A stretch of 59,019 bases of DNA, the filler included, from Catajapyx aquilonaris (lineage: Eukaryota), in the NCBI GenBank assembly GCA_000934665.2. It is 2 parts of 2 records of this genome, joined end to end, with 100 filler letters (N's around TTAATTAATTAA, not from the genome) between each part and the next. Parts side by side here need not be neighbours in the genome. Positions count along the whole stretch, not along the records: positions 1 to 29,455 come from JYFJ02004789.1; 1 more part is not named here. One strand, 5' to 3'. Position 1 is the stretch's first letter. Each line of letters opens with the position of its first letter. The translations under genes and the position numbers were made by a program. The notes beneath the pieces are model-generated. The model had not been told where the DNA came from. It did not search any database and saw only the letters and a list, made by a program, of their open reading frames with translations. This document shows, piece by piece, positions 1-59,019 of this stretch.

Positions 1-416
1 CAAGAGACTGCGGAAAAGGTCTGTTATAAACGAGGTCTGTTATAGCCGAATCGTCACACAACGTAAACATAAATTTCTGCTTTCAATGTGGCTGTACCGA
101 CTATGCACTACTAGACTACATACCGATTAATGAAATCTGTCACAAATGCAATATTGATGGCTCACCCGAAAATTATGCAGGACCAAAATATCCGAAATTT
201 CCTTCTGCCGTCTCCTTTTTGCAAATTTTATACCTGGAAAACAATACTGTATTTTCCCACCGAGGGTCCAAGAAATTGTCTGTTATACCCGAGGTGAGGT
301 GAAAATGAGTCTGTTATATCAGGAGTGCAAATACACAGTGCCTAATGGAAGCATGCCGGGACAGCCTTTATAACCAAGTCTGTTATAGCCGAGGCTGTTG
401 TATCCGGATTCAACTG
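1..416. mobile_element. Right end of a Tc1/mariner-superfamily (pogo/Tigger-like) MITE, truncated by the window start
   Basis: Ends ...ATCCGGATTCAACTG|TA (a CAGT-type terminus plus TA). Subterminal GTCTGTTATA motifs recur at about 19, 35, 278, 309 and 378. The left terminus is not in the window. Confidence 0.55.
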
Positions 417-2065
417 TAAATCTGTAATAGGTGCAATGCGTTCACACCAGCGGCAGGGTAACATTTGGCTAATAACAATATGGTGAGGTGGTAAATAAGT
501 ATTGTCGTTTCTCGGTGATGAACAAATGAATTAATGCAAATTAATGACAGAAAAAATACGAGGTAAGAAAATCACAGCTCCAATCCTGTAGCAGTGGGAA
601 CTGTGAGATTTTGAACATAGATCCGCACCATCCCACTGCACCTTCGGCCTTTTGATGAAGGGACCGAATTCCGAATAGTTATTGAGCAAAAAAATTGAGA
701 CGTATTTTTTGGTGGTTTAAAATTTTTTGCGGCGTTTTGAAGAGGAATTAAGTAAAAGTGTAAATGGTAGGAAATCAAGTCACGACGGTGGGGACCTGTG
801 TTCAAAATTTGGAAGCTCTACCTTCAGCAGAACTTGAGTTAGGGCGAATAAAAAAAACGTAACAAGAAGAAGAAGAACAACAAGTAGGAAAAATTCATTG
901 TTGAAACATTGTTGAAATCTATGCTACGGTCTTACTTAAGGGCTATCGCCCTTAAAATAATTCTTACCTTATGGCACAGAATACGAAGAATATACTGGAA
1001 TATTTCATATTGAAAGGCTAGTGTACTGTATACACAACCAGTCTAACTACAAATGGCCTTATTCAATATCTGCAAATTGCGGTTTGGGACCGTGATTAGA
1101 TATGGTATAGTCACGTACGTTCATTGGCCAATCCTTTGCGGTGTTTGAAGTGGTGTAGTAATTTATAACCATGTGAAGTTGAAGGAAATGGTGCTTCCTT
1201 GGGGTCGAGTAGAAGCACAAATATCACAAAAATGTGTATATTATGATAATGAGAATAGTATACATAAAGGCATAATTATGTGGTTTGAAATGAGTGTTAC
1301 CGGTATAATGTTCATCCATAATAAGTATAGTGCATTATCACCTGACAAATTCATTCCATACTTATTTGAGGTGTATTTGGCAGTCACCTTTTCCTTCTCG
1401 GTAAAACCAGAAAAAACTTAAGCATACTCCGCATCTCAACAAGAAAACATGAAAAGGAAGCTGTTGCAGGTACAGTATTCCCACAACCAGACAAAACACG
1501 CAGCTCAATGTAACTTATCAGAAGGACAAGGCACGTACCAAGAATGTTTTCAAATAAACTGTAAACTGTTCTCTATCTAATATTCATCCAATATGACAAA
1601 ATTATGATGATAAGTTCCGTGAAGTGGGAAGAGTGGCAAGAATATACTCTGCTTTTCAAACAGAGAGTGCTGTGCCCGGTCTGAAATGGATTTGGTTTCA
1701 TCAGAGTTATGTGAAAAGCTCCAATGGCTTACAATCGGCAATGGTATCAAATTCACCCTGAAAGAGACCTAACTGATAACTCAGCAACAATTCACTGATC
1801 TTGATGTGGTATATCTATCCTTTTTATTTTAATATGTTACATTAATAGTTTCTACATAATATACACATATACACATAATATACACATATTACCCCTTGCA
1901 TGTGCTTTTATTTCAATACAACATCAAGAATAACCACATAATTATTATACGTATTGTTCAGATTTGGCATGCGAATACAGTTTTACTTTTCGATTTGTAC
2001 AGCACAACAGTTACCCACATACTTGATTATTTTAAAGAGCATTTCCTAACCTTGTCAATACTGTC

Positions 2066-3674
2066 TTAGCCCTTAATTTTATTTGCAATCCAATCCCTGA
2101 AATAATACGGGCTGGCGAATAACGTCATCATCGGACCGCATTCATTGAAGTCCCCCACGCTGGAGTTCCCGATAAGGTATCTCTCGCTGACAATGCCTTC
2201 CAGGTACCACCGACGGTCCAGAGATTCCCCCGATTGGAAGACCAGTCCTGAGCCGTAAGATACTCCTGCGCACCCATCTGTACCTATACATGTACGCACG
2301 GGTTTTAGAACATTTGATCAATACGATGGGATCCCACGTTAGTTATTAAGACAGACACATACTGAGCGTATATTGTATAATAGTCTAGTAGTACTAACCA
2401 TTGGGAGAAAGTGAGCATACTATGCTAAATTCAGGACCAACCCGGCGTTGCATCTCATTCGGAAGACTTCGAATGCAGTCATTTCGGTCGAGAAATAAAT
2501 TAATAGGAAAGTTTACCACCCGCCATTCATAGTCAATGTCTTCGGCTAAGCCCCAACCTGGAACCTACAGTAAATCAAAGCTATATTAATAGTGTGCACC
2601 GATCGCATTTTAGCATCGTCGATTTACAGAAATATATTGGTTACCTCTCCGATGCTTCCTGGAGCCAAGTGTGAGAGTGCATTTTTCCAGGAAGTCTTTG
2701 GCAAACAAACTGGCCTCACGTTTAATGTCATCTGAGCAGGACGATCCAACTCCAGGATGGCTACGAGTATCGACTCGCTCATGAATATTTGCTTCACCTG
2801 GAATGTGGAGACAGGCATCTGTTCAAAATACCTAATTAGTCCGAATGCATTATCACTTGCATCAAATTCTTGCTGATTGGCATCCTTGATGACGTAAGAG
2901 CTGCTGGACTTGCCAAGAATGACTTTGAAGGAAGATGGAGGTCCATCATGTCTTGTGAAGCATCCTCTGTCTAGAATGAAACTACGTATTTGGATTACAC
3001 CACAAGGAGTAGGTTCAGTATAGTGATCATTCATCATCCCAAATGCTCAGTATAGTGGAAGTTCGGTACATTGACTGAACACTATACTAAAAATTCGACT
3101 CCTGAACCGAATCCCGAACATTGTCTGATTTGGGATTATGTCACAAATGACACTGCAAAAACAATGTTGCAGAAACAACTAATATTAACCTGTGATGATG
3201 AACATGTCCTTTACAAGCGAGCCTTCGCAGATATTGATCTGGCCAATATACGATGATGGCCTGAGAAAGTAAATAACAGCATGCCACGGCCAGCTGCTCC
3301 TGGATGTGACCTCGGACCCTTCTCTTATGCCACATTCTATTTGAAAATATGCAATATAATATTATTTAATATCATTAACAATATTGTTAAAATCAATGCC
3401 TTACCCAAGAGGCAGTTGAAGTTGGGGAAGAGGCCTCTAGACCACGATCCGTTTCGTTGGCATAGCCTTGTGTCACTGACACCTCCGTCCCTGGCAGTGT
3501 AATATGCACCGCATTTTAAGGTAGCTACGGTGCCTTCCGGAACATCTCTTTCCTTGCAGGGAATTGTAGCATTGTTGTGGACACATTCAACTAACAGGCC
3601 AGGTCCGTCTTCTACGATAGACGGACATGTTACGGGTGTGGACGTTGATCCTTGATCCTCTCCAGTCGGGTCTG
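2066..3674 (-). CDS. Module B: sushi + serine protease homolog (non-catalytic)
   Basis: TAGHC is TDRGC, the NDIG segment is deleted, GDSGG is GVSYG and the IxxG activation motif is deleted. All exons remain open, indels are in frame, and Cys, WPWH, RPVCLP, GWG and RRWYLEGIVS are retained. Confidence 0.8.
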
Positions 3675-5752
3675 CTGGACATATATATCCGATATAACAG
3701 TGAAGTAAAGGTCACGTTATACTGTAGAAGGTTAGATCAACTGAGAACAGATATTACCCACACTGGCAGAATCCTGAAACCACTTACGCCCACAAGCCAG
3801 TAGGAAACTAATGACTACGACAGCGTTACTTTCTCAACTATGCCAATACTTAACTGCTGGGATCTTAAACAGAGTGTCGGAGATCCAATTCCTGAAGTAA
3901 TACGTGTTTGTAAAGAATGTCACGATCGGATAGCAAGACTTGGGCTCATCTTCGGATTTCTTATTGTTGATTCCCCAACTGACGATGCCTTCCAGGTACC
4001 AACGACGGTCCAGAGCCCCACCGTATGGGAAAACCAGGCCTCCCCCGCTGTCTCCTGTGCATGTACCTGTACCTATAAGCACATACAGAGTAATGAATAA
4101 ATTGTACAAGATCATTCCTCTTCGTTTCATCTTTCAATTCGGGTCGGGCATGCAACGAGCCCTTTGATATTGAATTTTAGACAACATTTTATCAGAGGTT
4201 TGGATATCGACCTGGATCGAATAATTTGGATCTAACGCCAGTTGAACCTTGGTATTAGGAGGGCACACTTTTTACTAAACTAACCATTGAAAAGAGACGC
4301 GCATATCATTTCTGGGCCAATCCCGTCCTGCAGGTGATCAGGAAGTCTCCGAACACACTCGAGAAGATTCACGAAAGGAAGGTTTGCCACCCGAAGTTCA
4401 TCGGCAATGGTCCCGTTTTCGGTCAAGCCCCAACCTGGAACCTGATCAGACTTAGTACTCAGCACCTGTCACATGCTTCTGGTAAAAGTCAACATACTGA
4501 TCCAATGCTTCCTGCAGAAAAGTGAGAGAGTGCGATTTGCCATCTCTTGGGCAGGCAGACAGGTCTCACATCTAATGTAATCCGAGCAGGACGATCCAGC
4601 ACCAGTATGCCGATGTCGTTCTCGATCGGATGTGCAGAGTAGTACTCGTGCATGAATATTTGTTTCACCTGGAATGTAGGAAGCGGTGTTATTCGACACG
4701 CACAACCAAATATTGCTTCAGTTGCATTGTACTTGCATCAAACTCTTGTTGATGCTCGTCCCTGATGTCATAAGAGCTTCTGTATTTGCCGAGAATGACT
4801 TTCATGGAGGATTCTCGATATGGCACAGTTTCACCCTTGCGAGCTAAGCAGTGCCCAGCTGGATGAAATAAATTCTGTTATTGGCTATGAACCTATATCA
4901 AAAACACATGGGGATACGATGAGCATCCAGGAAAGTTAATGATCAAGAAGCAAAGCTCATTTAATGCTCATGAAAACTACAGGGACTACTAAGGATTACG
5001 AAATGACTAACCAGGGGCTTACATAACTATACTTAATTCATAAATGTAAGGAATATATGATGATAATAATATAAGAATTAATGAATATAAGGAAGACCTA
5101 TCAAATTATTGCAGAAACATACTCCATATACAAAACTATACATTATTAACCTGTAACGATGAACCTGTCCTGTACAAGCGATCCTCCGCAAGTATATTTC
5201 CAATCTCGTGATGTCCGCACGTAGATGGCGGCATGCCACGGCCAGTTTCCTCTGAAGGTAGGCTGACCTTCGAAGATTTGTAGCTCTGACGAAGTTGTTT
5301 TCTTGCCACAATCTGTTAGGTAAGGCGCAATAAATGATAAGTGCTAACAAAGTAGTTGACATTCATCGCCTTACCCAAGGCACAACTGTGAAAGCCGTGG
5401 GACCATGTACCGTCTGGTCGGCATTGGCTTCTGTCCCTTATTCCCAAGCCGGTATAATAATTCTCGCATGTGGATGTAGCTACGGTGCCCTCCGGAACAT
5501 TTCCTTTTTTGCAAGAAATTCCTGCATTGTTGTGGACGCATTCAATAATTTGACCTGGACCACTCGCCCGAAGAGGTGGACAAGACGCACGGGAATATCT
5601 GCACGTATGTTGGAATAATATTCAATTAAAATTCGTACTTACCGGTTGTTGTGGACTGTCAATGTTGCAGATCGATACTGGAGTAGCAACAGGTGTGATT
5701 GATATCCTTACCTTAAGGCACAGAGGATGAAGAACACACTGACAATTTTCAT
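2066..5752 (-). CDS. Secreted sushi(CCP)-serine protease gene, Limulus factor C / modular serine protease-like, with two tandem sushi-protease modules (active protease + inactive homolog)
   Basis: Hand-spliced exons (approximate): 5752-5712 (signal MKIVSVFFILCALR), 5598-5375 (sushi, CPPL...GTWS...C), 5312-5151 (CG...LQ|IFEG, WPWHAAIY, CGGSL), 4858-4737 (TAGHC), 4668-4498 (NDIG, RPVCLP), 4441-4285 (GWG), 4072-3855 or to the stop at 3834 (CTGDSGGG, RRWYLEGIVSWG). Module 2: 3773-3758, 3674-3405, 3336-3190, 2970-2861, 2797-2645, 2564-2399, 2283-2066. Intron positions and phases are conserved between the modules. Confidence 0.85.
3834..5752 (-). CDS. Module A: signal peptide + sushi + catalytically intact serine protease domain (could be a stand-alone isoform ending ...VKYWHS*)
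   Basis: His (TAGHC), Asp (NDIG) and Ser (GDSGG) are all present. The activation-site-like sequence is LQ|IFEG. RRWYLEGIVSWG resembles factor C-type proteases. Confidence 0.85.
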
Positions 5753-7574
5753 ACTTCAACTCGGGTGTAACCTACCAGTCTAACTCTCTCTAATATCTAC
5801 AAATTCCTGTTTGCGACCTTGAATACATATTGTACTCAACGCACATTCAGTGGCCACATTGTTCACGTGGCATAGTAATTTATCACTCTGCCCTGATGAT
5901 ATTCTTAGAAGCACAGCATCCTCAATCTCAAATGTTAGTAACGATGCAATATTTACACTTGACATCTCAGCATTGTAATTTCTAGGTTTCAGACTTACTA
6001 AAAACCGACCTTCATCATACACTGCATAAGGAACCAATGGCTGTAATGATTCTAAGAGTATACCGGTACTGAAGTTGCATTTACACATCGTCAAGTGTAT
6101 ACCTTTGCAACTTTACAACCAAAATTACTTCCGCCATATTTCCCTCGATTTTAATATAAATTCCTGCACGCCTTGGCCATTGCAGGCCTTACGTATCTCT
6201 CTCCCTCACCCTGCCACCACTTCCTATATTATTGACCACATTTCCGACATTTTTTCTCCCTTGGGCACGTTCGTCGCTGTACCAAAAATAATATACTCAC
6301 TCTGCAGTAATTTACTTGCATAAGTAGAGTTTAGCCTCAGTTTCAATAATTTCATTCAATATTTAAGCACTAAACATAGCCTATGAATCGGAAGGTTCAT
6401 TGTCTTTAAATGACATCACACGAATTTAAAAGGGGCGTTTCAGTTGGACAAATTTGTCAAATTTGGCCATAAATATATTTTTATCTAACGACCCAATGTA
6501 GCAGAACCTAATCACACAATGCAGGTAAATGCCATCCCCTTCGCGTGTTGTCAAAAAAACTGTAGTTCAGAAGCTCATAAAAATCGACTTTATCATTTCA
6601 GCAAGATCTTTTGACACTAGAAAATGAAGCGGCTAACGACATATGCATGTCCCGAGGGACGGCTTTAAAAATATCGACTGTTTACTTTGCATCCATGCAC
6701 TGGCTTATAAAATAACAGTAATTATTCGCTGCCCCCATTGATGGATCACTGTGATCGATCACTTGCCAAGACGGCCAATCAGGCCAGGGCGTCGCCTCGC
6801 AATATTCCCAATATCCTTCCAGAATCAACATCAATTTGACACACATGCCAATGACTCAAGTCGTTAACAAGCCCGGAACCGTCACGGAATCTTCAAATTG
6901 GGAAAAAATCAAGCACGCCTTTTGCAGTCAGGAAATAGACAAATAAAAACCAAATCAACCTCGGCCTGTTCTTGTCACAGAATTTTGTCTGCTGCAACTC
7001 CTTGTAAATGACGTTGGGAACAGCTGCCTATAGGAAACGTGGATAAAAGTCTCAATGGCAGGAACATTTCCCTTGGCTGCCTTAGAGAGTGACGTGGTTG
7101 TCTAGGGGCCGGAAGGAAACTCTTTGGAGTCGCATACAAAAGCCGTCCTCCGAGGAAATCCTGACGGAAGTTTTACTGCGGACGATGCAGTTAAGTCCGA
7201 CTGCTCAAGAAGTTGGGCAGTAAATCTTTCTAGCTAGACAGATACTGTTGGAACCTTAGAGCTTGGTGCTTGTCAGGTTTAATACACTTAACCTATATAA
7301 AATCAATGCAGACTAGCAACTATAATGCAACTCATGAGATAACCAAATAAAACGTGGCCTTGCACTTGCTCGCGGTTTGGCTCACTTCCGCCCAAGAAAC
7401 CGCGATGTTTTGTCAGTAAAAGCGGCTTATTTTGTCCGCACTGTAGCACATCTCACGTAATAATAATAAGCAGGTCAGCGCAAAAAAATAACTGAAGCGG
7501 ACACTTCAATATTGAAACACGATGTGTACCAGTATTAAACGGTGAGTAAATAATGCAGTCCTTTAACGTGTTAA

Positions 7575-7914
7575 AATTCCAGTCGTGACAAACCGCCCTT
7601 GAACTTGTGCGGATTTCACCTTCACTTGTACTACACTCAAAGTCATCCCCACCAGGGTCGCACTTGTTCAACCACCTTAGTCTGGTGGTCTGGTCTAGAC
7701 TGGACATCCACCACACTGCACACCAACTATAGTGACTTTACACATTACAATTTGTGCCTAAATGTTATTTCAAAAACACTCCGATTGCTCAAGAGAGACA
7801 AGGTGAAAGTCGCTTCAAAAAGGTAGGTCGCTTTTTTAAAGCATGGATTGTTTGGTCCTTGAATGAGAATATGTGTCTTCAATTTATGAATAATTATCTG
7901 CTGTTTAAATACAG
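7575..7914 (+). promoter_or_regulatory. Conserved 5' module of painless copy 1 (putative promoter / 5'UTR exon + short UTR intron)
   Basis: Homologous to 13440-13820, 18112-18499 and 29138-29455. It has a conserved donor AAG|GTAG at 7823 and an acceptor CAG|TGTTGAAAGATG just before the ATG. Confidence 0.65.
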
Positions 7915-7923
7915 TGTTGAAAG

Positions 7924-10900
7924 ATGAGTGACAGCGACGAGTCAGCAGGAGAGGACACGCCTCTACGATCAGACAGTGACGTCACAGGTGAATCTACACT
8001 CATGCAGCTGATCATTAAGAGTGACCTTCAAGGCTTCAAGTCAGCCCTGGCACAGGCCACAAAAGCGCAGGTCAGTTTGGCACTGATCAGGTGAGAGCAG
8101 TGCAGAATAAATTGTTCATACTAAAGTGGTTGCTGGGCGAAACAATTCGTAACATTTTCATGGCACCAGCGGGATTGGCTGTTCGAGTCAGGTTCAGGAG
8201 TGAATATTTTGTCTCTTCTTCTCACACTCAACTGGCATGAAACTCACAAGGGAAGGTCACGGGGTGATAATGACGGATCTTGATGAAATTGATCATGCTA
8301 ATACAGGACAATATATGATATACCCAAAAATGAAATATTTCGTGCGGAACCCCATATTTGCAAAAGTTATGACTTCTTAAAGTTCCAAAAATAATACATT
8401 TTCATACTCCATGGGATTACATTAGCGACCACATATAATGACAATGAAGTGTGTAATCAGTTTCTAGACCTTTTCTCATCGAAAAAAGTCCGTCCGTCCG
8501 TCCGTCTGTGGACAGGTATCAAGGCCTAAACCGTAAAAGATAGCGACAAACGGTTTTCATATTCGGATTGAGCGTGACCAAAATAGGTTTCATGGTCAAT
8601 TTCTGGTGACCCTCCACTTCCGGTCTTCCGGGTTCACTCTATCCGCACAAGTCTACTTTATTACGGGCGGGTGGGTTATCGTTGGATTTCGAAGTTAGTT
8701 TCCGTGTATTCCTGACCGTGTTTTTCGGGGATTTACTCCGGGTTTTACCTGACTCTCTGGCACAGGGGCTGTGGAATTTATTCCTGACGTTGGACATGTT
8801 TGTAATGAGCGTCATCGGCCGCCATGATATTATCGCCCAAGCCGATACTGGAATCGATATGTTGCCTAGGTTACGCTATATCGATTCACATGCTCCCTGA
8901 AAGAATGAGAAAAGGTCTCATCGAATCACGCTCACGTGAGGTAAAACCCGGAGTAAATCCCCGAAAAACACGGTCAGGAATAAACGGAAACTAACTTCGA
9001 AATCCAACGATAACCCGCCCGTAAAGTAGACTCGTGCGGATAGAGTGAACCCGGAAGACCGGAAGTGGCGGGTCACCAGAAGTTGACCATGAAACCTATT
9101 TTGGTCACGCTCAATCCGAATATGAAAACCGTTTGTCGCTATCTCTTACGGTTTAGGCCTTGATACCTGTCCACAGACGGACGGACGGACGGTCAGAGCC
9201 GTTCTGTATGACTTTTTTCCGATGAGAAAAGGTCTAAAAACTGATTATACACTTCAATGTCATTATATGTGGTCGCTAATGTAATCCCATGGAGTATGAA
9301 AATGTATTATTTTTGGAACTTTAAGAAGTCATAACTTTTGCAAATATGGGGTTCCGTACGAAATATTTCATTTTTGGGTATCATATATTGTCCTGTATTA
9401 GCATGTTAAATTTCATCAAGATCCGTCATTATCACCCCGTGACCTTCCCTTGTCAGATAGAGGGGACTCAGCCGTTCTTGATGATGACATAGTCGTTTCG
9501 CTTACCAACTCATAGTACACGGAAATATGCTGAACGACAAGAAAATGCTATGGCACAGTTGGCAAAAAAATTAACAGTAGGCAACTGAGATGTGAAGAAT
9601 ATACGAATACCCATATATTGTTTCAGAAATACTGTAGGTACTTTTTGACACTTGTTAAAAATATATAAATTCCAGGAGATTTAATTGATGGTTCTTGTCC
9701 CATGAATAATATAAACGCAATATTTTTCCTGAGGAAACTAAAGCATGGTGCTGAAGTTACCCTCGCAACAATAATATTGCTCTCAAGTCTCAACTATGAA
9801 TCGAATAAATCAGACAGCATTCTTAGTACGTGTACGTCACTACCGTGCTGTGTATAATTTATCCACACATTGAAGTGGGCTGCTCCATGCAACATGTCAC
9901 TCGTATATAAAAATCTCGCATGTGTGCTTTTCCTCCGTAAATAACAAAATTCCAGCTCTTTTTTATTAAATACGGGTCTTTTTTCTATGACCTCTTTTAA
10001 GCTTCTTCTAACCAGGAGTGGTTCTTTAAACGGGAAATCATCATTGATAATACTATTGATACATTTCTAGAGTAGCCTACGGTTCTCACTTGAGGTAAAC
10101 TTATAAGCAGCATGAGACAAAATAATGGCAGTTGTTGCAGCTATTGAAGATAAGAGAGCAGTACTCACATCGCTCTGTACCCATTCAGATCAACGCCGAG
10201 TGCGACGGGTCATACACGTGCCTGGAATATGCCATCGAACATGGTCTGGTGCATTTTGTCACATCTCTTCTGAAGCACGGCGCCGACCCCCAGAGGTACA
10301 ACACCACCAGGGACGGCAATGCAATACTCTTTGCAGCCAAGAAGGGACAGGACAAGGTGCTCAAGAGTTTTCTGGCACGTGACATCGATCTTCAGGGTAC
10401 CAACAGCCGAGGGAAAACCGCGTTGCACCTGGTTGTGGAGACAGGTGTGGCCAACTTCAAGATGTCGATGGACAACGACCACATACTCCGATGCTTGGAC
10501 ATTCTTCTGGTGGATACGAGATTGGACATTGATTTGGTGGACAAGACTGGAGCGACACCGGTACACATGGCGGCAGTCGGAGGATGGTGGGAAGGTGTGC
10601 AGGCCATACTGAATTACGAGCCTGACCTGGACGTGGAAGTGGAAGGCCGCACCGCCAGAGAGACACTGGAAGATGACTGCCCTGACCTGCTCGTGTTAGC
10701 CAAACCAAAAGGATTCATCAAATCCGGATGCAACTACATGAAAAAGAGGATGTTCAAAGGGCTGTTCGACAGGGACACGGAGAGATTCTTGAGCATGGTA
10801 CCACAGGCATCCGATTTGAACGCTGATGATGGCTTGTACACATTTCTCCAATTAGCCTGCAGAAACGGCTTGTACGATTGCGTCAAAGTACTGCTGGATA

Positions 10901-12795
10901 ATGGGGCAGAACCTGACAAGACATGTCCGAAGAATTACTTCCCTCCGGTGGCCATTGCCGCAACTTATGGTTATCACAAAATACTCAGTTGCCTGCTTAA
11001 AGCCAAGGCTGATATCACAAAAGCATCGGTTTCTAGTAAGCAAACCGTGCTACACCTAATCGCTTTGCGGGGGTTCCCATGTATCGGAAACGATCAGGAT
11101 TACGATAAATGTTTAGAAGAAGTGATGAAGAACCCGCCGGCAATCGACGCACGGGATAGGTTTGGAAATACTGCTTTGCATTACGCTGCCGGTAATGGAA
11201 ACAAGAAAACAATAATAACACTTCTGCATGCAGGGGCGTCTTGGGGCGCGAAAAGCTATTTGGGCGAAACACCGTTGTCCATAATACCACCGGACACTAT
11301 CCAAGAGTTCCTGGACGAGTGCATTGTCGAACAGGACAAAGCTCCTAAGTCGGAAGAGATTCAATTGACATTCAAGTACGAATTCTTAGAACCGAGAAGA
11401 AAAGCAAGTCCAGCAGGTTCGAATCCTGATCCTGAGAAGCAAGATTCGGAGACACATGATCCGAACCTTTCAGAAACAAAAGAGTTATGGTATCTCTGGC
11501 ACTCTAGCAAGCATCAGAATTTGCTGAAGCACCCTGTACTCTCCAGCTTCCTTCACTTGAAGTTCCAGTGCATCCGCTATTTCTACTACTTCAACATGCT
11601 GGTACACACCATTTTTGTTTTGCTGTTGACGTATTACTTGCACCTGTCGTTTGCTACTTCTGAACCTGGATCCCAATCTTCCAGGTACGTCATTGCTTCG
11701 GTCAACGCAATATTCTTCCTGTTCATTGTCCTACGAGAAGTGATTCAGATGTCCGTGTCTCTCAAGCGTTACATGATCAGCTTCGAAAACATATGCGAAT
11801 CAGCCCTGATTGTGCTGACTATTCTGGTGGTGTACTGCCCGATAGAGATAGAAACCAAGCGCCACCTGGCTCCCTTCCTGATGCTCCTGGCCTGGTGCGA
11901 GGTCCTCTTCATCCTGGGACAACATCCGAGTCTCTCCACCTACATGACCATGTTCGCCACCGTCAGCATTAGTTACATCAAGTTTCTGGCCACGTTTTCC
12001 CTCCTGATATGCGCGTTTGCTCTGAGCTTCTCCCTGGTATTTTACAAATGCGAAAAAGCGTCTGACTGCGATGCATTTCACTACTTCCCAACATCGGTGC
12101 TGCGTACCTGCGTCATGATGATTGGCGAATTCGAGTTTGGTTTATTGCCTTTTTCTGCCCTACCAGGCACATCACAGTTCATATTATTCCTCTTCCTCTT
12201 CCTCGTCGTCATTGTCCTTTTGAATCTTCTGAATGGTTTGGCCGTCAGTGACACCCAAGCCATACTTGACCGTGCTGAATTAGTCGGATGTGGCTCGCGT
12301 CTCCAGCTCATCTCATACATCGAGTGTACAGCGTTGGGCGAAACCATGCCCTTCTTCTCGAAATGGGGTCCGTTTGAATGGATGCGACACTTGCCTGACT
12401 GCTCCTTGTACAGTGTATGCCATAAAGTACCCAACCTGCGCCGACTTATGCGTCACTTCAAATTCGGCAACACAGTGCTCCTGTTTCCTCGTCTTCCAAA
12501 GATGCAGCTTAAGGTGACTTTTTCAGACACCATCAAAGTGCATCCTGAGAGGTTCTATCTAGACAAGTCGGTTGCCGAAGCAGCCAGGGCGGTTGTTCTG
12601 GAAAATAAGAGGCGTGCCAAGAAAAATATAGGTTCCAGGGATATCCAAGAGCGGCTGGACACGTTGGAGAAAAATATGAACAGTAATACGGAAAAAATGC
12701 GCAGTGACATGGACAAGATCAGCAGCAATATGGAAAGGATAAGCAACAAAATTGACGCCTTGATTGGCGCAATGGAAGCCAAATGCAGTGATTAA
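7924..12795 (+). CDS. pain: TRPA-family cation channel painless, copy 1 (exons 7924-8070, 10189-12795)
   Basis: Ankyrin repeats (GKTALHL, GATPVHMA, GNTALHYAA), pre-S1 LLKHPVLSSFLHLK, six TM segments, pore MMIGEFEF, S6/TRP-like LLNLLNGLAVSDTQAI (painless-type rather than pyrexia/wtrw-type) and a C-terminal coiled coil. The phase-0 intron CAG|GTCAGT...TTCAG|ATC joins a 49-codon first exon in frame. Confidence 0.9.
8247..9452. mobile_element. 1.2-kb foldback / non-autonomous DNA transposon in intron of painless copy 1
   Basis: Near-perfect inverted arms 8247-8750 and 8939-9452. Termini CAAGGG...CCCTTG with a 3-bp direct repeat TCA (8244-8246, 9453-9455) and an internal (GTCC)n. The paralogous empty site is visible at about 18860-18875. 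Confidence 0.9.
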
Positions 12796-13439
12796 ACGTT
12801 CAGTCGAGTTTACCATGCTATATGATACAGCATTGATACGTCGCAGTTGATAAAATGTGCTTACGTATCATTCCAAAATATATTGTACGCCCATATAATT
12901 ATTGCCTCATGACATTCTTGTAATCCTTTAAGCTCAAGTTCTAATTCAAGCGTATCTGATTATGGTCAATGTGTGAAAAAATGTGACACATCAAAGTGAC
13001 CAGTTTCGAAATAAGAAAACCTTTACTAATATTATCGAAGCGTTGCTCTTCTAATAACGTATTTATCCCTAATTCCGTGACTCTGTTACTAATGACAAAT
13101 GGACGTAAAATAAAGTTACTGATGACAAAACGTAAATTTTTCTCCAATTTCTTGCAAGATGCTAACAAAGCTGAGCCCAGTTGTAAGGACCTGTCCCGAC
13201 CTATCTTCTTGCAATCTGATCACTTATGGAATGCAGACCAAATAAAATAGAGTGTGGTTAATGTTCTATAATTTTCCGAACAATGGATCGATAGTAGTGT
13301 ACATTAAAAAGCCACAAAATGTAAAGAAAGTTAACATGTTAGGAAGAAAAACAGCTTTTTCTCCAAAAAAATGCATTTTTCCGGAAATGAAGTTGGTTTT
13401 TTTCGTCATTCAAAATTCCCTGCTTTTTTACAACACTTA

Positions 13440-13820
13440 TTCATGACCAACTGCCTTTGACCTTGCGCGGATTCCTCAGTGTGCACGACCTTCATTTGTA
13501 CTACATTCCCACAGTAATTCCCACCAGGGGCGCACATGTTTTACCAGAGTCTGGTAGTCAGTGGTCACGCAGTCTGGTCTACAGTAAACAACAGGACGGA
13601 CTTCCATCTACCACACTGCACACCAACAGGTGACCTTATACCGGACAATAGGCGCCTCTATGTAATATTGCATAAACAATCGGATTGGTCAAGAGAGACA
13701 AAGTGAAAGTACCAACAAAGGTAGTCCACTTTTTTAAAAGCATGGATTGTTTTCTCCTTGAAAGCGAAGGAATATGTACCTTCAATTCATGAATTATTAA
13801 TTATCTGTTGTTTCCCACAG
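13440..13820 (+). promoter_or_regulatory. Conserved 5' module of painless copy 2
   Basis: Homologous to the other modules. Contains CCACCAGGGGCGC, a TCAGT Inr-like motif, donor AAAG|GTAG at 13721 and an acceptor at 13820. Confidence 0.65.
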
Positions 13821-13829
13821 TGTTGAAAG

Positions 13830-16800
13830 ATGAGTGACAGCGACGAGTCAGCCAGAGAAGACACGGCTCTACAATCAGACAGTGGTCCACAGGATGCCAT
13901 CAAGAGACCAACACTCATGCAGCTGATCATGATGGAAGACCTGCAAGGCTTCCGATATGCCCTGACACGTGCCAAAATAGAGCAGGTCAGTTTCTCATTG
14001 GTCAGGTGCGGGTAATGCACGAATAATGGCTCATAATAAAATGGTTGATGGGGTAAACAATTCGTAACATTTTCACTGCCCTCGACTCTATTCGAGTCAG
14101 GTTGAGGAGGGACAAAATTGTGAGAATATTTTTGCCGCTTCTTTTCACACTAATGATACTATAAGATTTTCATGAAGGTTACGTTATGGAAAAATGGACA
14201 TATCTTGCAAGAAAATCCTCTGGCTCCGTTGGCATAATAAACGTATTAAAGTACTTGGATGTAAAAGATATGCGAATGTCCAGAAATAAATACAGTACCT
14301 TTCGTTATTTAAAAAAACTTCCAGCAGATTAACTTTGACGATGATCGATTCTTGTCCCTGTATATGCATGGTGTCAGCATGTATTATTTCTGAAACAAAA
14401 AAGGGTGTTAAAGTCACAATTGCAAGAATTAAATATTATTCTCAAAACTAAATCTAACATTAAATTCCAACACAATATTCTTAGAAAGTCACTAACATTT
14501 TGTGATCGAATCAATTATCCTGCATATTATCACACTTGAGGTGGGTTTCGACATTGTAACATGTAACGCGATTTTTAAAATTTCGCATGTGCTCTTTTGA
14601 TCAATATAATAATTAACCGAAATCTGGCTTTTTATAACGTAAGGGTCTGGTTTCTATTATTTCTTCCTCAGTATATCTTCAAGCCCCTTCTATCCAGATG
14701 TACTTATTTAAATGGGAACACATCACCAGTCAGTCTCTTTATGGATAGGCTACATGACTAGAGTGTGGTTCTCACTTGAGCTAAACTTCAGCAGTATAAG
14801 ATAATTGCCAATTGTTGTGGATATCGCGAATAAAACCGCGGTACTAATCCCTCTGTACCTATTCAGATCAACGCAGAGTACGACAGGTCATACACGTGCT
14901 TGGAATATGCCATCGAAAGTGATTTGGTGGACTTTGTCCCCTATCTTCTAAAGTACGGTGCCGACCCCCAGAGGTACAACACCACCAGAGACGGAAATGC
15001 CATACTCTTCGCAGCCAAGAAGGGACAAGACAAGGTGCTCAAGTGGTTCCTCTTGCGTGACATCGACCTTCGGTGTACCAACAACCGAGGGAGAAACGCG
15101 TTGCACCTGGTGGTCGAAACAGGTGTGGCTAGCTTGAAGACGTCGATGGACAACGGCCGTATACTCCGATGCCTGAACATCCTTCTGGAGGACACCAGAA
15201 TGGACATTGACTTGGTGGACAACGATGGAGTGACACCGTTACACTTGGCAGTAGTCGGAGGATGGTGGGAAGGCGTGGAGGCCATACTGAAGCACGAGCC
15301 GGACCTGGACGTGGAAGTGGAAGGACGTACCGCCAGAGAAGTACTGGAATATGACTGCCCTGATCTTCTCAAATTAGCAAAGCCAAAAGGTACCCTCAAA
15401 CCAAGATGGAACTACCTGAAGAAGATGATGTTCAAAGCTCTATACGACCGGGATACGGGCAATTTCGTGAGCATGGTACAGGATGCGTCCGATCTAAATG
15501 CCGATGTTGTAATATACACATTTCTGCAATTAGCCTGCAAAAACGGCTTGTACGAATGCGTCAAAACACTGCTGGATAATGGGGCAGAACCTGACAAAAC
15601 ATGTCGGAAGAATCACTTCGCTCCGGTGGCCATTGCTGCAGCTTATGGTTATCACAAAATACTCAGTTGCCTGCTGAGAACCAAGGCTGACATCACAAAA
15701 TCATCGGCTTCTAGTAAGCAAACCGTACTACACTTAATCGCTTTGCGGGGATTCCCATGTATGGGAAAAGATCAGGATTACGATAAATGTTTAGAAGAAG
15801 TGATGAAGAACCAGCCAGAAATCGACGCACGAGATAGGTTTGGAAATACTGCTTTGCATTACGCTGCCGGTAATGGAAACAAGAAAACAATAATAACACT
15901 TCTGCATGCAGGGGCGTCTTGGGGGGCGAAAAGCTATTTGGGCGAAATACCGTTGTCCATCATACCACCGGAAACTATCCAACAGTTCCTGGACGAGTGC
16001 ATTGTCGAACCGGACAAAGCTCCCAAGTCGGAAGAGATTCAATTGACATTCAAGTACGAGTTCTTAGAGCCGAGAAGAAAAGCAAGTTCGGCAGGTTCGA
16101 ATCCTGATCCTGAGAAGCAAGATTCGGAGACACATGATCCGAACCTTTCAGAAACAAAAGAGTTGTGGTATCTCTGGCACTCTAGCAAGCACCAGAATTT
16201 GCTGAAACACCCTGTACTCTCCAGCTTCCTTCACTTAAAGTTCCAGTGCATCCGTAATTTGTATTACTTCAATCTGCTGGTGCACACCATTTTCGTTTTG
16301 CTGTTGACGTATTACTTGCACCTGTCGTTTGCTACTTCTGAACCTGGATCCCAATCTTCCAGGTACGTCATTGCTTCGGTCAACGCAATATTCTTCCTGT
16401 TCATTGTCCTACGAGAAGTGATTCAGATGTCCGTGTCTCTCAAGCGTTACATGATCAGCTTCGAAAACATATGCGAATCAGTCTTGATTGTCCTGACTAT
16501 TCTGGTGGTGTACTGCCCGATAAAGATAGAATCCAGGCGCCATCTGGCTCCCTTCCTGATGCTCCTGGCCTGGTGCGAGGTCCTCTTCATCCTGGGACAA
16601 CACCCGAGCCTCTCCACCTACATGACCATGTTTGGCACCGTCAGCATCAGCTACCTCAAGTTTCTAGCCACGTTTTCCGTCCTGATATGCGCGTTTGCTC
16701 TGAGCTTCTCCCTGGTGTTCTACAAGTGCGAAAGAGCGTCTGACTGCGATGCATTTCACTACTTTCCAACATCGGTGCTGCGTACCTGCGTCATGATGTT

Positions 16801-17494
16801 TGGCGAGTTCGAGTTCGGGTCATTGCCCTTTTTTGTTCTACCAGGCACCTCCCAGCTGATATTCTTCCTCTTCATTTTCCTCGTCGTCACTGTCCTGTTG
16901 AATCTTCTGAATGGTTTGGCCGTCAGTGACACCCAAGCCATACTAGACCGCGCTGAACTAATCGGGTGCGGATCGCGTCTCCAGCTCATCTCATACATCG
17001 AGTGCACAGCGTTGGGCGAACCCATGCCTTTCTTCTCGAAATGGGGTCCGTTTGAATGGATGCGACAGTTGCCTGACTGCTCCTTGTACAGCGTGTGCCA
17101 CAAAGTACCTAAACTGCGCCGACTTATGCGTCGCTTCAAATTCGGCAACACAGTGCTCCTGTTTCCTCGTCTTCCAAATATGCAGCTTAATGTGACGTTT
17201 TCAGACACTATCAAAGTGCGTCCTGAGAGTTTCTATCTAGACAAGCCGGTTGCAGAAGCAGCCAGGGGGGTGGTTCTGGAAAAGAAGAGGCGTGCCAAGG
17301 AAAATATAGGTTCCAGGGATATCCAAGAGCGGCTTGACACGCTGGAGAAAAATATGAAAAGTATTACGGAAAAGATGCGCAGTGACATGGAAAAGATCAG
17401 CAGCAATATGGAAAGGATGTGCAGCAATATGGAAAGTATGAGCAACAAAATGGACGCCTTGATTCGCGGAATGGAAGCCAAAGACGGTGATTAA
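13830..17494 (+). CDS. pain: TRPA-family cation channel painless, copy 2 (exons 13830-13985, 14867-17494)
   Basis: Same domain architecture and splice sites as copy 1. A 52-codon first exon (MSDSDESARE...) joins an uninterrupted second exon in frame. Pore MMFGEFEF. Confidence 0.9.
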
Positions 17495-18111
17495 ACGTCC
17501 AGTCGAATTCATGTGATACAGTGTTGAGTGTTGACCAGTCGCAGTCGATAAAATGTGGTTATGTATCATTCCCAAATTATTTTCTCGCACTATAATAAAT
17601 TATTTCCTCATGACATTGTAATCCTTTAAGCTCAAGTTCTGATTAAAGCGTATCTGATTATGGTCAATGCTTGATAAAATGTGACACAGCAAGGGAATAA
17701 ACCAGTCTAGACAAAAGAATGAGAACATTTTCTAATATTGTCGAAGCGTCGCTATACTTGTATTTTTCACTTATTCCATGTCAAACTTACTAATGACAAA
17801 AGGAAATAAAATAAACGGTTACTGATGAAAATTTTTAATATTTCTGCAATTTCATGCAAGATGCCAACAAAGCTCACCCTGTAAGATGTAGCGTAGGGAA
17901 TTTTCTTTAATTTCTGCTATTATTATTAATTATTTTGTATCGTCTGAACAATTATATACAATTAAAAACTCGATACTGCATATAAAAACCCAAACATTGC
18001 GAAAAGGGTCAACATTTTTTAAAAAAATACTCCCCCCCCCCCAAAAAAAAATCCGGAAATAAAGCCAGTTTTTTCCGGCCCATTCAAAATATCCGGCTTT
18101 TCTACGATACT

Positions 18112-18499
18112 ATTCATGACCAACCACCGCACCGTTGACCTTGCGATGATTCTTGAGTCCGCACGACCTTCATTTGTACTACATTCCCAGTAACTCCCAC
18201 CAGGGGCGCACATGTTTTACCACCTTGTAGTCAGTGGTCAGCACGCAGTCTGGTCTACAGTAAACAACAGGACGGACTTCCATCTACCACACTGCACAGA
18301 AACCGGTGACCTCAGACCACGCAATTTTGTGCATCAAGAAGGTAATTGTATAAATACTCAGATTGTTCAAGGCAGGCAGAGGGAAAGTAGCTTCAAAGGT
18401 AGGTCACTTTTTTATATAGAAAAGCATGGATTGTTTGTTCCTTGCATGAGATGGGTTATGCCTTCATTTTCTGACTAATATATATGTTCTTTCCCGCAG
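18112..18499 (+). promoter_or_regulatory. Conserved 5' module of painless copy 3
   Basis: Homologous to the other modules, with donor AAAG|GTAGG at 18399 and an acceptor at 18499. Confidence 0.65.
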
Positions 18500-18508
18500 T
18501 GTTGAAAG

Positions 18509-21500
18509 ATGAGTGACAGCGACGAGTCAGTAGGAGAGGACACGGTTCTACGATTCGGTAGTAGTCCCCAGGATGCCAACAGGAGACCAACACTCATGCA
18601 GATGATCATGATGGAAGACCTGCAAGGCTTCCGATTTGCCTTGGCATGTGCCAAAAAAGAGCAGGTCAGTTTCTCATTGGTCAGGTGCAGGGAATGCAGA
18701 ATAACCGCTCATAAAAATGGGTGCTGGGGTAAACAATTCGTAACATTTTCACTATACCCTCGACTTGGACAGTGGACTTGGATCTCGAGAATATTCCAGT
18801 CAGATTGAGGAGTAACAAAATTGTGGCAATATTTTGTCGCCTCTTCTCACACTGAACTGGCATGACACTGAGATTTTCATAAAGGTTTCATTACGGGCAA
18901 ATGGATATTTCATGGAAAAAATGCTCTGGCACATTTAGCATCATAAATTAAAATGTTGGCATGGGAAGGATATGTGAATGTCCAGAAATAGGTACCTTTA
19001 GTTATTTAACAAAATATAGCAGATAACTTTCACTTAAATATTGTCTCCATACACTGCATGCATGTTGGCACCCTGATTTATTTCGGAAACCAAGGAATGG
19101 TGCTGAAGTCACACAATATATTGCAAGAATGACTCTCCAAACCAATATAACAATTCAAACACAATATCGTATTCTGAGTAAGTCACTACCATTTTGTGAT
19201 CGAATCAATTATCCTGTACATTATCACACTTATGGGGGCTTATTGCTACATTGAAACATGTAAGATGTAACTCGACATTTAAAATCTCGCATGTGCTCTT
19301 TTTCCAATAACGATTACTAATCCCTCTGTACCCATTCAGATCAACGCCGAGTACGACGGGTCATACACGTGCTTGGAATATGCCATCGAAAGTGATTTGG
19401 TGCACTTTGTCCCCTATCTTCTGAAGTACGGTGCCGACCCCCAGAGGTACAACACCACCAGAGACGGAAATGCCATACTCTTCGCAGCCAAGAAGGGACA
19501 GGAGAGGGTGCTCAAGTGGTTCCTCTTACGTGACATCGACCTTCGGTGTACCAACAGCAGAGGAAGAACCGCGTTGCATCTGGTGGTTGAGAGAGGAGTG
19601 TCCAGCTTGAAGGTGCCGATGGACAACGCCCGTATATTCCGCTGCCTGAACATCCTTCTGGAGGACACCAGAATGGACATTGATTTGGTGGACAACGATG
19701 GAGTGACACCGTTACATTTGGCGGCAGTTGGAGGATGGTGGGAAGGCGTGGAGGCCATACTGAAGCACGAGCCGGACCTGGACGTGGAGGTGGAAGGACG
19801 TACCGCCAGAGAGGTCCTGGAAGATGACTGTCCCGACCTTCTCAAATTAGCAAAGCCAAAAGGAACCCTCAAACCAAGATGGAATTACCTGAAGAAGAGG
19901 ATGTTCAAAGCGCTGTACGATCGGGACACGGCCAATTTCGTGAGCACGGTACCGGATGCGTCCGATCTAAATGCCGATGATGGAACATACACATTTCTGC
20001 AATTAGCCTGCAAAAACGGCTTGTACGACTGCGTCAAAGTTCTACTGGGAAATGGGGCCAAACCTGACCAAACATGTCCAAACAACAGCGTCCCTCCGAT
20101 AGCCTTCGCCGCAACACACGGCTATCACAAAATACTCAGCTGCCTGATTAAATACAAGACTGATATCACAAAATCATCGACTTCTGGTAAGCAAACGGTG
20201 CTGCACCTAATCGCTTTGCGGGGGTTTCCATCTATCCGCAAAGATCAGGATTACGACAAATGTTTAGAAGCAGTGATATATAACCCGCCTGAAATCGACG
20301 CACCTGATGAGTTTGCCAACACTGCTTTGCATTACGCTGCCGAGAATGGAGACAAAAAAACTATAATAACCCTTCTGCGTCATGGGGCGTCGTTGGGAGC
20401 GAAGAACCGACAAGGGGAAATACCGTTGTCCATTATACCACCGGAAACTATCCAAGAGTTCCTGGACGAATGTATATACGAACCGTTGAAAGCCCCTAAG
20501 TCGGACAAGATTCAATTATCATTCAGGTACAAGTTCTTGTGGCCCAGAAAAAAATCTAATCTATGTTCGTATTCTGATCCCGAAATGCATCAGGATGAGG
20601 AGAAACAGGACTACAACCTTTCCGAAACAACAGAGTTGTGGTATCTCTGGCAGTCGAGCAAGCACCAGCACTTGCTGAAGCACCCTGTACTCTCCAGCTT
20701 CCTTCACTTGAAGTTCCAGTGCATAGAAGGCATCTTCTACTTCAACCTGATGATCCACACCATTTTTGTTTTGCTGTTGACGTATAACTTGCACTTGTCA
20801 TTTTCTACTTCTGAACCCGGATCCCAGTCCTCCAGGTACGTCACCGCCTCGGTCAACTCAATATTCTTCCTGTTCATTGTCCTACGTGAACTGGTTCAGA
20901 TGGCCGTGTCTCTCAAGCGGTACCTGATCAGCTTCGCAAACATATGTGAATCAGCCCTCATTGTCCTGACTATTCTGGTGGTGTACAGCCCCATAGAGCC
21001 AGAATCCAAGCGCCATCTGGCTCCCTTCCTGATGCTGCTGGCCTGGTGTGAGCTTCTCTTCATCCTGGGACAGCATCCGAGTCTCTCCACATACATGACC
21101 ATGTTCGCCACAGTTGGGATCAGCTACGTCAAGTTTCTAGCCACATTTTCCTTCCTGATATGCGCGTTTGCCCTAAGCTTCTCCCTGGTATTTTACAAAT
21201 GCGAAAAAGCGTCTGACTGTGAGGCATTTCACTATTTTCCAACATCGGTGCTGCGTACCTGCGTCATGATGTTTGGCGAATTCGAGTTCGATTCATTGCC
21301 TTTCGCCGCCGTACCTGGCACCTCCGAGTTCATCTTCTTCCTCTTCCTTTTCCTTGTAGTCATCGTCCTCCTGAACCTTCTGAATGGTTTGGCCGTCAGT
21401 GACACCCAATCCGTACGAGACCGCGCCGAACTAGTAGGGTGCGGATCTCGTCTCCAGCTCATCTCATACATCGAGTGCACAGCTTTGGGCGAAACCATGC

Positions 21501-21925
21501 CCTTCACCTCCGGATGGGGTCCGTATGAATGGATACGACATTTGCCTGACTTCTCCTTGTACAGCGTATTCCACAAATTCCCCAAACTGCGCCGACTTAT
21601 TCGTCACTTCACGTTTGGCCACACTGTGCTGCTGTTCCCTCGTTTGGCATGGAAGCAGCTTCGGGTTACCTTTTCAGACACGATCGAGGTTCGTCCTAGG
21701 AGGTTCTACCTAGACATGTCAATTGCAGAAGCCGCGAAGGCCGTGGTGCTGGAGAGGAAGAGGCGAGCCAAGGAAAATGGAGGTTCCAGGGATATCCAGG
21801 AGAGGCTGGATGCGCTGGAGAAAAAGATGGACAGTAATATGGATAAGATTAGCAGTGATATGGAAAAACTTGGCAGCAAAATGGACGCCTTGATTCGCGC
21901 AATGAAAGACAAGGACGGCGAATAA
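18509..21925 (+). CDS. pain: TRPA-family cation channel painless, copy 3 (exons 18509-18664, 19340-21925)
   Basis: Same architecture and splice sites as copies 1 and 2, intact ORF, pore MMFGEFEFD. Confidence 0.9.
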
Positions 21926-23515
21926 ACATCCAGTCGAGTGTATCACTGTGATAATTGACGTATCAAAAAAAAAAAAAGTGCTGGTTTTGTGTCCTTCCGA
22001 ATCATTAATATTTACATGCGATAATCAATATTCCAAACCGATGAACGGCGACAATTGGGATAAAACAAGTTATTAAAAAATGCGAACATTTTCTATAAAT
22101 AATACTCTGTATTGTCGACGAGTAGTTGCTCCAATGCCAAACAGAAAAATAAATGATGACTGATGACAAAATGTGATTCTTTTTTCTGAAAGATGCCATC
22201 ATCATCGTTGGTGGCGAGTAATTCAACTACATTGTCTCTATTTCACGAAGGTAAGTAAGGAAAAGGCGGTCATCCAGATTGTGTTCATTGCTGGAGTAGC
22301 CTACTGCTCTTGGTAATTTATAAATATGATTTGCATGAGGAAATTGGCCATAAAAAGACAAATACAAATTGTGATTCATGATTAACTTTGTTAAGGCAAT
22401 TAACCAAGATGGGCTGGCTTTAAGGTGCGGTATGTATACCGGTAAGCTTATCTTTAGAAAATTTCCAATGCTCACTGATGCCAAAAATAATAATGGAAGG
22501 TGTATTTGCTGGCCTTCAAATCCTTACATTAACTTCTTAAGGATACACCATTCAGTTAAACGCACAAAGCAATGAGAAAAAAATCATACCCCGTTATCAG
22601 CCAACTATGTTTAACTAATATAAAATAGGCAGTTAAATAGCAAAAAATAGCTACATTAGTGTGACATGTATTTTGGACCACACTGTAAGCACTGCATACT
22701 ACATGCTTGTGATAATAATCACTCACTTATTTTCAGTACCAAAGAGATAACCTCCGAAACTAAACTTGGCCTTACCAACTTGCACTTGGTCGCGGTTTGG
22801 CGCACTGCCTGCCAAGAAACCGCGGTGTTTGGTCAATGTGAGAGACGCATTTTGTCTGCATTGCAGCACATTAGAGCTAATGTAGTAGGCTAGCTACATC
22901 CTACATGCGATTGAAATTTGAAAACTAACTAGGGATTAGGTATACGCACTATTTTTAAATACAATTTCGGGTCCTGTTCTCTGCTCGAGTGAAACCGACT
23001 TTTTCACCACCAGTAGATTATTAAGCTACTGCTCAGGAAGAATATCAAAAGACTGATGGAAGTGGTGGAAATATTATTAATATTTAAGTGCATCGGTACA
23101 GATTCTTCCAAAATGTCTCAGTGAAATTCCAGTTAAAATCTTGATATTTCCAGTAAGTGCCACAAATATGGATACCTTATTTATTAATCGAGAATTACAT
23201 TTCCATTGTTATTTTCTCTGTTAGTTGTATATAAAAATTCAGCCATACGTGCGAGTTGAATCTCACGTTTTTGTGATGCAAAATGTTCCACCCCTGCTTC
23301 AGGACCAGTATTACATTTTTATGGTGCGAATTTTTCCTCAGATGATTGTTATGTTACTTTCGGGGGTTTCTATTGTGGAACACTACTAATTTTATCAAGC
23401 ATTATACAGTTCTTAAAATGATTCGCTTTTATTAGTGTTTGATCTGTCACATAATTGACATAAGGCAATAAGTCGAAAATGGCCTGAAGCCCGATTTGTC
23501 GATTGCTGCCAAAGT

Positions 23516-26424
23516 TTAATCAATCTTCCTGGCTTCCATAGCACGAATCATACTCTCCATATTGCTGCTCAACATGTCCATCTTGACCTCCAGAGTGTCC
23601 AGCATCTCCTTGACATCCTTGGAACCTGACTTTTCCTGGCCACTCCGCTTCCTCTTAAGTACCACCGACTTGGCAGCTTCTGCAACCGACATGTCTAGGT
23701 AGAAACTCTCAGGATCCACCGCGACCGGATCAAAAAACGTTACGTGAAGCTGCATCTTTGGCAGACGAGGGAACAAAAGCACGGTGTTGCTGATGCCACT
23801 TAACAACCGTCGGAGTTTGGGGAATTTGTGGAGTACGCTGTACAAGGAGCAGTCAGGCAACTGTTGTACCCATTCATACGGACCCCATTTGGAGAAGAAG
23901 GGCATGGTTTCGCCCAACACTGTGCACTCGATGTATGAGATGAGCTGGAGACGCGTTCGGCATCCGACTAGTTCAGCACGTTCACGTATGGCTTGGGTGT
24001 CACTGACTGCCAAACCATTCAAAAGGTTCAGGAGGACGATGACGACAAGGAAGTGAAAGAGGAATATTATGATCTCAGAGGTGTAAGGCAAGGCTTCATA
24101 TGGAAGAGAGGCGAACTTTACCTGGCCTATCATCATGCTGCAGGTACGCAGTACCGACGTTGGAAAGTAGTGAAACGGATGACAGTCAGACGCTTCTTCG
24201 CACGTGTAGAAGACCAGGGCGAAGCTCAGAGCGAAAGCACATATCAAGAGAGAAAATGTGGCCAGAAACTTGACGTAGCTGATGCTGACGGTGGCGAACA
24301 TGGTCATGTACGTGGAGAGACTAGGGTGTTGTCCCAGGATGAAGAGGACCTCGCACCAGGCCAGCAGCATCAGGAAGGGAGCCAGGTGGCGCTTGGTTTC
24401 TATATCTATGGGGCAGTACACCACCAGAATAGTCAAGACAATCAGGGCTGATTCGCATATGTTTGCGAAGCTGATCACATAACGCTTGAGAGACACGGCC
24501 AATTGAACCATTTCGCGTAAGACAATGAACAGGAATAATATTGCGTTGACCGAGGCAATGACGTACCTGGAGGACCGGGAACCAGGTTCAGCCGAAGCAA
24601 ACGACAAGTGCAAGTAAGCTGTCAGCAGCACAACAAAAATTATGTGAACCAGCATGTTGAAGTAGTAGAAGCCGCGGATGCACTGGAACTTCAAGTGAAG
24701 AAAGCTGGAGTACAGGGTGCTTCAGCAGATGCTGGTGCTTGCTCGACTGCCAGAGATACCGCAACGGTTCGGTTTCAGGACTGTGTCTCTTGAGGTCTTG
24801 TTCTTCCGATTCCAGCATCTCGGCATCGTAATAAAAACCTGGATTTTGGGTTCTCTTAAGCGCTAAAAACTCGTATTGGAACGTGACCTGGAACTGGTCC
24901 GACTTAGGATCACTGTCCGATTCGACGATGCATTCGTCCAGAAAATCCTCTAGTACATCCGGTGCAATAATGGCCACTGGTGGTTCCCCCAGCTTGTTCT
25001 TCGCACCCAACGATGCACCCTTACGCAGAAGAGCCAGAATGGCATCCTTGTGTCCATTCCTGGCCGCATAATGCAACGCGGTGTTGCCAAGTCCGTCCTG
25101 TCCGTCCACTTCAGGCGGATTCAGAAGGACTTTAGTCAAGCACAGGTCGTAATCCTGCTCCTTGCTGGCGCATGAGAACTCTCTCAATGCGATGATGTGA
25201 AGCACGGTCCGTTCCAGTTTGCCGGACCTGGCATGGATGTCTACGTTGTACGCCAACAACAGGCTGAGTATCCGGTGGTAGCCGTGTGTTGCGGCCATGG
25301 CTACCGGAGGGATGTCGTAGTTTTGGGACATCAGGTCGGGTTTGGCCCCTTTCTCCAGAAGTGCATGGGCGCAGTCGTACAAGCCGAGCTTGCAGCAGTA
25401 TTGCAGAAAGGTGAACGTGCCGTCGTCCGCGTTCAGGTCCGACGCTTTTCCAACCATGTTCACGAAACTGGCCGTGTCCTGTTGGTACAGCGCTCTGAAC
25501 ATGCTGTTCTTCAGGTAGTTCCATCCGGTATTGACTGACCCTTTTGGCATCGCAATTTCCAGCAGGTCCGGACGGTCTTCCTCCAGTACCTCCCTGGTGG
25601 TACGTCCTGCCACTTCCACGTCCAGGTCCGGTTCGTACTCCAGTATGGCCTCCACGCCTTCCCACCATCCTCCGACTGCTGCCAAGTGTACCAGTGTCGC
25701 TCCATCGTTGTCCACCAAATCAATGTCCATTCCGGTGTCCTCCAAAAGCATGTGCAGGCATCGGAGTATGTGGTAGTTGTCCATCGACATCTTGAAGTTA
25801 GCCACACCTGTCTCGACCACCAGGTGCAACGCGGTTCTCCCTCGGTTGTTGGTACACTGAAGGTCGATGTCACGAGCGAGAAAACACTTAAGCACTGCAT
25901 CCTGTCCCTTCCTGGCAGCGAAAAGTATTGCATTGCCGTACCGCATTGTATTGTGCTGTTCTGGGCTGGAACCATACTCCAGAAGCGAGACGACAAAGTC
26001 AACCAGACCACGTTCGCTGGCGTATTCCAAGCACGTGCACGACATTTCATAATGGGCGTTGATCTGTAATGGGTGCAGACAGAATTATTATTAGCCCTAC
26101 ATCACGTTTACATAATGCATTAAATATAACAAGTGACATTTTCTTATACTTAAGCAATGTGCTCATGATGTAAAGAGGCTTACTGCGATGTGTTGTTCCG
26201 CGTTATATGGCGCGCATGATACGGACTGTACATTTTAAAAACCGGCTGATACCTTATACAAAACTGACCTTTTCTGTGGCGTATGCCATAGATGACCGGA
26301 AGCCTTCCAGGTCCTCTTTCATGAGCAGCTCCATGAGTGTTGGGCTGCTTGACATTGTATAGGACATATTACAGCCCGAGCACAGAGCTACATCCTCTCC
26401 TGGCCACTCGCCATTATCACTCAT
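23516..26424 (-). pseudogene. pain: painless copy 4, inverted, frameshifted (exons 26424-26269, 26063-23516); pseudogene or assembly error
   Basis: First exon MSDNGEWPGED... with AAG|GTCAGT donor and TACAG|ATC acceptor as in the paralogs. It reads GTACTCCAGC where the paralogs read GTACTCTCCAGC, a 2-bp loss at about 24707-24710. This splits it into an ankyrin ORF (26045-24588) and a TM ORF (24694-23516), with no other disruptions. Confidence 0.8.
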
Positions 26425-27622
26425 CTTTTGAAATTGACCTAAAATCAGTACCGATAATAATGTGGTGTGCGTACCCTGAGACGACCTGCGAAACTACACG
26501 TGCCCTTGCCAATATGTGCACATGGCAGGGTTTGGCACATTGCCTCCCGTAAAACCGCGGAATATGGTCAGTCTCACTGTCATTGAGGCACACTGCACAA
26601 CCATTATTTTAAAATCCGGAATTGCGCCACTTGTCATTAGTCACAATAATGGTGGCAACAAAGGTGATTCCAGTATAACTGAAAGCAATGTGTACGCTAC
26701 ACAATTATGCAGGGAATTCTGCCAAATTTTGACAATGCCTATACCGCCACTTCCAAATTGGCCCGTATATGAGTATGGGCAGACAAATATCTGATCTACA
26801 TCTGAAACAAAGGCGCCATAAAACAATATTTCGGCAATTTGTACAGTCAGGACGGATCGATTCTGTATCTGTGACTGCCAGACACTGCTGCGTGATCTAT
26901 TCTCACTTCCGACAAACTTGCATCTAAAACGGGTGTCCAGACCTTGGCAAAATGCAATAAATTGTTCCCCAAAGCAACCATCAATCCAACGAATTGGTTA
27001 TTTTTAAAACTGGTTTCTGGAGTAAACAATCATATTTCTTCCCCCCTTTTCACTTTGGAATGTTATGCTTCACCGCTTATATCGTACTTTACTAAAAGGC
27101 TTCTATAAAGTATCGACGCAACTCGAGTGAGAATTCTTTTGATAATGAAACTGACTCCTTGGAATCGTCAGAGTTACACGCATGACTTAGTTTATGTGGC
27201 AGAGTCTCCGTATATAAAGCCACCCGGAACCTAATGTCTCAAGATAATGCCTGCTTTCTTTGTGCTTTCACCAAGAGTAATTGCAGGCGACGTCTGCAGG
27301 CTTCGTCGATCTTGGGCCAACTTGCACGGACCATTTACCCGGCATACACTTGAAGCTTTTCAGCAACGAAGGCGACGGGATGTCTAGACTATGGACCCAA
27401 CATCGAAGTGAGTAATTGTTACTAATTCGCATTACACTATACACGAGGCAAAGCTGTTCATAAAAAATGGTGGCAAAATTTATTAATAATTTCAACTCAT
27501 TTCTTATGACTATATCGACCGACATCCTATTAGTGTCAATTACGCAAATGCTTGGCACAAAATTACTGCTCATTGCATAATGAGATAAATGAATAATGGA
27601 ACTGCAGCTTCTTTGTTTATTA

Positions 27623-27805
27623 CCGGGTGGTGCACTACCTAAATCGCCAGTTCAACAGTAAATTAATTAATAATAAGTAGATAATTGACCCTAACAAACA
27701 GTCGGAAGGAACTGTCATTATTTTTGCCTATTGGTTTTTGTATATTTTTTACATACGGTATTTATTCCTATCTGAAGCAGTGAACTTGAGAAGTGGACCA
27801 CCCTG
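27623..27805. mobile_element. Small Tc1/mariner-type MITE
   Basis: Imperfect TIRs TA|CCGGGTGGTGCACT ... AGTGGACCACCCTG|TA with TA flanks. Confidence 0.5.
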
Positions 27806-29137
27806 TACATCCTACTGGAGCAAAACAAATTAATCTTCCTAGCATCCCTCTAATGCCAACTAATCCCGCGCAATAGCGAATCAGCTCATTCTGGCGGTAT
27901 AATAGCCTAAGCGAACACCAGTCTCTCTAACAGACTATAAAACCTTAAAGCAGGAGGTCCAAGATAGTCTCCTCACATGCAAGAGCATTAGTTTTCTTCC
28001 GCAAGATATTTTTCTTCCAGGAATTACAGGACCAACTTCCGACCTGTGTCGTGTCTTGGCACCGTTTTTTTCCCCATAAGCCACTCCTAGTTGATAGAAA
28101 TCAGTCACTCTTGAGTGTATACGGTTTTTTTTTTCCCCTTCGAGTGAGTTATTCATGCATGTCTCTCTCATGGCATTTTAGGATTGATCTCAGCTCCATG
28201 TTCAGGTTAAGGGCCGCGTGTGTCTATAAATATAAAAAAGGTCGATTCCAGCCCCATTGCTGTTGTGTGGCCGGTGTTTAAATAATGCATCGCATACACA
28301 AAGTCTTGCATCAGTAGTCCGCCTGATAGAATGCAATCAATGTGCTCGAACAATATGACATATGAGGAATGGGAGCCTATAAATTAAAGATGTAGGAAAG
28401 GGGACGAGTCTATACGCCCGCAGAAGATGCAATAATTCAAAGATCGTTGAAGAATGATTGTGTGAAATAATCAATGGCTATTCATGTAGAAAATTGAAAT
28501 AAATATGATTTTGGAGAATCGCTGCAGTTGTTGCAAAATGCGGTGCTTCAAATTTACGTAATGATTTTTATTTCATTTATTATTGGTATTGTCATTGTTG
28601 CATAACAATTGTTGAACTTAAGCAAACTCTACCCATATATCCCGCATTCTTCAGGCAGGGTTTTTTCCTTATCAATTGCGTAATAAAGTCTTCCAAAGCC
28701 AGTTTTGCTGTCCTTGACTGGCCAGAAGTACACCTTCCAGCGCTCACGTACGGTGGCATTTATTTAGGGGCAGGGTTACAAGAAACAGGCAGCTAAAAGA
28801 TACGAAGTCTCCAAGCTTTTTCATTCACAAGATTAAGCATTAGAAAACTGTAAGTTATTAGTGACACTTGTAATTGGGATAATTAGCGTAATCGCCGATC
28901 AAATATTCAGTACAAATATCATGTGTCTTGCATTTTAGGTGTCTGATTCAGTGATTTTTATCCCCTAAGGTGCTCATTACGAAGTCTCAGTTGCTTTCAA
29001 TCAGCACTGCACTCTCATTATACCATATCCGAGAACCACACCTGTCATAACATTGTGTCCATTATACGTTTCTTTCCTGAACCCAGAATATGTAGTGCGG
29101 TATACAACCTAGCATATAATCCAGCATTTTAACCTGT

Positions 29138-29455
29138 TGAAATTCCAGTCGTGACCAACCGGCCTTGACCTTGTGCGGATTCCTTGATTGGCACCACCTT
29201 CACTTGCACTTGCATTCCCAGTCACCCCCACCAGGGGCGTATACTTGTTTTACCACCTTAGTTAGTGGTCAGTCCGCGTCTGGTCCAGACTAAACAACAG
29301 TGAGGACTTCCAACAACTATATACCAGCAGGTGACTTTAGACCTCGCAATTTGTGCCTCAATGTTATTGCATAAACAGTCGGATTGTTCAGGCAAGCTAC
29401 CTTGACAGTCTCCTCAAAGGTAAAGCCCCTTTTAAAGCTGGATTTGCTCCTTGTA
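29138..29455 (+). promoter_or_regulatory. 5' module of a probable fifth painless paralog, truncated by the assembly gap
   Basis: Clear homology to 7575-7860 (AATTCCAGTCGTGAC...CCACCAGGGGCG...TCTGGTCCAGAC...AAAG|GTA...TTTAAAG..GGATT..CTCCTTG). It ends inside the UTR intron, just short of where the ATG exon should start. Confidence 0.75.
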
Positions 29456-29555
29456 NNNNNNNNNNNNNNNNNNNNNNNNNNNNNNNNNNNNNNNNNNNNT
29501 TAATTAATTAANNNNNNNNNNNNNNNNNNNNNNNNNNNNNNNNNNNNNNNNNNNN
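29456..29555. other. Artificial assembly spacer / contig join
   Basis: 44 N + TTAATTAATTAA (29500-29511, stops in all six frames) + 44 N, exactly 100 bp. Confidence 0.95.
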
Positions 29556-29983
29556 ATCATCAAAAAATTTTAATGGAATTTCTCTTGCTGTAACTTGGCC
29601 ATTGCTCTTAAAACATTGAAACAGTTGTAGAATTCAACAATACCTTGGACATGAGCAATGGCCAAGTTACAGCAAGAGAAATTCCATTAAAAATTTTTGA
29701 TGATTAAACCTAAGGTCGACCTGGAAAAACAAAGTTAGTGGTTTAGGTTGAAGAAGTTGAGAATGCCAGTAATTGACTACGACGTTGAACTTGGCCGTAT
29801 TTCAGATCTCACCACTTTTGACGGCCAAGCAGTCAGGAGAACTTGGCCTTTTTTTTACAGAAAGGTTTTTGGTGGGATTCCCCTTTCCTCCGAAAAATCA
29901 CCGTTTGCAAGGCACTGCTTAAAAAGTAGCAGCTACGCGCAATTTTCCGATAACTGTTCGGACAAAAAAGATGAGACACCCTG
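29556..29983. mobile_element. Right part of a Tc1/mariner-type MITE cut by the gap, with internal hairpin
   Basis: Terminus ...GAGACACCCTG|TA. Internal inverted repeat at 29556-29608 / 29653-29704. Confidence 0.55.
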
Positions 29984-29984
<1 letters not shown>

Positions 29985-30042
<58 letters not shown>

Positions 30043-30046
30043 TAAT
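29985..30046. repeat. (AAT)n microsatellite
   Basis: Direct reading of the sequence. Confidence 0.95.
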
Positions 30047-30099
30047 TTGTGAGTAATGCTTTATATAGCATGGACCTTTATTGTATTTTAAGTTATTAA

Positions 30100-30604
30100 A
30101 GGGACACTCCACTCAAAATACAAGTTGGGCTCTAAAAATCTGGCAAAAAATCCTGACTCCGAGGGTATAAGCAGTTTTTCTGAGAGACGAACGGTAAGGC
30201 CAGGGCGAAAGCTGGAAGTGTGTCGTTCGAAAACCGCGCTCTAACGGGCCCGGTGCAGGTGGCGTGGCGACGCGACGCCACCCCAAGGGTGACGTTGGAT
30301 AGTAGCGCCGCCCTTCCCAACGGCGACTTGGATAAGTTGCCTACGGGTATGGGGATCCGTGGGGATCTGGTTGTGTCCGAAGCCAACTTCCCCTAGTGCC
30401 CGTTGGGAAGGGCGGCGCTACTATCCAACGTCGCCTAACTTGGCCAGGTGGCGCCCCTCTCGAACAGACCTCGAATTTTTTTCGACTTTCGTCTCTTCCC
30501 CTGACATTACCGTTCGTCTCAGAGATAAACGGATGGTATCACCGGAATCAGGATTTTTTGCCTGATTTTTACAGATCAACTTGTATTTTGAGTGGAGTGT
30601 CCCT
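30100..30604. mobile_element. MITE with TTAA target duplication (Kolobok-like termini)
   Basis: TTAA|AGGGACACTCCACTCAAAATACAAGTTG ... CAACTTGTATTTTGAGTGGAGTGTCCCT|TTAA: a 28-bp perfect TIR with extended internal palindromy. RR...YY ends with TTAA fit Kolobok rather than piggyBac. Confidence 0.8.
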
Positions 30605-30609
30605 TTAAG

Positions 30610-30872
30610 TACATGGTGCCTATTTAATGAAAGCCCGGGCCCACGAGCAGGGTGACAGGAGGGGATGTGCAAGGTGCAGTGCAATGTCGTAGCTGTGGTC
30701 ATTTTTTGAACTCCCCGGGTGGTTTAGTCTATTGGAAATACCACCCGAGACGAAGCCAGAGATGACCCCGAACTCTCCACGAGATGAAGGGGGTGTCCCG
30801 AGGCTGGGATCGAACCCGGGACCTTAACATACGTGGGCGCATACGTTACCGCAGCGCCACTCCGTCTCCCCA
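30610..30872 (-). mobile_element. tRNA-derived SINE, family 1, copy a
   Basis: The minus-strand head has an A-box-like TGGCGCTGCGG and a B-box GGTTCGATCC. Homologous to 33289-33581 and 34395-34720. Confidence 0.8.
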
Positions 30873-32039
30873 ACATGTAGTACATATACGATATACGATT
30901 CTTATTGTATTCTTTGTGTTGATTTCAAATATGTTAACTGATCTTTTCTCTCACCTACAGCATTTGAGTCATTGGCATTTTTATGGTATAAAAAAGCCTC
31001 TAGAGTCATACACTTTGAAATAAATTTGTGAGTAAGTAATTACTAATAGGGCCTAGTATGGGCTTAGTATGGATTAGTTATGATGCCCCCATTGTACGTA
31101 GATATACCAAAATCCTCTTATGGAAAATGGATGCCGATATTACAATTCTGACATCATATTCACAATCAGTGCCTACTAATACATGAGAGACACCAAAAAA
31201 GGACCTTAAACAAAAACCCAATGTTGTACAATAAATTAATAATATTGAGCTATGCAAAATAGGCCTACTCTTGGGAGAGTAAGGCCTGTTACAAGAAAAT
31301 TGATACCGATAGAAATTTTTGACTTCAAATTAAAACTCAGCGAATACTAATACATAATAAAAAGTGAAAATGGCTTATTTAACAAAACCATTGTTGACCC
31401 TAATTATATTAGTCACATTGAGCAATGTGCAGTGTACTTTCCTCAAAATAACTTACGGCTGTTACAAAAATTGGAGGGTGATGGAAACTTTCTGACTTCA
31501 TATTCGGAATCCGCGCATATGAATGCATTAGAAACAGCTAAAATTGTTCATGTGCCATAAACCTTGTTGACTAGTGTTATTAAGTATAGTTGCCCCCTTT
31601 TCCTTGCAACCAATATATGATAGAAATGTCAGCATAATTATTGTGAACATACTGCTTTTCAAGTTTCAAATGGTTACAAAAGACGCTAGCATTGGTACAG
31701 AATAATACGGCAACTAATTTTTAGTTACACATTATTCACTATTACTGGCATTCAATGAACATGATGGTTTTTGCATTATGTGGCAAACTTGCAAATTGGT
31801 ATTGTAGGATGTTTCTTCGAGTTCATTTAATGTCAGTTCTAGTAAAAGAATGTGACTCAGAAAGTTGGGAATCATAAATGCCACAAAAAAACTTTACTAT
31901 TGCTTTATGCACTTTCCTACCACCTTCTGTAGGGCTCCATGAGAATCTTGAAAAATTGACGGATAATAATATTCTGATTCTTTTATCTCACATCAACTCA
32001 GGAGCACTGTCTTGTAATATTCTAGCTTTTGCCTTTCTA

Positions 32040-32467
32040 CAGGGTGTATCTGAACTCAGTGCCCCGACGTATATGACTGCCTTCCTAGCCACCAGAGGAT
32101 CGATTTAAGTATAGGAGTCATATGTCTGGGCAGCCTCATTACGGAGATAATTGGCCGCAAACATGTAGTACAAAAATAATATCCTGTCGGTTAGGCCACC
32201 CATCGAACCCTCCCCCAGTCAAAAGGCTCTGGAAGGTCTGGGGGCGGGACTTTGTTGGTTTGTTGCCCACAGGTGGTAAGGCCTCTTTGGCTAGTTACAC
32301 CAGAAAATTCTATTTAAAAGTCAGAAGGAGCGATTAGGCAAAAATCGCTAAAGAGTGTATCTCAGTAATGAGGCTGCCCAGACATATGATTCCTATACTT
32401 AAATCGATCCTCTGGTGGCTAGGAAGGCAGTCATATACGTCGGGGCACTGAGTTCAGATACACCCTG
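32040..32467. mobile_element. Tc1/mariner-type MITE, copy a
   Basis: About 100-bp TIRs starting CAGGGTGTATCTGAACTCAGTGCCCCG, TA flanks at both ends. A near-identical copy lies at 50237-50665. Confidence 0.9.
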
Positions 32468-33173
32468 TATAGTAGACACTGTAAACCAATTAATTGCATA
32501 AATCTTATCCATCTTGGCCGACAAGTAAAATGTTACTTATATTAGTGTATATTGCTCTCTAGGTTTACATTATGAAATCCCACTTTTAGTGAACACATAG
32601 TCCATTTCAAGTGAATAAATTGCAGTATATTAAATTGACTGGCGAAATATCAGGATCCATAGTATAATCGAGTTTCACATTTTCTTCTAACATTTTATAG
32701 AAACAAACATCGGAGAAAAATAATCGTTCACAGCAAAAACTTGTGAAGAAGGTATATGCTATTCTTTGGCAGGTTTAAAACATTCACTGTATAAAGTACA
32801 CCTTAATCCGCTTAAAATTACTGTACGTCAGTTTAGCAATCAAAGCAGAAAGAAAATGAAAAGCAAAGCTTTGCAACAAGAGCCCGTTTCTCCCACACCA
32901 CATGGAAAATACCCCCCCCCCCCCACCCGCGCCCCAGAGGCATATGAGTACAATTTTCTGGTATCTTCAAAGGAGATGTTCGAAATGGACAATTCTGGCA
33001 GGATGAAATTCGCCCTGCTAACATCGCGTTTTGCTGACGCCACGGAAATTATGCTCAACAGCTTATGATAGCGCAGAGAGAATAGAAACAATATTAGACA
33101 TTATATAGGCTATAGGTATACAAAATAATCCAGGAAGGATCCATAAAGGATGTCCCTTTCCAACACACGGTAC

Positions 33174-33248
<75 letters not shown>
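33174..33248. repeat. (AAT)n microsatellite
   Basis: Direct reading of the sequence. Confidence 0.95.
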
Positions 33249-33249
<1 letters not shown>

Positions 33250-33288
33250 GGTAGTGCTTCTGACCCCTTGGGTACAAGCACTTTGACC

Positions 33289-33581
33289 ATTATTTATTTT
33301 TTATTGATCGGTGTTACATTTTGGTGCCTATTAATTTGAAACGCCCGCGCCCACGGGCAGGATGACAGGAGGGGATGTGCAATGTGCAGTCCAAAGTTTC
33401 CAAGATGGTACGTAATTTGTGTACTCCCCCGGGTGGATATGTCTAGCGGAAATTCCACCCTAGACGAAGCCAGAGACGACCCAACTCTGCACGAGATGAA
33501 GGGGGTGTCCCCGGGCTGGGATCGAGCCCGGGACCTTAACATCCGTGGGCGCAAACGTTACTGCAGTGCCACTCCACTCCC
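33289..33581 (-). mobile_element. tRNA-derived SINE, family 1, copy b
   Basis: Homologous to copies a and c, with an A-rich tail on the minus strand. Confidence 0.8.
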
Positions 33582-34394
33582 CGTTACTGCAATAATAAGG
33601 AACATGTGAAAGCAAAATCATAAACGAGTGTAACTTACTATAGACTTATAGAGTATAGACGAAGGTCTTAGGTCAACAGAGTTGGGTCGAGACTTCACTC
33701 TTTTGGATGCAGTTGCTGTTGCTGTTGTGTCCTGAGGTTTATTCTGTCGCCTTCCTCGATAGTGGTGAAATGGTCAACTTAGGCACTTGTATAGTACAAA
33801 TCATCATTCCAATTATGCTGTAGTGTAACGTGACACTGACCTTGACTTCAAGTGACTGCGTCGTTCGTCATGTCCTGTGCTTCGTCTCTCTTTGATGACT
33901 GGACCCTGCAGGCTCTTCCTGTTATCCTTCAGACCAGACCGTGTCTTCCGTTAGCTAAATATATTCTTGATTGTGTAATCACCGTTCTTGAGTGCATTAC
34001 ATTGACTATTGGTGTTATCTGTGCGCTTTTGTCTGTTGCTCTCGCTATTTTGTCTAGTGCACCCTATTACTGCTAATAAATTAGCATAATTATTTTGTCA
34101 CTCGATGTTCCTAAATTGCTTGGTCATTCTTCTCGCACTTCTCACATTAGAAAAGCTCGTGCTATCACATTCTTCCAAGGCTGTTCGTGATGGCGAATCT
34201 GTTGTTGTAATACTGACACAGTATGAAGTCACTTGTAAAGTGTTGTAACTTGATACACGTACGTATGTTTGAAGACATTCGCGGATTGGTCCGAAATACA
34301 CAACCAAAACGACCAAAACATTAAAGGCTTAAAACAGATGTACGTAGGTACACGCCGCAAGTAAACTTATTAAGTAAACTGATAATCCTGTATT

Positions 34395-34720
34395 ATTTAT
34401 TTTTTACTGTACCCCATTATCGGGCCCTGGGCCATTGGAGTTGGATACCACCATGTTTGGAACCGTACATAATGTGTATGTTTTAATTGTTCCAAGGGTA
34501 AGTAGGAGGGGATGTGCAAAGTGCAAGTGCAATGTCGTATATTGGTCATTTTGTGAACTCCCCCGGGTGGATTAGTCTATAGCGGAAATTTCCACCCGAG
34601 ACGAAGCCAGAGATGGCCAAACTCTGCACGAGATGAAGGGGGGAACCCCGGGCTGGGATCGAACCCGGGACCTTAACATCCGTGGGCGCGTGCGTTACCG
34701 CAGCACCACTCGGCCTCCCC
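34395..34720 (-). mobile_element. tRNA-derived SINE, family 1, copy c
   Basis: B-box GGTTCGATCC, A-rich tail and a 14-bp TSD GATAATCCTGTATT (34381-34394, 34721-34734). Confidence 0.85.
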
Positions 34721-36712
34721 GATAATCCTGTATTTCTTACCCACGTGAAAATTTTTCAGACAACAGACATATACTCAAAAGTTTCTCGAAGAAGAGTTGT
34801 ATTTGCTTCTACTTGTAATTCACAGATGTTCAAAAGGTTACGAAAACATCAAAAACAAAAACGAAATACTTTTAGCGGAAAACTATTCAAATCATAAGTT
34901 ACAAATATTTTCATTTCATATTCATATGGTAAGTTAACAAAATTTGGCCTTATACGTCAATGGATCCTGCATAATGCAGTAAGTTTTGGAATGTAATATA
35001 TTAGACTATCATACTTTTTGGGAGTTCAAGCAAATTTTCGGAACTGGATTTTCATGCTAAATTCCGTGTAAATTTTCAGTTAGGTAAAATATTGACGAGG
35101 AAATATCCGAAACGCAACAAGCCCTGGCCATCCGTACATTTAATTATTTTTCCACATTTCGCACAAATGCTAAGAATAATTTTTTTGGTCATATTCAGTA
35201 TAATAGGTGCATTTGTTCATACCTTACAAAATTAAACTTGCTATATCCTTATAGTATAGTACTGACATTCCTGTGCAGGCACATTGGCACCTTTATGAGA
35301 CTGACCATCAGGCAACTGCACCCGTTATTAGACTGCAGTTTGCCACTGAAATATTCTTTTTGACTTGCCTGTATGTGCAGAATAATTTTACTATCTATCT
35401 AATATTTTCACTGCGCTGCGTATAATTTTAGATACTGTATAAGGCCAGTGCTAAAAAATATTACAGTCCTGAACTTATTGGTGCTGTTCTATGGGATCAC
35501 CTAAATAAATGCAATTACTGTAGAAAGAATGTAGTGTTTGTAAATCTTGGGCCGATATGTCATGGAATTCCCAGCGTGTATAAAAATTCAGTATGTCAGT
35601 AGTACACTATTAGTAGTAAACTACGTAGTTATGCGGCGCATACTTTTGGTCAGGTTTGTGGCCAACAGAACAATATTAGCTCAAATACGTATTACTTTGG
35701 TGGACACAAAGGACTTGAAATTCACAACGACTATAGTCATAATTTGGTCAAAATTATGTGTTGTTCATAGAGGCTTCAAAGGGTGCTTAGGTCTTGTTGT
35801 TTAGAAGTAAATAAGTGGCAATGTGCGATTTTGTATAGTACACAGACACACACAATATGTCATTCGTCTAGAAAATCGAAAAATTCCTCCCTAATTTGAT
35901 TTGATACAACCAGCCCTTATGATGGCCAAGTCAGATTTCTAGTAGAGAAATCATAGGCCCTTAGAAATTTATTAACATAAAAAATTATTCCATAAGGGAT
36001 AATGCAACAATTTTCAAACCCTCATAAGTTTTCGTCAAAATCAATCCAATGAGACTCTGATTGTACTTCATTTCAGGTTTTCCAATGGGAAACAGGCATG
36101 AAAGGCAGTGGGAAAACTCTGCCAACTTGGATCAATCTGTGTTCGAAAGACGCATTCCACTAGGCCACTCGTGCCCTTCGACAGTTTAGAGCGGTCAGAT
36201 TCTGAACGATTGAGTAGTCCTATATGTTGCACCCAACACTCCTTCTCAATTGTTAAGTCTCTAATATTGGCTGAAAAATAAAGTGGTTTCCTTCTATAAG
36301 GAGACGTCCAGGCATGAATATTGCTGTGCACTAAGATGTAATTTTTAGTGGAAGTTGTTCCTAAAAACGGGCAATATGAAAGCGTGCCAGTATTGTTTGA
36401 ATTCAAACTACAAGAGCCTCAGAATCGAAATAAAATAAAAGTAAAATAATCATTCTCCCATAAATCATTGCGGCCATATTATGATTACATAGATCTTTAG
36501 CTGACCTGTGACCCAGACAACATATCGATCGAATCATTTTAAGAGCTGTAGTACTGCAAACCAATGTCGAGTACTCTCGCCGCAAAGCCTATATTCTTAA
36601 CTCGCTTGGTCACTCCATAGGTTCTCCCCTGACAATTTTTTTTTGAGGTGGCGAAACATGTGAATATCACTCCATTCAAGGTCTGAACAATCCTCAAAAA
36701 CCCTGACGGTTT

Positions 36713-36910
36713 TTGAGGATGCTCAAAGGACTTCCACTTGAACTGTTGGAGAAGGACGCACGAGAATTCCTGACTGCACGTGGCAGTCATTACAGGGACA
36801 TTACTCACAGTCTCGAACAATTCAAATGGTGCACCTTTGAGCACACAGCGTATGGTCCAGACCATAGGTCGAGAGCTCTTCATATGTTTCATCACTTCCA
36901 AAAAAATTCC
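36713..36910 (+). mobile_element. Degenerate mariner transposase fragment
   Basis: DAR...LEQFKWCTFEHTAYGPD...HMF resembles the mariner DNARPH...W..HPPYSPDL...HLF motif. No intact ORF or TIRs were found. Confidence 0.55.
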
Positions 36911-38579
36911 CACTGGAAGACTAGAAATAGTGAAAGATGCGTGCCGGAGAGAATGCTCGTCATGTAAAGGCTTGAAAAACACATTGTATTGTTTTACGGC
37001 TTTTTAAATGGTCCCATAGCTTGAAAAAAGAAAAATGCTCTGATAGACATGTTGTTTGTGTCACGTCGCGTCGTATAGCTAAATATCTGTGCCGTCATAT
37101 GGCTATATGCTGAAATTTAGGATAAATTGTTTTTGAAATTTCCTATCAAACGTACCGTTTGATAACAAATTTCAAATATTTGACGCTTACTTTTAAAGTG
37201 TTCGAGCAAGACTGGCAGCTTTTTATGAATTTAGATAAAATTGGTAACAGTCGCCTAAGTCAATTCAGTGTCAGATGACTTATATGGCAGGTAGAAATAT
37301 TTTTACCAAAATCTCAGGCATGTAATTTATTTACTCTATCCACGGACAATTAAATGGCATGTATACAACGAATATGAAAATGTTTCGTCCAGAGGTATCC
37401 TGGCCCTATAAAACCATCACCACCCCAGTAATGCCCCAGTTTTTGTTTTTTTCGGAGCCCTTACCTTGGGCGAGTGCTGCTTGTTGCATCACTCCAGAAT
37501 AGTTATGCCGCGGCAAAACTGACAGATAGTGTATAATCTTCTACCGTACAAGATCCATCTCCCTTATCTCATAATAAACTTAGAAAAACTTCGATATTGA
37601 TTTTAAATGCCAATAGCATCTTCACGAGTATAATATATTATCACAAATCCATACACTGTAATATATTATTAATATATCCCATTCGAGAGGCGAAATGATT
37701 TAGTTCGCTTCTGCACTAATTTTCTCTGGCTATCTGGTGTCGAGTTCATGAAGAATACTGATCGAGATGTGAAGCCCCCAGGCAGTAACAAGCGAGAAAT
37801 GAATTCTTTATGAAGGCTTTGCAGTAAGACTTTTCTTCTACACTCCAGGAATTCCAGTTTCGATGTTGGTAACCCACACCCGGGAGCAAATCCCTAACCG
37901 CAAGTCCACTGGGCACTTGATTACATGGGTGCCTACTTAGGATCTAGGAAACCGCCCATTTGCTTCTTCTAACCTGATCCGGGATCCGCCATCTTGCCCG
38001 GAAAAGCAGGTGTCCGTTGTACCAGACAAGTCTTGGAGGACAAGACGGAAAAGGGTGTTCCAGTTTCTTTCTTTTCCCACGAGGACTTACAATTCCATTC
38101 TGGCGCACAAAGGTCCAAGCCAGGGATTTACATGGCGCGCTTACTCAAAAGGAACCTCCTTCCTCAGACTCCATTCTCAGGTAGTCTTAGGGAAATGGGG
38201 TTCTCTTCTTTTGTCCGGGAGCTGCAGCATATATTGCAAGAAGCTGACGGAAGCAGTACTTTCCCTTTATATTCTTCTCTGTCAGTGTAATCGACATATT
38301 GTGGTACACTATATCAAGAAAACTCTTACAATATATTCAATCAAGATCGGATAATCAGAGTCTCTTACATTCTGATGAAATGCATGTAGACAGTTTTCCA
38401 ACTTAATGTTCGTAGTGGTTAGCATTTCTTGGCTCTTAAGCTGTTTATTTTTAAACAGTTGCTTTTGAATAGTTGCTTTTAGTTATCAAAAGTATTACTG
38501 TAATTTATTGAAAAATTGCCGACCATTACGGACATTTCAGGTGGATCATATAGTGCCTAAAATAATAATGACAATATAA

Positions 38580-38818
38580 AAACCAACAAGCCGTAAGGGG
38601 AAATTTTTGGGGGGTTCAAGGTCACACGAGCTTAGGTGAGATGTGGGAGATTTGAATAGGTGTGTATTTGATGAAATTGGTAGCACTTTTTCCACACAAA
38701 AAATCATGAATTAGTAATTTATCATGCTATTTCAAACTGTGCCGTATATTGTCGCGGTCCGGACAAAATTGCGTCGCGGTCCGAATCCGGACCGCGGTCC
38801 GCCAGTTGAATATCCCTG
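38580..38818. mobile_element. Partial hAT-like MITE (right end), related to 39238-39649
   Basis: Shares ...GTCGCGGTCCGGACAAAATTGCGTCGCGGTCCG...CCGCCAGTTGAATA.CCCTG with 39580-39649. Confidence 0.6.
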
Positions 38819-38873
38819 GACTACACAATGCTGTTGGAACGCATTGTACAGTAGAGAGAACTATAACTTACTA

Positions 38874-39193
38874 CCGTAGACGCGTAGAATCTTGCGAGTC
38901 CACAAGCAAGAAATAAACAGGGGTGATCGTCATTGATCATAATAGAGGAAATTAAATTTAAAAAAAAAATATCATATTAACCAAACTAATCAGTGATCAG
39001 TTTGATTATCAAACTGATCACTGATTTGTATGTCTATGACACACACACACTAGGCCTCTTAGTTCCCGTGACTTAGTTTGGTTAATATGATATTTTATAT
39101 ATTTTTAAAAAATTTTAACTTTTGCCACTCTCAATGACGATCACGGGAGTTTACTGCCTACTTATAGCCTCGGAAGATTCGGCGCGTCTGCGG
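38874..39193. repeat. Degenerate foldback/MITE with internal perfect hairpin
   Basis: Imperfect arms 38874-38989 / 39072-39193. Internal palindrome AATCAGTGATCAGTTTGAT-T-ATCAAACTGATCACTGATT at about 38988-39027. Confidence 0.6.
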
Positions 39194-39237
39194 CATTGAT
39201 TGTGAAAGTATAGAATATTTATTTCTGCTGTATAGAC

Positions 39238-39649
39238 CAGGGGTATTCAACTAGTTTATGACAAGGTATTTACCTTTCCTGGGCCATTGAAATGATATGG
39301 ATTTTATATGGTACCACAGGGTTCATTTTTGAAAATAGAAACATTTCCAGCAAGGGTAGAAGGGCCTATTAAGACATTTTCGCCCTTTATGAAGTCCTGT
39401 ACAGAAATTTTTTCGGAGGGGCACCGATTTCATAAGCACAAGGGAAACAAGCCGTAAAGGGCAGGGAGCCAGCCCGCCGCATGCGAAATTTTTGTGGGGG
39501 TTCAAAGAGATTTGAAGCACTTTTTCCCAAAAAATCATGAATTAGTAACTTCTAATGCTATTTCAAACTGCCCTGTATATCGTCGCGGTCCGGACAAAAT
39601 TGCGTCGCGGTCCGGATCCGGACCGCGGTCCGCCAGTTGAATAGCCCTG
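39238..39649. mobile_element. hAT-like MITE
   Basis: TIRs CAGGGGTATTCAACT ... AGTTGAATAGCCCTG. The 8-bp flanks (GTATAGAC / ATCTACAT) only loosely fit an NTCTAGAN-type target. Confidence 0.6.
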
Positions 39650-42600
39650 ATCTACATTATAATGATTGCTATACTCTTGTATTGAGGCACGAGTCAGTAT
39701 TATGACCGGGGCAGAGACGGATAAGGTTGGGATTCCTCTAGTTATTATATGGATGTGTTGAGACACCGGTACCAGCATGCTTTTGAATACACGGAATATG
39801 TGGAATGGAAAATACAGGGTGCTGCTGGTTATTGTCCGAATCTTCTGTTCAAACGGGAGGCGGATTCTGAGAATAGGCGAAAAAATTTGGATTGCTCGCT
39901 TGAGCAACCAGTTAAAAAATATAAAATAAAATAAAATAAAAGAAAGAAAGAAAGAAAAACAGGACAAGGGAATGTGGTTCTTGTTTTCAACAGGTTTCTC
40001 TCTTAAACTTGATATCGGGATAAACAATCCGTACAGTATATTTTCCCCTATCCTCTTGAACTGGAGACTCGGGCAATGCACTGTCCTGTATAAACATTTA
40101 TTTTTCCCCATTTATAGTAACGCTTTTTCTTACTCCCCTTATTTGAAACACGTCATCTGTAGAACCCACGTACTTCTTCCTCCATTTATTGCTGCCTTCT
40201 TGTAGCCTCCCACTCAACGAACACATATAGTAATAGCCGCAAAAAGTATTGCTACCCTACGAATCCAAATGGCAAACTCAACACTTGTGTTGTTCTTGAA
40301 CTTGTCCACTCCATTTATGCACCTCCACCTTTGACTAAACCGGACTAAACCCATTTTTCTCCGCCGATTTCCTCAGCACTGCAATTCGGCAATGTTGAGC
40401 AAGAAAGCACATCTCCCTCAGGTTCGGAATAATGACTTAATGCGCAACTGCGTGGAGAAACTTGCACTTAGAGAGGAAATTGCAAATGGGAACAAAAGTC
40501 AGGGCTTTACTGCCGTTTTGGCCCATTTTCCACGATTCCGAGTGATGTTAATTCCGTCCCACTTCCTTCCCTTCAAACTGCGGCGGCGAAACGCTCCCTT
40601 TCCCAAACACTCGCCTACGGAGCCGTCTTTGAGGATAAATTGCTAAATTGTCGAGCCATTAGCATAGAAAGTCGGTCAAATCATTGCGACCAATTGGGGA
40701 ATTTTACGAGTGTCGCTCTCTTGGGACGCTGGCTGCCGCTTTCTGCTTCCCCCTATTGCTTCGGCAGGCAGCTGGTGCGAAAAAGCTAATTCACTTTCCA
40801 TACAAACGACCACGTTGCGGTCTTCCCTTACGTACCTCATTAGATGCCAAGGAACGGCTAAGAAATCTAACGCCCGGCACTTGTGGATGTCATTTGCATT
40901 CAATCCGCTGCTAAATCAGCTTAAGACACTGCTGCGAGCCAGTCAGCAAAAGCCTATAGGAGCTCTTTACACACTTGTCCCATCGCCAATCGGATCCGAA
41001 TTACTGCTTTACTTCTTACGGCTACATTACTGTGGCTGGCACGCGCTACAAAACAGTTACTTGTTCCGGTAGGTACAGGGTGTCCCACTGCTCATTCAGA
41101 AACGCGAAAACGGAACATGAGAAGTAACGAGTTACATGAGGGGGCTATTAGGTTGTCAAATTGCCTCGGAATTGCCCTGTTTCCTTGCCCCCAACTCGCC
41201 AAAAGAGCACTGAATGTGACTCATTTCTTTCCAGTCCCCTACCCACCATCCCTTAATTCATACCCTACTGTACCGAGTGTACCGTATATACATACCGAGT
41301 AACCCTTGTGCGAGTAATAAGTCAGCAGTGTGGCTCAACTACCGGAGGCAGAGTGTGGCAAATTTGAAACTGTTTATTTTGCATCCCAAATTAAAGCTGG
41401 ATAACCTTATTACGCCCAGGGCATTACGTATTATCCTTCATTTTTTAGCAAAAGATATGGACCCGCTGTAATGAAAACGCGGTATAAAAATTCTGGACTA
41501 CCACGCACCACATTCAGACTCAACAACGTGAATAATACTTGGTGAAGCACAATATGTGTAAATCGCGTTTTTGTCAATATATTCGTGATCTGCGTACGTT
41601 GCAGTTGAAATAGATCACCCTGTATTAATAGGCTGCCACAATAATAATCTTGGCATGAACAACCTACTTACGGGCAAGCCAAGGGGGCAAAAGAGGTATT
41701 GTACCAAAAGTACTGGGCTCTATATTAATATTGTCCTCCAAAGGTCATGCTGCTATCCTGAACAAGGCGGCTTAGGCAGTATACAGCCCCCTCGCTTGAA
41801 ATAGAATAAATCTCATTAGCCCCAATCCTTTCATTACAGCGGCGCAGCATTTTCCTCGGCGACTTTGTTCCCGGGAATCTCTCCCATCTCTCACCTACCC
41901 ATAGAGCCCCTTTAATGCCTGTCTCGCTTCCGTAAATGTAGGCAGACACCGCCGGGTGGCCCTTCCAAGCAAAGCAAGTGCCTGATTCCTTCTGAGGGGC
42001 CCAACCGATGGACGCTTGATCCCCGGATGATCCTACGGGGGTTGCGCGTCTTAATCAAGGGCGCGAACGCTCTTAAATGGTTGGAAGTACGGGAAGTGAG
42101 AGGGGGATCTCTGTGCTGTGGCGAGTGTGTATATACGTTATAGGGGGCCTGGGCTCTCCTCTTTTGGGACCGCAGCTAGAGCCGTGTTTAAAATTCATGA
42201 CATGGAGCCCAGCATTAGAGCCCCAAGTGCGGAAAATTATAATCTAAACCCCTGCTGCCTTTTCGCAGGTTTTGGAGGGTCCCGAGATAGAGGTGAACTT
42301 TTATGGGGGGCCATCATCGACTGCGTGCCGGCGACTCTATTCGGGGATTTGGCATCTCCAGGAGTTCTGAACGGTTGGGAGGTCAAGAGAGACCACACCC
42401 ACACCCTCAAAAACTGGGTTCCACTCTCTTATGTTGAAAGCCCACACATTCGCACATGTTAGATTCACACAAGGCTATACGATGGACAAAGGGGGTGAAA
42501 AATACCTTGATGATATACTTTATGACACACGTTCTGCGGTTGTGACGATTCGTTCTAGGCCACGCAGTAGTCCAAGTTGTTTCCAGGGCTTTTACCCCCC

Positions 42601-43966
42601 TGTTCTTATCTGGTCTGCGAAAGCTTTCTTTGATAATATTTTTAGTCCCGCGGGAAGTCCTGGAGAGCCTTGGAAATTATTGATGCGTAACCCTAAGAAG
42701 TAGCCACTGACAAGAACCATTCTTTGTTTCTTATGTTTCATTGTTCCGACGTAATTGTATTCATTCCCTTACAATAATTGAGTAACACGCATGAAAGCTT
42801 GCGAAGCTGCAAGAAGTACGGATGGTGATGAGGTCATCCTGACATACCGGGCAAGACAATTAATTGAGCTTCTGGAAGGGTGGTGCGAATAATTCACATT
42901 TTCTGGGTATTGCATTGGCGTCCGTGGATTAATCCCTCATTTATAACCACTCTGTGCACGATGTAGCAGAATAATTGAACTACGTAGGCTATACAGTATT
43001 TTACATGATTTTCTTAAAAGATTTACTATCTGTCGGAAGACTTTGGGTATGAGTACAGGTTATACCAGGAAGTACACTATGTATCCCTGTGGGCTACTGG
43101 GCTATACATTAAACAAACAGGTGAATAGAAACTTCTTTAAGTTTGATGTACGATGGGATCAACTCCTTGGTAATATTCATTGTATAGGCCTATTCCAAGA
43201 ATACACATACCCATTGGCCCTTATAAATATTGTCCCTTTCCGTCAAATCAGTAGCTTGCACAACCGATAATGCGAATCCAGCGAGTCCCAGTGTTGAGAA
43301 CAGCGTCACCTTGGGATGCAAGCGTGACGAAGCAATGACGCTACTAATTTGGCACACTTGCAGATCTAAGTAGGAAGTCGTCTGGGGGAGATTTGCAATT
43401 GCGCTCCGGAGACCGACAAGAGCAACCCTCAGGCAACTCGGAGGAATACCAGTAATCTCTAATTAAATTGGGTCGGGATCGATGAGACAAACAAATCATT
43501 TTGTTCGCCCCAAATGCGCTTAACGAGAGTCGTTGCCGTCGTCGTCGTCAATGTCGACGTTCCTCTGAAGGTTGCATCCTTAGTCACTAATTCTATTTTG
43601 ACGACTGTAGCGTGGAACCCATTAATGATGAATCAGACGTAATTAAGTGTTATTAATATACGTTTCTTGCTGGGGTGAAATTTCTGGAGCAAAATTGCAT
43701 GGCACGCACGCGCTGAAGCACGCACCTCAACGCGCCCAAATTTACGTGCTACTTCAAATCGCCAACAAACTAGGTCTGATGACAAATTATAAAGGCCGCT
43801 GCGGCGTAATGATTAGATTAACACAACATTTCGGGGTGGGGTGGAGTGGGGGATTCACTTGCCGGCCCAGTCACGCCACTCAAAAATGCTCCCAGCGTCA
43901 TAGTGTGTATGAGTTGATAGCCACATTCTATCGATTTCATAACGACGTCAAACGGAACTGGATGTA

Positions 43967-44265
43967 CACACAAAACGTTTTGACACAACAAAATGTGTAC
44001 TTTTTTGTCGAAACCGACACTGTAAAAAGTGTCATCTCAAAATACGACACGAAAATACGCGTTGAAAGACACATTCTGCAGCGGAAAATCACACGTGTGC
44101 GCACTATGGCATACATATGTGCCACCTGATACGTTTGGCGTGTCTTTGCACAGAACAGAATTAGGATGCAGTGTGTCATATCAAATGGCTCACAGTTCTC
44201 GGTCATATGACACAAACTCGTTGACATAGTTCCGTGTCGAAAATGTGTCACCGTTTTTGTGTGTG
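43967..44265. mobile_element. MITE with CACAC termini and TA flanks
   Basis: TA|CACACAAAACG...TGACACA and TGTGTCA...CGTTTTTGTGTGTG|TA, with several internal GACAC/GTGTC motifs. Confidence 0.5.
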
Positions 44266-46897
44266 TATTCTGTACAAATATAGCTAGTGGGCATATGAAA
44301 TGTAAGGATTTATACTACGTACAATACGGTAATATATCTGATCCTGTATCATAGTTATACCTGCTATAATGAATGGTCAGCGTGCCTCAACCGCAGCGCT
44401 ATTGTAGTTATAACCAGCACAACCATAAATATAATTATTATGTAGTGCCTATAGTTTCCCCTTCCTTCCAAAGTCTCTCCCCAGTACGGAGCACAGTGTA
44501 TAGTGTATACCTAACCTAATGAATATCCTCTACATTTACTCAATATACAGTATACCCAATTCACCTCCGTTAATATAGTCATGAGAGACGGGTAGTGCAG
44601 TGGATGGGTGGGTATATCATATAAGAGAGGCTTTCAGAGGGGAAAAGTTAGAGCGGATTTCACAAACATGCCACACTCTAGGCAATATTTACCGCTCATA
44701 CTGCTCCGGTCCTGCTACATTAGTGTGCTTTCTGTCCTGTAATCCGTCCAAAGGCATTTTTTAGTTAGATGTTTATTTCAACATATACACACCAACAGCT
44801 TTCATTGCTTTTACAGGTATAGTTGCGGTAGAAACTTGTCAATAACCCCNCCCCCCCCCCCCCCTCTCGGTTTGGCCATCTATTTGGCCAGGCCTGGACT
44901 CTCATATTTAGAGTAAACCTTGAACCAAGCGCGCCCAACTTTGGTAAGAGCTACTAGAAAATTAGCCGAGTGGTTAGCAATCCGGATTCAGGCTTCCCGG
45001 ATAAAGCCAGACGCCCGGGACATGGGGGAGTGTTTCAAGCCTGTGCACTCTTTGTCCGGATCTGTGACTTTGAACCGAATCCTGCGGTGCGCCCCGTACC
45101 GAATTTAAAAGTATCATTGCGGGGTTAAGCTAGATTAGCTACCCGATCGGATGCCACCGATCCTGAGCCAAAGTTGACGCTTGTCGCTACGTCGCTCCAT
45201 TTAGCCCGGAGAAAGCCACACTCTAATTGCCACCAAAGTGGCTTAGATTGCATTAGTCTCGGAATATTGCGCCTAATTTCTGCTCCTTCTCCCTAAGTGG
45301 CATTTGCATACATTTTCACTCGCTTTTTGCGTCGGGCTCTGGAATATCATAAGATCCATGTACTCACCGGACTAATCAAAGGAGGAGATGGACGCCGACA
45401 CGTTTCTGATATAATTAAGTCTATTTAACTATAGCTATAAGTTCTTTCCGTATACCCACTGTTGCGCGATGAGTTTGGCAACTCGCTGTTATAGCTAATA
45501 ATAGAACAATATCGAAATCAAAAACTAATACGAACATTTCATGCCATGTAATAATCAATCTGGTATTTTTTCGCGTACAAATGAAATAATAAAATAAAAC
45601 ATCCTCGTAAATTTTAAGCACCACTGATATATTTGACGCTAATACTTCAGTAGTTTATTTGGAGGCTGTGTGAAAATTACGTTTGTGTCGTTGGCAACAC
45701 CGGCGACTAAGCGTTCTCGGAATAAAACAAAACCATTTAACAACCACAACAAACGCCACTGGGAATATATATTTAATAACCATGCACTGGCAGCCTACAT
45801 TAATTTGCCGCAAACTCGGTGAACTGTAATTATTGGATTGATCAGGCGGTTCATTTTAATGTTAGTACATAAAGATGTAAAACATAAAAATGCCACAATT
45901 TTATATCGATATATACGGTACCTTTATAATGGCAAACACGTAAGAGGTAAATGTCCATAAATTACTACACATAATGTTCATAACGTGTAGGAGGGAAATG
46001 TGTTGTGAGTAGGTAAGGTAATGTGTATAGCTGATAATGTAACTTATTCTGAGGAATACCTGGGTAGAATATTATTTTCTTATCTAATTACATTTTCATT
46101 TTGCATTAGTTACATACCCAACTGTCTACAGTAGTGCCATGTTTCTTCATCGACTTTAACATTAATAGTTGACGACAGTTTAATGCAACAGTTGGAGAAA
46201 CGTGGCACAAATATATTGGAAACTGAGTTACTGGACTCCTGGCTTTTACAGCAACAACAATTCTTTGAAATCCACCTGGAAATAATGAGAGAAGGGAGGA
46301 TCAAGGTGACGAAATAAAAAGACTTCATTACTCTTCCTTTACTTCAGTAAAAGCACCAATTCCCAAGACACAAATTATGAGTCCATATTGTTCAGCTCTC
46401 TCCTGGGCCCCCACCCTCCATCGGCCAAAGTCCATGTATCTTCAGCAGGCAGCTTTCATCATTCAAACATTCTGCTCCCACCCTCCCTAGCTCGCAATAC
46501 TCACGCTCAAGGGAACATTGTGGCCAGTTGATGAGTGGTGATGGAATTTTTGAGCAAATAATATATCCTGCACTTGTTAAAGCAATGTTTTTTACTCGAT
46601 GACACGTTTCCAAGTATGGAGTAGGTCTAATTTTAAAAACCTCTATGCATCTACCACACAGACTACACAGGTAATTAATGTAAAGTGCATACCCGCTTCC
46701 TATTTTTATTCTTAATTATTTAATTTTCTGCAATGAAAAGAAGTTGTTGAGGCTGTAAAATATAATGATGCATTGTCTAAGAATATTGTTTGACACAACA
46801 GTGTGTCCATCAACAATATACGCTCCTTATTCAAACATACGTAAGTGACATAATTTCACATGTGCGGTGATGACAAGGTCTATCATTCATATTTATA

Positions 46898-47185
46898 TAC
46901 CGAAGCAGTTTGGTGGAGTGGCTATAGGGTCCGACTGCTAATCGGGAGGTCCTGGGTTCGAGCCCCGGGGCCGGCAACTCTAACCGTGGTTTTCTGTGGT
47001 TTCCCACGGTCCCTCCAGGAGAATTCCGGAGTTGTTTCCTAAATTAATAGGCCACAGCCGCCTCCTTCCTTCCTATCCCAAAAAGCAAAGTAAAAATGTA
47101 CGCAAGAGTTCCAGACAAACCAAAGAAAAATCCCCCCTAAAGAGCCGAAAAAGGCTGATAACGGGGTAAGATATTATATTATTAT
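46898..47185 (+). mobile_element. tRNA-derived SINE, family 2, copy a
   Basis: tRNA-like head (CTGCTAA loop, B-box GGTTCGAGCC), (ATT)n-like tail and a 17-bp TSD TATCATTCATATTTATA (46881-46897, 47186-47202). Confidence 0.85.
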
Positions 47186-48897
47186 TATCATTCATATTTA
47201 TAATTTTTCACTATTTTAATTCATTGGTAATATGGGAAAGGGAGAGGGTTTTTATGTATAGACTACAGTACGCTTATGTTACTTGCATGCATTATGCCTA
47301 TTGCACATATGCATGAGAAGTTTTATTGAACTCATTTTTTGATCAGCAAAGCATAACACAAAATACCCGGAAAATACATCTGAACAACATGTCCTTTATG
47401 TAGTGTGACATAAATGTAGACTATTTTTTGTATTTAAAAACACACTCCAGTAACATGCACATTTCGGATATCCCATGACTTAATCCATTCACAATAAATT
47501 CACGATTGTTATTTGTGCTCATCACAAAGAGAACGCATGAGTTGTTGAAAAATCATTGAGAAACCTATTGAGCTTAATTTATTTGGAAACAAACCCTTTT
47601 CACCGCAATAAATATTATTGCTATACTCACTGAGCAAGTAAAGGGACAATAATTTTCTAAAATGGGGTGACGGGATATAAAACTGACTCGCATGTTATCA
47701 CACTTGATTGTAATCGGACTTATTTGACCTACCATGAGCAAGATTTTGTATACTACATAATTATGTCCGTTTCACCGCATCTCCTTATAGCGAAAGTTAT
47801 AATGAGTTTCAAATGAGGGACACGGTCCAATTTCTGATGAAAATCACGTAGTGACCGCTGCCAGATATGAGCTTTTCCTATACTCGACCCGCTGCTAAAC
47901 GCGCAGTGTCCAAAATTACCCAGTGGTTATTTAGCCTCTAGCTTTAGGCACGTTTTAAACTTTAATTATTAGGACAGCACTGTAGCCATAATGCGTGAAG
48001 CGAATTCTTTTACCTTGTTAAAAAATACCACCTCTGTGAATGAAGGCTTCATGTTAACTAATCATGCGGGAGGGTCAGACTTTAATCGTGAACAATAAAC
48101 AATATGAACTCGTTGTTTATGGTCGCTGCAATAAATGAATGGATCATTACCATTATGGCAGCAAGTTTAGAGTCATCACCCAATAGATTATCCTAATGTG
48201 CTGTTTTCCGATATTGAATTAGCGTATACTTTGGCAATGCTAGTTGGAATTGCAATAGTGCAACAGTACTACAAGGGGAGCTGCCTAAATGAAAATCAAT
48301 TTCAGATGTAACAATTAAATTAACCATTTCGGTTGATAGTTCGATTAATTGGCCCCAGTCGTCACATCCTTGTAGTATTCCAGTTCATGTGTGTTACGAA
48401 CTTAATTAATACACGATGTGCTCGTTGCCACGAGCACCGTTAATAGCAAGAACGGATTCGAACCGACAATAAAAGAGTTATCAAACTCGTGCTCCTTTTT
48501 CTGAATGAAATAGTCGAGTTGATATAAATACAACAATAATAATAATCTGGTGCGAATATTATTGTGAGGCAAGTTTTACAACCATACCAAAATAATTTCA
48601 ATTTGAGCTTTGTTATTAGTACGGCATTTATAACAAGTAAGATATCTCTCCTCTTTGGTCCTAGCAGCTATCACGATACAACGTTTGAGGGGAGTAGGTG
48701 TGGTGGAGAAAGGTGATAGCCCTCATTTTTGTCGTTTTTGACCTGAACACCTAGCAACTACATAAAAGACACAACAAACAGTTTGGTATATACTCCAAGT
48801 TCACGTATCATGCACGAGACGGCAACACGGACTAGATCAAATCCTTGCATTCCCTATGATTTGTGCAAGGGGGTAACCACTTCGTGGAACATGTGTA

Positions 48898-49747
48898 CAG
48901 GGTCCCGCTGGAACAGGCTTGGAACCGGCCTGGAACCATCTAGAGTTTACATTTTTCAATGTGTCCACCATTGGTGGCCACAGCATCCTCTATAGGAGAG
49001 ACCTGAAGAGTTCACAGGGCTTGGCGAGGTTATCCTTTTTCATGTGCCCCATCACCTCGGAAACGGCGATCTTGACTCGCTACTAGATATTGTTATGAAC
49101 TGTCAACCCCTCTCTCAACAGTGCCACACGTTGTAATCAAGGGGGTTGCAGTTTGGGAAGTTGCAGGGACATAAGTCCGACCCCCAGTGGTACCTTAGAT
49201 CTCTTCTGCATGGCATCCATCAGGAGATGGCCAGTCCTCAAGAATCGGACTTCATCATAAGTCCTCTTTCACCATCTTGGAGATGATCTTGTGGTGTACA
49301 CCTGGTGCAGACCATTATTCTCTTTGGCCAGGACGCATATGGACTTCCCAGGGTCCTCTCCTTCTTCTCAATCTTCTCGACAACTGCGGTGACAAACTCC
49401 TTGCCTTTCTTGGTGTCTGGTGATACAGCAATGGGCATGCATTTTGCATAAGGAAATAACTCCTCCTGGTTCTGGGCAGCATCCGAGTTATTTTTATCCA
49501 GTAAATCAGGCTCTTTTGGGAGCTTACTGCACTAACTCCTTGGGGGTCCTTTCGACGCGGACAGCGACGATAGTAGTGGCTCTCTTGTCCTATTGGCTGG
49601 TCATGGTGCGGTTCACAATGTTGACCATGGCGGTTTTGTAAGTTACCCAAGAGACACAGGTTGTTGCTATACCAATTGCAGTAATCTACATATTGTCGTC
49701 TTTGTACTAGACTGAAAAATGTGTCCTAATTTACCGGCGCCACCCTG
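48898..49747 (-). mobile_element. Degenerate, internally deleted Tc1/mariner-superfamily transposon
   Basis: TA|CAGGGT ... ACCCTG|TA ends. The minus strand encodes CPCNFPNCNPLDYNVW (compare WPPxSPDxNPLDYxVW) and a C-terminal ...NGGHIE, with several stops and frameshifts. Confidence 0.7.
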
Positions 49748-49856
49748 TATAATGATATAGGGTTAGTATGCTATAAACTATGAATATGATTACAGTATTA
49801 TTATAATGCACTATTATGCTCTTTTTTTTACTTCTAATAGTCATCTCATGGCCACA

Positions 49857-50091
49857 TCTACTTTATTATTGATATTAAGGAGATTGTCCCAGCATTGCCT
49901 TTCAACCCCCAAGGATAGGGAAGGAAGGAAGCGGCTGTGGCCTATTATACGGAAGCAACCCCGGAATTATCCTAGGAAGACCGTGGAAAACCACAGAAAA
50001 CTACGGTCAGGGTTGCCGGCCCCGGGATTCGAACCCAGGACCTCCCGATTAGCAGTCGGACGCCCTATCCACTATGCCAACCTGCTTCGGT
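49857..50091 (-). mobile_element. tRNA-derived SINE, family 2, copy b
   Basis: Homologous to 46898-47185, B-box GGTTCGAATCC and a 14-bp TSD ATCTCATGGCCACA (49843-49856, 50092-50105). Confidence 0.85.
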
Positions 50092-50236
50092 ATCTCATGG
50101 CCACAAGCAAATGTAATGATTTTTCTTTGCAAACAACGACACAATGCACTCTTACCTCATCGATGCGATGGAGCAAAAGTGCGCTTATGGTGCAGGGGAA
50201 AAGTTCGCATATAACAAAGGATTTGAAAAAACTATA

Positions 50237-50665
50237 CAGGGTGTATCTGAACTCAGTGCCCCGAGGTATATGACTGCCTTCCTAGCCACCAGAGGATCGA
50301 TTTAAGTAAGTTACAGGAATCATCATGTTTGGCCGCCGCATTAAGGAGATACACTCTTTAGCGATTTTTGCCTAATCACTCCTTCTGACTTTTAAATCGA
50401 ATTTTCTGGTGTAACTAGCCAAAGAGGCCTTACCACCTGTGGGCAACAAACCAACAAAGTCCCGCCCCCAGACCTTCCAGAGCCTTCTGACTGGGGGAGG
50501 GTTCGATGGGTGGCCTAACCAACAGGATATTTTGTACTACATGTTTGCGGCCAATTATCTCCGTAATGCGGCGGCCAAACATAATGACTCCTATACTTAA
50601 ATCGATCCTCTGGTGGCTAGGAAGGCAGTCATATACGTCGGGGCACTGAGTTCAGATACACCCTG
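50237..50665. mobile_element. Tc1/mariner-type MITE, copy b (opposite orientation to 32040-32467)
   Basis: Same TIRs, TA flanks, and an internal sequence that is the reverse complement of copy a. Confidence 0.9.
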
Positions 50666-52152
50666 TATAAACTATATGTAGAACACAATGTAATAAAACA
50701 TACATCGAAAGTTACTTGAGAAAGGATACTGTAATTACTTTTAAATTTGTCATAAATGAAATCTAACAGGAACATGTTCCATGCCACCACTCTTCGCATG
50801 CCTTGCACTAGTTATACACACGATCCAGTCCTCAAATTGAATACTACACTGTACTCCCAATTATCCGGGTGCGGATTATCCGTTGGAGCTGCAAAATAAA
50901 GTAAAAACAAAAGTCGGACGTCTCCCATAAATAAAGTTAGCATGCGTACTTTTGCCCCACCGTGATGTGCATACACTTTATCCTCAGGAGACAGTTTGTT
51001 GGTGTCCGGCACACGCTGCCAGTACGGAGAACAATTGAAAATGTCTAATATATCATGCCACAACCCAGAAACTAGTTTATTAAAACGCCTTGAGAATTAT
51101 TACTTAAGTTCACATTTAGTTGCATAATTCAGTTTGCAAGAAATCAAAATAATATTACATCACGAAGATGAAAAATGAAAATTATTTCATGGCTTCAACG
51201 GACCTTGATCGTTCTTCCCTCGAGGTCTTCATATAGTCCAGCGGCATAATACCGATTTTTGAGCGCAATTATGCACCTCGGGTCAAAAGCGATTTTAATT
51301 TTCTTTTCGTGTTCTCCAAGTAAGCGATTTGCACTCCAGATTAATGTCTGGAGTGCAAACTTTGCATTTTGGCAAAGTTTTTACAATTTGACCCATGAAA
51401 TAATGATTATTGCATGTTTGCTACCACTACGAAATGGAGTAAATGCAACACTGGCCTACTATCTTATGTGTGTACGAGACCTTTCAAGTCATCAAATCAT
51501 TACATTTGCTCGTGGCCATGCGATGCGATGACTATTACTAAGGTAGAAGTAAAACGTACTTTAGAAGTAAAAAATAAAGCATAATAGTACCGGTACATAA
51601 TTTATAGCATACTGAGCCTATATCATTATGTTGTAAATATTTTGTCGTATCATTCGCTGCCTTCCCCCAATGGCCACTGGGCCCATATAGGGGTAATAAA
51701 TAAATAAATAATTAAATAAATAATTAATTAAATAAATAAGCAAGCAAGTAAACAAATACATAAATAATTATCATTTTATTGGGGTAGTCAAGTGAAGAAA
51801 AATAAAATCACTCACAATTATTATTGGGAGTTGTTTATTCGATGCGCAGGCAGCGTCTTGGATTACTGATTTTTATTTTATTATTCATTTTTTTCCCTAG
51901 TAGAGCTTGTTTCCTTATATGAAAATATGACACGACAAAATAATGTCAAACCAGTTGACAATATTTTTGGAGTGCATATTGCACCTTTGAATCAGAAAGT
52001 TTCGACCGCAAAATATCCACCCGAAAAATTCGCGATGAGGACCGGTTGCAAAGAGCGTACTTCCGGAGAGTTCCTCCCCACGTGCTACCAGTGCGCGTCG
52101 AGTGCACGATTCGCCAAATAAGAAATCGAATGTGAGCCGAATGGCTGAGATT

Positions 52153-52415
52153 CAGTGACGGTTTAAGGATCCACGGGGCCCGTAGCACTACTAATAGCGG
52201 GGCCTCCTGGGCTCCATGTACCTACTGTACATAATTGCATTTTGCAACTCTCTTGGGTAGACAGGAAAAATGACGATGAATAACTGTAACCTTGGGTATA
52301 TGCGAATGGAGAAATTGCCATATTGTATATTTGCATTTAATTTAATTTGTAGAACAACAGATATTTTGAATAGTATCTCTCCCTCTCTTTTCTTTCTCTC
52401 TCCTCCAATCCCGCG

Positions 52416-52488
<73 letters not shown>

Positions 52489-53216
52489 AGAGGGATTCAA
52501 AATGGCGTTCGTTGGCAAAGCAAGGCCGAACCCTTGCTCCAATCTTTTGAACGCGTTGAAGGTCACCTGTTAGAAGCATTCTTCCATTGAATGACAATAT
52601 ATTAGAGTGGCTGGACAGCAGCCATTTCGATCCAACTCCCCTGCATTGCCAAGTATCAGTGATCTGCTCCAATCTAAGGAAATGAATCATTGTGCCATGC
52701 GGGTTGCTTTGCTTAGTCAGGATAACTTTGAACAGGTCCTTTCCATCCAATCAGTTGGCCTCCAAAGACCCTTGTCCCCAGTGGCTTCTTATTTCTTGCC
52801 ATGTACAGTGACCCTCGACCAGAAGTCGGAATTCCTAATCGAAGACATCTGATTTCCCTCTGGCGCGGAAAGATAAGCCGGCCGGTTTTATTTGTCCCTT
52901 TCGTCCCAAAATTTTCGCTCCTTCAACCTCCTGTGGGGAAGAAGGGGCACGGCCTGGGACCCCCCTCCCAAGTATATCCGGCACTGATTTAACCCCCCAG
53001 TCTCGGTGAAACCCGCACAGCTATACTTCCTTTTGCTTCCATCTCAACTTCATCCACTCCAGCAAATTATGCGAATGTACTGTGCAAGATAATTTGCAAT
53101 GCTTACGAAAAATATCTAATAACCAGCGTACAAGTGTATACGCATCAGCGCGGGGCCCCTATCAGAGCGGAGCCCGTAGCACGTGCTACATGTGCTACTA
53201 TGTAAAACAGTCACTG
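52153..53216. mobile_element. Non-autonomous hAT-like element
   Basis: TIRs CAGTGACGGTTT / AAACAGTCACTG, 8-bp flanks CTGAGATT / CCGAGATT (1 mismatch), and subterminal GCCCGTAGCAC motifs at both ends. Confidence 0.65.
52419..52480. repeat. (AG)n microsatellite
   Basis: Direct reading of the sequence. Confidence 0.95.
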
Positions 53217-53398
53217 CCGAGATTACATGTATTTGGACATGGCAGGGGTCAGGCATGCAGGCCAACTGTAAAAGTGCCCCCCCCCCCCACCCCCCACCGA
53301 CCGGGCTGCTTTTGTGGCAGAGGGGGTTTCTCGGCCGGACCAGGATTTTTAGACAACGAAATTTTCTACAAGACCTTTGACCTCATGACATTTCTACG

Positions 53399-53545
53399 CC
53401 ATGATTTTTAGAGCATAAAAATTTACACCATGATTTTTAGATTATAAAGATTTTTATACCATGATTTTTAGATTATAAAATTTTGCACCATGATTTTTAG
53501 ATGATGAAATTTTTTACGTACCATGATTTTTAGAAGATAACATTT
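53399..53545. repeat. Minisatellite, about 5 copies of a 29-33 bp unit (CCATGATTTTTAGA..ATAAAATTTT.CA)
   Basis: CCATGATTTTTAGA recurs at about 53399, 53428, 53459, 53488 and 53521. Confidence 0.85.
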
Positions 53546-53689
53546 TGGTTGACAATATTTACACAATTATTGAGATCCATAAGTGTCCCTTTATTAATAA
53601 TTTTTGATCTAGTCCGTCGCACGTCCTCGGCCTGCCGATCACTCTGCCCACTTCCCTTCTTCGCTGCAGCACCAATCAGCAGCTGGATC

Positions 53690-54967
53690 TTGAGGTTCTG
53701 TAACAGCTGTGGTGTCTGGGATCAGTCTGTTCATTCAATAGCCTATATAGTGATGTCAGCTGATCCACTCTGACAGTTCTCCGGGTCTGAAGGAGTGTTG
53801 AGATTGCCGCCAGTTGCCTCTGCAGACTACCGCCCTCCCCAATCAGGTGTGCCAGAGGTGGTGGTGTGTGACCATCACCCTTGTGAACAGGTAGGGCCAG
53901 TGTGGCAGTAGGAGGGGTCATGGAATCTGACACCCTTGTAGACCCGTCCTCTCGCACTCAGAGGATCGAATTAATTTTGCCGTGTCTGAGCGTGATGTGG
54001 AAACGCTACCATCTCGTGAGTATACTCCAGAGTCCAGAGAATCCAGCCATTTTCTTAAGGATTTTGGATGAGCCACCTGCCTCAAACTGCTCTCGATGAG
54101 GCTTACTAGGTGAGCGGTTTCACAGCGACTTCTGTTGTTCTCGCTTCTGGCGCTGCCGTTTCTTGGACCACAGTTCGTGGCAATCTTGCCATGTTGGGAG
54201 CTCAGGGGGAGGCATCCTAGCACACGTGAAATAAAGAATTATTCGCTGTTTTGAAATCTATCTCAAACATGTTCAAATTCGTAATGAACTCTGAAGACAA
54301 TCATGCTAAGCTACAAAGAAACTCTTAAAATTTGAATAATAGGTAAAGAGTAAACCACTTGTCTTTGCTATCCTGTCCTGATATCAGCTTGCTTACTTGC
54401 CTATTGCAATTATTGGTGCTCTATATGATGAAATGAAGTACAGTGTGCATTTTCTTGCAGAAATTTAAGCATTTGCAGTAAATTCAGTCACATGCTCTTA
54501 TGGAGTTTTCCTTTGGTCTGGACATACCTTATGCTTATAGAGAAGTGACTAAAGCCAGAAATCTCTTAAATTGAAACTATGTTGCAACTTGCTCTCAGCC
54601 ACATTATCATGGGTTAAACTTTATCAAAATAACAAACAAATGCAGAAAGAAGGCAAGAAAGGCGCTAAGTAACATTCTGGCAAGTTTTTTTTACATACTC
54701 TTCAGGAACCGCATTCTTGAGCCACGATGACTTCAATGCATCCTCTGCAGTGATACGCTTCTCTGGGTCAAGCACAAGCATGCGATCAAGAAGATCTAGA
54801 GCAGTGGTGGGCATGAAAGAAAACTCCTTCCGGAGTTGCCTCTGTTGTGTCTTTTTGGGTTTTAGCGTATGCCACAAAGACAACTTTATCACATTTGGCC
54901 ACACAGCAGGGGTTGGTGTGCCACACAGCCGATAGATCATCTCCAGTTGCATCATCTCGACTTTTTC
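53690..54967 (-). pseudogene. Cdk12: 3' fragment of cyclin-dependent kinase 12/13 (exon 54967-54699, intron, exon from about 54217)
   Basis: [28 protein letters not shown]...[22 protein letters not shown] splices (GA|GTATGT...CTAG|G) to [19 protein letters not shown], the diagnostic CDK12/13 C-terminal extension. A TGA at about 54121 is followed by more coding-like sequence with frame breaks. No upstream kinase exons were seen to the window end. Confidence 0.75.
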
Positions 54968-56899
54968 CTAGGAAACAGGGGACAGAGAACATATTCTAAA
55001 AATTGTTCAGAAAGATTTACATTATAATCTTGTTGTGGCATATACAGAGTGTCACTCTGCTCAAGGAAATTGTCTGAAAAAAGAGACGGTATGAGAATAT
55101 AATGATGTCACTCCTGGCGACGTAAACAATGTGGGTTCCATCTTATCATGCACAGTCATATTCTATTGTCGCGAGAGAATATTTGTCCAGTGTTCAAGAC
55201 AAAAAAGCATTAGTCACTTCCTGCTAGCTCAGCTGCAAAAAAATATATACCGGTATCTATACGCCTTTCATCTGAAACCACGTACAAATACATTTTTGCA
55301 ACATCAAATTATGTGCATGCTGTGCACTGCAATATAGCCTCTAACCTTAGTTTACATAGCCAGAGATATCTAATGTCCACCTGTCCACTTCTCATACAAT
55401 GTTATTGGCACAGTAACATTCTGTATATGTCTCTCTTTCAGTAATCAATGGCAAAAAGTGTCAGCCTAAAAATCAGTAAAATTTTAATTCATAAAACAAC
55501 AACAACACCGTCACGACATTTCCCTATAAGGGGTAGTAAGCGATGACTGGAGCCACAAGCTAGCCCAAAATATGAACCAAATTAAAACTTGTAAAAATCA
55601 ACCTATAAACCACCCATCCGGCCCCCCACCCCTGCCCATCTCAGACGACAAACTCTCAATATTAAATTTTAGATTTAAATATTTCACGACTATGCCACGC
55701 GGTACTTGAGAAATCCCTCCCTGGAAGAGGAATCAGCAACTGTTAAATACCTCCAAGTGACTATAATATTCTCCTCCAAACGACCAGAACACCCACAGGC
55801 CAGCGAGAAGAACCAACATACAGAAATCCACACCCGAACTCCAAGCGCTGTGCAGGACAGCGAGAGAGAGGCAGACACCCTTGCGAGCATGACTACTGGT
55901 GTAGTATGCATTACTGTGCAAGAGATATTTTCCAAACTTGTAGTTCTGCACTGAACCCAGGCAAATTCTCAGCTTCCATGATTATAAGCATTACTATTAT
56001 GCACTGTAGTGAATTGACACAAGGCAAAATTATATTACATTTGGCCATTTGTATAAAAACACATTTCTCTTTCTGCTGTGTGTCCAGAGATCGGGTTCCA
56101 TAAATGAGGAATTCAGATCTCTCAAGCGTATAAACAGGACTCTTGGAATGCTCCAATATTTAATAACTATGAATACTTCAGCCAATGCCTCTCCCCATTC
56201 ATGTGCATGCATGTGTTAGGCTCAGACCACGAAAACGGCCATTGCGCGAAAAAACCGTCCATTCTGCAGAATGCTCCTTTTCGAACCATCCATTCTGCAG
56301 AATGGACGACCAGACCCCGAAATGCTTTTTTCTTAAAGGCCAGAACGCTTTCCTGAGACTAAACTTAAACGTCAGGACGCCAATTTCGTGTCGGGATGGC
56401 TGGTTTAGAAGACGCCCATAACTCGTTGTGGCAGTTTTCTGTTTCCCACTATGCCATGTAGATGCTGGAAATAAATCACCCTATTGTTGTTTGGCAAATG
56501 GTTGAAATACTTAACATTTGATGATGCTGCTAATTTCCAGGAACTATTACCTTCATCATGAGAGGCGGGATTCCAATGTCCCCTAGGCCCATTTGAGTTT
56601 TTGTTGTCATAAAGCATAATTATGGACTTATATATGGCTTTGGAAAAATCCTCCGATTTCCGTGCTTGGACATTATTTTGGTGTGTTCTGACCTCAGGAG
56701 GAGGTGGGGAGTACCATAAGCTACCAATCGATGTCCTCAGCTCATTTTTTCTTGAAAATGGACTATGGGGACTTTGGAATCCACCTCTAGTATTCTATAA
56801 CAGGCACCGTTAGTCACATTTAGAATTACATTTAGTATTACTCGAACGACATTTACATTTCTTATCAATGTAGTACTTTTTGAAACTACAACTTACGAA

Positions 56900-57702
56900 T
56901 ACCTGCTTACTACCTGACCTTAAAAGCTGAAGCCAATCCAAGAGATACAGATCTGGTAGAAGGAACTTCGTTCAGATCTATAAAACGCAGTAAAACTTCC
57001 AAGTCGAATCTCTATAGGACACGGAAAAAACTTCGAGTTATAGAAGATTCGAGTTAGAGAAGTTTGGAATTATTTAAGCACCTAACACTATTTTAAAAAA
57101 TCTCAGTTACGGACATTCGGTTACTCTTAAATTCAAGGATTCAATTTTCACAATCTATTCAAACACTTCAGTCTTTGGTTACGTCTGGTAGACGGAGATC
57201 AGGAAATCAGTTGAGCCTTCCTGTACATGTGGCCCAATGTGGCCTACTCTCGACCCTTCGGCTGGGAAATGAGAAAATTTTCCGGACTTGCAACATCGAC
57301 ATAGAGAGACTGAAAATGCATTGACATCCCATCATAAGGCCCTGCCAGTACTTCGAGTTATGGAGAACTTCGAGTTATAGAAATTCGAGTTAGGTAAGTT
57401 TATTTCCTATTATTTTACATTGTGACCAACCAAGCTCATCATTTTCTTCGACTTATGGAAGTTCGACTTATGGAAGTTTTACTGTAATTGGAATCAGCAG
57501 ATGTGAACTCATTGGGAGCATACAGCCTCTCAAAAATTCCTTCGTTGGTGCCCAACTTGTAGAGCCCAGATGCATTAATGTCGACAACAACTGCCAACAC
57601 ATTCCTGGGAGCCAAACGTCCTCGATCGACTTCAGGTACCCTAACCACGACGCTTCTTCCTATGTTGACAGGGGAAAGCCTTGAGTTGGACAGAGAAATC
57701 AT
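56900..57702 (-). mobile_element. Relic of an integrase-type (KRBA2/SCAND3-like, Ginger-related) transposon ORF C-terminus, copy a
   Basis: VRVPEVDRGRLAPRNVLAVV...GLYKLGT.EG...RLY..NEF is a motif I recognise from this family. It is interrupted by the MITE at 56988-57484. Confidence 0.55.
56988..57484. mobile_element. pogo/Tigger-like MITE nested in a transposon relic
   Basis: TIRs CAGTAAAACTTCC(AT)AAGTCGAA ... TTCGACTTATGGAAGTTTTACTG|TA and repeated TTCGAGTTA subterminal motifs. It interrupts the minus-strand relic. Confidence 0.75.
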
Positions 57703-58054
57703 TTGCTCAGGTTGTTTTTATACGCTCTTTCCTTGTAGGAGGGCTTTGACTTATCTTACCCGCACTCAAGCCTGAAATACCCGGCATTTACCCGCATTTT
57801 AAATTTTTACTGAATTCCTGTTATCCTTTAAGGCCCCTAGTCTGATGACCTGGGGTAAGCTATCCCGGGGGCAATCACCATGGCAGCATATGTAAAAGGA
57901 TAGCAGTAAACAACCAGTTACCCCAGGGGGCAAGCTACCCCGGTCACCAGACTATATACCTAAATCACATTATTTTCCTGAGTTTTCGATGAAACATATC
58001 GCTCAGGATGGCAGCAGCTTCGAGTTGTTCATCTTCAGCATGAAAACTCGGAAA

Positions 58055-58400
58055 TAGAGTATACCTGAAGTCGATCGAGAATGTTTTTGGCTCCTATAGG
58101 AATGTGACAGGGGTTGTTTTAGGTTCCGTTAAAGCATCTGGGCTCTACCAGTTGGGCACCAAAGAAGGCGTTTTAGAGAGGCTGTATCCTCGCAAAGAGT
58201 TCACGCCTGCTAATTCCTATTTTACAGATCTGAACGAAGTTCCTTCCACCAGATCTGTATCTCTTCGATCGGCTTCAGCTTTTAAGTTCAGGTGGTAAGC
58301 AGGCATTCGTAAGTTGCAGTATGTTGCAAAAAGTACTACATTGATAAGAAATGTAACTGTCATTCAAGTAATTGGCTACTAAATGTAATTCTAAGTGTGA
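58055..58400 (+). mobile_element. Relic of the same integrase-type transposon C-terminus, copy b (inverted relative to copy a)
   Basis: IPEVDR...GLYQLGTKEGVLERLYPRKEFTPANS...SLRSASA, followed by a degenerate Cys-rich (KKCNC...CNSKC) tail, frameshifted. Confidence 0.55.
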
Positions 58401-58782
58401 CTAATGGTAGACTACCTGTTAGACCGCTAGAGGCGGATTACAAAGTCCCATAAGTCCATTTTCAAGAAAAATGAGCTATAGGTCGCTAGGACATCGATTG
58501 GTAGCTTATGGTACTCCCCACTATGGTGTAGCGTCATGGGCGATCTGGAGGCACGTTTCAGGTTTTGTTAAGTGGACCTCCCAAACTTCAAATATGAAAA
58601 TAAATTTTTTTTCCTACAAGTGTAACACCCCCCCCCCTTTTTGACCTTGAAAATTGTTAAAATGACCAACTTAACACCAATGAATGCTTACCAGCGACAT
58701 GGTTGCGGACATATTGGTACATACATGACATAGGGAATCGCATCTATGTCTCCTCTACTCCTGTGCCTAATTTGGTTGACAG

Positions 58783-59019
58783 GAAACCAACAGCAAACTC
58801 ACAAAAAAATGGAATAGTGACCCCCCGCCAGTTCCGCGCAAGGCGATGCTCGTTTCCCAACTCCTCCCATTCTCGTCAGTAAGCACTACTCCTCCAGCTA
58901 CTCCCAAAGAAAGGGTAGCAGGTGTCACAGTTACGACATCAGTTATCGACATTGCAACAGCAGTTGCAATAACCATTGTGTTAGATTCAAGATGTCAACA
59001 GGTTTCGCAAGACGAGGAA
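58783..59019 (+). CDS. Possible exon of an unidentified gene running off the window
   Basis: Branch-like CCTAAT plus TGACAG| acceptor, then a frame open to the window end (ETNSKLTKKWNSDPPPVPRK...). No recognisable domain. Confidence 0.2.

Follow-up and report, generated by a model that had tools for sequence, protein, structure and literature searches.

Secreted chains in which an active serine protease (SP) is followed by a catalytically dead serine protease homolog (SPH) are known from insects. The architecture has been published as the "polypeptidases" of Tenebrio molitor (pSerP448, 900, 333, 382, pSerPH608, and pSerP614), and SP14 of T. castaneum is named as similar to them in the accessible part of that study (PMC11172050). 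The same part of the study places the polypeptidases in one clade with the modular protease Tm-MSP. Sushi domains, most often two per unit, precede each peptidase unit, the active SP comes first and the SPH second, and a conserved L|I activation site stands before every unit; SPH-SPH and SP-SPH-SPH forms also occur (PMC11172050, as far as accessible). In ModSP, HP14, and Tm-MSP, N-terminal LDLa repeats are present, a sushi domain lies directly before a non-trypsin S1A domain, and a role as cascade initiator, with autoactivation upon microbial recognition and cleavage of a clip protease, is characteristic. The domain content of the human splice form serase-1B is shorter than that of polyserase-1. 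According to the accessible text of PMC12255782, polyserase-1/TMPRSS9 likewise carries several protease domains in tandem within a single chain, and serase-1B is a splice variant of it. Polyserase-1/TMPRSS9 is, however, a type II membrane protein with three domains and of unrelated origin, and the comparison is an analogy only.

Here, we describe a locus of Catajapyx aquilonaris that adds one lineage to the insect SP-SPH polyproteins, a group that has been described but not studied functionally. The locus lies on the minus strand of the window, i.e., the whole stretch of DNA that was analyzed (59,019 nucleotides), and consists of two modules, A and B. Comparison with its paralogs suggests, with a probability of about 0.65, that it belongs, as one gene, to a lineage-specific tandem family of ModSP-related polypeptidases and that the A-B fusion is still made. 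What is new here is probably one more member of a described layout, with an unusual splice donor that could be cut at two neighboring bases.

In the exon model, module A comprises seven exons (5752-3834) and encodes 371 aa in the order signal-like segment, sushi, and S1 protease. Exon 1 (5712-5752) holds the start codon and a signal-peptide-like segment, which was called by eye, and ends in a phase-2 donor; a paralogous exon precedes SP-type first modules. It is joined directly, across a 113-bp intron, to the exon of a six-cysteine sushi (CCP) domain (5375-5598; Pfam Sushi, E 1.3e-5). The next exon begins the protease with the activation motif ELQ|IFEG (5151-5312; Pfam Trypsin, E 2e-7). Triad alignment and the exon model place the catalytic His (TAGHC) at 4737-4858 and, with Pfam, the catalytic Asp (ENDIG) at 4498-4668. 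Exon 6 (4285-4441) and the last protease exon with the Ser of GDSGG (3854-4072) are supported by Pfam and the exon model, the latter also by a check of splice routes, and the triad is thus complete. Position 189, as read from the sequence, is Gly rather than Asp, which suggests a non-trypsin specificity. Module A is under clear purifying selection, with a branch dN/dS of 0.17 (0.10-0.28). Among the matches listed, its best BLAST matches are sushi-SP proteins with or without LDLa repeats (31-35% identity), and a PDB search with the last A exon returned distant S1 proteases only.

Module B repeats the exon pattern and phases of A. Its first exon (3674-3405) encodes a linker and a sushi domain (Pfam Sushi, E 0.0024, just below Pfam's cut-off) and has tandem phase-1 acceptors, so that it starts at 3674 or at the ancestral 3671. 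The second exon (3336-3190) lacks the activation motif, the third (2970-2861) has Gly in place of the catalytic His, and the fourth (2797-2645) carries a 21-nt in-frame loss that spans the catalytic Asp102 loop, a deletion found in B alone. Exon 6 of the module pattern (2564-2399) is followed by the last exon (2283-2066), which has GVSYGSG for GDSGG and the stop codon. These losses, already listed in the initial annotation, agree with our alignment, as does its statement that the exons are open and the indels in frame: relative to a sister SPH, the six exons differ by +9, +9, -12, -21, 0, and +6 nt, all multiples of 3. All 14 cysteines are retained. In both modules the exon at the His position is followed by a GC-AG intron (4736-4669 and 2860-2798, minus strand), and 11 of the 12 family modules have such an intron there.

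An AATAAA at 1907-1912, present also in the haplotype copy C8742, is the likely poly(A) signal of the whole A-B gene. Upstream, a conserved block (5795-5855) shares motifs with the sequence before the signal exon in all six gene starts compared and is a putative promoter. It contains a GGAATTT-like element, which we take to be possibly a kappaB-type site.

The gene has the features by which the Tenebrio proteins are recognized, i.e., likely secretion (from the signal exon called by eye), an N-terminal active and probably non-trypsin SP, and a C-terminal SPH, with sushi before each peptidase unit. It differs from them, as far as PMC11172050 is accessible, in having a single six-cysteine sushi in each unit, where they have two, and about 720 instead of 890 aa. 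Its B module is more degenerate and its junction donor is non-canonical. The activation site is Q|I in A and its paralogs and is deleted in B; since there is no conserved L|I site before each unit, we regard it as the same kind of protein but not the same subfamily. Compared with ModSP, HP14, and Tm-MSP, the gene shares the sushi directly before an S1A domain with an intact triad in A, but it has no LDLa repeats and carries an extra sushi-SPH unit.

Protease domains followed by dead protease domains on one chain are also seen in RZF33893.1 of Laodelphax striatellus, XP_034248420.1 and XP_034239851.1 of Thrips palmi, and the Logan proteins P0080 and P0056, with sushi between the units in RZF33893.1, P0080, and P0056. 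These relatives are only 20-33% identical to A, some have LDLa or two or three sushi domains, and the named ones are gene models. A sushi profile run against 1.84 billion representatives gave 262 matches; 20 of the 150 listed were scanned with Pfam and 10 were looked up. No close family member was seen among these 150. P0080 (1040 aa, on a 3557-nt contig) has the continuous order LDLa x4-sushi-sushi-SP-sushi-SPH in one ORF. Its matches to a gene of the genome studied here (G000:C275) fall into 11 segments (60-96% identity) distributed across 6.5 kb, and the Logan contig is thus most likely a spliced transcript. In this gene, a single phase-1 intron joins the SP to the following sushi at nearly the position used in the window's family. 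The P0080-orthologous gene (L027:1800-8400, minus; G000:C275:71807-78370) lies within a cluster of ModSP-like genes. Other searches were less productive: a search of longer proteins with A's last exon gave no close relative covering the junction among 34 candidates, a sushi alignment search gave one unrelated match among 8000 scored, and a metagenome scan gave one locus from 111 pattern matches, with a 15-residue match only. A literature search on multi-domain PD-PLD proteins returned none.

Evidence for the fusion comes from paralogs in the same genome. When this genome was searched with A's last exon, 46 matches were returned, of which the close ones are on five contigs. Exon mapping revealed SP-SPH, SP-SPH-SPH, and SPH-SPH genes on G000:C4758, forms that are also described for Tenebrio (PMC11172050, accessible part), and one SP-SPH gene and one SP with a different tail on C6305. 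C8742 and C11808 carry second, haplotype-like copies; C8742 is 95-97% identical and bridges the window gene to the first C4758 gene, and we infer that these copies are haplotypes and not very young duplicates. All six non-terminal paralogous modules, including the middle SPH of the triple gene, have a phase-1 donor in the same codon, right after F/L-x-I/V-P/L codons. Five of the six are joined in frame to the next sushi exon by a single intron of 104-406 nt without a microexon, with four CAG acceptors and one AAG, and each of the five terminal modules closes with a stop codon. A tandem chain made without a microexon is therefore the default of this family. The phase-1 intron permits stacking of sushi-protease units, as seen in the SP-SPH, SP-SPH-SPH, SPH-SPH, and SP-plus-another-tail genes of the cluster. 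One paralogous junction donor is also GC.

In the window gene, this junction is altered. Examples from the paralogs are CCA G|GCAAGT and CCG G|GTAAGT; the window gene and its C8742 copy have CCA GCA GTTAAGTAT, a net gain of 3 nt with T replacing the G at +1. The site, CAG TTAAGTAT (3846-3856), corresponds to N|GTAAGT, G|GCAAGT, or G|GTAGGT of the paralogs at that codon and is identical in C8742. The initial annotation gave the coordinates of a donor, a 16-nt microexon, and an acceptor that join A and B in frame. All are correct, and the joined model is a 724-aa open frame. It overlooked, however, that the donor is a mutated ancestral site, at which a cut before TT leads to direct in-frame fusion. 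Two registers are thus available. Cutting before TT makes 3854 the last base of the A exon (phase 1), and joining to 3674 or 3671, behind the acceptor AG that ends at 3675 or the second in-frame AG at 3672, keeps the frame open to the end of B. Cutting before GT (3854-3853), six codons ahead of the TGA, makes 3855 the last base (phase 0). We discarded direct splicing from this register to 3674 or 3671 as a way to the fusion, since it meets a stop after 14 or 13 codons. The GT register is in frame when the microexon is included, or when the GAG acceptor at 3657 is used. At the family level, the tandem on one ORF is canonical and in frame in all five paralogous joins, and in this copy it is open by three possible routes. 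Readthrough of the TGA at 3836 into the microexon donor was also considered; it is open in this haplotype and ruled out by a 2-nt insertion in the other copy.

Donors of this type have been observed in human cells. In human reporters, splicing of CAG TTAAGTAT and of CAG TTAAGTAg took place at -1 as well as at +1, with the choice shifted by context (accessible part of PMC6280755). Natural human TT sites are cited for FBXO9 and ETV1 (PMC6280755; PMC4856993), and a shifted U1 register at 5' splice sites is treated in PMC4856993 and also in PMC9311317, again in the accessible parts. The 11 bases of CAG TTAAGTAT cut at -1 (GT) and +1 (TT) in PMC6280755 (accessible part) are identical to those of the window. 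However, these sites come from human cells only, and in the present gene the choice of register would determine whether a fusion or a premature stop results. Our literature search for TT-AG introns in insects found none. The computed U1 duplex of the junction donor is -7.5 kcal/mol, compared with -6.9 to -13.7 kcal/mol for six paralogous junction donors.

Under the preferred reading of a retained tandem gene, the fusion most likely persists in a leaky manner from the donor mutated to CAG TTAAGTAT. Direct cutting before TT is a tentative candidate for the route, and GT splicing one base upstream with the microexon is a doubtful one; any further in-frame route, for instance through the GAG acceptor at 3657, is very unlikely. 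The candidate microexon (3758-3773, with AG and GT flanks) has weak sites: in matrices built from the family's 66 donors and 72 acceptors, which are mutually non-independent and include one mis-set acceptor, 4/72 acceptors and 2/66 donors score no higher. Of 3000 dinucleotide shuffles of the 180-nt interval, 478 contain a frame-restoring microexon of equal quality, as do 3 of the 48 windows taken from other introns of the family and one of five paralogous junction introns. Another threshold, the "weakest family site" (1829/3000 shuffles), was set aside because one acceptor coordinate was mis-set. The AG of the microexon is TG or deleted in alignable paralogs, while its 16 nt and both sites are identical between the two haplotype copies. 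From these comparisons, the microexon appears possible, yet not beyond chance and not conserved. The initial annotation used it to join A to B; that it is the designed join is not supported, and paralogs use a single phase-1 intron without one. Introns of about 80 bp, which it called typical of this gene, are within range but not typical: 37 of 60 family introns measure 54-84 nt, and 33 of those measure 72 nt or less.

Variation in B bears on whether this module is still selected. Between the haplotype copies, all nine indels in the junction and B are intronic (721 intron versus 1167 exon bp; p = 1.7e-4 if uniform, on the premise of equal indel rates in introns and exons), B has no stops, and all 14 cysteines are kept. 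Four haplotype pairs with intact donors behave likewise (11/11, 2/2, 4/4, and 7/7 intronic indels). The dN/dS of B had been proposed as a check of the locus; on 292 ungapped codons, with one paralogous exon truncated in the alignment, the branch value is 0.66 (bootstrap 0.44-1.35). This is near the 0.45-0.73 of sister SPHs with intact donors, but it is not distinct from 1 and is compatible with neutrality. Between haplotypes, pN/pS of B is 0.47 (8 versus 5 changes; Fisher p 0.18), or 0.39 with the junction included. B looks to be still under constraint. The earlier claim that A and B form one gene and that B is not a pseudogene gains support in the sense of a maintained pseudo-enzyme, not an old pseudogene, through the paralogous joins and the intronic indels.

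The most serious alternative, although unlikely, is that the donor mutation broke the fusion, so that only free A is made, while B, orphaned not long ago, is carried along in the 3' UTR and has yet to decay. Free A would then arise by intron retention, by the GT register with its stop 14 codons on, or by a cryptic donor, GGC|GTAAGT (3782-3790; last exonic base 3788), 46 nt past the stop. This donor is canonical and stronger than the junction donor, with 10 of 66 family donors scoring no higher than it, and could capture most of the splicing. The absence of the canonical phase-1 donor from both haplotype copies fits this alternative, as do the weak microexon sites (4/72 and 2/66), the stop that ends direct GT-register splicing, and the Asp loop deleted in B alone. 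The pN/pS of B is also the highest of the five haplotype pairs (0.12-0.29 in the other four), and its dN/dS range includes 1. However, pN of B (0.009-0.010) lies inside the 0.007-0.012 of the other pairs, and its nine indels avoid exons just as in the pairs with intact donors. Furthermore, the copies differ 6 nt upstream of the shared donor and by an insertion just downstream of it. Differences on both sides suggest that the donor change is probably older than the split of the two copies. If neither the TT donor nor the microexon is used, the locus would be a commonplace example of C-terminal module loss.

A bolder reading, which we consider improbable, is that the GT-to-TT mutation was kept in a working gene, that the choice of register by one nucleotide, with or without help from a newly born 16-nt microexon, sets the ratio of free to tethered protease, and that the animal tunes this ratio. 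The junction of this copy could show, in a natural gene, whether the spliceosome of an invertebrate accepts a TT donor or exonizes a new microexon to rescue the frame.

The initial annotation had proposed that the locus makes either free or tethered protease, by retention or microexon; a selected, regulated switch of this kind could also work by TT or GT register. Every route is present in the sequence, the two haplotype copies agree fully in the microexon and in its two splice sites, and the human polyserase-1 splice variant serase-1B offers a precedent (PMC12255782, accessible part). Nevertheless, none of the five paralogous junctions needs or conserves the microexon, its AG being TG or deleted where alignable, and chance yields its equal in 478/3000 shuffles. 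The free-protease tail, which ends at the TGA (3834-3836) met on retention of the junction intron, is ordinary intron sequence; its frameshift by 2 inserted nucleotides in the second haplotype copy speaks against selection for a short isoform. The stretch from A's stop to B holds no AATAAA, and when 12 poly(A) hexamers were looked for over 3860-3340, the sole occurrence was an ATTAAA within a B intron. A selected switch is thus quite improbable. The free protease, if any, would be a by-product of the damaged donor and not a regulated isoform. It is hardly credible that B forms a gene apart, with a start of its own: 26 codons past A's stop are open, hydrophobic, and signal-peptide-like, but there is no in-frame ATG (the sole ATG in 3900-3640, at 3682, is out of frame, in line with the earlier reading), the interval is merely 160 bp, and the promoter block and signal exon precede first modules, whereas inspection showed neither of them in the 104-406-nt junctions ahead of SPH modules.

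For the retained tandem gene, the ancestral and main useful product would be one secreted chain of about 718-724 aa. It would consist of a signal peptide, a sushi domain, an active chymotrypsin-fold protease, a Ser/Thr/Pro linker, a second sushi domain, and a dead protease homolog. The zymogen would presumably be activated by a cut at Gln|Ile, after which the sushi domain may stay attached by a disulfide. Since B has no activation site, it may remain uncut and act as a tethered, non-catalytic binding or damping module. SPHs are known as cofactors from clip-domain SPHs, which function in prophenoloxidase activation. These have a clip domain and undergo activating cleavage, whereas B has a sushi domain, no clip, and no activation motif. 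Given its similarity to ModSP-type proteins, the A-B protein may have a role in melanization or Toll signaling.

Further family members lie in the window and on other contigs. The next family gene begins in the window with its upstream block and signal exon (968-1008, minus). In this haplotype, about 960 bp that are absent from C8742 follow (1-960), and the remainder of that gene is on G000:C4758. The window segment 1316-1898 is likewise missing in C8742. On G000:C4758, a first module whose catalytic Ser is replaced by Asn (L021:1824-3407, minus) makes an SPH-SPH gene. On G000:C6305, an SP module uses the same phase-1 donor to reach a Ser/Thr/Pro linker and then a cysteine-rich segment (L023:7900-8346, minus), which has no Pfam match and takes the place of the sushi-SPH unit. 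Two lone exon fragments on the same contig (L023:6875-7292, minus) represent a decayed family copy between two intact genes.
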